From NCBI GenBank assembly GCA_020891255.1, contig BQFW01000011.1, forward strand, positions 1,922,001 to 1,986,000: a stretch of DNA of 64,000 nucleotides. Reading direction: 5' to 3'. The DNA is from Entomortierella parvispora E1425 (Eukaryota > Fungi > Mortierellomycota). The notes under the pieces are model-generated. The model searched no databases. It saw only the letters and a list, made by a program, of their open reading frames with translations, and was not told the DNA's origin. This document shows, in pieces, positions 1-64,000 of this stretch (the stretch's first letter is position 1; the number at the start of each line of letters is the position of its first letter). The translations under genes and the position numbers were made by a program.

Positions 1-588
1 CCATGGCCAGAGCGTGCTAGTTCATATATTCGTGTCCATGAAGGCGTACCTGGAGCACTTTTCTCAGCGAAAACAAATAACCTGAGAGACGGGGAACGGC
101 GGAGGCGCTTTGTATGAAGGTCGTCAAGAGAGCGAGAACGCACTGAGAGTGGAAGATTGCGATGGAAACAGGGGAATGGGAGGGGAATGGGAGTGGAATG
201 GCAAGGCGACCATAGATTAATGGTGCGAGATGAGGTGAATGATGAAGGGAGGATGAGCAAAACTGAGCTGTTTTTCGACTTTGCCGTTATTTTTTTGACA
301 GAGCTCTGCAGGGTCATAGTGGAAACCTTACTTGCCGACCAGCCCCTCTAGAGGTTTTCAGTGAGAGCTGCCTAAAAAGGCAGGTGCGTCAGCACTTGTG
401 ACTCTCCTGTGAACCGGCGGAGGGGATGGTGACGAGACTACGATCGACGGCCGTTTTTGGGTTTCTGCGCTTTGGTCACCCACGACCGGCTCGGGGTCTT
501 TCTTGCCCTGTACTGCCACCCTCCAGCTTGATTCCGTTTTTCTTTGTCTCTTCATTCCCTCATTCCCTCCATCTACCTTCACCGTACC

Positions 589-1632
589 ATGTCCCTTGCA
601 ATCTCAAAAAAGGGCTCTACCCCTCCAGGACCCTACAAAGCTGTGTTCTTTGACATTGGTGGAGTCGTCGTCGGTTCGCCATTCCAAGGCATTGCTGAGT
701 TTGAGCGTGAACACAACCTGCCGCCCAACTACTTGAACGTCGCCATGTAAGACGAATCCTAGGCGACTCTTTCTTCCAAAGGCAACAATGATTATAGATG
801 CGCGTGCCTTCTAACCTAACAGGTCTTTCCACACCTAGTTCACGATCTGGACCAAAAGGTGCCTTCCAAAGGTTGGAGCGTGGAGAGATTGATCTGTGGG
901 AGTTTTACGGTGCTTTCTCCGAACAGTTGTCAAACCCTTTGAACGTCTCGGCCTACTCGAAATACGCCGAAATGAGAGGGAAAAGTAAGACAATGTTGCG
1001 CTGAAAGCCTCTGCATTGACTGTATTTTGTTTCCGCTTCCTAATACTGGTTTGTATTGCCCTGAAGCAGCCTTTGATCGGGCTTCGTTCAAAGCACCAAA
1101 GGTCGATGGTCGAGCGTTATTCCACCAGATGATGGGAAAAGCCGCGATTGTGAACCAAAGCATGGTCCAAGCCATCGCACTGCTGGCAGATGCCGGATAC
1201 ACGGTGGTAGCGTTGACAAATAACTTCCACTATCCCTCAGACGAACGCGGAAGACAGGAGCAGGAACTGATCCTGCAGGTTACCGCCAAAACTTTGGCCG
1301 CCTCTTCCGACCCGCAATCGCCAGCTTCTTCATCTGGACCATTGGTCATGGGACAAGATCAACTGAAGACCATCTTCCATCATTTTCTCGAGTCTGCGAT
1401 TATGGGATTACGGAAACCGGACCCAGCTATCTACAAGAAGGCATGTGAAGTTGTTGGAGTAGAGCCTTCACAAGTTGTGTTTTTGGACGACATTGGAGCC
1501 AATTTAAAGTCGGCTCAGGACGTTGGCTACAAGACCATCCGAGTTGAATTGGGAAAGCCAGAGAAGGCTATCAAAGAATTAGAGCAGATTCTAGGAAACG
1601 GAATCAAGTTGACCCCTGCACCCAAGTTATAG
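589..1632 (+). CDS. HAD-superfamily hydrolase (ACAD10 / soluble epoxide hydrolase N-terminal-like), 3 exons, C-terminal PTS1-like -PKL
   Basis: Motif I FFDIGGVV, motif II LTNNF, RKPDPAIY and VFLDDIGANL. Exons 589-746, 839-984, 1070-1632 join in frame via GT-AG introns. Confidence 0.88.
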
Positions 1633-1687
1633 AATAAAGCCCTTTATTTCCTTGAGCCTCCTTTCATTTGTTGGTACGGCATCGAAA

Positions 1688-2735
1688 TTAATCATATGAA
1701 GCATTCAAAAACTCGAGCAGGTTTCCTCTGTTCTTTTCACGTTTCTTGTCGTTACTTGATTTCGCCACCTTCAGTTTTAACTACAGCAACAGAATAAAAA
1801 AAAAAGATGGGAAGGCTGTCAGTGCTGCATCTTTTCAAAGTGCATGAATATGTTTAATCCTCATGGGGTTTTACCTTTTTTCCTGTGATGGCGCTCCGAG
1901 GGTTATCAGAGTCGTCCGAAGAAGATGATCTACGACGATGCTTCTTGCTTTTTGACTTTTTTGATCGAGATCGAGAGCGAGAGCGAGAACGCTTCCTGTC
2001 TTTGCGACGTCTACGGCTACTTGAGCGGTCAGAGTCGCTGCCACTGTCGCTGCTAGAGTCGCTGCTTACCGAACGAGTCCGTCTTGGACTAGTGCTTCGA
2101 TGGCGACGATGGGAGGATCTTTCCTTGGATCGAGAACGTCGACTACTACCGCGGTCTCTGGATTCATCCCTGCGGTGGTGTCGATGATAACGGCTACGGC
2201 TTGGCTCGGACCTTGAAGGAGATCTTGAGCGGGATCTGGACCGAGATCTAGATTTTGATGAACGACGACGGGAATCCGACGATTTTTTCCGGTCCCTCTC
2301 CCTGTCATCTCTGCGATCCCTAGAGCGTGATCGACGACGCCTATGATGGTCTAAGGAGGCCGATAATATATTGTATCATCGAATCAAGTTGAGGTATCCA
2401 ATTTGAAGAAAATGGTCCTCAAGACAGGTTGGAGGTGCAAATAGTGGGGTATAAAAGGTCATCCATTGGGGTTCCAATTCATGACGACACATTCGGCGGT
2501 GAGTCCAATGGAGCAAATTGTCCGCAGGTGGAAGAGAAAAAAAGACAGAGGTCAGTCCAGAGTTCGCGAACCTGACTAGTGTGGTGTGGGAATCAAGAAG
2601 GATGTGCCCATGAGTGGCACACATACCAGGAGATCGAGAACGTGAATCCCTGCCATGTCTGCCGGAATCCTTATCCTTGGACCGGTCCTTGTCGTCCTGT
2701 CTGCGGTTGCTTCCGTCCCTGCTTGATTCGCCCAT
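1688..2735 (-). CDS. Arg/Ser/Asp-rich (RS-type) nuclear protein, about 225 aa, 3 exons
   Basis: Exons 2735-2627, 2350-1875, 1780-1688 give a continuous RS/RD-rich frame ending RSAITGKK|LKLKVAKSSNDKKREKNRGNLLEFLNASYD*. Canonical splice sites. Confidence 0.8.
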
Positions 2736-2932
2736 GGTTGCTGTCGAAGACTTGAAGTAGTGTAGAATGCGATCAATGGATGAACCAAAAAAAGAACGCG
2801 AGTGACTGCCACGGAGGTCGAGTCGAAGTCGACGGACGGAGTCTTAAAGTCTGCATGCACTTGCATGCCCTCTTCCTTTTCTCTGCTCCAACATTCCCTA
2901 GTCCTCGACATTTCTCATCCTTGAATACAACA

Positions 2933-5653
2933 ATGCTGCTACAGTTCCATCCATGGGCCTCGGCTGTAGAAGCCTCCTTTTGGCAGATTCTGACTCAGCG
3001 CAAGATGGACGTTTTCAAACTTGACGATTCCCCCAAGAGCATTCTTGGTTACTACGCCACAGGCCAGCAGGTACGCGTCCCAGGCAAGGACACGACTGTG
3101 GCCATGCCTGCCCGCCTATGCCTCGGCACCGGAGCATTTCCAGAGTCACCCCATGTCGACCACAACACGTTGAACAGGTAGAACGTCCTGCTGGTTATCC
3201 TTTTGTCCGCAGTTGTTATCCTAGCGCACTGGTCACGCTCTTAAAGATTCTGCCTTCATCCCTCCTGACCTCTGGCTACTCACCACACGCGTAGAATCCC
3301 TGCCTTCTCATTTCCAGCTCCTGGTCTCGTGAAGAACACCAACACGATAGAAGACTTCAAAGCTCTTGATAAGACTGCGCTGTTCAAGATGGTGGTGGAC
3401 CAGGTAACGTGTTTGGCTGCCAGGATCATATGAACACACGCTAGTGCCATTACTCATCAGATACGTTGTACCCTTAGATCTGGCAAGATATCACTTCGGG
3501 TGCTGCACTTCAGGATCCAGCACTGCTGAACAAGTTCTTGTTACTTACGTTTGCGGATCTGAAAAAATTCAAGTTCTTTTATTGGTTCGCATTCCCGGCT
3601 TTATTGTCAGAACCCTCATGGACCACTGACACCATGCGGGATATTGGAGACGTTTGGTCTCCAGAATTAGTCGAGCAACTTCGCCTCCAAGTCGATCAGT
3701 ACAGACAGACCTACCCCTCTAGCCAAGCAGGATTCTTCCTTATCAAAGAATCGCAAGGCCAAGTCAGCGTTGCGCGACTGCAAGATTGGGACACATTTAC
3801 AGCTGGAAGCACCGAGGACCAGGTACCATTGGTGTTTCATGGTAATTTTTCCTTATCAAATCCACATGTTCTAACACCGCGTTTGGACCTAATTTAGATT
3901 ACAGTCGGATTTGCAGATCCTTCATCTCTGGACCACAACCCAGGATGGCCACTTCGCAACCTACTGGCACTTATTCAATATCAATGGAAAGTTACAAAAG
4001 CCCGTATACTCTGCTTCCGTGAAGTTCCTGGAAAGCAAGACATTGGAGCGAGCAAATTCTTTACCGCACAATTGCCCTCATATGTGCCTCTGACAGGTAA
4101 GAAATGGCCTATGAATACACTCTACTTGAAATCAACTATTTATCATATCGCTTTACTTTATTAGAGTGTCCGAAGGCCGTCGGGTGGGAGAAGAATGCTC
4201 AGGGCAAGCTGGGACCACGAGTTGCAGACTTGGCGCCACTAATGGACCCCACGCGCCTGGCCGACACTGCGGTAGACCTGAACTTGAAACTCATGCGATG
4301 GAGACTACTACCGGATCTTCAACTGGAAAAGATCCAAGGGACGAAATGCTTGCTCCTAGGAGCCGGAACCCTTGGCTGCTATGTGGCACGCTCATTGCTT
4401 GGCTGGGGCGTACGTAATATCACCTTTGTTGACAACGCCAAAGTCTCATTCTCCAATCCTGTCCGTCAGCCATTGTTCGAGTTTGAAGACTGTCTTGAGG
4501 GAGGCAAAGACAAGGCTGAGACAGCCGCAGCTAGCCTGCGAAAAGTATACCCGGGAGTGGTAAGAAGACTTTTTTGATGGCCTCTGATATAACATTTGCA
4601 ATGTGTCGCTCACTTTACCTGGTCATAAAACTACTAGAACGCAGTTGGACATTCCATGTCAATTCCTATGCCTGGCCATCCCGTCAGCGATCAAAATATT
4701 GAGGCTGCACAGCGCGATGTCGCGAAATTGGAGGAGCTCTTCAGAGAGCACGACGCGATCTTCCTTTTAATGGACAGTCGAGAAAGTCGTTGGTTGCCGA
4801 CGCTCCTCGGTGCAAAGATGCAAAAGGTATTGTACAGGATTCTCTGATAGTCATACGGACAATTGGGACAAGCCCGAAACTAATGATCGCCTCTTCTAGA
4901 TTGTAATCAACGCGGCATTGGGATTCGACACCTTCCTAGTTATGAGACACGGTGTTGGTCAAGACCGCGAGTACCATGAAAGCCACGGGTCTACTGGTCT
5001 GGGTTGCTACTTCTGCAACGACATTGTCGCCCCTACAGACGTAAGTTATCGAAAGATTTGGTACTATTGCCCACCTGGTTGCTGAACCGATAATAACTTT
5101 TTTGTCCGTCCTTTCTTTGCAGTCACTGTCCGATCGTACACTGGATCAGCAGTGCACCGTGACACGACCTGGTCTCTCTGCAATTGCGAGTGCAATGGCC
5201 GTCGAGATGATGGTGTCATTGCTACACCATCCTGAAGGGTATGAATCCCTGTTCTCTCAAGCTTACGCAAGCATTGGATCCTTTGTATGAGCAAATATTA
5301 ACTTTGTCCTGACATTTCATAGTATAAGAGCTCCGGCCGACAAAGCAGACAACGACGACGAGAGGGCGCAAGAAGTTTTTGGTTCTGCCCTTGGATTGCT
5401 GCCACATCAAATCCGTGGATTCCTCTCCCGCTTCAAGAATTTGCTCATCTCTGGTCAAGCATATGATCGCTGCACGGCCTGCTCCAACGCTGTCCTTACT
5501 GAATACGAACAAGAAGGATTTGGATTTTTGATGAAGGTGTTCCAGGATGCCAAGTACCTCGAGGATGTTACTGGACTTACCAAGATGAAAGAGGAGAGCG
5601 AGGATCTGGATATGGAGTGGGAAGAAGACTCTGAAGAGGACGATATGATGTAG
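2933..5653 (+). CDS. ATG7: Ubiquitin-like modifier-activating (E1-like) enzyme Atg7, multi-exon
   Basis: N-terminal LQFHPW..FW and [19 protein letters not shown]; GWEKN..GKLGPR; LNLKLMRWR; LGAGTLGC; SNPVRQPLF; LGCYFCND; [14 protein letters not shown]. Confidence 0.97.
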
Positions 5654-5843
5654 CTCTGCGCAGAATAAAACTGGTATGATATGCACGTGATTCCTTTTGG
5701 CAGGCCCGAACCAATCTGACACCGCTCCAGTCCATACAACCCACACCACGGCCCTTCGACCACTTTGGCTTGGCCTCTCTCCATTCTTTGTCATTCCATC
5801 CACCTTCTCACCCCTCCCTCACCCCCTTCAAACCACTTCCGTC

Positions 5844-7315
5844 ATGAGCAGTTCTGCCACTCAGGCTCCCGTCAAGTCCCCAAAGCTGCGAAGAATCGCA
5901 CTTCTCGGTTCTAGAGCCGTCGGTAAGCTAATCTTTCTTGGACCAGCAACTGCTCCGCTCGTTTATTCCCACCTTCGTTCTTTGTCTTGTCATGCTGCCC
6001 CGTCCTGGAAATGTCAGTGATTCGCCCGGATGGTCCCTTGTTACGTACAAAGTGGCGAAATATGCGATTAGCATGAGGCATCATGCATGCTTGATTTAGA
6101 GCTAGCGCCTACCCAACATTACCCCACCCAACCTCCGCAAAAAAAATATGGAAACTCAGCGGAGTGGCAAAGCAGACCTGAGAAACAACATTCTCCCCTA
6201 TTTACAAGGAACTCGATCACTTCAGGATTACCTGCAGTGGGCGCATCGAGGGACAGGCCCTCAGGGTGTTGGGTCGGTGATAGATCGTACCCAACTGCAT
6301 CGATACATGCTCGATCGGAGAAGGTTCTTTTATCGTGTGGTGCCCTCAATGCAGATCGAGACTACCAAGAGCGGAATAGAACCAATCCACCTCCTGTTTG
6401 TAGACACTGCAGAGAGTGTGGGGTGAATGCCTGTCATGTTTATTCAATTGAAGAGTAGCCTCGATTCAATGCTATCACTATCCCGTCATGCAGACGAATC
6501 ATTTTGAACGATCGTCCTTATCCTGATTCTGCGATCCTACCTTCTGAATCCTTCCTTCTGAATCAATGTTAGGCAAATCCTCGATGACCATCCAGTTTGT
6601 TGAGAACGTCTTTGTGGACTCCTATTACCCTACAATTGAGAACACCTTCACTAAGCCCATCAGCCATCAAGGACAGGAATACGCCGCCGAGATTATTGAC
6701 ACCGCCGGACAGGTATTGTGCCTGCTGTTTGCTTCGGAAGCGACCAGTCTGCCACCTTATGACTAACAATTCATAATATCGTATATTCCGTTCCATTCGT
6801 AGGATGAGTTCTCTATCTTCAACGGCAAGCATGCCCTCGACATTCATGGATACATTCTCGTATACTCCGTTACCAGCAAGCTTAGTTTTGATATGATCAA
6901 GATCATCCGCGACAAAATTTTGAACTACACAGGTACCGACTGGGTCCCTATCGTCATTGTCGGTAACAAGAGTGATCTCCACGGTCAACGACAGATCTCA
7001 ACAGAAGAGGGCGAGGAGTTGGCCGCCCTTTGGAACTGTCAGTCGGTCGAATCATCTGCAAAACACAACGAGAACATCGGTAAGGACCCTTGGAGATGAT
7101 CATTTCAAAACGGAGCTCTCTGCTGCGTTTCATGACCAGGATGGTTTGTTCTAATTGGTTCCCTCTGCTTTTTTTTTATCTTTTTTTTTCTTTGCCTTCG
7201 AATCTGCCCCTTTCCTACTGCCATTGTAGGTCGCGTGTTTGAGCTCATGATCGGCGAGATTGAAAAGTCGACCAATGTGCCAGAAGAACCCAAGAGCGAA
7301 TGTCTCATCCTGTAA
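5844..7315 (+). CDS. RHEB: Rheb small GTPase, 4 exons, with a 650-nt first intron (5923-6572)
   Basis: GSRAVG|KSS P-loop with Rheb-type Arg, effector loop FVDSYYPTIENTF, DTAGQ|DEFS, VGNKSDL, C-terminal CAAX (CLIL*). Confidence 0.95.
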
Positions 7316-7530
7316 TACAGAACTCCTCCAACAGTTCAAATTTTTTTTATCGTTTTCGAGCACCCGTGTAGATCCGTCACCAAGACTTTCCTGGTTTTTT
7401 TTTTTATTTCGTTGAGCACTGTTTTCAATAAACCCGCATCCTTGCAGCACCTAGCATGTACGCTCCTGTACGTCTGATCAAACACCAGGGATGGACAGGT
7501 AGAAGAGGGGCTCCTCAGAGGGCTCGGCTC

Positions 7531-8016
7531 CTACGTGACGCAGGAGATGCTACAAGCTTTCTTCCCCGCCAGACATTCGGTGAACCTAGAAGCTGACAAA
7601 GTGGCTTGGTTTTCCGTGGCTCAGTTGGCAAGAAATTTAAGATAAACAGTAACAAATAAATTTACCTGTGGTTCAGGATCACCTAGAAAAGTAGCATAGA
7701 AAAAAAAACGTGTCAGATTTGCCAAACGAAGTGTCATTTCCTTTCAGTTGTAGAAGGGCAGCCTATCCTTACCGAATTATCATATAATGACAAGATGTCA
7801 TCAAGACATTACGCGAGTTTGTTAATATCGCTGACGGGAGTGTCGGATCTATCATTGCAAACAAAGCGATCAATGCTTAGAAGGGGTTGGAACGCGTTCG
7901 ACGCACTAGACGTGTCTACTCAAAATACTGTATTACCTTGCTACTGCCTTGGCCGGGTCATCGGCAAAAGCATACATAGACTCCATCTCCCGCCGAGTCC
8001 GAGTCACCGTCTGAAT
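7531..8016 (-). pseudogene. Probable decayed multi-exon gene or spliced non-coding transcript
   Basis: Three consecutive GT-AG intron-like segments of 88, 90 and 80 nt (7936-7849, 7772-7683, 7665-7586) with a 17-nt microexon. One frame stays open across all junctions except for a single TAA at 7811-7809. Confidence 0.35.
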
Positions 8017-8326
8017 TCATGGTTGGCAGTGTATATGAATCCATTTGTGTCATGGCGCAAGATGGTGTTTGTGATTCAAATTGAGGGACTGTGACTCTGT
8101 TTTATTCCAAGAATAATCTAAGCCATTTTGGCAGGTTTAAAGTGGACTCCCAGACATTTGTGACTGTCTATGGGCGGTAAACACACTTTTTGTGCTTTGC
8201 CCCTTCCAGCTGAAGGGCATAAAAAAAAAAGAAAAAAAATATCTTTCGCAAAACGACAGCATTTGCATCTCTAGCTGTCTTTGTCCATCTCCATCCTCCC
8301 ATTCCTCACATCCATCCTTCCTCATC

Positions 8327-11300
8327 ATGTTTTCAGGAGAAGCGGACGATATCTTTGACGTCTTTGATGAGTCTACTGCTCAGGACTACTCGGCTTACAA
8401 CACCGAGGACACTGAGCGGACAAGCAAGAAGAGAGCTGCGGACAAGACGTCTTCATCCAAAGATCAGGCAAACAAGGATATGGAAGAAAAGATGGCTGAT
8501 TCTGAGGACGAGAATGTGCCCCAGGAGAAGAAGGCTCGTCGAGGATCACCCATGCCCACTGTCACGGATAGTTTCGAGCAGGATCTCGAACGCGAGGTGG
8601 CTTCTGCCGCTGGTTTGATGCCTTCGGCCGAAGGAGCAAACGTCGTTCTTTCTCATCAGGTTAGTATCGAACGCGAGGCCTGTACCGGGGACCAGCTGAA
8701 GGTGTAACCTGTTATCTGACCCACTCCACCTCTTCATCCTCTTTTTGTCAGGTTCGTCACCAAGTCGCTCTTCCAGCAGCATGGAACTATACTCCTATTT
8801 CACAACATATTCCAGAGGACCCCCCAGTGCGAGCCTACCCCTTCACGCTGGATCCTTTCCAAAAGCTTGCCACCTACTCGATCGAACGTGGAGAGTCCGT
8901 CTTGGTTTCTGCCCATACTTCTGCAGGAAAAACAGTTGTGGCCGAGTTTGCGATCGCGACTGCTCTCAGAGGGAAGCAACGAGTCATCTACACCAGTCCT
9001 ATCAAAGCCCTCAGTAACCAAAAGTACCGTGAGCTTCTGGAAGAGTTTGGTGATGTCGGTTTGATGACAGGAGATGTTACCATCAACCCCAGTGCATCGT
9101 GCCTGGTCATGACGACTGAGATTTTGAGATCTATGCTTTACCGCGGTTCGGAGGTCATGCGTGAAGTCGCTTGGGTCATTTTCGACGAAATTCATTATAT
9201 GAGAGATAAAGGTAAATATCGAAGTGTTGCCTTCAGGATGACTGTGATGTCAAACTGTTACCATATCGCTGACCTGTGCCCCTTTGATCCGATCGTGTCA
9301 CCTTACAGAGCGTGGTGTCGTCTGGGAGGAGACTATTATTCTTTTGCCACCCAAATGTCACTATGTCTTCCTGTCTGCTACCATCCCCAACGCCATGGAG
9401 TTTGCGGAGTGGATTTGCAAAAACAAGGAGCAACCTTGCCACGTCGTCTACACGGATTTCCGACCCACCCCATTGCAGCATTACCTGTTCCCTCAAGGAG
9501 GCGAGGGTATTCATTTGGTCGTCGACGAGAAGGGACAGTTCAGAGAGGACAACTTCCAGAAGGCTCTTGGAGCATTGACTGATTCTCAAGGACCTGCTGC
9601 GGACGATCCTCGCAGTCGTGGAGGCAAGAAGGATGCCAAGAAGGGAAAGAAGGGTGCTTCAACAAGTAAGTTCTTTTTATCACTGGAATGTGCATGATAG
9701 CTTTATACAATGCTGCCTGAAAGATCCCAAGATTGCTAATCGCTCGCTACTTTTAGACGGCCCTTCTGATATTTACAAGATTATCAAGATGATTCTTGTC
9801 AAGAACTACCACCCCGTCATTGTTTTCAGTTTCAGCAAACGCGAGTGCGAGTCTTTGGCGCTCCAGATGAGTAAATTGGACTTCAACGACGAGCGGGAGA
9901 GCGACATGGTCAATCAGGTCTTCACCAACGCCATCAGCTCACTCTCGGAGGACGATCGAACTTTGCCCCAAATCGAGCACATCATCCCATTGTTGCGTCG
10001 CGGCATCGGTATCCATCACGCCGGTCTTTTGCCCATCTTGAAGGAAGTCATTGAGATTCTGTTCCAGGAAGGTCTTCTCAAGGTGTTGTTCGCTACGGAG
10101 ACATTCTCGATCGGTTTGAACATGCCCGCCAAGACTGTCGTGTTCACGAGTGTGCGCAAGTGGGACGGAAAGGAGACACGTTGGGTTTCTGGAGGCGAAT
10201 ATATTCAGATGTCTGGACGTGCCGGTCGTCGTGGATTGGATGACCGTGGTATTGTCATCATGATGTTGGACGAGAAGATGGAGCCTGCGGTTGCCAAGAG
10301 CATGGTCAAGGGACAAACGGATCCTTTGAACTCTGCCTTCCATCTGTCATACAACATGATCTTGAACCTGACCCGTGTTGAGGGTATCAGCCCCGAGTTC
10401 ATGCTTGAGCGCTGTTTCTACCAATTCCAGAACAACGCCAACATCCCTCAACTGGAGAGAGAGCTTGCCACACTGGAGGCAACCAAGAACGCATTGGTCT
10501 TTGAGCAGGAAGAGGATTTGGCTGCCTACCATGATATCCGCCAGCAGCTGCAGTCGTTGAAGAAGGACGTCCGCGATGTGATCAACCACCCAACTCACGC
10601 CTTGCCCTTCATGCAGTCTGGCCGCGCTGTCAGAGTAACCTACGAGGATCAGGACTTTGGATGGGGTGTCGTGATCTCCTACAACAAGAAGATGCCATCT
10701 GTCATCCGTGGCGTTCCTTCAGACAACAGCAACGAACCTACCTACATTGTGGATGTTCTTCTGAACTGCGAACGCAGCACCATTGTGAACCCCGGCATGA
10801 ATGGACTTGCTACTGGCATCAAGGCCTGCCCACCGGGCGAGAAGGGCGAGGCTATGGTGGTTCCCGTTCTTTTGTCGTGCTTAAAGGAGATTGGACGACC
10901 TCGACTCAACATTCTTAAGGACCTCCGTTCCAGCGATGCTCGTCATACAGTTTACAAGGGCGTCGTGGAGATGGAGAAGAGATTGGTGGCGGATATGGGT
11001 GCAGTTCCAGAGCTGGATCCCGTCGAGAACATGGGCATCAAAGACCCCGAATTTAAGAAGGTCATCCAAAAGATTGACGTTCTCCAGGGAGTCTTGAAGA
11101 CTCACCCCTTGGCAGAATCCCACTCTGCAGCTGATCTGGAGGCTCTCTATGGACGATACTTGGAGAAGGTCGAACTTTTGAGCAAGATCCGCAACATCAA
11201 GAAGCAGATTGTGGAGGCCAACTCGATTGCGCAGTTGGACGAGCTCAAGTGCCGCAAGCGTGTTTTGCGTCGATTGGGCTTCACTTCAAGCTCGGATGTT

Positions 11301-11917
11301 ATTGAGATGAAGGGTCGTGTGGCCTGCGAGATCACGTCTGGCGACGAGTTGTTGTTGACAGAGATGATCTTCAACGGAGCCTTCAACGACCTGACTGTGG
11401 AGCAGACCGTGTCATTGTTGAGTTGCTTTGTCTTCCAGGAGAAATCGGACACAGTACCTGCCTTGAGGGAAGAACTTGCGACACCATTGCGGTTAATGCA
11501 GGAGGCTGCTCGCAGGATCGCCAAGGTCTCGCAGGAGTGCAAGCTGACTCTGGATGAGGAAGAATATGTTCAAAAGTTCCGATCAGAGCTCATGGATGTT
11601 GTCTTTGCCTGGGCGAACGTAAGTGTCGTTGCTGTCTTCTCCTTCTTTGGTACTTTACTATCAGACATGTGGATACTAATTGTCAATGATGTTGCAATCG
11701 AAAACTATAATAGGGCGCTCGTTTCTCGCAGATCTGCAAAATGACGGATGTCTTTGAGGGTTCTCTCATTCGTGCGTTCAGACGATTGGAGGAGTTGTTG
11801 AGACAAATGTCGATGGCGGCTAAGAGCATTGGAAACACTGAGCTCGAGAACAAGTTTGCGTCGGGCATTGTTTGCATCAAGCGCGACATTATCTTCGCGT
11901 CGTCTCTGTATCTGTAA
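8327..11917 (+). CDS. MTR4: Ski2-like DExH RNA helicase Mtr4 (exosome cofactor), multi-exon
   Basis: [49 protein letters not shown], arch/KOW region, C-terminal [11 protein letters not shown]. Confidence 0.97.
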
Positions 11918-12300
11918 AGGAGAGGGGGAGCCACTATCTCCTTATCTCTCTCTCTGTCCATACTCATATTTTCATTCGATTGATGGGTCAAGGTTGCTCT
12001 TCTGTGTATCCTTATCGATCAATATTGCACCCAGCAAGCCCACTGTTACCTTTTACATTTCATTCCAATAAAGCATTCTCATCACCACACGTACGCCTCA
12101 TGGCCTTTTCGAGGGCACGGACCGTGGGCAGCTTTGGACCAGATGGACAGTCACTTTTGGCAGCGAGCGACATATCCTGCATCTTTTTCTCCTCGCTCTT
12201 CTCTTTTTCTTTCTGTTCTTTCCCACCTGCTCAATCTCTCAGCACCCTCCACTTTCTCATTCATACCCGTCCTTTTCCCAAACAACTTCCAATCACCAAC

Positions 12301-14076
<1,776 letters not shown>

Positions 14077-14506
14077 AACAAAGACACGGCATTCTCAACG
14101 GATGATACGAAGGAAAGAAGAAGAAGAAAAAAAAGTAGAGATGCCAGGGAACTTGCAGAGAGGAATTCCTTTTCTCCCGACTTGATCCTGTCGTCTTTTC
14201 TTTGTTCAAAAAAGAAAAGAAGCAAACAAAGGGTCGCTGCCATTGGAATCTCATAGTGGCCTTTCTGTTGTTGTACATACATTTTTCATAAATAAAAAAT
14301 GCGGTCTTTGACCGCAAAAAAAATGACATGACATGACATGGATTGGCGACAAAAAACAGCATGCAAGATATATTAGAAAGATGAAGGGAAAATTAGGTGC
14401 GTCTATGGTTTTAGGGTGTGTCGTAGACAAGGTGAAAACAAAAAAAAAGATGAAATGAAGATGACAGGGGAAAGGAAAGCGAACAAAAAAAAAGAGAGAA
14501 AAGAAT

Positions 14507-16701
14507 CTAAATCAAGGACAGGGTAATATCTCCAGAGCCGTTCTTGGCCATGATCAAGCCAGAGCCATGACCAATGGTTCCAATCATCTCACGGGTGATG
14601 ACCGAATTCTTCCCATCGTCCTTCTTGCGCTGCTTTTCCTTTTCAACCTTGGACTCTTGGTAAACAGATCGACTGTCAGTCAAGGAGCCTGCGATTGATC
14701 CCGCACGCGATGTGGTTCCTGATCCAGGGGCAGAGTTCAAGGTCAAGCCATGATGCGTAGACGAAGGGGGAGGGTGGTTGAGGTAGCTCTGGTGGTGGCG
14801 AGGATCATCTCTGTCCCAGGACATGGCGGTGCCCTGGGACGATGAAGTCCTTGATGACATGGCTGTGCCCTGGTGAGGCTGCGGCTGCTGCAACGATGGC
14901 TCCTTCAAATGACCCGATCCCAACGATGAGCTCGATGAGCTCTTCAACGAAGACGACGCGTTGGAGCCCGAGGACGAAGTCTTTCCGAAATTGCGATCGC
15001 TCATCGAAGGCAAACTCAACACAGCACCATCGATTCTCTCAAACTCTGGCTCGTCGATCGTGATCTTTCCGTAGTGTGTCCTTGTCTCAATCCTTCCTTG
15101 GTAGTTGCCAGACAACTTGATTCGGGTTGGTCCGCCAAAGTTGATAAAGTTGCCCAAGAGCTTCTGCTCTGTGCTCGCCAAAAGAATCTTGACATCGAGG
15201 GGCTGACATTGGGTCTTAGCCTCGACCGTGAAGGATGAAAAGAGATCAGTGCCGTCCACAGAGACTTTGACGGGATGATGAAGGGTGGCACAGATGACCT
15301 TGGGAGGGGGTACATCCTCATCCGTGTTCAAGAGATGAACATCGGCCAGGACTTTGCCCGACTTTGCGTGAGCATACAAACGTGCTACAGAATACTTGCC
15401 CATAATCCCTCCTGCAACACTGCTCTTGATGACCGCAGACTCTCCGTAAAAGCTCTATAGGTAAACATTGGTGGAGGAACAAAAGTGAGTTTTGCGGTCC
15501 TTGGCACCCCTGACAATGCGTTTCTTTCTGACTTTGTGTGTGGTTACCTCGATGGTGGTATCGCCACGGGCGGTTGAGATGTTGAAGTGCTTGATGAAGG
15601 TATGGTTGATGTTTCCAATCGACAAGCTCAGGTTAGTGCCGGTGATCGAGAACGACTCCAGGCTGTCGAGATGACGGGGGATGGTCACAAAGACCTGGAA
15701 GGTGACGGCCCTCTCCAGTTTTTCCTCCAGGGGAGTATGAATGGTATAAGTATAACGGTTGCCATCCTGGACGGGTTCCAAGGCAGCAGCGTTCTTGATA
15801 ATGGACTCCTTGGCCTGGACACTGGTCTTGATATGGATCATGTCTTCATTGCCGCTCAAGATCGTGATCTCGCCCTGTTCGTGGCATGAGGAAATCAAAG
15901 TCAGTATTCGTTTCGATGAAGCCTAATTATTTCAGTCTGCTGTTTTTGGTCTTTTCTCCGCCAACACCCTTTTTCCACTCTGAGGCGACTTTTTTCACAA
16001 CGTGATGAAGGATCCCTTTCTTCTCTCGTGGAGCTCTCGCTCGCTCGCTCCCTCTCTCGCATTTGGATTGGAGATCGATGAAGGGAGTCAAAATGGGGAC
16101 AAGTCGAGAGATGAGTGGTCTGATGGGAATAAAATTTCAACGGGCTCAATGACCCGCAAAACGACAGAAAAGAATCAAGTTTCCCTCAATTCAACCTTGG
16201 GGGATCGAGTTGCCGTTTGGAGAAGGAAGGAAAGAGAGCGTGGAAGGCTCTCAGGTAATATTGCGCTGTTATTGTCGTTTGGTTTGGTTGCGCTGCTGCT
16301 GATGGCAGACGTTCAAGTGGTAACAGTGGATGGTGGGATGTTTTTCGTTGGAGCCTTTTTTTTTCCTTCTGTGGACGTTAGGGCAGTTTTTTTTTCTTTT
16401 GTCTTTCGTAAGAAGAGAGCTCTTCTTCAGAGCCAACGTTTGCGCTCAACGTTCACCTCCATCCCTGCGTTGCACAAAGCCCGAGAAATGATGGGGAAAA
16501 GGAAGTGACCAAGGCAGACTGTGGTATCACAAAAGCCTCTTTGGTTGCTGTCTGTGTCCGAGTGTGTCCCTGGAATGGTTGCTTTCTTACCCTGGCAAGA
16601 CCAACGACATCGATGATAATGTTTGAGCAGAGCTCGGCACTGATCTGAACGTCTTCGTTGTCGTAGTGGGCGGGCAAGAGGGGTTTGTTGAAGAGTCCCA
16701 T
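14507..16701 (-). CDS. Beta-strand-repeat protein resembling DUF4097/putative adhesin family, 3 exons, Ser-rich insertion
   Basis: Exons 16701-16591, 15874-~15548 and ~15454-14507 join in frame. Beta-rich segments FSITGTNLSLSI, IETRTHYGKITI and C-terminal AKNGSGDITL. The family call is by resemblance only. Confidence 0.65.
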
Positions 16702-18529
16702 TGTGTGAGTGTTGTATGTGTGTAGAAAGTGAGGCGGCCGCGCAGTAGTGTGTTTCGTCAAAGGGCGTTGCTTGTGAGTGAGTGGCGGGGTTGATGGGTT
16801 GATGCAAAAATGTGTGCTGCGGCGGGGAGCGATCGAGGGATGCTATTAGATGATATGACTGTGGGTATAAGGGGAGTGAGGATGGGAGGAGAGGAAGGAA
16901 GGGGATCAGTCCACGACGACCAAAGAGGAACGGATAGAGAAAAGTGGAAAGAAGGAGAGAAGGAGAGGAGGAGAGGAAGAGAGAAGGAAGAAAGAGAAGA
17001 AAGCCATGAAGAAGTAGAAGACAATAATAAGATTGGCGCACAGAGGCAAGTCGGCGGACGGGGCAAGCCCACTGCTGAAAGTCTTTTTTGGGCAAGAAAG
17101 GCACGGCAGACCGGTGCGTTCGGTTCCTCATTCATCAATCGACCCTTGGGCTGACCTCCAAATGCGCGGCCACTCCACACGAATCATGGCTCTTTTTTGG
17201 CTGTGTTTGTTGTTTACGGCTCGACTCGACTGTTGGTGCCGTCCTCTCTGCGGTCACCCTGCTCGCCTTGACTCTAAAACACTGGCAGGGAGAGGTGCGT
17301 GCAGTGTCTCGAACACGTTTCTGTCCAGCCATCTGCCTCATCCCCCACTCTCTGGCGCAAGAGAAAGAGAGAGAGCAAGGACAGGTTCAGCCTGCACCCA
17401 CGACAGACCGTGGGACAGTTGAGCTGAGCCAGCAGCTGGAATACAAAAAAAAAAAAAAAAAGGCAAAAAACGTGGGGGGAAGACGAGGAAGAGGAAGGAT
17501 ATTCTAAGCGAAAACGGCCTCGACAGAACAGTCGACAGCCGCTCCTCTCTTTTTCTTTTTTCCCTTGAAGCCGTTCTTCCTGAGAGGAGATCGAAGAGGC
17601 GAGCTGGCTCTCAATTTTATTTTATTTTTTTATCTGCTAATTTCTCTGGGGTCCAACCATCGCCTGTCGGGGAAAAGACTTGCCGCTGCATCCGTCGCGC
17701 ACGGTGGTCCATTCGCGTTGTGCAACCATGCATTGTATTGCTCGTGCTTGCGCCTGCCTTTATTTCATTTGCGAAGGATGGTCTCTTCTCTTTGCTATTT
17801 CCTCTTGGGACCGATGGGAGACGTGGTGTATGACACACACGATCTGATGTCTGTCCTTTCCTTCGATCGACGTGCTGCTCTGGTCAGAGGCTGCTTGGGT
17901 GACGCCGAAAGGAACATAAACCGGACTGACAAAAAAGACAATGAAAAACACAAGGCTCTCTTGATGATGACATGCTCCGAGCGAGCTCTGTTGTCCGATA
18001 CTCGATTATCTCCTCTAGAACGAGGTAGTGGCGCCTCTTGTCCCGCCTTCCTCTTGTTCCCCAGTCATATTACCAGCAAAAGATGGCCTTCACAGACCAA
18101 CCATTGCCAACCTGGTCAACAAGAATGATATGTTGTACCGCATCAACACCCCTCCGTCAATGACGAGATCTGCGGCTGAATAACTCACAAGGAGGAAAAA
18201 AAAAGTGAAGTCTACATTTATCCTTGCACTGCCGACGCCTTGCAAGATTCAGTCGGAGACAAACTTTTCCTTATTACGGTTTGCTGCCCTTTTTTCCCAT
18301 GAAGTCCATTGTCAGAGATGGTCAAGCAACAAATAAGCAGGATATCATATTGTGTATTCCTATATAGAATTCATTATGAACAGCAGTCGCTAAGGAGCAG
18401 TGACAATGGCGACAAAAGGAACCGCAAAAAAAGCTGGTGAAAGAAAAGGCGTTATGAGGGAATATGGGAGGGAGAAATACAAGGTATAATTAGAGTACAA
18501 CTGCGAGTCCTTTTTTTTTTTTTTTTTGC

Positions 18530-21500
18530 TCAAAAGGCGAAGCGACTTGGACTCGCCACATGAGTGCCTGAGCGCACTGGTGTTCGAATCGTGCCAGCCG
18601 GCGATCCGGGCGGCGTCTTGAGAACCGTAGGGAGCGACCGTCTATCAATCTTAAAAGACTTTGGCTCCTGTTTGGTTGACTCTGATGATGCCACTGGATT
18701 GGATCCTGAAGCAGCAGCAATATTAAAGTAAGAAGTTGTGGTTCCTGGGCTTGGCTGTTCGGAGGCTGGTGAATTGGATGTAGAGGCCGTGGTAGAGGCC
18801 GACGTTGACGTAGCAGAGAGTGACGACAATGACGATGCCGAAGTTTTTGATTTGAGAGTATGTGCCGAGGTGGAGGACGTGACTGACGTTGAGGATACCT
18901 CGCGCTGGTGTTTCAGCGCCTGCAGATGTTGCTGAGCATCGTTCCCCTGACTGTTGGGAGGCAGGGTCAGCGATCGCCGGTTCCCATCCTGAGATCGATT
19001 TGATGACGTTGGCATCCTAAAGGCGCCAGTTGGTCGGGGGGCTGGAGCTGGAATGGGGGAGATGGGTCGCCCCATAATCTGGATAGTCTGACTGCGAGTG
19101 GGCGCAGCAATCACTGGTGTGAACTTTGCAAACACAGTCTCATTGACATGGCGGTGATTGATCTCTCCCTGAAGAGTATCCAAATAGCGGACGCCTTCAT
19201 ACATGAAATCCTCGCCTCGTTCTAATTTGACAACAATTGGGCAATGACTGACGTTAACAACACTTGCGGTGAGTTCGATGGCTTGGGCTGTCAAAAGCAA
19301 ACTAGGCGCTTACCTTGCTCAAACTTCTCGATGGCATCCATCAAGGTCGTTTCCAACTTTAGGAGAGTGGGATAGGCACGCCGCCTAAATTTGTCTTCCT
19401 CGTTCAGCTGGAACGAAGATTGAAACAGGCGCTTTGGATCCTTGGCTGTCTGCTCAAACGCAATCATTTTCTAAGTAGACAACGACGTCCAGCAATTAGA
19501 AACGACTTCGAGCATCAAATCATTCCTAGCCAACCGCAGAAGACTTCATACCTCTATGTGATTGCTCCTAGTCATCATAAGCTTGTACACCTGACTCGAC
19601 TTGGAGAATCGCGAGCGGCAATTATCACTTTCGGACTGAATCCTTGCCATCTTTTCGGTGAAGGGAATGTCTTTGAAAACAAGGACACTGGTTAATATTG
19701 CAATTCAGCCTCCAAACTTTGGCAAAAGTCTTCTTCCAAACCTAGTACCTGGATGATTAATTGACTCTTTGAACGCCACTCGATCCTGCTCACTGACCAT
19801 GCAAGAGTCCCAAATCGCCTGCAACGCTGGCCAATGCTCCCCCGATAGATATTGCTTTCTGGCAAGCAGCTCGAGCTGCAGAGACTTCAGCTCTCTTCCC
19901 AACTTCAAGGAAAAGGAACGGAACAGTGAGTCAGTTAGGATTTCATGGTTATCATTCCAGATAGTCAGCAAATTGGAGCATTGCACTAGAGGGCAAAGAA
20001 TTACCTCCGCTGCATATTTGACAGTTGCCTCATTCCTCATGAGTACTCGCTTCTCCAGTGGCGTCCCAAGATCCTGATAGATAAGTCCAAGAACGTGCTC
20101 CATTGCTCTAATTCTCGCCTGTCGGGTATAGTAGTTTTGATTCAAACTGGCTAGTTTCTCCGTCAGGCTTGCGAGACAATCGTTCGATAGACAAAGGGGT
20201 GCCTCGATCCTTAGATTTGTGAACTCTAAGGTGGATCCTCGTTGTTCCGCCAGGTCGAAAAGTTTGCTGAGCGCCAGATCATAGTCGTCAACGGGTATAT
20301 AAGCGCACTGCTCCCATCGGATAAGAAGCATTCCCACCATGGACTGGAATTTCTTTAAACGCTCCACCTGAGAAATACAAAGAAGGGCGAGACGTTAGTA
20401 AGGCCATGTGCTATTGAATGCACCGGGATAATTGCCAAAGCTTTACCCATTCTTTTTCTAGCGAACGATATGTTCTCTCAAGCTATTTCAGGGTAAAGGC
20501 GCAAATTCTCTGGGAATTAGACAATGAGCGACGATGACCATAGAATCAGTTTTTGAACGGTTCATCCTCTACCTCCATAATCCTTGCCCTCGACATTGGC
20601 GGCATTGTTGTCTAGCAACGGAACAAGAAAGAGGGGATTAGATCCAAATATATCCATTGAGTCAGCCTTGGCCTTGTAGCCTCGATCTATTTGTAAACAC
20701 ACATGCACCTGTAAAAAACGCGCTGGATATTCGCGAATGTTTTCCGCAATGATTTCGATCCTAGAGATCCATCGTTCGACTCTCTCTGTTCTTCTTATTA
20801 TATCCTAAGGTCCGATATCGGTTCTACTTAGAAAACGCACGTCTTCTCGCTCCGCATTGCATCTATTCATATCAATCGCAACCGTACCTTGTGCAAGTCA
20901 TCGCACGCTCGGCAAAGAGCTAATCGGGTTGTGAGAGATACTTGTGCGCTGTTCGGCAGAATCATTAAATGGGAGACGTTGGCAGGGTCCAGACCGAGCT
21001 GGAGGCAATGGTCCTCGATCATGAACTAGTTGGAGAACTGCGTTAGCTTATTGCAATTACTGCGTCAGGGGCTACTGTGGGATCCGACAACATCCGCACT
21101 TACCATCAGGTCCTCAATCTCAGCAGCCAGTAGCCGTTGATCCTTACGAGTCTCCAGGACCAGACGATCTAGACCGACCACGACTTGCTAAGAGAGCAAA
21201 CGGGGGACGACAATAATGAAGAAAGTGTCAGCAAACCCGTTTTTTAGACTTTCGTGTGTGTTACAGAGTCCGTTTCTGGGGGCAAGAAGCTGGGGCCATG
21301 AAAGACGGGCGCGTACCCAGATTGTGTCGCGGTCATTGTCGAGACCCTTCTGGGGTTCAGGCGATAGCATGGCAGATCTGGAGGCCGAATGCACTAGAGT
21401 TCCGGTAGCAGAGGATGCGGCAGTGGTGCCTGAGGTCATTGTCGGCTCTGCGTTTTCCATGGTCAGACCCTGCAGCTCCAGTGGGTCAGGCAAGATGCGC

Positions 21501-21559
21501 TTTTTCGGGCCGTTACTGTTGTGAGGGGTCTTGAGAGGCGAAGCGGTGAGAGGGTGCAT
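18530..21559 (-). CDS. ASE1: Microtubule-bundling protein, Ase1/PRC1/MAP65 family, many exons
   Basis: In-frame GT-AG exon chain traced from 21559. Coiled-coil N-terminal half; signature DPKRLFQSSFQLNEEDKFRRRAYPTLLKLE..IEKFEQ..FMYEGVRYL; Ser/Thr/Pro-rich basic tail. Confidence 0.8.
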
Positions 21560-21940
21560 TGCGCTCCTCGAGGCAAGAGGGAGGATCAACTGCGGGCAGT
21601 GGCTGTGATGGATGGCAAAGAGAGGGGTGGGTATAAAGTGAGGGCGATGATGGGAGGCACGGTAGATTGGCCTGAGGCGATGGAGGAGGGCACATGGGAT
21701 GCATGCGAATGGCCGTTGCCACCGCGAGTCTCTTTTGCGCCTTTGACTGAGAGAGGCGAGAAAGAGACAGCGCTCAGCAGAGAGCGATAGGCTCCAACGG
21801 TGTTGGCACACTGCGACCGACTGCACACTGCACACTGCACACTGCACTCCCTCCCAGCCCATGGAGAAGATAGGAGGAAACACAGACGAGACGAGCTGCC
21901 CCGTTTTTTGGGTCACGTGCACCTGTTCATTTTCATCGCG

Positions 21941-22035
21941 TGTTCATTTATGGAATGTCTGTTCATTTATGGAATTTCTGTTCATTTATGGAATGTCTGT
22001 TCATTTATGAAAGGCCCGTTCATTTATGAAAAAAA
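21941..22035. repeat. 19-bp minisatellite, 5 units (consensus TGTTCATTTATGGAATGTC)
   Basis: Units start at 21941, 21960, 21979, 21998 and 22017. The core GTTCATTTATG is invariant. Confidence 0.9.
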
Positions 22036-24436
22036 GTTCGAAAAAAAACCCCGCACTGGGGGGAAATGGCAAAATCGGTTCTGCCGTCGTCCCCTGCAAA
22101 TGAATGAATACTATTACTTTCTTTCACTCACTCAATGGATACAGCCTTCAGTGGTTGTGCTATAAGCTTAAAGAACCTCATCTTTGCTTTGGGCAGAGTC
22201 TCACTCTCCACGATGTGCCATCGCTTACCGAGGAAACAGCAGGGAATTGTGATGGGTCACGTTTTTTTTTTTCGTTTGCTTCTTTTTTTCTTTCTTTCTT
22301 CTTTAGATCTGTTTGTCTGCGTGTGGGTTGTCACGCAGCGTCTTCAGGGCATGCAGTGTCGTTGTCCACCCCGAAAACAAACAAACAGATCACCACAAAC
22401 ACAGAGCGCTGCAAGGTCCCTGCAATTGTTGCTCATTCAAGACAACGGGTATCCTTCACCACTGAAATTTTGAGGGGTTTTCATTTCTTCCATGCCCCAC
22501 TCCTTGTTTCCAATTGCCACCGGTCAAAGGCGGAAGGGGCGCAACAGCACATCGGTGAGGATTAGGCGGTGGAGGGATTAGTAACATCTGCCGCCTACGT
22601 ACACACCCTGGCGGTACAACTACCAAGGAGCCAGGGGCACAACACTCTTCGTCATCCTACAGGAACCTTCGTCATCCTGGATTTCTCTACCCTTCGTAAA
22701 TCTAAAACTCTGTGGAATAATATAAAGTGCCGATTGGGGTTCATTATTAGAATTGAAGTTTGGGTATCAGATCCTTCGGCGCCCCGGCTTTCATGTTTCT
22801 CGCCCCAGCCGAACGGCTAGCTGAGGCGATGCGCTCATTGGACGTCACCTCCACGTTTTTGCGGTCCAATCCTGATACGTATTGTGTGGGCAGGTCCACA
22901 AATTCCCTCTCTCCGACCGTCCCGGAACCCTGGTTCCCAGAGGACAGACAAGAAAACCAATGGGCAGGCAAGGGACAATGGGTCCACCCAGGCACCAGGG
23001 ACGTAGCACAAAGCCGGCGTGGCCATTTTTTTTTGAAGCAACAGGCAGGTCGAGGTCGCAAAAGAGGATAGAAAGACGGGCAAGCAAAGAGAAACGGCAA
23101 CACAATCTGTAATGCAAGGTTCGTCAAAGGGGAACACAAGGTTACAAACCGTGTCTGTGGGACAGCTGGACCAGAGCCTGGCCAAGAATGGATATGGGAT
23201 AATCAAGAAGCCGAAGGACAAAAGTGCTGGGTGTTTTGCCAGACTCTTCTCTCTCCAAACCTTGTCCCTGATGAACTCTCAAGTCTGTTGCCCTTTCATT
23301 GTCCATTCTCTCCATTCTCGCCCCTCGCCCCTCGCCCCCAACGTTACCTCAATATTCACACGATTTATCTGTCCTTCACAACTTTTTTTTTTTTTTGTTT
23401 TTTAATTGCACAGGAATCCTCGTTTCCTTTTTGCAGTGTTGTTTGATTCTCCCCACTGAGTCCTCATTTCAAGGTCTCTCCTTTCCTTCCCCTCCAACGA
23501 TGAAAAGGTGTCATCAGACAGATCGATGCGGGGCATGGTCTTTTCACTCTTCCACTCATCATTGCAGTGCCGCGTATGCACTCGGAAAACTCCGTCCATT
23601 GACCGGTTGCGTGATCTGCAGGGCAAAGTTAGAGCTCAAAATAAGAAACGAGGCATTTTTGGAGATTTTTGAAAGACAACGCAATAATAATGTGTTTCTG
23701 GTCATTCCTGCCGTCAGTAAGAGCAGAAAATAGATGGAGGTGGGACAGAATCGAGGAGCTTGAAGGAGGGGGTCCATCTGCGGATGCCAGATCGACAGAG
23801 AAAGAGATTCACCCTGGTTAAGGTACCGCCGAAATGTGGTTCTCTGTCCCTTTCCTCCTCTCCCTCTCCTGGCTATGTACAACCACCCCAAACCCTTCCG
23901 CAAAACAGTCCATGATCAACTCTGGCAGTCTGGCTCCAAAACCCCTCCCTTTGATCCGATCCCTGCCATGCCCTCCTCGACATCTTTGGAGCATGTTTGC
24001 ATTGTTGTCGAAAAAGATGTGTGTGTGTTTTTCTTCTTTTTTTTTTTTTTTTCGCCGCGCGGGTTCCCCCTTCCTAAAAGAAAATCGCGCACCTGCGCTT
24101 ACATCGTATTTGACGACATGATATGTGAGCATGCTGAAAAAAAAAATCCCAGGGCCTGCTCACCCTCGGTGAAAAAATAGAAGTAAAGATAAAGTCGACT
24201 GAGATGGATACGATGGATGAGCGATAGGTACACCTGCAAGGTCATGCAGTCATTGAGATAGATCGGGGAGCAAAGGGTCGCAGGTGACCTTCTTACCCTT
24301 GTTTTTTTCTGCCGAACAGTTATCAGTTCCCAGGAAATTCAAAGGTTGGATCGTGCCCTAGTGATCGCCGCGCTCGGTGCATGAATAGCGAGCATCTTGC
24401 AATCATGGATCACAAATCATTGAATTAGTCATTGAG

Positions 24437-24475
24437 CAACCATCGTCATTGAGCGCGGCTCAATGACGATGGTTG
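24437..24475. repeat. Perfect 18-bp inverted repeat with 3-nt loop
   Basis: CAACCATCGTCATTGAGC-gcg-GCTCAATGACGATGGTTG. Confidence 0.95.
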
Positions 24476-26271
24476 TGAGGAGGATGGACTAGCTGCGTAG
24501 CATGCTTTTTGCAATCACCGCAAACCCCGTGACAGTGTGGGGTGCCATGATGACAGAGGGCCTGATCTAGCCCGGTCCCCTGAATCCCTGCGCCATAGAA
24601 AGTGAACCAGCTGTGTAATAAAGCCATACTACAGACTCTAGACTACATGGGAATGAGAAAATGGCGAAAAGGCCAGGAGGGTCCTTCATGTCTTTTATTT
24701 GTTCTTTTGCAGCAGAGATTTGGGGGACACGGATTTTTTTTTTTTGTTTTGGTACCAAACCAGTTTCTGACTGATTTGACACTTGCCACGTTCACCTTCT
24801 GAAATCCTCCAGCTGGTTGGACAGAGCAGATCGAGACTTGTACACAACAGAAGCTACATGTGCCTGTTGCCAGAAAGGCAAAAGCAGTAATTGGAACAAA
24901 CAAGAGTGTGCGAGATGAAGAAGAATGAAGACGATTGCCTGGGAATTGGGCCTGATCCAAAGGAATTAGATTACAGAGACAAATGGCATCAGATACTTGA
25001 ACTCTTGAGGCTGGTACAGTAGCCCTCCCATTGACAAAAAAAAACACCGAAAGAGAAAAAGAGGGTTTGAGTGTACTTTGCAGCATCCATTCAGGCACCA
25101 AACGATATCAGCAGGAGCGAATCAAGTGCCAGATCAGGAACGACAACAACGTGGAAAAACTGTGAGCGAATTTTTTATTTTTGTTTGCGTGAAAATGAAT
25201 CGATGAATGAGTACCTTGAACGACCCGTTGGCGAACTTCAAACAGGTGCACAGTCAAGGAGCCACCCAGGGGGATAAATCGGCAAGAGGCGACGTTGGGA
25301 ACGCACTGCGCGCTTAAAAAGAAGGAAAGGATTTACCCTGATACGAACATTTCAACTGCGAACACCGTTGCTCACCAGCCAATAGAAAAACTCAGTAGGG
25401 TCCTTTCTTGGAGATGCGCTCATCAAATGTCCATCTGTACGTCTTTTCTATTTTGGAACAGCAGCTGGTTGGTTCTGTTTAGTTTACTCGATTCAATTGA
25501 ATCTTGTCCCTATCTTTTCCTCCGCTCTTCGCTCTTCGCTTGATTGCTCCGAGCGCTATTGTTGTGTTTGTGTTCAACTTTGTCATTGTTGTTGCTATAG
25601 TCATTGTTGCCTGTTGTATTTTTTTTTTTTTGTTGTTGTTGTTGTTGCTAACGTTGCTGCTGTTCGCTGGGATGGGCTGGGCGACTGTGCGTGCATGAGT
25701 GCTTTATTTTCTGTAAACGACAATGACGAGTCGAGGAAGATCGGTGACATCGATTCTCCCGTCAATGGTGACCACACTTTTGAACAAAAGAAAAGAGGCA
25801 AATCAGGCACATCTCAGCGAAAAGAACTTCCGCAAAGATCAGCACCGGGCGATTTGATAGTAATTGGTCCAAGGGGAGTAGGAAAAAAAATGAAGAAAAA
25901 GGTGAGACCTCCCTCGACCAGCCAAAGGGCAAGAACCGAGTGACGAAGAAGAGATGTCTTTGATGCAATGGGCCTCTTCATTCGATCGAGCAAGAATGAG
26001 ACCTTTTCGCCTTTTGCTCCACCACTCAGCTTGCGGCGAACATGGCAGGAGTGGAGAAACATATGCCCGTCTCGTTTCTTTCTTGATTTTTTCACTATTG
26101 GCAAACTCTATGTCCACGCTGTGCATCACAAAGTGCATCCCCCTGCTCCTCCCCCTCATTTTTCCGAGCTCCAGGTCAACCCTGGCTTATTGTAAGAGCT
26201 TTCAATTGAACTCTCTGCGGCTCTATTCTATTTTTTTTATCTCCCTTGCACCACATACTAAATTCTCTCAC

Positions 26272-26278
26272 TATAAAA
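26272..26278 (+). promoter_or_regulatory. Candidate TATA box of the H+-ATPase gene
   Basis: TATAAAA about 220 bp upstream of the ATG, followed by a CT-rich tract. Confidence 0.55.
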
Positions 26279-26495
26279 CCCGCACCATCCCCGCTTGCAA
26301 CCAATTTTTTTTCTCAAATCTCTCCTTATCATCTTTCTCCTCTTCTCTCTCTCCGTCTTCCATTCTTGATCGTCATCTCCTCCGACCTTCATTCCTTTCC
26401 CTCCCCCTTCGCCCCTCCTTGGTTGCCTATCTTGACGCACTGAGCACCTCAAGTGTCCCCACACTTTCTCATCACCTCCCAAAAACCTCACTACG

Positions 26496-29400
26496 ATGTC
26501 TGCACCTGCCAAGGAACTGACCGAGGGCCAGACCCCCGCTGGTACCAAGGCTTCCTCTGTTACCATCGATGTCAACGTCGCCACCATCGATATTGAGGAC
26601 TTGTACAACAAGGACAAGTTCGATATGTCGACTATGGAGACTGACAACATCTTCCAGTTGTTGAAGACCAGCGAAGCTGGTCTCACCACCGCTGAAGCCG
26701 AGTCCCGTGTTGCCAAGGTAATAATCACCCCCAACCCCCCACCGCACTTCTCCCGTATTCGTGATCCGTGACAACGCAGCAATGAGGCGGCGATCTGTTT
26801 GGTCTCTGTCCGTGCGACGTTGTTCATGTGTGAACTAGCTGCAAAGCTGCAATCGTGCTGCAATCGTGCTGCAATCGACATTTCCAGCAAACAAAAAAAA
26901 ACTTCCTTTCCCTGTCCCACAAAAACCAACAGACCCTAATCAATTTTTTTTTATCGATGTCTCTAGTTCGGCTACAACCGTCTTGAGCAGAAGGAGGTCA
27001 ACCCCTTGATGCAATTCTTGTCTTTCATGTGGAACCCCTTGTCGTGGGTTATGGAGGCTGCTGCTGTTGTCGCCATCGTCCTCTCTAACGGTGGTGGACA
27101 AGCCCCAGATTGGCCTGATTTCGTTGGTATCCTTATGTTGCTTCTTGCCAACGCTACCATCGGTTACATTGAGGAACGTCAAGCTGGTAACGCTGTCAAG
27201 GCCTTGATGGCCTCCCTTGCTCCCCAGGCCAAGATCAAGCGTGATGGTCAGTGGGCTACCCTCGAGGCTGCCCTCCTCGTTCCCGGTGATGTCATCTCCA
27301 TCAAGCTTGGAGATATTGTCCCTGCTGATGCCCGCCTCATTGAGTGTGTGAACGTTTCTATTGATCAGGCTGCTCTCACCGGAGAGTCCCTTCCCTCCAA
27401 CAAGCACAACGGCGATGAGATCTTCTCTGGTTCCACTGTCAAGCAGGGTGAGGGTGAGGCTGTCGTCATCGGTACCGGTTCCAACACCTTCTTCGGTCGT
27501 GCTGCCAAGCTTGTCCAGATGGCTGGTGATGATGTTGGTCACTTGCAGATCGTTTTGGCCCGCATCGGTCGCTTCTGTATTATGTCCATTGCCTTCTTCA
27601 TGATCATCGAGATCATTGTCATGTACGCCGCCTTCAAGTACGACTACCGTCGTGGTATTAACAACATCCTTGTCTTGCTCATTGGTGGTATCCCCATTGC
27701 CATGCCCACTGTCCTTTCCGTCACTCTCGCTATCGGTGCCCGCCAGTTGGCTGAGCACAAGGCTATTGTTACCCGTATGTCCGCCATTGAGGAGTTGGCT
27801 GGTGTTACCATTCTCTGCTCTGACAAGACCGGAACTTTGACCCTCAACGAGCTCACCATTGATTTGGCCAACGTCAAGACCTACTCTGATGTCTCTCCCG
27901 AAGATGTTATCCTCTACTCTGCCTACGCTTCCCGTATTGAGAACCAGGATGCCATTGATACCTGTGTTGTTGGTTCCTTGCCCGATGCCGCTTTGGCCCG
28001 CCAGGGTATTGAACAGCTCGACTTTGTTCCCTTCAACCCTACTGACAAGCGTACCCAGATTACCTACCGCCGCCTCTCCGATGGAACCGTTCACCGTGTC
28101 TCCAAGGGAATGTCCTCCATCATCCTTGATCTCTGCACCCGTAACAAGACTGAGGCTCAGGTCGCCCAGATGCATGCTGATGTTGACGAGTTCGCCTTCC
28201 GCGGTCTCCGTGCTCTTGCTGTTGCCATGGAGGAGGTCCCCGAGGGACAGAAGGACTCTGCTGGAACTGGTTTCACTCTCATTGGTCTCTTGCCCATTTA
28301 CGATCCCCCCCGTCACGATACCAAGGAAACCATTGACCGTGCCCAGGCTCTCGGTGTTGAGGTCAAGATGATTACTGGTGATCAGCTCGCCATTGCCAAG
28401 GAGACTGGTCGTCGCCTCGGTTTGGGTGACCACATGTTCAACGCTTCCGTTCTCCGTGATGGTCCCCCTGCTGATGATAACGTCAAGTCTAACACTGTTG
28501 ATGAGCTCGTCCTCGAGGCCGATGGTTTCGCTGGTGTCTACCCTGAGCACAAGTACGATATTGTTGCCCGTCTCCAGAACCTTGGACATTTCACTGCCAT
28601 GACTGGTGATGGTGTCAACGATGCCCCTGCTCTTGCCAAGGCCAACGTCGGTATTGCCGTCGCTGATGCTTCTGATGCTGCCCGCTCTGCCGCCGATATC
28701 GTCTTGACTGAGCCCGGTCTTTCCGTCATTATTGATGCCATCTTGGGATCTCGCCAGATTTTCCAGCGCATGCGCAACTACTCTGCCTACACCTGCTCGA
28801 TCACCATTCGTGTTGTCCTCTGCTTCTCCGTCATGTGCTTCGCCTGGAAGTTCGATTTCCCTCCCTTCATGGTCCTGATTCTCGCCATCTTGAACGACGG
28901 AACCATCTTGACCATCTCCAAGGATCGTGTTGTGCCCTCGCAGTTCCCTAACCACTGGGATCTCAAGGAGATTTTCACCTGTGCCATTGTCTACGGTATC
29001 TACTTGACCGCCTCCACCCTCGTCTTCTTCGCTGTCGCCTACGAAACCCGCTTCTTCCAGAACATGGGTCTTTCCGACTTCAACGGTGATCCCAACCACT
29101 TCCAGTTGCACTCGATCATTTACCTCCAGGTCTCGACCTTGTCCCAGGCTTTGATCTTCGTCACCCGTTCCCACGGTTTGTCGTATGTTGAGCGTCCCTC
29201 TGCTATCTTGGCCTTTGCCTTCGTCTTTGCCCAGATTGTTGCTACCTTGATTGCCGTCTATGCCAACTGGGGCTTCACCCAGATTGAGGGATGCGGTTGG
29301 GGTTGGGCTCTTGCTGTCTGGGTCTGGAACATTATCTGGTACTTCCCCTTGGACTTCATCAAGTTCGCTCTTGCCCGTGCCTTCAGACCTACCATCGAGT

Positions 29401-29636
29401 CTGTCAAGGAGAAGGAGAAGGAGATGACCTTGGCCCGCACCCGCTCTGCCCACTCCTACTACTCTTCTCACTTCGACCAGTATGCCAACCAGCCCCGCAA
29501 CTTCTCTCGCAAGAACTCCGTTGCCACTCCTCTTACCACGGATGGCAAGTCCCTCGGTGTTTCTTCGCACGAGATGCGTCGCTTCAGCACCATCCAGGCC
29601 GCTCAGGCCTCGAGTGCTTTGGCCGGTTCCAACTAA
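26496..29636 (+). CDS. PMA1: Plasma membrane H+-ATPase (P3A type), 2 exons (26496-26717, 26967-29636)
   Basis: [39 protein letters not shown], multiple TM helices, strong codon bias. Confidence 0.97.
26846..26878. repeat. 11-bp tandem repeat x3 (GCTGCAATCGT) in the PMA1 intron
   Basis: Read directly from the sequence. Confidence 0.85.
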
Positions 29637-29912
29637 GCCGGTCCCTCTCCACTCATTTTGCTACCTACTCCATCCTCGCTTTCTAAGCGCCCATGTTAGA
29701 ATGTAATATCTTTTTTTTTGTTCACTGTTGTTTCTTCGTTGTATTTACTTATATCCTCCAAACCAACCCAATCCAACCAAACACATCTAAATCCCCATAA
29801 TTGCCCCCATCCTTTCTTTATATTCATTTCTCTGCTCATCCATGCATGTACAATAAAAAAACAACGGAATCCAATATACATCTTGATCTTGATCGCCCTT
29901 TTGCCCTTGAAG

Positions 29913-29942
29913 GAAGAGCTTTGAAGAGCTTTGAAGAGCTTT
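29913..29942. repeat. 10-bp tandem repeat x3 (GAAGAGCTTT) between PMA1 and CCR4
   Basis: Read directly from the sequence. Confidence 0.85.
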
Positions 29943-30287
29943 TTAGCACCCTCCTGGACACACCAAACAGCACACACCAAACAGCACACTCGAAGAAAAC
30001 TTTCTTTTGTTGTTGACATGTTGAGATTCAAACACAGACACACAGAGAGAGAGAGAGACGCTATATCCACGCACAGATACAGTCACGTGAACTATGACGT
30101 GTCTGCTAACTGTGCGAGGTAATAACGGTCTCCTCTCACTCGTCCTCCTCCCCACAAGGCCAAAAAGGAGTCCCAAAGAGAAAAAGCGCATCCGTCCATC
30201 CAACCATCTGCATCTCTTTTTTGCTCTCTGTTCTCCCTGTCTCGTTTTCATGCGCGCCTCAGAGTTGATGCCCATCCTCGACACTTG

Positions 30288-30548
30288 ATGACAAGCGCAA
30301 CAACCATGGCTGAGCAGCATTTCAATCCGGCCCTCTATCAGTCCTACTCCGCAGCTCCGTCGCCGACCGCTTCGCTTGTAGGACCTCCTACCTCATCTGG
30401 CTACAACATTGGCCAAGGCATGTCCATGTACAATGGAGGCCTACCCCGCTACCCCGTTCAACTTAACCTCGCCCAAAAGTTCCAGCAGCAACAGCAACAG
30501 CAACTCCAGCAACAGCAGCTTCAACAACAACAACAACTCCAGCTACAA

Positions 30549-30579
<31 letters not shown>

Positions 30580-32758
30580 AAATCCAGCACAACCAACACC
30601 AAATCCTGATCCGTCAGCCTCCTGGTGTATCGTCCCCTGCAAGCATCCCCGCATCCCTGACGCCCCAGCTAGGCCCTGGTACCTCCCACTACCAGCAGCA
30701 GGCCCACTACGCCAATGTCTCCCGTCAGTCTGCTGCCCCTCACTACCGGGCCAGAGCCGCGGCCGCTGTGGCAAGAAGCAGCAACATGAGCTCTGCCATC
30801 ACGATTACGGACCCCAACAACCCATCGAAAAGCAGCCCTAACGGTGAAGGTGACAAGAGTGGCGCTCAGGAAAGTGGCTCCCAACCCTGGACGACTCTTG
30901 ATCTTGGAGGCATGGGCCTCAAGAACATCAGCGCAGAACTGTTTCGATACTCGTTTTTGACCGCTCTCTATGTGAACCACAACAATCTGCACTACCTTTC
31001 ACCCGAGATCAGTCGTTTGACTGGCCTCACGATTTTGGATGCTTCTGGAAACAAGCTTACCTCAGTTCCTCCAGAGCTCGGGATGCTGACCAGCCTTCAG
31101 CAATTGCATTTGGTCGACAATGGGTTGGTGACCCTTCCAGCAGAGCTTGGAACCCTTTTTCAATTGGAGATTCTTGCACTGGAGGGCAATCCGTTGAACG
31201 AGAGTCTTAAGAATTTGCTCCAGCAGGAAGGAACCGGCGCCGTGATCAACTATCTTCGTGAAAACTGCCCTGGTATGTCCTATCACTCATATTTCCCTCA
31301 AGCTCCTTTTCTCCCCAAGGTCAACATTAACCATGAGATTGTTTTGTTTTATATCATACTAGTACCCTTGCCTCCACCAGAGAGAGAATGGATTACCCTT
31401 GAAGACGATTCTGGAGCATCATCGGGTCAAGACACGTTCACTATGTTTTGTTATAACATTCTTGCTGAAAACTATGCTACTCCCCAGATGTACGGATACA
31501 CGCCTTCTTGGGCTCTTACGTGGGAGTATCGCAAGGAACTTATTCTTCAAGAGATTTTGGCCTACAGTGCAGATATTGTCTGTCTTCAGGTAATATACCA
31601 CATGCCTCATTTCTTCTTTTGATCCATCTATCAACAACTCGACCGCTCATCCACCAATTGGTATCCGGTATTGTTTCTCTTTAGGAAATCGAGCTTGGAC
31701 AATACGAGGACTACTTCAAGGAGCAGATGAAACAGCAGGCAGATTACGATGGCATCTTCTGGCCAAAATCGCGTGCCAAGACTATGCCCGAAAAGGACCG
31801 CAGAGTTGTGGATGGATGTGCTACCTTCTTCAAGTCTTCCAAGTATGTTCACGCTCGTAGAGGCTGCGCCTTCAACAACGTAGCACATGCAAATGACTAA
31901 CTCATATGACTCGATTATTACATGTTGGGTATTGAATCCAATAGATTCAGCTTGATCGATAAACATCTTGTCGAATTCAACCACATTGCGCTGCAGCGTC
32001 CAGATTTCAGGAAAACCGAGGATATCTTCAATCGAGTGATGACCAAAGACAACATTGCAGTCATTGCCCTTTTGGAACATAAAGAGACCAAAAACAGGAT
32101 GGTGGTCTCGAACGCTCATATTCATTGGGACCCAACCTTCAAGGATGTCAAGTTGGTTCAAGTAGCCATGCTCATGGATGAGCTTGACAAGCTGTCAACC
32201 CAGTGGGCGCACTTGCCTGGAGCGAATGGGAAGACCTCAGCTCAAACCCAGGGCAAGCTCCCAACACTTATCTGTGGCGATTTCAACTCTGAGCCAGCGT
32301 CGGGTGTGCACGAATTTTTGACCAAGGGTCTGGTGGCGCAGGGTCACGACGATTTTGGAGACCATGCCTATGGTACCTATACCTCAGAAGGACTTGCACA
32401 CAAGATGTCGTTGCGTTCCTCATATAGCCATGTGGACGAGTTGCCGTTTACGAACTTCACTCCGTCGTTCACAGCCGTGATTGACTACATCTACTACTCT
32501 TCCAACTTTTTGTCGGTCTTGGGCCTGCTGGGAGGCGTTGAGCGCGAGTACATGAGTCGTGTCGTTGGCTTCCCCAACGCGCACTTCCCATCGGATCATA
32601 TTCCAATCCTGGCCGAGTTCAAGTTCCGGTCCCAATTGGCGTTGCCAACAACGGCGCCTGACTTTGGAGCTACCTCTGGAGGATCCAACAACAATAACCG
32701 AGGAAATGGTCGTAACAACAACAGCAACGGCAACAACAACAGCAGCAACAACAAGTGA
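30288..32758 (+). CDS. CCR4: CCR4-NOT deadenylase subunit Ccr4 (polyQ N-terminus, LRR, EEP nuclease), multi-exon
   Basis: LRRs (LDLGGMGL, LYVNHNNL, LDASGNKL); CYNILAENYAT, ADIVCLQ|EIE, ICGDFNS, IDYIYYS, FPSDH. Confidence 0.96.
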
Positions 32759-33612
32759 ACAGATGACAAGGCAGAAAAAGAAAAAGACCATTCGCGGCTA
32801 CTGTCTGTGAAGCAAGCCTAGGTCGATTTTTTGGCGAAAGGAGGAGGGGCGAACCCAAGGAGGGGAGGGGTTGTCTTCTTTTTTTGATCCTTTTAGCACA
32901 AACACATTAGAACTGTACATTATTGTGGGGAGGGCATTGGGGAAGGGGAAGGAGTATCGTTATTAAGCAATCAAAACTCGTTTTTACTATTTCGAACTGT
33001 CCCTTTTGAGCTCTTGGGAGATGTGAACAAATTGCTTGCAGGCTGTGTGTGACCCATTCAGGATCATGGAGCACAAAAAGAGTACAGCATGGGCATGTAT
33101 GCACGCCGCTTTTTTGCCACCGTTTCGCACAGCCCCCAATATCGTGTGGCTGTACAATTGAGTTCAGACACGCCGCGTCTAAGAACGCTAATGTTTTCGG
33201 CCGAACTTGCTCATCACAAACAAACAACAGAAAGAGTCGGCCGCTGTCGGCCGTGAGGGGTCCGCAGCCATCGCTCTGTTTCGGAGAAGACAAGCGTTTC
33301 CTCTCTACTTTGCCATCGCTCAGGCGATGGCAAAGGCAATACGGCTTACGCTTCGGCGGACACTCGTATCATAGATGACAGGGCATCGCTCTTGCCTCTC
33401 AATATTCCCTCTCCCCCTATCCCACCCTCTCCCCTCAATGCCTGGCTCCCTTCCCCAGAAAGCAAAAAGACAGCAAGGTTTGCCAATGAAGTCTAGGTAA
33501 CATGAGCGACTATAAATTCTCGGTCTGGCAGGACACCGCCTTTCTGTCTTTTCTCTCCTCTTCTCTCCTCACCCCCTTCCCTCTCGAACCTCTCTCCCCC
33601 ATCTCAACCCAA

Positions 33613-34365
33613 ATGCGTTTCTTCTCCTTGACCCTACTCTCTGCCACTCTGGCTACTCTTGTCCTCACAACGGATGCTCAAGTCAAGGTTCAGAGCCGTG
33701 TTAACCCGCTCAGGACCTTGGGCGTTGGTCCCCATCCAGACTCTGTCGAAGCTCTCGGCCGCATTGAGAAACGTCAATACAGCTGCACCGATCCCACTTA
33801 CACTATTCAGTGCGGAAGCTACTGCTGCCAGGTAAAGAATCACACGGGAGTTTTTTGTCGCGTTGAATGCATGTTGCCACCGATGCTAACTGGGGTGGTT
33901 TTTTTTTTTTTTTTTTTTTTTTTTCATCAACAGTACGGATGCGACCTTGCAGGTAATGAAGCTGTTGCCTTTTATGAATGACACTCTACTCATTACCCGT
34001 GTTGCGAACAAGGGGGAAATCGCCACCAGCAGGCGGGTGAGCTCGTTTCTGCAACAGATGGACCATCTCCTTACCTCCCTTCTCTTTCTCCCATAGGCAC
34101 TGATTGTGGCTGCTCACCTGGCTACTACGAATGCACGAATGGTATTGGACTGTGCTGTATGACCGGGTGGACTTGCACAGGTACTGACACGTGCAGTCTT
34201 GGTGGAGGTAGTGGAGGTGGAAGCAGTGGTGGAAGCAGTGGTGGAAGCAGTGGTGGAAGCGGCGGCGGCAGCGGCGGCTCCTCTATTAGCGCGGGTAACA
34301 CCTTGACGTCTTCCAGTGCCATGGGCCTCCTCGCTGCCGTGGCTGCCGCTGTGGTCGCAGCCTAA
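33613..34365 (+). CDS. Small secreted Cys-rich protein, probably GPI-anchored, 3 exons
   Basis: Signal peptide MRFFSLTLLSATLATLVLTTDA; KR dibasic site; 12 Cys in two CC-containing modules; GGSS linker; hydrophobic C-terminal tail. Confidence 0.8.
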
Positions 34366-35131
34366 GATATCCTTGTGGGATGAACCGATGTCACCCTTCG
34401 TCCAACTCGCATGCAGACCGCTGCGTGGGCAGTTACAGTATCTCTGAAATATATCCTCTTCTAGCCATAGTATAAGTATAATATAAAAAAATCCAGCCTC
34501 CTTTGTTCAAAACAGCAATGGCAACGTATCCCTGGTGCTCTTCTCTCTTTCTTTCTCTCTCTCTCGCTCTCTGTTACTCCCTTTTTGATACTCGCTGAGC
34601 TGCAATCAGGATTGATGCCCTTTCTTTATTTTTTCATCTGCCTTTCGCCAGATCGCTCCTTCATTCTCTCCGTTCTTCTTGTCGAAGCTTTGAGTTTTAG
34701 CCGAGAGATGAGAAAAGGAAAGCAGACCTGCCCTATCAAGACAGCTTTCGTTCGCGTAATGTTTTCACGGAGATGCACGATCTTATGGACAATTGGTTCA
34801 AGACTGGGATGCTGCACAGTTTTTCATGTTCTGTGACCACCCCCCCAACACGGAGAAATGCAAGGGCTGACTCCGATCTCGAAAACCAAAAAAAAAAAAA
34901 AAAAAAAAAAATCTCGAGAGTGCTGCCCGATCTCCTTGTGGTTGAGTGATCTAGAAGTTCGTTTCGTGAGCGGTTTGTGCGAGTGCCTCACCAATGCTCT
35001 CATTCTTGGTCAGCGGTGTAGTGAAGGCGTCTCCAGAAGCCAACGTATAAATATACGAGCTGTGTCCATCATCTTGCTCCTCAGTTTTTTTTGGTAAATA
35101 ACTTACCCCTTCCTTTCCAAGACTTTTGAGA

Positions 35132-37730
35132 ATGAATCCAGCATCTGCCTCTGCCCAAGCTCGTTTACAAGTGATCCACCAACATTTGTCGATCCAGCCT
35201 TGTTTTCACCGCCATGCCATCGACAACGACAAGCCCACAGGTCCAGCGGACCTAGCTCGTGAACGCGCCAATGCCTCCTTCAAGGTGGAGGATATGACCG
35301 AGATCCTCTTTGGTGGAAAAGAGAATGTTGTGGCCCGGGTATGCAAACTACTGTACTTGAAGCCATAACTCTCACAATGGGTGAAAAGCTCAAAACACTG
35401 ACATTTGAAAACACCCTTATTTTTTTTTTTTTTTTTTTTCTTGTTGGATTCTGTCAATCCAGTCGCTTGCTTTCCAAATGATTCAACGCGACCCAGATCT
35501 TCGGATGCGCCAGGGTCACAACTACGATATGAGTCGAAGTGAGGAGCGAGAGCAGACTCTGCGTCAAGTCGCTCGCTTGATCCAGCTACGAAGAATGCCG
35601 GGTAACAACCTTTTGAGTAGGGCTCTAACCATGGCTATGTCCTACTACTCCGAAGCTTTTTGGATGATGTTTGTCCACGACGTGTTGTTCAAACAGGCGT
35701 TCACGTACTGTGCAACCCCCGAGCAGCAGGACAAGTGGATGGCCGATATCGAGGATTGGAGGGTGATGGGTTGCTTTGCTATGGTAAGTTGGTTTTTTTT
35801 CTTTCTTTGTGCTACTGTCGACCTTTTTTTTTTTTTTGCTGATATCGGCGACTCTTGCCCCATTTAGACGGAGCTTGGACATTCCTCCAACCTGCCTGGG
35901 TTGGAGACGACCTCGACCTTTGATCGCTCTACGGACGAGTTTGTTATCCATTCGCCCACGCAAACCTCAACCAAGTGGTGGATTGGAATGGCGGGTCGAA
36001 CAGCCACTCACACGGGTAAGTCCGCAACTTCCCCTTCTTTAACGTTCACAAGAGAGCGGAGGTTTGCTCCACCCCCCAGAAGCGAGAATGGATGATGCAG
36101 GAACAACAAATAAAAAAAAACATAAGAAAGGAGGCTCTCTCACAGACAAGGCGATGATTGGCCTTCTCAACTCTCATCCCATCTTTCTTCTTTCCAATCT
36201 GCAATAGTTGCAATGTGCCGAACCCTTGTTGATGGCAAAGACTATGGCCCCAATTGGTTCTATGTTCCCTTGCGTGACCGAAAGACTGGCCACCTCCTTC
36301 CAGGGATCGTGTGCGGTGATGTTGGCCAAAAAGCCTCACGCCAAGGCCTTGACACGGGTTACATCCAATTCACCCAAGTCCGAATCCCTCGGGGGAACAT
36401 GTTGCAGCGATGGGCTTCTTTTACTCCTCAGGGGGTATTCAAGCCCTCTCCCAACCCAGTTCTGGCATACTCGCCACTGACCACGGAACGATTTGCAACC
36501 CTGAATTCCCACAAGGTGACTCTCGCACAGAGCTTGACCATTGCCGTCCGCTACGGGGCTGTCCGCCGCCAAGGAACTCGTGACGAGCAGATTATCGATT
36601 ACCAAACCCACCAGGCGAACCTGATGCCCGGGCTAGCGTTCATCCACCTGTTGAGCATTGTTGAACGCGACGTTTGCGAAAAGTGGGATGAGGTCCAAGA
36701 AATGGCCCACACGAACGTGGAACAGTTTTTGCACGAGTTGCCGGACCAACATGGGATCGCGGCCAGTTTCAAAGCCGCCCTGTCGTGGTATGTGACGGAG
36801 GCGCTCGAGTCCTGTCGTCGATCCTGTGGCGGGCACGCGTACTCGGCCTACAACGCTTTCCCGGGATTAATAGGTGACTACAATATCGTTACGATCGGTG
36901 GAGGAGATAACGTCGTGCTCATGCAGCAGTCGGCTCGGTACTTGATCTCATCACTCAAAAAGGCCATGACAGGTCATCAGGTTCATGGATCTGTCGATTA
37001 CATGAATGCACACATGTATTTCTCCTCAGTTACCAAGACAAGTTTCCAGGACCCTCGAGACTTGCTCAACCATGAGTTTTTCATCGATGCTTTGACCTGG
37101 GCATGTCTCAAGAAAGCAACTGGACTGAAAAAGGTCCTGGAGAACGCCGGCACCCACTTTGAGGAAGTTTGGATTGAAAACCAAACAGAGTTGATACGCT
37201 TGGCCGATATCAACACATGGCGATATTTCCTTGTGGTATTCCATCGAGTTATTGAGCGCGAGAAGGAAAGAAAGCCAGAGGTGTACGCGCTATTCAAAAG
37301 GATGGGGCTGCTTATGGGCACATTTATCCTCAAGCGATATATGGATGTATTCTTGGAAGAGGGCTATTTCGATGGCTCGCATGCCAAGTTTATCCGTGAG
37401 TTACACTTGGATCAGTGCAAGGATTTAAGAAAGGAAGCGGTCGCGTTGGTAGACTCTTGGGCGATTCCAGACTTTGCACTGCAGGCACCCATTGGAAAGT
37501 ATGATGGAGACATCTACCCGGCCTACTTTGCAGCGGTGAATGCGGCCCAACAGTCGTTTGAGCCGACGGATTATTGGCTCAAGTACGCTGGCCCATTGTT
37601 GAACGCGCCGCGACCGACCGACAAGGAGCCAATTGCCCCCCATTCACACGTTGATCAGCCCACCTCCGTCACAAACAGGAAAAAGGCAAGAGTTCCCATG
37701 GAGAAGGAGAACGATGCTCTTTGGGTCTGA
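35132..37730 (+). CDS. Peroxisomal acyl-CoA oxidase family protein with N-terminal PTS2, 4 exons
   Basis: GCFAM|[60 protein letters not shown]-terminal [11 protein letters not shown]. Confidence 0.93.
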
Positions 37731-40130
37731 AGTCAACAAACAAACAATAACTGCCATGAAACAATATGATAATGAACAGAGCAATGGGTTAGAGAGGACA
37801 ATAGATGGTTCAAGAAGACAGGAGCAATTGATGAAGTGCAGATGATGTTTGAGGTCTAACTGACGAATGGACTTTAGCTGGCAGCTGACCACATCGAAGA
37901 AAGCAAGCAATAAAGTACATGTAAGCAATGAAGTTACTTCCCTTGAGTCCCATTTTTTTTAGTAATGATTATAAGTCCTAGGCATGTGGACGAGGGTGTG
38001 GGGTGGGATACAAACAAAGAGAGGCGCGAGGCCGCTATCTTGCCGCGGGATACACGGGATTGCGCGTGTGGAGCATGTGCGCCATGCCCCAAAACTCCAC
38101 GCACCCCTGATACCGCCAATTCGATCCGTGCAACAGATCTGGCCTCGTGGCGTGTTCGCCCGTGCAAGGGTCAACAGGATCAGCTGGTTTGGAGGGCATC
38201 GCCGTGAGAAAGCTGAAAAACTGAAAGAGGGAATCGTTTGTTCGTATTTTAGATTTGAAAATTGTTTGTGCTTGTGTAACGGAATCATGGTCCATGCACC
38301 TGATTGCGGGGAAGAGCTGGGCTGGACAAAGACAAGACAGCTGGCCGCTGGCATGTAAGGATGAAGGAGGGCAAAGAGAGGAGCTTGGCTACGGTCGACT
38401 ACAGCACCATTGCCAACGGGTCCCGGAGATCAATCCTGATTTACCTCAACCGCTGCAGGTCAAAGCTCAGCTGTCAAACATGTTTTGGATCCTTATCTTT
38501 GAGCTACCAAGAAAGGGCAACCAAGACGAGCTGCCGTCGATCATTTTGTGTTTTTCCACAGGGGCACATACCCTCAAAAGGAGTAAAATTCCTGGGTGGC
38601 CGTACCCGATTCCTACCTCCTGGCCGCTGAGTTGGCTCCAGCAGTCCCAATTTTCAACGACCGAGGAAGCGATCGACATTGTCTGATCCAGGGCATGTCT
38701 CATGATGGTGGGCCGGGCACCAAAATCGCAGATTTGCGTCTGTTCACCCACTCAGAAATATCCCCGGCGACAGCGAAAGGGCTTTTTTGGCCAGAGATTC
38801 AGAAGGTCGCCAAATACTTTGGAGATAACAAGCAAAAGAGCTTTCATTTCAAAAGTGGAAAAAAATAGATTTATTTCCCAAACCCCGTCAGGCTCGTATG
38901 ATGACAGCGGTACATGACAGCCGATAGATAGACAGTTCCCCCTCCCTTGAGTCCACTTTTTGTTGCTCCCTATCATTGAGGCCCTGCGTGTATCTCTCGA
39001 CTTTGATACACTCTGGGAAACCCACAAGTACAGTTGCCAGATTGCCCACCAGCGTCGCAGGCATCAGAGACAGGCCTTTTTAAACCCTCTTTGGTCGTCC
39101 ACCCCAGTACAAACAGGTAGGAAAAGAGGGTGCCCGGAACCCCTGTAGGAGAACTTCGGAAGAATCTGGCCACCCTATTGGCAGGCGGAGGATCAACTAA
39201 GTCTCGCGGGGATTCATCATTTGGATCCCAGCGGCCATTCATTTCGGTCGAAACGGTACGGGGTGGGGAAAGGAGTGGAGTTGGGGGGCTGCTTTGTCAG
39301 GGGAACACGCTAATCAAGTCTGTGGGACGGGTTCTCTCCCTGGGGCTGTGTATATCTCCCATGTAAAGAAGGAAAAGAAGCCCTGGCCGCTTCCAGCACA
39401 ATAAAGTCCACGGCGAGCGGAGAATGTTTGCCACGCTATCTTGACAAAAATAATTTGTTTATCCCAGCTGAGCAATGGAACGACGACATCATTGTGTCTG
39501 AAGTGGGGGGAGTGGGGCATGAAAAAAGGGCCATTGCTATGTATGTTTGTTGTTGTTATTGTTTTTGGTAACCCCGGATCGAGAAACAGGAATGGGAACA
39601 GGCAGATCCCCTTGAACGGTCCTAACCGCAGCGCCCTTTTTTTTCTTTATCACAATGACACCCTCCCCTCGGATGACGCTGCGGTCCATTGTTGATTGCT
39701 CGTGCAACCACCACCAGTATCACCAGTCCAGGCCGCTCCACATTTTTTGCACCTGCTTGGTGCGACTTTACTCCAAGCATCCACATGCACACAGGATATT
39801 GCGCTATCGGCCTGCAAGCGACTTCACATGAACGGGGTGCGACGGAATAACAGCTTGCGATGTGTCCTGCCTGTGTTGCATGAACTGGAGCAAGGGGGGA
39901 GCGAGAAGATGAGAATCGACCTGTCAGCCAGAGCACAGAGAGGACCAGCCGGGCCTGTAACGCAACGGACAGTAGCGATCAAGACTGGAGAAAAGAAAAA
40001 AAAAAGAAGAAAAGCACAGACACTGCTATTCAATAATCGTCTCATTCAATCCTCCGATCCCCGCACCCTTTCCGGGCGGACCATTTTTTGACGCTCTAAT
40101 CAGCAAGATAAGGATTCGCTGTCTCTCTCG

Positions 40131-40138
40131 TATAAAAG
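40131..40138 (+). promoter_or_regulatory. Candidate TATA box of the creA-like gene
   Basis: TATAAAAG about 120 bp upstream of the ATG, followed by a CT-rich tract. Confidence 0.55.
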
Positions 40139-40253
40139 GGACGCCGCCGCCCAGAACCGCCCCATCTTCTACTTTCTTCTTCTCTTTTCCACTTTCTATC
40201 CCTTCTTCTTTTTCTTCTTTTTTCCCTTTCCCACTCCAACAACACCAATTCAC

Positions 40254-41156
40254 ATGTCCTCTCTCCACGCCGCAGCCAGTTCACTGCTTTCCCTTGCCTC
40301 TCTTGCCTCTTCCTCTGCCCCTATCCGCGCTGCTGCTGCTCCCAAGCAGAAGCGTCAACCTTCCTCTGCTGCATCCTTGACCAGAAGCGGATCGGATGCC
40401 CCTCGTCCTTACAAGTGCCACATCTGCCCTAAATCCTTCCACCGCCTTGAACATCAGACCCGTCACATCCGCACCCACACGGGCGAGCGTCCCCATCAAT
40501 GCACGTTCTTGACCTGCCAAAAGCGCTTCTCGCGCTCGGATGAGTTGACCCGCCACATGCGAATTCACACCACGACAAAGACAAAGAAGGAAAGGGCCTC
40601 TCCCGCTGCCAAGGCTCCTTCTGCTTCACCTAGCCGAAGCGTTAGCCCACCTGCCCATGTCTCGATCAAGCCCTTCATGAAGGTCGTTATGGTGGCGTTC
40701 GAGGGTGAAGAGGACAATGATTATCACTTGCCCTCGCCCACCACTTCGCCTCGTATGTCCTCGACCTCTGCCGTCTCGCCAAGAGCATCGCCCTACCCAA
40801 TGGTCGCCAAGAAGCGTGTTGTCCAGCAACAGCAGCAGCAGCAGCAGCAGCAGCACTCACCCCCTGCCTCTGCCAACTCGTCGCCTGTGTCGATGATCAT
40901 GTCAGACTGCGAATCCGATGCTTCGGCCTCGCCCTTGTTCACACCAGAATCATCGCCTGTGCCTGCTCCTTCCATGGTGACCTCCACACCTGCTTCATTG
41001 GCCTACTTCTCGGTCAAGGCCGTGTCAGGTCCTTTGTTCAAGTCAGCGCAACCCCAACAGTCAGAGTTCCCTACCTTGGCTCCTTTGTACTCGAGCGGTC
41101 GCCAGTCGATGAACTTGCCCCCGATCTCCATGATCATGGACTCTCTCTACCAATAA
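40254..41156 (+). CDS. creA: C2H2 zinc-finger carbon catabolite repressor, CreA/Mig1 family, intronless
   Basis: [48 protein letters not shown]; C-terminal LPPI effector-like motif. Confidence 0.9.
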
Positions 41157-41523
41157 TTTTCCATTATTGGACCCTTTTCTTTCTTCCATTTCTCGTTCAC
41201 TGTAACAACTCTTTTTTTTCCCTTCTTTACAACACTTGTACATATAGTCATTTTCTTGCCACACTACTACTGTTACTTTTTTCATTTGCCACAACAGCAT
41301 CAATGGCGATCATAATGCCCTCTCTTGTACAACAATAGCAAACAACATCCAGCATTTCATTTCAACAACAATAATAAAAATCTGTTGCTCTTTCTAGTAT
41401 CAATAATACCTGTACCTTATTCGCTGGGGAATGGAGGATGGGGATGGGGGTAATCAAAGACTTTGAAGAGGGTAGTGATGGTATAAAGGTGTAGAGTTGG
41501 GAGGGAGCGACAACAAAGAAGGT

Positions 41524-42773
41524 TTACTCAAATGCGAGTTCCTCCTCAAGACCGTCCGCGGCGGCGACGGGGTCGGCGGAAACGTGAAGGCAAGCCTCCA
41601 ATGAATTGGAGACGCTGACAAGGAGGCCCAAGTTAACCTGGGCGTACTCCTTCCAATCCTCCTCCAAAGGCTGCTGCAACAAACCCTCGCGGTAGTTCTC
41701 CAACAGGCGAGTAGCAAAGATGGGGCGAGTCGCCAGCAGATCGTCATTCTTGGACGCGATCGAGGTCTTGGCCATCAAACCAAGGACCGCGTGGGAGCCA
41801 GAAGTAAGACGCTTCATCTCCTCTGAGGCCGACTCGGAGACCTTGGGCGCGTATTGAGCGGAAGCGATCACACCCTCGCGATAAATGTCAGCCAAGAGGC
41901 TGCAATGGTTCACGTCAAAAGTAGACATGGCTGTCAGACCGAAGATTGCTGTAGGCGCCTGGGTGGAAGGGTCCACCGATGGACCAATGCAAATGGCAAA
42001 GAGAGAGAGATTTTTTTGGATCCTTTGCAAAATATGGAGGACAATCGAGATGTTTGGATGCTTGAACCAGGGCTGTATAGCCGTTAGTATGGCCGTAAAA
42101 ACCGAATTGAGAGGCCCAAAAATGATTTTGCTGTAGTTGTAGATTGAGGCACGAATTGATGCTACCAACTTCTTGACTGGCTCTTCTATGAGCCAGACAT
42201 AAGGCTGCAACTTTTCAATTGAGGAAATGGCACTCTCGATAAGGTGCGGGATTTTGTCCAAGGCGTCGTCCAAGAGGGTCCTGACCTCCTTACACTCAGA
42301 AGTCGATGGGACGTCAGCTGCTGGTACGAGGTAGCTTAAAGGTCTCTTCAGGTTCAGCTCATCAAGAGCTGAGGGATATGGCTCTTGAAGTTGGGCTATA
42401 ATGGTGGCCTCATCTTGCTTGAAAAAGTCCTCGCCCTCTCTCAGTTGAGCAACGGTCGCCAGTGCATCTGGGTTAGGTCCCTCAAGACCTCGCAGGAAAA
42501 TGGCTCGGAACTCGGGTTCGGTGATGATGTCTCGGACTGCATCACGCTGGAGACTTTGAGCAAAGTAGTACTGGTCGGTGGGGGCTAAAGATCGAGATTG
42601 GGAGAAGAAGATGCGTCAGGTGAGTTGATCTGAACAATACTTGTTTTCAAGATACCAAAAAAAAAAAAAAAAAAAAAAAAGAGAATGGCATTGGAGGACT
42701 ACAAACCTTCCTCAGCCTTCGCAGCCAGTACGAATGCCACTGCTATACATGCACTGAGGGTCACTAATCTCAT
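41524..42773 (-). CDS. Orphan secreted, mostly helical protein (about 385 aa), 2 exons
   Basis: Signal peptide MRLVTLSACIAVAFVLAAKA; intron 42706-42585; open frame from 42584 to the stop at 41524, checked codon by codon into the listed ORF. Confidence 0.75.
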
Positions 42774-43292
42774 AGTTGTACCGAGTTCTTGGGGAGCCTG
42801 GAGGATGGAATGTCGAGTTGAAAGCTGTGGGGCTGAAGAGTGAAAAAGAGAAGAGAGAGGAGCAAAGAAAAAAAGGAAAAACTTGCTGTCAGCACCAAGA
42901 CCCTTTAATATCTTGGACGTCGTGAAAGGCAGTGCGAAGAACGCGTTTGATGACAGCAAAAAGGGGTATACGCCCAGCAAAAGGATTGGAGTGTGTTTAG
43001 GGATCGAACAGAACTAAAAAAACCGAATGGAGTGCTCCATGCCAAGGATCTGGTCGCTGATCAAAATTCTCAGTGATCGAGCATTGAATTTGTCTCTACT
43101 ATAGTCATTATTCACCCACCCCTGGCGGATGAATTCATCGAGCTCTGTTTATTTCCTACATTGACAGTGAATGCCAGTCTCTTTCTTCGGGGGCATGGTT
43201 GATATTGATTTGCTGTGGTATCTACAATGACAGTGGTCAGGTAACGCCGGCATTGCCATGTTCCAGAATCGGGGGTTGATATCTTTCTGTCC

Positions 43293-44102
43293 TTACTCCT
43301 CATCACTGTCGCCCAATTCGCCCAATTCTTCGAGCTCAGTCTTGGCTCCAGCAGGGTCCGAGGCAACTCGAATACACGAATACACGCTTCCAGTGCCTTC
43401 GAGACACCAACGATCACGCCCAAAGAAGATTGAGCATAGATTTTGTCTTTCTCGCTTGGTGGAGACGCTAAGCAGCGCATCACGGTACTAGCTCAACAAG
43501 TCAGCAATGAAGATGGAATGACTCTTGAGCAAATCGCTGTTCGAAGATAGGATCGCATTACGACTAGCATCCAAAATGGCAAGAGTGCCGACCAGAGCGC
43601 GTCCCAAGGTATCATCGGTTTCCGCAATGAGAGGAAAGTTTGTGCACGCAACAAGGACTCCGTAAAGATCTGCAGTTGCATCGCGGTGCTGTGATGTGAT
43701 CTCGTTCTTGGAAACCCAATGGACTTGAGACAATGAACCGCTTTTCTGACGATGGGCTTGAAGTCGCCAATGGCTTCAAGATCGGCGTAAAGTCCAGGGG
43801 GATGGGCATGAATTGGATCGCCTTCAAGGATAGCCTCAGTGCATTGAACGCAAAGTCGAGCGACGGGGCCGAGAAGTGTGTCGCCAGTTTCAAAAGCACC
43901 CAAGAGGCCTTCAACGGCCTCTTTCATGTATGTAAAGCCAACGCCAACAACAGGAAGGCTGGAGCTGCTCAGCGCCGTCAGAGCGCGCAACTGTTCAGAA
44001 AGAGCTTCCTTAAGTTCACAACCTTCGCTTGTGGCATCGAAGTTATCCTCTTCTGTTGTGGATTTGATAAGTGCAGTGCGGAAAGAGCGAAAGGGTTTTC
44101 AT
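43293..44102 (-). pseudogene. Pseudogenised tandem paralog of the 41524-42773 secreted protein
   Basis: Reconstructed frames align to the neighbour (KIYAQSSLGVIVGVSKALEACIRV vs KEYAQVNLGLLVSVSNSLEACLHV). They are broken by several frameshifts, an in-frame TAG (43490-43488) and an 8-bp duplication (43370-43385). Confidence 0.8.
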
Positions 44103-44280
44103 GCTAAAGGTGTGTGTTGGAAGGCTATTGTGGAAGGAGTGGAGGAGCAGAGGGTTGTGGAAGAAGGAGCAAGGTGCGCGAGCTGAAGGATTGGGTTCGA
44201 AGAGGATACAGAATCGTTGAAAAAAGGGGTGGGCGCCCGCCACCAACCCGAGCGCATCCTCCGATTCCACAGCACAAGCC

Positions 44281-44319
<39 letters not shown>

Positions 44320-44393
44320 GCATGGTCCTGTCAGCGAGTCGTACATTCATTCATCTACCCATCTCTCTGCAATCTGGATCATAGAAAGAAACA

Positions 44394-45605
44394 ATGGCTA
44401 CCAACAAGACCTTCGACACTCTTACCGAGGACCTGATCGAGATTCTGGCTTCATATCTCGAACCTCTGGACATGCTCAACCTCGGAGCCACCTGCAAACA
44501 CCTCTACAAGTCCATCAATCGACCTGAAATCTGGGAGCAGTACGTCCAATGAACCCCCATTCCATCTCTCTACATATTCAAAAATGCAAACGGAGCAGGT
44601 GCTTTTACCTAATAGCAGGAGAGGGGGTGCCATGCTCGATGTTACTTGTTGGCTGTACTCGCGTCTAATTCACCTCGATTTCCTTTGTTTTTCACAATCC
44701 GTAACGTAGCAAGGCGGTCGATGACTTTGGAGATCGCTTTACCATCACTCAGATCCTGGACTCTGCTGGATTGGATCTTGGCGGAGAGAACAAACCTGAG
44801 CCATCCGATTGGCGTGCGTACTACAGAGAGAGACATTTGGCCATGGCCGAAATGAACAAGGATCCCGACGCGTTGATTGCAAAGTCCGAGAAGGATTACG
44901 AAGAGGCTCAAGAGTTATTGAAGAGCTTTCAGTCAACGGGCGACGTTGAAGCTTTGAGCAAGGCCGCTCAGTTGAACGTTGGGATTTTGGGTATGGAATA
45001 CGGCAAGGGCATCTTTGAGACACCAATTCGATTTGATATTGCGTCCTAACTCATTATTCATCTGGCACATAGACAACTTCCCTGGACATGCCGGCTGCTA
45101 CCACCTTCTTGGATTCACCCTTTACGTGCTCAACGAATTGGAGGATGCTCTCTCATTATTGGATATCGGAAGTGTGGTTGACCCTGACTATGGCCCTATT
45201 ATCGAGCTTACACATGAGATCCATAATTTGCAAGAGGGATATGGATCTACCATGACAGAGGGAGCTCCTCTCTTGGACAACTCAAAGGAGCTTTCGGCAC
45301 CTCTGAAGTTCGTTTTGACATCCATTTTCAACAGCTTTGACCAGGACCAGGATGGCTCGCTCTCACCCGCAGAGCTTTCTGAATTCGTCTTTGTTACCAA
45401 TGGAAGTCGCCCCCCGAAGGCGTTCTTGACTCAGATGGGCATTCAGTTTGGAAAGGATGCCAAGGGATATTTGACTTTGGAAGGATTCTTCAACTTTTTC
45501 TTGGAGCAGACTTTGGAGGATCCTATTGAGACAAGACGTGACATCGAGAAGCATGGATGGGATGGCGATCGACTGGTTCGTATCGAAATTGCCAAGAACG
45601 CATAG
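44394..45605 (+). CDS. F-box protein with TPR-like helices and C-terminal EF-hand pair, 3 exons (about 319 aa)
   Basis: F-box FDTLTEDLIEILASYLEPLDMLNLGATCKHLY..IW; exons 44394-44539, 44710-44990, 45073-45605 in frame; canonical EF loop DQDQDGSLSPAE. Confidence 0.8.
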
Positions 45606-45778
45606 AGTTTTGAGGGTAGAAAAAATAAAATGTATTGTACAGCCTCTGTGAAGAAACAAAAAAAAAAGTTCAATGCAAAGCATTCTAGCTATGCTTTGCT
45701 CCGGCAAGTGGTCGTCGTTTTTTTTTCTGATTTCTAGAGGATCAACTTGACTGGAGGTAAAGGCTCGGTGAACGTCTA

Positions 45779-46708
45779 TCACTTTGCTGCCAATTCGGCT
45801 TCGAGACGTTTGATCTTTTCCCGATGCCGTACGACCTCCTGGTTGGTAGTCTTGAGGGCCTTCTCCAAACGCTCGACCTCCTCCTGCTCAGCTTGAAGAC
45901 TGAACTGATGATTGGGCGTCTTTTTCAGTGGAATGTTGGAAGCAGTGTTTTCCTGTAGCAAGTTGTAAAAGGCGTCGATGGGTTCATTGAATACCTAGGA
46001 AAGGGGACAAGGAGCGTCAATAGGTATCTAGAACGGGACTCATCCACAGAGTCACACCCACTCGCATGAAGAAAAAAAAACCATCCACGTTGCTGACTTA
46101 CGACTTCCTCGTAGTTGTAACTAGTGACAGGCTTCTGTTTTGGCCATGGGTTCCCCAGACCATCCTCCTCGTACGGATGCAATTTGAGATGGTGATAAAG
46201 CGTCAGCGGCTTTTCTCCACTGATAGGGTTGAAGTGAATCTTGATAATAATGTCAAACTCGCCCCATCCTGTCTCTGTCACCTCGAATGGGGGCTTCTCA
46301 ATCACTGCAGGTTTGAAGGAAAGCAGTAGCGTCAGCAGGATTGATCCGTTACGCTTCTTTGCATGAAAAAAAGTAGGAGGATGTCGAAAAAAAAACTCAC
46401 CTCTGTTTGGGTTTTCATATGTGTCGTGGAGCTTGAAGGCGACTTTGCGGATCAAATATGTAATATCCTCGTTGTTGATTCCACGAACAGAGATTGTCCA
46501 GCGATGAGTGTGGTCCGAGTCATTGACCTTCTTGCCATGAAGCGGCGTTGCTGAGTTTCCGTAAATGATGGGTCTCGAGACCGAGATCCCCTGCGGAATT
46601 GCGCATGCACACAAGATTAGTGGACCAGAAACAAAATGCAGTTGTTGTGTTCTGGTTCTCCTGATCTGGTCAGTCTGGTCCTACCTTCATACGCTTGATG
46701 GAGGTCAT
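45779..46708 (-). CDS. YAF9: YEATS-domain protein Yaf9/GAS41 (NuA4/SWR1 subunit), multi-exon
   Basis: MTSIKRMK|GISVSRPIIYGN, HTHRWT, VAFKLHDTYENPNR, PPFEVTETGWGEFDI, C-terminal coiled coil. Confidence 0.93.
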
Positions 46709-46928
46709 TTCTGTTTACTGTCAGTCCTGGGTCCTGTGCGAATCGAGTGGATGCAAAATCAACGATGCCATCAATCCATGTCCACCAGGCAAGAAATTCA
46801 ACGAGCCAATATGCACGTGATTTCGATCTGCGCCCGCCCGCGAGGCCCGTTCCCATGGCATGCCTGGAAGCATGCGATGCATGCACACAGCATTGTTCCG
46901 ACACCCACGCCCATCCAGCTGTGCTGTC

Positions 46929-48545
46929 ATGTTCACCCGCTTTGCTAAAAGGACAACGACCTCTACCTCTTCTTATTCCTTCTTCCTTCACTCCTCGTTC
47001 CCACGCCGCACTCAAGTTCTCCCCCGATCCTTCGCTGCATTTTACTCTTCAACCAACATGTCTCCCACGTTCACCATCAACTCGACCACAGGCTCGGGCA
47101 CGTTCCCGCACTTTGTTGGCCCCTTCATCGATGGCTCTTTCCAGCCCACGCTTTCCCCTTCGCCTGCCACTCGCGCGTTGCTCAATCCCTGCTCTGAGGA
47201 GCTCATCGTCAACGTGAACGAAGCTGGGCCCGAGGACGTCGATCAGGCCGTCAAGGTCGCTCAGGCCGCCCTCAAGGGTCCTTGGAAGGACTTCACAGGC
47301 AGAAAGCGTCGAGACATTCTGCTCTCCATTGCGAACGTTGTCGAATCTCATATCAAGGACCTGACGCTGCTCGAGGCCGCCTGCGGAAAACCCTATGCGG
47401 AAGCTCGATTGGACATTGAGGAGGTCATCGAATGCTTCCGTCACTTTGCTGGATTCGCGGACAAGCTCCATGGTCAGAGCTTTGCTACCGAAGAGAACCT
47501 CAAGTCGTACACTCTCCGCAAGCCCGTTGGAGTGTGTGGTCTGATCACTTCATTCAACTACCCTTTGGTGCTCGCGGCCTGGAAGATCGCTCCTGCCCTG
47601 GCTTGCGGCAACACGATCATTCTCAAGCCCGCCCCCCAAACGCCTCTTTCATCGCTGATGTTTGGGCAACTCATTGCCAAACATACAGAGTTGCCCAAGG
47701 GCGTGCTCAATGTCCTTCCTGGAGGAGAAGCTGTAGGAAGTGCCATTGTCAGCCACATGGGGATCCAGAAGTGCAGCTTCACTGGGTCTGGCAATGTTGG
47801 TCGCAAAGTTATGGCTGGTGCCTCGAGCAGTAACCTGAAGTCGATCACGTTGGAGCTCGGCGGCAAGAGTCCTCTGATCGTCTTTGCAGACGCTGATTTG
47901 GATGTGGTCGTTGAGGACGTGTTTGGAGCCATCTTTTCCAACATGGGCCAGAACTGTTGTGCTGGTTCCCGCCTGTTCTTGGAGAAGGGCATCGAGGAGG
48001 ATTTCTTGAAGAAGTTGAAGGCCCGTGTGGAGCAGGTCAAGATTGGTAATACGTTGGATCCTCAATATGACTTTGGCGCCTTGGTGGATCGCGCCCAGTT
48101 CGAGCGAGTCATGGGTTTCTTTGAGAGAGCTAAGAAGGAGGGCAAATCCGAGCTGGTGGTTGGAGGTAAGCGCCATGGAAGCAAGGGATACTTTGTGGAA
48201 CCGACCATCTACCGCAACGTGGACGAGAAATCCACCCTGGCGGTCGATGAGATCTTTGGTCCTGTTCTCTCCATCATGAAGCCCTTCAGCACTATTGAGG
48301 AGGCCCTTGAGCGCGCCAATGCGACCCCCTACGGCTTGGCCTCGGGTGTCTGGACCAAGGACCTGAGCAAAGCTGAACGATGCATCCAAGAACTGCAGAC
48401 AGGCGTGACATGGGTGAATACCTACAACCTGTGCTCGAGCCACTTGCCTTTTGGAGGAGTGAAGGAGAGTGGAATCGGAAAGGATCTCGGGGCTGCCTCC
48501 CTGGACGAGTACACGAGGGTGAAGGCTGTCACTATTCGCGTGTAG
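46929..48545 (+). CDS. NAD(P)+-dependent aldehyde dehydrogenase (ALDH1/2-like), intronless; second in-frame ATG at 47058
   Basis: PVGVCGLITSFNYP, KPAPQTP, FTGS, catalytic LELGGKSP and GQNCCAG, EIFGPV, PFGGVKESG. Confidence 0.95.
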   Translation: MFTRFAKRTTTSTSSYSFFLHSSFPRRTQVLPRSFAAFYSSTNMSPTFTINSTTGSGTFPHFVGPFIDGSFQPTLSPSPATRALLNPCSEELIVNVNEAGPEDVDQAVKVAQAALKGPWKDFTGRKRRDILLSIANVVESHIKDLTLLEAACGKPYAEARLDIEEVIECFRHFAGFADKLHGQSFATEENLKSYTLRKPVGVCGLITSFNYPLVLAAWKIAPALACGNTIILKPAPQTPLSSLMFGQLIAKHTELPKGVLNVLPGGEAVGSAIVSHMGIQKCSFTGSGNVGRKVMAGASSSNLKSITLELGGKSPLIVFADADLDVVVEDVFGAIFSNMGQNCCAGSRLFLEKGIEEDFLKKLKARVEQVKIGNTLDPQYDFGALVDRAQFERVMGFFERAKKEGKSELVVGGKRHGSKGYFVEPTIYRNVDEKSTLAVDEIFGPVLSIMKPFSTIEEALERANATPYGLASGVWTKDLSKAERCIQELQTGVTWVNTYNLCSSHLPFGGVKESGIGKDLGAASLDEYTRVKAVTIRV

Positions 48546-49107
48546 GTGTTGTTGTTTTTTTTTGCCGTCCCACGCGATATACTCCTGAATAAAGAAACAA
48601 AGATACTTCACAGAGAGCTAAGCACGAGGCACATCTTTGTCAATCAGATGCTCAGCACTTTGCTCATTGCCACTGTCGTTTGTTCGTTGCTCTGATCGCC
48701 TGCTACGTGTGTGTGTGTCCGCCGTCCACCCTCGTGCAGGTTGCAGTACTGAGTCAGCAACGCAAAAATAAGAAGCCGATCTGGATTTGACAAAGGCGTC
48801 CTGAAGCTGGGTGGCGACAAGTTAGCAATCAGCTCTCTCTTCCTCTGGTTCTCTTTCTTTCTCTGATCAGTCCCCCACTCCCCTTTATTGCTCTCTTTCT
48901 TCTTTCCCTCTTTCCCTCTTCCTCCTCCCTCTTCCTCCCTTCCTCGTCCTCACCCACTCCACCCTTTGGCCCTCTCTCCTTCATATCTCTCCTCTCCCTT
49001 TCCAATTCACTGTTTTCCGGTCCTCCTTTCTTGCACTCCAAACTTGAAATAGGCAACCCCTTGAAGTCTGCCATCTTCCCTAAACCACAGACAACCTCCA
49101 ACTCTCC

Positions 49108-50309
49108 ATGTTGATACTCACTCACCTTCAAAAAGACGATAGTTTGGTGCGTAGGTTGATGTTATCTGCAGTCTTCAGAGCTGGAAGAGTGTTGGCAACT
49201 TCACGGTTCAGATTCGAATAAAAAGGCGGCATCAGCCTCATGCTTGCTAACTTGTGTTTATGACAATTACCCGGCTACTCACTCATACCTTTCTTTTCAT
49301 TATCATCGTCAAATGTTTTTGTCCTGCACAATAGATTCCGCTGCTTCCCTACGCTTCAGGATGTTTACTTGCCAGTGTCTTGTTGACCATTTCGGGGATT
49401 GCAGAAACCCATCCAAAAGCACTGGCATTGGCAACTCAATTGATCCAACTCGGCTGGCTTTTATTGCAGATCCAAGGTGCCATGCTGGTCTGGAAATTCG
49501 GGACACGTGGACAGGCTACAGCACTGTTTAAAGTATGGCTGGTATCTGTCCAGTTGCTGGATGTTCATCGACGATACCTAGTCTTGTTCTTTGCGACGAC
49601 GACCCTCAATGTGAACAGTGCCGTGATGGGACATCAATCCCCGAGGTGGTCATCACTCCCATTCTCCACACCAGTCAATATGGAGGAATCAAGGAGGGGA
49701 TCATTAGCACGAAGCAGTGATGATGGGGATAATCTGGGCTTGACAACAATCACAATGGCAACATTTGAGCAAGGAAACGGAAATGTGTCCTCCAATGTTC
49801 TTGGATCGGTTCGAGCTTACTACAAGTCCATGGTTTGCAGCGCCGTCCCAGAGCTATGCAATCTCCAAACAGTGCTTCAAAATCCCTCTTTGATCCCTGG
49901 CACCAGTGATAAGCAAGAGGTATTCAGGAAAGAATACGGCCATGGTCAAGATGGGGATATCACACAATCGACGGTCGCGGTCGGGATGAAAGAGATGGAA
50001 TATCAAGTCGTGTTTGAAATCTTGGCTGGACTCGGCGTGAGTGCCTTGATGGTCGCGGTCTGGCTGTTGATGCGGGCGTTGCAGCGAAGGACCGGGATGC
50101 CGTTGCCAAATCGCATGCATTTCCGCCAACGATTCAACCTCGGTCTCTGCTCTGTAAAGAATGAGGCTCGTTGTTGGAGAGCATCGCTTAAAGATAAGGT
50201 CGTACAGCTGGTGGACCGGTTTGATATGCGAGTGATGATGACGATAGGAGCCAGTCAGAAGAAGAGTACCGAGAGTACTGACGACGAAAACGACCCCACC
50301 ATCTTGTAG
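49108..50309 (+). CDS. Hypothetical multi-pass membrane protein, 2 exons (49108-49146, 49335-50309)
   Basis: In-frame phase-0 intron 49147-49334; several hydrophobic segments, including YQVVFEILAGLGVSALMVAVWLLM. The start is uncertain. Confidence 0.55.
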
Positions 50310-50508
50310 TTCCTGCAGTTGTATGAATAGAGTTGCGGTCGGGCCACCATCAGCCGTCACGTGAACAAAATAGTTTCTTTCCTGCACCCGACCAAGGGTC
50401 TTTTTTTTTTTTTTTTTTTTCTGTCCTTCAAGCTCTTATCTCCCATTGCACAACCGTCTTTCCACGACCCTTGCTGTATTCACATTCGCACATTCTCATA
50501 TAAACACC

Positions 50509-52276
50509 ATGGATATGGATGTAGACAACTTGGAAACAGCCTTCCTCAAGAGCTGGGGCGAAGTCCTCCGTCGGAACGACCCCTTTCTCTGGAGTTTAGC
50601 TTTGGAGACCTCTTCAGCTTTGCCCACGTCCCCTTCACCGTCGTCGCCGTCATCGTCTCTGTCCACACCTGTCCACACCAATGGATTACACAGCAGCGCC
50701 ACATATACTCCGTCTGATCCAAACCACCGGATGTTGCTGTCTCAAGCTCCACTTTCATCACAATCGTCGTCAACAACTTTGCGGGTCAAAGAATCATCGT
50801 CGAAACTGGCACCACAGGCGCACCGGAGACAATCCTTCTGTCAATCACTTCTCAACCCTCATGAAGCCCATGCGCTGGACTGGCTCAAGTGCTTGATCTT
50901 GACAGAGGACTATAGCGTTAACGCCTCCGAGAAGAAGAGCCACCTGGTGTTATCACTCGCGAAAAATCACCCATTGGGTGCAACACAGACACAAGACTTT
51001 GGGCCAGTAGGGCAAGGTAAAAAAGAGAGGGAGATGAGAAACATGGGCATTCACACACATTCCCTATCTCGTGTATTGTGCGTGTATCGGACGAGACCCT
51101 TGAGGGGATCCCCTTCCCCCCAACTCTCCCTTCCCCGTCCCGTCTTTGCCTCTGTTCACTTTCTGCCCTTTTCTGTCCACCACTCGATGGCAGATGGGAA
51201 TAGAACAAACAGATAAGATAAACAAAGAGCTGACCCTCCATCTCAAATACTCATTCTTCTCTCTGGCCGTAGTGATCTCCAGGAGAGCAGGCACCGTGCA
51301 TGCGAACCCAAGCGCCCCGATCTCATCTTCTGGATCAACTTCATCTACTAGTGCAGGCAACAACACACCAAGTGCGGCTGCTTCATCAACGACATCTACA
51401 ACAACATCAACGACATCCACGATCGCAGGGGGTGCCTTGTCTGAAGCTGTTCATGTTGGAATCGGGGCAGGATACCGTCCCAGGCAACAGATGACTGGAT
51501 CCGGTACATTGGACTCTTCAGTGCAACCCTCATCTGCGGTTTCGGATTCTGCTGCAAAGGTGCCCCTGACACCTGGCGCTGTTCATGCCTCCGACGCGGT
51601 TGCAGCAACGGCGGCAGTATCGGATGCGACTCATACTAGGGAAGCCTCACTGACCAATGTGAATCCAGCGACACCCTCACCCCATCAACCTACAACAGTC
51701 GTTCCGATATCTGGTTCGGGATCTATAAGCAGTAATGCAAGTGTCACCTCATCACCCACAACAAATTCAACAACAACAGCAACAGCAGAGGCGACAGCCA
51801 CCTCCACAACCCCATCGTCGAATTCTGCCACTGGACCCACCCCTGTTCCCACCACTACCGCTACCGCCAACACTGAAAATTCAGCCTCCACATCTCATAC
51901 CAAAACATTGCCCTTCTTGCCGTCCTTCACGACACCTATTGTCTTGCCAGCGTTGGAAACCGTTATTCCCATGGCGCAGAGGCAATTGATCCGGTCCAAA
52001 GACGCAACAGTAGCGTTCTTCTACAGGACATTTTCGCCAACGTATCGTATCAGTCGACTCTATATCGATTCTTGGTCGAATGGAGGCCAAAAACGAGGAC
52101 TCAATCGGATCCAAAAAGCGTTTGTGGAAGGGCATGCATTCACACTTGTCAAGGGTGCAACGCTTCACATGAAGGATGTCTGGCGTCAAGTCGCGGAGGC
52201 TTACAAAATCAAGTCTGCGAATGCCAGGGCAGAAAAGGCCCGTCGTATCTCAAAGAGTGCAAAGGGAAAAAAGTAG
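50509..52276 (+). CDS. Hypothetical protein with long Ser/Thr-rich disordered middle, 2 exons
   Basis: Exons 50509-51016 and 51273-52276 join in phase 1; ordered-looking N- and C-terminal segments. Confidence 0.7.
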
Positions 52277-52467
52277 GGCTGACAACCTTCCAATCCATCG
52301 AGGGCTTCTGTGAGATAAGAAAAAGAACAACAAATAGACACTCTAGAATAGACGCGGCCGCCCAAGAAAAAAAAATTGTACAGAATTTTATTACTACACG
52401 TTGTGAAGAGTTGTGATTATTGAGAAAAAGACGGAAAAAAAAAGGTATGGGAAAACTTGATCTTTTC

Positions 52468-53408
52468 TCAAAACCATTTGTGATGTTTGTGGCGGTGATG
52501 ACCATGGTGTTTGTAGTGTTTGTAATGCTTATGGTGGCCGTGATGTCCGTGATGTCCATGGTGCCCGTAAACCATGGGCATAACAGGTTGAGCCATCTGG
52601 TAAGCAGGTCCGTGGTGTCCGCCGTGGTGTCCTTGATGATGATGATGAGCTACCATCGCCCCTCCAACTAAGAGAGCAGCGGCACCCGCCACACCAGCCG
52701 TCGCCATTCCACCGGGAATATGAGGGGCATGGTGTCCTGTTCCTGGAGCTGCTCCATAAGGCTGAGGTGGAGGAGCACCGTATCCATAGGGCTGAGGAGG
52801 GGGAGGTTGTGCACCATACGGCTGAGCACCATAGGGTTGGGGAGGCGCGCTATATCCGTAAGGTTGAGGTGGTGGTACAGGTGCTCCGTAGGGTGCGGGC
52901 TGACCATAGGGTGAGGGGGCTCCGTAGGGACTGGGCTGTCCGTAGGGGCTGGGGGCAGAACTGAAGCCGGGTATTGCGGGCATGCCAGGGATGTGGGGCA
53001 TGTGGAAGCCTTTGTCCTGCGTCACAGGGGCGCCGGTTGGGGTTGGTGTGGGCACTGAAGCAGGCTTGCTTGCTTCGGGCATGGCGGCATAGGGTGGAGG
53101 AGGCTGGGAAGCCCGAGGATCCTCCCACTGAGTCTTGCCAGTCGCGGTTTCTAGTTGGTTTTGGAGCAAGAGAAAGGCACGAGATGAGCGCGAGATCACA
53201 GTGCATGGTCTCATTCACACAAAGACAAGAACCTACCAACATAAAAGTTGCGTTTGTGATTGGCATCGTATTGCGAGATCCTACCAGGGGAAGAAGGGAA
53301 AAAGAGATGACAAGATTGTGAGGATGAGGGGTTTGTTCCCAGGTTACATGTCAGATGAGCCGACGGGGCAACAACACAATACCATCCGGGGGGAAGAGGA
53401 GCCTCCAT
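52468..53408 (-). CDS. N-terminal WW-domain protein with Pro/Tyr/Gly repeats and His-rich tail (Wwm1-like), 3 exons
   Basis: Spliced N-terminus PLPPGW|ISQYDANHKRNFY|VETATGKTQWEDPR fits the WW pattern; (A/Q)PSPYG repeats; C-terminal HHGHHKHYKHYKHHGHHRHKHHKWF*. Confidence 0.8.
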
Positions 53409-53442
53409 GGTCTGAATTAAGAATGTGGTTTGGGGTCGGGAG

Positions 53443-53660
53443 AGAAAGAGGAAGAGGAGAGGAGAGGAGAGGAGAGCGAGTGTGGTCTTGGGGAGGGGAT
53501 GGAAAGAGGAAGAAGAGAAGAGGGGAGAGAGAAGAGAAGAGAAGAGAAGAGAAGAGAAGAGAGGAAGAGAGGAGAGGAGAGGAAGAGAGGAGAGGAGAGG
53601 AGAGGAGAAGAGAAGAGAAGAAAGAAGCGCAGAGGAAAAGAGAAAAGAAGAAAGAAGGGC
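53443..53660. repeat. Polypurine GA-rich microsatellite tract, (AGAGG)n/(AGAAG)n
   Basis: About 220 bp almost exclusively A/G on the + strand, just upstream of the WW gene ATG. Confidence 0.9.
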
Positions 53661-53963
53661 TGGAAGGGGACACGAGGAGCGCTTTTGGAGTATTGAGGGC
53701 GGACAAGGACCATGGCACTCAGCCACGGCCCATGCCGATGGGCAAATGAAAGGGAGGGAGTGCCACTGCCAAGAGCACATTCAAGCGAAAACCAGGATAG
53801 GCGACAGGGGCAATGTTGCTTCTCCCGGGTATGGGGAGGCGGAGCAGGGGGTCACGTGCAGGGCAGGGGTGCTTGGTGTTTGGCTCTTCTTGGCTCACTT
53901 TGTGTTCACATGGATGAGGATGAGGATGCAGGTCGACTTCCTGTTAGGCTGTTGTTTGTCTGC

Positions 53964-53967
<4 letters not shown>

Positions 53968-54007
<40 letters not shown>
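53968..54007. repeat. (GT)20 dinucleotide microsatellite
   Basis: Read directly from the sequence. Confidence 0.95.
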
Positions 54008-54008
<1 letters not shown>

Positions 54009-54543
54009 TGCCTGTCTCTCTGCAATCACAGACAGAGCAGCCATAGAGGCTAGTGTCCCTCGATGGGTTGTGAGCATGTTCTTCCTGTGGCAATACCGCA
54101 CTGCTGTATGTAATAGCAATCAATGACCTGCCCTTGTGCGCCCACTCTTCGTCTTTGGTCTCTCTTCTCTCTCTTCTCTCTCTTCTCTCCTCTTCTCTTC
54201 TCTTGACCGTCTCTCTGTCCCCTGTCTGTCCCCTCTCTGTCCCCTCATCTCCTCCATCGCTCGCTTCATCACTCCCTTTTTCATCCTCGTTTCATTCATT
54301 CCCTCTTTTTGGTATACGCGACTTGGACCTGACAGTAACGCCACCTGCTCCTGTCCAACAGAAACGAGACGGCAATTCATTCCTCCCCTTGCCATCAACC
54401 CTCAACCCCTACCCCTTCCAACAGACACTGTCCTGGAGACTGATGTCCATCCCCTTTTCTTTCAGCTCCATTTTGTCCTTCTCATTCGCCGTTCGCCCTT
54501 CTCTTCTTTTTCCTCTTCCGCAAAGAGCCCAATATCACCCATA

Positions 54544-56306
54544 ATGTCCGAGTCCGCTCTCTATTCCTCTCACCACAGAGAAGCCTCAGCGTCCCGGTCT
54601 GGGAACAATCTAGCGGCTGGCGACCCCAATGTATCGCCCGAACCACAGCAGCAACACCAGGAGCAACAGCAACACAACCATCTCTCGCAGACGCAACCTG
54701 CCCGTCATCGGATGGAGCGGCCATCCAGTCAATACTCAGGGCACAGTCAAGTCTTTGACCTGCAGCAGGGGGCCTCTTCAGCAGAGCTCGGTCAGCATCA
54801 TGAGTTTGAACATAGACAGGGGGATCTTCCTCCACAGGAACGCGCTCAGGATACTGCCGCCCACGATACTCATCACAATCTCGGGTCGCCTACGTTTGAC
54901 GATGACCGGGCCTCTCCATTTCCAGACCACCCACCGTCCAAGTACCGCGATTTCCGTCTCCGTGTTATGCGAATGGCTACAGTTCCACGCCTTCAACTGC
55001 TCTGGGGTCTATTAGCTGCCTTTGGATCTATGGCATGGATGGCCATTACTCCAGCATACGCGTTCAGGTAAGTCGGCGCTGTTGTTACCGAATTCTGACT
55101 GTCCAGGAACTGCCCAATATCAACCGAGCTGACTCTTAAATGTCTCATGTCCCTTGCGTCTGAAGAAACAAGCTAGGACCAACTGCGTACTCTAGTCCTT
55201 CATACACCTTCTGTAAGTGTGTGTTTGTTTCTGCCGGTTATCTGCTGCCAGAGTGACAATTGACTTACACTCCTACCTGGTCCATTTCCTGTATAGTCCT
55301 TATCGCAACAGTCGGCACTTCTGTCGCCTCCATCTGGCAGTCTCTTTGTCCACTTCTAGTCCGACAGAGTCAGCGTTCACTCTTGCCTAGGATCATCAAC
55401 CACCCAGCAACTCAAACAACCACTATTGTCATCTCTGTACTCCTCACCGCCATCAACTTTTTTAGCTGGATTGTACTTGCATCATACAAGGATGGAGCAA
55501 AGACCAATTGCCATAAGGGACCTGATTCGGATGTCAGTGGCTACGTGATGCAGTGCAGAGGTGTCAACGTAGCGATCGTGCTGGATGTGGTCGTTTTCTT
55601 GCTATGGATCCCAATCTCTATAGTGATTGTTTGCGGTACACTTGAGCGTGGACTTTGGTGGTGGGGCGAGGATGACGGGTGGGCCCATAACGAAGGCATC
55701 GCCAAGGGATCCAACATGATGTCTGAGGAAGAGTTTGATCTCAAGATTGGGCTCGGTGGACGATCCAGGATGCGCAGGAACAACCGATCTCAGGAGAATG
55801 CCAGTGTGGCTGAAAGTCAAATGATTCAACGTCCCAAACCGGCCTTTGTCACTCCTATTGCGTCCCAGTTCCGAGCTGATGGAGACACGGACATGGGCGC
55901 CTCGCAGGATCAAGAAAACGCTGACTTTGGTGAGGTGACACCCTCTAGCTACAGGAGACACCATCAACAACGACAACAACCACAGCAGCAGCAACAGCAG
56001 CAACAACAGCAGCCTAGAAGTCTTGTCCATAAGAGCTCCAACTCGTCTTTGGCGCCTTCTTTCTCAGCTAGACTTTCAACATTTTTTGGCGCTGGGTGGA
56101 GCAACGGCCCGATGCCTCCACCCGAGGAACAACCTCCAACGCCTTCTCTCCCCTCACAATATCGCCCAGAGCGTTCTCGACTTGGAGAGGAACATTCTAA
56201 ACCTGCTTCAGAGGCTTCACAGGATGCTGCGGGGGATAAGACGTCTATTCATGGTGATGCGTACACGACCCAATGGCACAATCGTCGCCATGATGATTGG
56301 TCTTGA
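54544..56306 (+). CDS. Four-TM (MARVEL-like) membrane protein with disordered termini, 3 exons including a short middle exon
   Basis: Four hydrophobic helices and a Cys pair in the extracellular loop (TNCHKG..MQCRG). A small exon at about 55166-55213 restores the frame. Confidence 0.65.
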
Positions 56307-57753
56307 GTGAGCAAGAACAAGTGAGCCAATTATACATATTATCTTTATGAAAGCGCCAAAGACCATGGCTGCATGCGATTCATTGATACCTTTGCATACT
56401 GTTGTTGAGTGGCGCAACCCTCACGGAGGAACGAAGATCTACCCTCCATAATATAGTAATCCATAAAAGTTCCATCTTGCTTATAAAGCGTCTTGTGGAT
56501 CGGCGAATTCTTGAATGAAGGTGTTTGACCTCTCGAGCAGGACATACCTATTGCGGCTGAAGCGCCGGAAAAAGAGTGCCCTGTGGGTAAGGTCTCCATC
56601 ATATTCATTTCTTGTTGGGGAGATTGAGAGCCCTGTTGTCATGAGCTAGTTTGGCGCTACTGCCAGTCCAGGCACCGGAATGACGCTATTTGTCCAGACG
56701 ATAGGCCCCCGTTCAATCGTTCTGAACTAGTCTGCTTCGACACATGTCTCCGAAACGGTTGACATCCACACGCGCGTTAATGTGGCAAGGGCTGGAACCT
56801 TTTCCCCCTGTCTTGTTCCAGGGTGCAGGGTTCAGGCTAAAACAAAAAAAAAAAATGTTTGTGTACAAACATCACAATTGTGCATTCGCTTGGACCTCTG
56901 CCTCGCCCACATGAGTTTTCTTGTGCGCTCCTTGTTGAAAGCATTCTTGTGTGACGCCAGAGTAGCTTGTCGAGACAGGCAAGTACTCGGCCCCCTCTCC
57001 GCTGCCGGCGCCCTTGCTGACGGCTCTCTGAGTCCTCTAGCCGGCTCGGTGATTTCCCGCTATTGATTGCAGCAAAGAAGACCAGGTGGAAATAGAATAA
57101 AGTCCAGCCCAAAGTCCTTGTCCCAATGGACCAAACTCAGATTGAAGCAAAGATTTTCGACCTTTTTTTTTTTTTGTTCAACCCGCAACGACGATGAAGC
57201 AAGCAAGGTTTTCCAAACCACTCAAACGATAGGCGCGATTTGGAGCCTCAGGAAAAGAGCCAACAATAAATTACAATTACACCCGTTCGTTGTACAGGGG
57301 CAGGGGGAGTTTAGGGCAAAGACAAGGCCCACGAGCAATTTCCGTTCGTGTCTAATTTCATCTCGCATCTGTTTTCTTCTTTTCTCCCGGCTCTCCTCTG
57401 GCTTCCCGCACTCTCGTTTTTCCACTCCACTCTTCTTTCTTCTCCGTGCTTCACTCACTCACTCACTCTCTCTCTCTGTCTTCCTCTTCTCTCTCATTGC
57501 CGTCTCGACATCCCCTCACCTGTTCGACTTTGGACAGACTCTCATCCACCTTTCGCCCTTTTGTCCATCCCTCGCCCTGTCCGAGTTGTGTCGATCCCTT
57601 GTCTCTCTTTCTGTCCTCTCTTACTCTAGCGTAGAAATAACCACCCCCTTACTCGACAACCTCTTCTTCCCTCACTCGACCAACTCGGCCTTTTCATCAG
57701 CAGACAACGTCCCCCCACTCTCTCTCCCACACACACACACACCCACTCACAGC

Positions 57754-59505
57754 ATGCGACTCTCATCAACAGCAAGCGTGCTTGCAGTGTTCCTTCCTAT
57801 CCTTTCTTGGATCGGCAGTGTACAGGCCAACATTTCCTTTGACAACATCCCCAACACCAAGGCTGTGAACCCTGGTGCCACCATGAACGTCACTTGGACT
57901 CAGGGAGCTGCACCCAACGGCACAGCCCTCGATAATGCCAATTTCAATCTTCAATTGAGGGCCCTTACAGGTCAAAGATACGCCATCCGCAACAACGTGG
58001 CCCAGGACCTGCGTTCATTGTTGGTGACCATCCCCACAAACGCTACGGGAGGCCTGGTACGAGCGTTAGATACATGAAGTTTTAATTTGTTCCCTTCCCT
58101 CTCCTTTTTGTTACAACGATAACTGATGATCCCTTTTTTTTTTTTTTTTTTTTTCCTTTTGTTTCCTTTCTTGATTGTGGATGGGTGTGGGGGTGAATCC
58201 AATAGCACAGTTTCTATTGTGACTACACGGGTGCAGGCAAGATGGTGAGCTCCAACCAATTTAACATCACCGGAGCCATTGTCACGACAACTTTGCCACT
58301 GCCTGCTGCCACATCGACCCACCCCGCCTCTACCGGTACGCCTCAGAGTAACACTGGGTTGTCGGGAGGTGCCATTGGAGGAATCATTATCGGTGTCGTG
58401 GCCGCCTTGTTGATGGCGGCCTTCATCTTTTTCTGTCGCCACCGTCGAAGAGTCGGAGGAACGAATGCCGAGAGTCGATCGATGGGCGGTGGAGATGGAG
58501 AGTCGAAGGGGGGTCGGCATCAGGATAAAGAGTCTTTGACCCGGTCGGCTGGTCCGGTCGATGGTGCTTCGATGGGGATGATGGCAGTGCCATTGGGTCC
58601 CCCTGGAAATGGACAAAGACCTTATCATCAGGAGGAAAACAATGGCGGCGCTGGAGGCGGTCAACCTAGATTCCAGCAAAACCAACACATCCCTCAGCAA
58701 CAACAACAACAGCAACAGCAGGTCTCCCGCAACCCTTTCGAGAATGCAGCCGTCATCGGCGCTGGCAGCCCCGGCGGTGCATCACCAACTCAGCAACAAC
58801 CTTTCACCTACCAACCTCCTCAATACGGACCTCAACCTGGGGGTTTTCCCCCGAACGGCTCTCCACAACCCTCCCAACCAAACAATCCATTTCTAGGAAG
58901 CCCTAATCCCATGATGCCTGGTCAGACGCATCAGCAGCAACAGTTGGTTCGGAACCAAAGCCCCTACGGAGCTGGCCCCGGCGGGGTGTCTCATCGAGAC
59001 TCGTTTGCCTCTGAACTAGAGTCGGTGTACGATCCCAGGATGATGTCCATGAGCGGCCCTAGTCCCCTTCACCAACAGCGCAGCATGACCAATTTGACCC
59101 ATTCCAAGTCGACTCGTTTCCCCGGAAATGTACCTGTGAACCGATCCAACCTTTCACCTCTTCAGCAACAACAACAACCTGTTCACAACCCTGATCCTTT
59201 TGCAGAGCAGGATCCGGAAAGCATGGCCCTCGCAGCCGCCGTTGCCGCCGCAGCGGCCTCCCCAGTGCTGACCCATCGTCAAAAACATCAGCAGCAGATC
59301 GAGTCGAGGAGTCAGAGTCCTGCAACGAATATGGGAGGCAACAAGGAAATTGAGATGCAGAATTTGGATATTCAGCAGCACCATTTCGAACAACAAAACA
59401 TGCAGCTGCGCCCAGGTCAGATTGTGAACAACCCCTATGATGACAAGGAAGAAATCGCAGAAAATGAGGAGGCCGAGGAGAAGGTGCAGCGTCAGTATGG
59501 TCAGC

Positions 59506-59596
<91 letters not shown>

Positions 59597-60530
59597 GCAG
59601 CAGGCACAATTGGAGGAGCAAGCTGGAGGAGCTAGCTACACCGGATACCGTGACACAATCTTTGGCGCCTACGCCCAAAACCAGTACGAGGACGATGAAG
59701 AGGACGAGGAGGTGGCGGTTGCCAGACAGGTGCCCCCCACCATGTCTCCTTCTGCTCCTCTCCCCATCATGCAATACCAGCCTCAGACCTCCGCGACCTC
59801 TGGCCAGAACGGCAGTGATCCCTTGATGTCCGGTGGCGCTGTGGTCCAGCGAAAGAAATCTGTCAAGTTTACAAGCGCCCCCACCGGTGGCCCCGTCGTC
59901 CTGCCTAGCCATGAAGCAGCCAGACAACTTCAACGTCAACAAAGCAAAGATTCCTCGCCATCCATTCATGTCCAGCAACCAAAACACGACTATGAATCCG
60001 AAGATGAGGAGGACGATGAAGAAGACGAAGACGAGGATGACATCCGGTCAAGAATGATGGAGGATGAGGCCGCTGCTGTGTCACATCAACACGGGGGCCC
60101 TTTTAGCCCTCCAGTCCCCTCCCAAAACTCGCCCAGTTTGAACAATGTCTCCACGTTCGGAAACGGGTTCTATGAAGATGTCCTGGCCGCCGTCGATAAG
60201 AAGGCCGTCGTCAGCCCAACGTCCCCATCTCACTCCACCGCTTCTGGATCCACCCTCCCCATGTCTCCTCTCTCCGCCACCTCTTCAAACTCTGGCACCA
60301 CCACAGTGTCATCGTCCACGTACGTGAAGCCGCCCATGCCCAAGGTCCCGGGTTCGGCACCCTCGACTCAGCCAAGCGCTGCACCGCCCGTACCCCAGCA
60401 ATATTCGGTCCAGACTCAAAATTTGCCTACCCCTCAACCACAACAGCTTCAACAGCCCCTGACCCAAGAAGTTTACGGCGCCCCCTCCCCTCGCATCACA
60501 CACGCGGCAAAGACTGTAATGAGCCACTAG
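57754..60530 (+). CDS. Type I membrane protein: signal peptide, Kre9/Knh1-N-like beta domain, S/T stalk, TM helix, long Gln-rich cytoplasmic tail
   Basis: MRLSSTASVLAVFLPILSWIGSVQA; MNVTWT..FNLQL..LVTIP..SNQFNI; TM GAIGGIIIGVVAALLMAAFIFFCRHRRR; intron 58057-58205 in phase 0. Confidence 0.8.
59505..59594 (+). repeat. Pure (CAA)30 coding trinucleotide repeat within a 34-Gln run
   Basis: 90 nt of uninterrupted CAA flanked by CAG codons. Confidence 0.95.
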
Positions 60531-60676
60531 TCAAAACAAAAGCATTCACAAAAGCATTCAAAAAAGCGTAGAAAGTCCACTCTCTCTTACTAGCAACAAG
60601 TATTAATAAAAAAAATAATTACAGACATACATGACAATGCTTCATATAATATAATTCAAAGACTACAAGAGTTCTA

Positions 60677-63070
60677 CTATTGAGACCAGTGCTGGATATC
60701 AAAGTGGAGGGGCGGTGTCCGGTGCCTGCTTAGGCCCTTCAATAACCTCGGAAACAGGCTCCACTCAATGTCCCCTTCCTCTTCGGGCTCCTTGTCATCA
60801 TTGTCAAGATGGTTCCTCTCCTCCGTTGTCTTCCCTCGAGATTGAATTTCTTCCGGCGATGTCTGGTCAAACCGAAGGCGCGCTGGAACCTGTGATCGAT
60901 GTCGTCGTTGCTGCTGACCCATATCCAGCCCCAATTCGAGCTCACGAAGCTGCGTCATCTGCTTGATAGCTCCAAACAGTCCTCTGGTTGTCAAACGTTG
61001 GGTCGGACAAAGCTCTTTTCGGCTCTGGCCCCTCTCTTCCACAGGGAGGAATGTCCTGCAATGGACCATCCTCAATCGCCTCAAATTTGGAAGAGCCGTC
61101 GGCTGGGACATGTGAGTCATCTCTGAATCTGTCACGACCCAGGGTCCCATCAACTCTAGCTGTCGCAACGACTGAGGTGCATGGTCCAAAAGCAGATTCA
61201 GAGAGGACACATCGGGCTCAATCCCACAAGGACGTGTGTTCAATACCAAGACCAAGAGTTGAGGGCAATGGGACAGAGAACGAAAGTCGAACGCCAGTGC
61301 AGCTATCTCGCCTTTGAGCTCGAGATGAACCAGTCGTGTCATGATGGGCGTAAAACAGAGTCGTGGAATGTCGCCGTGAACTACTCCTTCGTCGTTTTGG
61401 CTGCCATTTGCGGGTATATCCAGGGGCGGTTGGTCCTGTTGATGAGGTATCTGTGGCAGGAATTGCGACGATGGCAGCTCAGCTGGCGTAAAAACTTGTT
61501 GATATGGATCGACTCCAGCGTGTGCAAGTCCAGGGATCACAGCGGGGGCATCTTGATGATGATGGAGCTCGTCCTCTTCAAGGTCCAAATTCACAACTCT
61601 TTTCCAGGAGCTGGCTTTCAACGTCTGCAATGTCTCTGGATAAGCTTCTGTCGCTCCCATAAGCGCCCATACGACTGCCTGGGTCTCGCCTGCAAGACTC
61701 AATACCTCTAGTCCTGTGGAGGGAGGGAGTCGTTGATCTTCCACCACAAAGTCCGTGCTGCCGATGCTTCCTATCCTCTGGGCTTGCGGTACATCTTGAA
61801 TTATTTGCGAAGGACGCATCTTGGGCTCCTTTGAAATAGGCAAAAACGGATCCTTTTGATGAATAGCCTCCAAGGATGCGCGCCTCTTTTCGACCGCCCA
61901 TCGGAACAAATCTCCGTGGTTTGGAGCAATACAGAGCTGAAGTTCTCGCAAATGTCGTGCCGATTCCAAAAGCTTTTGCACGGGGCTGTTGACTGGCAAA
62001 GGAGGGTCCAGTCGAAGAAATAGCGACCGCAGGGATTGTACTGGGATCTGGCTGATATCCATGACGGCGCCCCGCCAGCCTGTGAGATCAATGACCACAG
62101 GCCGGTGCATCGACTGCAAGATCTTGTACAGATCCATTTTCCCGATGACTCCACTATCTCCTGTTCCGCCGATCCTGATCTCTGTCAGCTCTGTTGTGGA
62201 GGTCGGTATCTCTGATGACGGCGTCATTGTGTCTTTCCCGTCACCAACTGCAAGTTTGTAGGGCTCCTGGTGTCGCCTCAAAAACTCTATTGCGTCCTTG
62301 GGGTCGAAATCGAACTTGATGTCGTAAAACTCGACTCGTCGCAGCCTTCTTAGTCGACCCACGGCTTCCAAAAAGATACTCCCGACCCGCGTCACTGGTA
62401 TCGAAAGTGATTGAATCCTCTCGGGGTGGTGCATTAAGAACGCTTTTTCGATGCAAGCCCGTATCCTGTGCATGTCGCTCGAACTTGTCCATTGCTCCAT
62501 CTGGTAGCAGATCAGGGACGGGAACAGGCTCGGAAATGCATCCGAGATTGATGCGTGGTCTTGGTGAATGTAAAATTGGAGATAGTCGGTTGTCAACTCC
62601 TTTCTCTTGCTTCCCCCCGCCGCAGTTTTCGTTTGGGCACCATAGCCTGGTGCGTACAAGGTCGGAAAGTCGGTAGAGAACGGAGGAAGCTCCTCAGTCA
62701 CCCAGGGGTGGTGAATCACCGAACAGAGCAAGACCCAGAGTAGTTTGACTTGGCGTTTGTACTTGTCCCATGGTAGCTTGTCGCCATCGTATTCTCGAAC
62801 CATCTGGAAGGGCGACCGATAGAGCAAGGGAACTGCTAGACGGAAGAACAACCGGTTGACACGTAGAAGCGAGTGAAGACCGGAGAGATCGCCCTCAAAA
62901 TGCGAGACGACAAGCTGAAGACATTCCGTGGGCAAGTCAGTGAGCAGCGGCGGCTGCTCAATAGTGGAAGAGCCAGGTGTAGCGACGATTGCGGGGTCGT
63001 TATGTCCTTTTTGGTTCAGTTTATCATTTTGAGCCTGACTTGATTCTCCGTCCAGTGCCGTGTAGTGCAT
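60677..63070 (-). CDS. F-box-like / RNI-like leucine-rich repeat protein, intronless
   Basis: LTDLPTECLQLVVSHF..LHSLLRVNRLFFRLAVPLLYRSPF; repeated LxxLxL segments (LRELQLCI, LRQLELMG, LRRLRMVHC). Confidence 0.8.
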   Translation of the reverse strand: MHYTALDGESSQAQNDKLNQKGHNDPAIVATPGSSTIEQPPLLTDLPTECLQLVVSHFEGDLSGLHSLLRVNRLFFRLAVPLLYRSPFQMVREYDGDKLPWDKYKRQVKLLWVLLCSVIHHPWVTEELPPFSTDFPTLYAPGYGAQTKTAAGGSKRKELTTDYLQFYIHQDHASISDAFPSLFPSLICYQMEQWTSSSDMHRIRACIEKAFLMHHPERIQSLSIPVTRVGSIFLEAVGRLRRLRRVEFYDIKFDFDPKDAIEFLRRHQEPYKLAVGDGKDTMTPSSEIPTSTTELTEIRIGGTGDSGVIGKMDLYKILQSMHRPVVIDLTGWRGAVMDISQIPVQSLRSLFLRLDPPLPVNSPVQKLLESARHLRELQLCIAPNHGDLFRWAVEKRRASLEAIHQKDPFLPISKEPKMRPSQIIQDVPQAQRIGSIGSTDFVVEDQRLPPSTGLEVLSLAGETQAVVWALMGATEAYPETLQTLKASSWKRVVNLDLEEDELHHHQDAPAVIPGLAHAGVDPYQQVFTPAELPSSQFLPQIPHQQDQPPLDIPANGSQNDEGVVHGDIPRLCFTPIMTRLVHLELKGEIAALAFDFRSLSHCPQLLVLVLNTRPCGIEPDVSSLNLLLDHAPQSLRQLELMGPWVVTDSEMTHMSQPTALPNLRRLRMVHCRTFLPVEERGQSRKELCPTQRLTTRGLFGAIKQMTQLRELELGLDMGQQQRRHRSQVPARLRFDQTSPEEIQSRGKTTEERNHLDNDDKEPEEEGDIEWSLFPRLLKGLSRHRTPPLHFDIQHWSQ

Positions 63071-63176
63071 CTTGGATGGGATGCAATGTGAAGTGGTGAG
63101 AGGATGGAGTGATGATGCATGCATGAAGTTGGTTGCACAGGCGCACATGGTCACATGATATAACGGTTTTTTTAAT

Positions 63177-64000
63177 TCAAGAAACGGACGACGACGACGT
63201 CGATGACACGTTCCTGGAGGGCTTGGACGACGACGTTCCCTGGGTAGATTTCCGGAAGAGCGAGAATCTCCCTTCTTTGCGCTTCTTGTGCTCATTCTCC
63301 TTGTATTGACCTTCGGCCTGGTTCTCAAAGTAACTAGGCTCAAACTGGGCAAGATGCCCCTTGATCCTCTGCACATAATCCTCAATTGAGAATCCACTGC
63401 CAATACTCTCCAAAAACGGCGTGTGGCGATACGGGGCAGTGTTGGCATCCAGTTCCATCAGTCTCTCCCAAAAGTCCTGTGCGCCTCCACTTGGGTAAGG
63501 GAATCGGACGTAATCCATCGCAAAGACCGTCAATGGAGGTGCAGGCAGGTTGAAAGTCTCTTGGATTTCTCGTGCCCAGGCGATTAAAGGGAGACGCGAT
63601 TGCGTGGCTGGCAACAGTTCAGGAGTTGCATGTGTAAAGACGATGATGACTTTCGGCCAGAAGGCTGGCGTAAGAAGACTCTGGTAGGTCTGCAGAGTCT
63701 GGTGCACGGTGTTGTCGTATCTATGAGCGGTTCAAAATCATCATTAGAGTCCCGGCATGTAATGTGCCATATTGTGCCATCATTGACATTTACCGCCGCT
63801 CTTCATTCGCACTTCTTGTTCACTCTTACCGATAGCGCGTGCACTTGACAACAAACAGGAACGCGTCCACGCCTCCTGCTACCAGTTTGAGCAAGTTTCC
63901 AATCTGCTCCACACGGTTAGGGTCGTGCAACTTTCCGTTGAAGGATGGCGTGTCGATACAATGCATCATGGGGTTCGAATCAATGTTAAGAAAATGGTTC
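63177..64000 (-). CDS. AIG1/GIMAP/Toc34-like P-loop GTPase, 5' end outside the window (partial)
   Basis: Frame from the window edge: HCIDTPSFNG..GGVDAFLFVVKCTRYR|YDNTVHQTL..FWPKVIIVFTH, matching the AIG1-type G3-G4 layout. G1 is not visible. Confidence 0.6.

Follow-up and report, generated by a model that had tools for sequence, protein, structure and literature searches.

The genome of the fungus Entomortierella parvispora encodes an acyl-CoA oxidase (ACOX) in which the glutamate of the canonical catalytic site is replaced by glycine and another glutamate is found on helix G, where it directly precedes the conserved arginine; this combination of residues is strictly conserved in a widespread subfamily that originated once within the ACOX family. 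The reading that we favor, with a probability of roughly 0.75, is that the protein (P0001) is an intact, PTS2-targeted peroxisomal FAD acyl-CoA oxidase from an old eukaryotic subfamily, in which the catalytic base migrated to Glu319. By domain architecture, fold and phylogeny, P0001 is an ACOX; it lacks the catalytic Glu of the J-K loop and most likely works in the manner of isovaleryl-CoA dehydrogenase (IVD) and LCAD.

The ACOX gene spans positions 35132-37730 on the + strand of the window (the whole analyzed stretch of 64,000 nucleotides) and consists of four exons, all on the + strand, that are separated by three introns of 124, 84 and 192 nt, each with GT-AG borders. The splice model with these exact borders yields a product identical to the database protein P0001 ('acyl-CoA oxidase [Entomortierella parvispora]', 732 aa); the exons were searched individually, and the full-length analyses are based on P0001. 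Exon 1 (35132..35338, residues 1-69) encodes a PTS2-like nonapeptide, R-L-Q-V-I-H-Q-H-L (35162..35188, residues 11-19), that matches the pattern R[LVIQ]x5[HQ][LAFIV]. Exon 2 (35463..35783, residues 70-176) corresponds to the Acyl-CoA_ox_N domain (PF14749, E=3.5e-13), and the middle beta domain begins in exon 3 (35868..36015, residues 177-225 plus 1 nt), which includes the motif T-E-L-G-H-S-S. Exon 4 (36208..37730, residues 226-732 plus the stop codon) encodes the remainder of the beta domain, the ACOX C-alpha1 domain (PF22924, E=2.8e-41; 36468..36947, residues 86-245 of the exon-4 ORF translation), which runs from helix G to helix K and contains both sites discussed below, and the ACOX-specific C-terminal helical domain (PF01756, E=9.3e-34; 37074..37604, residues 288-464 of the exon-4 ORF translation).

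The first of the two sites, on helix G, consists of the putative relocated base and the family-invariant arginine (36486..36491), with the codons GAA for Glu319 (36486-36488) and CGA for Arg320 (36489-36491). The second site, in the J-K loop (36897-36911), reads GGT GGA GGA GAT AAC and encodes Gly456, Gly457 (36900-36902), Gly458, Asp459 and Asn460. In the phmmer alignment with rat ACOX1 (PDB 1is2), the query segments TIGGGDNVV and YSPLTTERF match TFEGENTVM and YGTMVFVRS, respectively, in both cases without gaps: the catalytic Glu421 of the rat enzyme corresponds to Gly457 of P0001, and Glu319-Arg320 corresponds to Val-Arg, the arginine being the conserved one. In the phmmer alignments with the solved structures of Yarrowia ACOX3 and ACOX1, the corresponding sequences are TWEGDNNVL and GGR. 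Gly456 is a second glycine, located at the position that precedes the canonical Glu and is aromatic in ACOX1; the double change represented by Gly456 and Gly457 is also present in IVD. The original prediction, made from the DNA sequence, had placed a glycine at the catalytic Glu site and a glutamate, aligned to ACOX1 without gaps, on helix G, and the codons, coordinates and phmmer alignments agree with it on both counts.

An exhaustive HMMER search against 1.84 billion cluster representatives yielded 2795 matches at E<1e-10, and the motifs of P0001 are common to 138 homologues. Each of the 120 closest homologues in which the two sites are covered combines E-R with G-[GAS]-G-D-N; the variable residue of the loop is Gly or Ala, with the single exception of Ser in P0003. 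In an alignment of 57 diverse members of the subfamily, Glu319, Arg320, Gly456, Gly458, Asp459 and Asn460 are invariant. To tabulate the states of the two sites, the best 150 of the 2795 matches and the query, 151 representatives at 50% identity altogether, were aligned with MAFFT. The helix-G Glu is accompanied by Gly at position 457 in 26 of the 151 representatives, a count that does not amount to many independent trials because the pairing is a single evolutionary event within ACOX; in 6 more, the helix-G Glu is present and the sequence ends before position 457. The canonical Glu alone is found in 115 representatives, Asp at the canonical site without the helix-G Glu in three (T-W-D-G-D-N), and Glu at both sites in one; none lacks an acid at both sites. 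Glu at position 457 has a frequency of 0% in the subfamily compared to 97% in the canonical ACOXs. P0001 itself is a member of a more divergent line of paralogues from Mortierellaceae and is atypical at two sites, namely Ile455 (Thr in 85% of the subfamily) and Thr275 (Asn in 80%).

In the maximum-likelihood tree of 129 near-full-length representatives, constructed after removal of the trait columns, all 20 swapped sequences fall to the same side of a branch (SH-aLRT 94) which is nested in a clade (SH-aLRT 100) of ACOXs with the G-G-R / T-W-E-G-D-N signature, the Yarrowia type. The canonical state is present on either side of the tree as well as in most ACADs, which makes the swapped state a derived one, with one origin in ACOX; judging from this sequence tree, the swapped proteins are one old branch within the fungal-type ACOXs. 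The fungal members of this branch come from five early-diverging phyla, Mortierellomycota, Glomeromycota, Mucoromycota, Chytridiomycota and Blastocladiomycota (Sorochytrium and Catenaria), and the others from Amoebozoa (Balamuthia and Protostelium) and from environmental eukaryotic contigs and transcripts; several members, for example, that from Protostelium nocturnum, are derived from transcriptome assemblies. A look-up of RNA runs for E. parvispora itself listed none. None of the named members of the subfamily belongs to Dikarya, animals or plants. Canonical paralogues are present in the same organisms, as in the case of Actinomortierella (P0136 with P0018) and Protostelium (P0129 with P0096). 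The paired loss and gain of Glu that had been proposed for this single protein is, according to the multiple alignment and the phylogeny, strict across a monophyletic, widespread subfamily; the proposal was to be given up if the helix-G Glu turned out not to be conserved in orthologues of the GGGDN type, where this residue is instead invariant.

The Pfam domains identified in P0001, PF14749 (Acyl-CoA_ox_N), PF02770 (Acyl-CoA_dh_M), PF22924 (ACOX_C_alpha1) and PF01756 (ACOX C-terminal domain), make up the ACOX domain architecture. With 732 residues and with PF14749 and PF01756, the protein falls outside the ACADs proper, which comprise three domains and about 380-430 residues; a defining feature of ACOX that is missing in P0001 is the J-K-loop motif with the catalytic Glu, aromatic-E-G-[DE]-N. 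The AF2 model of P0001 (pLDDT 86.8, pTM 0.86) places Glu319 in a helix (residues 315-344) and Gly456-457 in a loop between two helices (443-453 and 458-479), and the best 33 Foldseek matches of this model are all solved ACOXs, with TM scores of 0.74-0.84 (model) and 0.85-0.91 (target). The canonical ACOXs, such as ACOX3 (5ys9) and ACOX1 (5y9d) of Yarrowia lipolytica, the rat enzyme (1is2) and ACX1 of Arabidopsis (1w07), have the same four-domain architecture as P0001 and share with the subfamily the fold (TM about 0.8-0.9), most of the near-invariant residues and peroxisomal targeting. They differ from P0001 in possessing the catalytic Glu (Glu421 in rat) and the aromatic residue that precedes it, both of which are Gly in P0001, whereas P0001 has gained the helix-G Glu before the invariant Arg and has G-H-S-S in place of G-H-G-S.

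The differences between the two groups are confined to a small number of sites. When a discriminating column is defined as one in which a single residue is present in >=90% of the swapped group and in <=10% of the canonical ACOXs, only five such columns are detected, Ser182, Glu319, Thr454, Gly456 and Gly457, which map to the start of helix G, the J-K loop and the G-H-G-S loop. The third hallmark of the subfamily, Ser182 (35883..35885), is found in 100% of the swapped representatives, compared to Gly in 99% of the canonical ones. At position 456, most canonical ACOXs have W, Y, A, V or L and the swapped group has Gly; Gly also occurs there in three representatives with the canonical Glu. P0001 retains 65 of the 78 positions that are >=85% conserved in canonical ACOXs, and of these 78, Gly182 and Glu457 are the only ones that have been exchanged throughout the subfamily. 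As far as sequence conservation can tell, this pattern is one of remodelling focused on a few sites, without decay. Peroxisomal targeting signals, recognized as pattern matches only, are present in 96 of the 112 full-length members of the subfamily: 60 contain a PTS2-like pattern at the N-terminus and 36 others a PTS1-like C-terminal tripeptide, such as S-K-L. The domains, the fold, the position in the tree and the conserved scaffold together uphold the initial assignment of P0001 to the acyl-CoA oxidase family.

To compare the subfamily with the dehydrogenases, the 57 members were aligned using hhalign with an ACAD set that consisted of E. coli CaiA, the IVDs of Sinorhizobium meliloti (pSymB) and Mycetohabitans, and one isobutyryl-CoA dehydrogenase. 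The alignment has a probability of 97.6% over 293 columns, with an identity of 22%, that is, the relationship between IVD and the P0001 subfamily is remote at the sequence level. In this alignment, Glu319-Arg320 coincides with Glu-Arg of IVD, and Gly456-Gly457-Gly458 with Gly-Ala-Gly of the IVD loop G-A-G-T-S. The Sinorhizobium IVD is the sequence of PDB 4kto, matches human IVD (1ivh) with E=2e-163, and has the sequence L-D-Y-E-R on helix G and, at the canonical site, E-I-G-A-G-T-S-E; both annotated IVD genes, from Sinorhizobium meliloti and Mycetohabitans, adjoin a methylcrotonoyl-CoA carboxylase gene. The IVD-type position that had been suggested for the helix-G Glu is therefore that of the catalytic Glu of a bona fide IVD in the hhalign alignment. 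IVD resembles P0001 in that its catalytic Glu is on helix G, directly followed by the conserved Arg, and resembles the subfamily in having Gly-Ala-Gly in place of aromatic-Glu-Gly, some members of the subfamily reading G-A-G-D-N; unlike P0001, it is a mitochondrial tetrameric dehydrogenase of ~390 residues that passes electrons to ETF and lacks the N- and C-terminal domains of ACOX.

The base of all known ACADs other than LCAD and IVD is located in the J-K loop, and the helix-G Glu of the latter two enzymes has been described as 'topologically conserved' in three dimensions relative to the canonical base (2024 structural paper, PMC10925408). Like P0001, human LCAD (8w0t/8w0z) has its base on helix G (Glu291 of the precursor, Glu261 of the mature protein) and Gly at the canonical site; the distance from the Glu carboxylate to the substrate C-alpha in LCAD is 2.8 A, and bulky or branched substrates are accommodated by a widened pocket (PMC10925408). 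LCAD differs from P0001 in being a mitochondrial dehydrogenase, and its swap is of independent origin. The Tyr that precedes the canonical site is retained in LCAD. The same two-position swap as in P0001 has also been made artificially in an ACAD: the engineered MCAD variant T255E/E376G (PDB 1egc/1egd) is reportedly active, according to work attributed to Nandy et al. and Lee et al., both from 1996. The reported activity of this double mutant shows that relocation of the base is mechanistically viable; the MCAD variant is a laboratory dehydrogenase construct, whereas the swap in P0001 is natural and ancient and occurred in the oxidase branch.

Three explanations compete with the migration of the base in an active oxidase. 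P0001 could be a catalytically dead pseudo-enzyme, that is, an ACOX scaffold with a structural or regulatory role or a role as a heterodimer partner, in which Glu319 is kept for non-catalytic reasons. The canonical base is indeed absent, and given that ACOXs are dimeric and that canonical paralogues coexist with the swapped proteins in the same organisms, a non-catalytic partner is conceivable. However, the loss is always paired with a Glu at exactly the position of the IVD and LCAD bases, the near-invariant residues of canonical ACOXs are retained, and the five discriminating columns are located at the start of helix G and in the J-K and G-H-G-S loops, without scattered decay, so that we consider loss of activity very unlikely. 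An artefact of the alignment or the gene model deserved attention because the gene is spliced and the original prediction was made from the sequence alone. This explanation was tested and is unsupported, its probability being negligible: three independent alignments (phmmer, MAFFT of the 151 family representatives and hhalign against IVD) are concordant, both swap sites lie within a single exon, exon 4, the GT-AG model equals the database protein exactly, and the motifs recur in the 138 homologues.

The protein could also be an active enzyme that employs a base other than Glu319, for example, Asp459 of G-D-N, or one that performs different chemistry, either by passing electrons to a different acceptor, as a dehydrogenase, or by acting on a substrate other than acyl-CoA; taken together, these options seem unlikely. 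The three canonical-type representatives with Asp at the canonical site indicate that the family tolerates other acids, and reactivity with O2 cannot be read from a sequence. Nevertheless, Asp459 or the equivalent Glu is equally conserved in the canonical ACOXs (E-G-D/E-N) and hence does not represent a compensating gain, whereas Glu319, the residue that matches the proven base of IVD (hhalign; PMC10925408), is the only acid that the discriminating columns have newly acquired.

Under the favored reading, that of an oxidase with Glu319 as the base, we infer the following catalytic cycle. The protein would be imported into peroxisomes via PTS2, and the FAD enzyme would then bind an acyl-CoA; Glu319, on helix G one residue before the invariant Arg, would take the pro-R alpha-proton of the substrate, a hydride would then pass from C-beta to the flavin N5 of FAD, and, as other ACOXs do, the enzyme would yield H2O2 when O2 reoxidizes the flavin. 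Polarization of the thioester probably continues to depend on the backbone of the Gly-rich J-K loop, the role that Gly412 plays in LCAD (PMC10925408). The Gly-Gly-Gly loop probably gives the substrate more space in the pocket near C2-C3, and it is plausible by analogy that the enzyme prefers branched or bulky acyl-CoAs because Gly456 matches the Gly of IVD at a usually aromatic site. In IVD, this Gly and the moved base are said, in a 1997 study by Tiffany et al., to make room for the branched substrate. The more specific proposal, that the subfamily consists of peroxisomal oxidases with an IVD-like pocket for branched or bulky acyl-CoAs, such as isovaleryl-CoA, methyl-branched or isoprenoid-derived ones, is tentative and, in our estimate, rather doubtful.

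The neighbors of the ACOX gene in the window encode a P-type ATPase, an LRR protein, a fragment of an exo/endonuclease-phosphatase, a C2H2 zinc finger protein and an aldehyde dehydrogenase; the latter was considered as a candidate methylmalonate-semialdehyde dehydrogenase, an enzyme that would suit a branched-chain cluster, and rejected, being of the ALDH1/2 type. No branched-chain gene cluster surrounds the ACOX gene in the window. Two environmental homologues on eukaryotic contigs have unrelated neighbors that provide no functional clue.

Textbooks treat the migration of a catalytic base within a fold as a curiosity, and such cases are already known in this superfamily; what is new here is a case that is natural, ancient and independent and belongs to the oxidase branch. 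Searches of the open-access full-text literature found no account of an ACOX whose base is displaced, and an older subscription paper may exist. Two papers on lipid genes of Mucoromycota contain nothing on such an ACOX, and a report on an ACOX knockout in Mucor leaves the removed paralogue unspecified. If the assignment of the base to Glu319 is correct, the oxidase half of the superfamily would have its first natural example of base migration, one that converged with IVD and LCAD. Each of the Glu/Gly exchanges is possible through a single A/G transition (Glu319 is encoded by GAA and Gly457 by GGA), which, together with the one natural variant that contains both acids, makes the path of active-site migration testable using swap and back-swap mutants. 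In the databases, the members of the subfamily are named plain 'acyl-CoA oxidase', and the missing canonical Glu is unmarked. The subfamily points to an uncharacterized peroxisomal activity in oleaginous and mycorrhizal fungi that are of interest for lipid metabolism (Mortierella, Mucor and Glomeromycota). If the preference for branched substrates holds as well, early-diverging fungi and amoebae would possess a peroxisomal branched-chain catabolic route that the present data do not show for Dikarya, animals or plants.

In the alignment of the representatives (P0001, the 732-aa acyl-CoA oxidase (ACOX) of the window, and the best 150 of 2795 matches with E < 1e-10), the swap of the catalytic base co-varies with a third change, from Gly to Ser at residue 182 (window 35883-35885). 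The swapped subfamily, which combines a helix-G Glu before the Arg with Gly at the canonical catalytic site, always has G-H-S-S at this position; the middle Gly of the corresponding G-H-G-S is 99% conserved among canonical ACOXs. By homology to the E-P-G-A-G-S-D motif of the acyl-CoA dehydrogenases (ACADs), the Ser182 loop probably lies near the flavin.

Several representatives depart from the common patterns at the two base sites. P0131 from Balamuthia mandrillaris, P0160 and P0236 retain the canonical Glu, but the residue before it, as a rule aromatic, is Gly (T-G-E-G-D-N or P-G-E-G-D-A), and helix G carries Gly-Arg; this combination of motifs may approximate the pre-swap state. In three canonical-type ACOXs, namely, P0178 from Fonticula alba, P0132 from Cavostelium apophysatum and the environmental sequence P0146, the Glu at the catalytic position is replaced by Asp (T-W-D-G-D-N), and helix G reads Ala-Arg; the three are scattered over separate positions in the maximum likelihood tree. 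Glu is present at both sites in only one of the 151 representatives, P0151 from Rhizopus microsporus (CEG77565.1, 528 aa), where helix G has P-E-R and the loop reads V-G-E-G-D-D. This protein is an N-terminally truncated, fast-evolving paralogue, with 55% identity to P0109, the regular member from the same species, and could either be a gene copy in decay or represent a 'double-base' state that occurs naturally.

The subfamily member P0157 comes from a compact, apparently intron-poor eukaryotic metagenome contig (L005:1-3783, minus strand) that also carries a gene for the RNA polymerase II subunit Rpb2 (2149 residues) with a faint LAGLIDADG match, possibly an intein. Among the neighbours of the ACOX gene checked within the window, no metabolic cluster was seen. 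Genes for a leucine-rich repeat protein (30285-31622) and a C2H2 zinc-finger protein (40254-41156) flank it, and an ALDH1/2-type aldehyde dehydrogenase is encoded at 46860-48545 (top PDB matches ALDH1B1 and ALDH2, E ~1e-129), all on the plus strand. Two overlapping 876-aa ORFs occupy opposite strands at 26940-29636: the plus-strand ORF encodes a P-type ATPase (Pfam E1-E2 ATPase and HAD hydrolase domains), and the minus-strand one, which has no Pfam match, is probably a mirror ORF. Long homopolymer runs of A or T at ~34860-35900, 5' of the ACOX gene and inside its introns, give rise to poly-Lys or poly-Phe stretches in spurious ORFs.

Beyond the oxidases, CaiA, the crotonobetainyl-CoA reductase of Escherichia coli K-12 (caiA, L001:745-1887, minus strand), carries the helix-G motif D-H-E-R, and its canonical base site reads S-G-G-S-D-E, which matches the arrangement in isovaleryl-CoA dehydrogenase (IVD). 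Relocation of the base among ACADs may therefore not be confined to long-chain acyl-CoA dehydrogenase and IVD.
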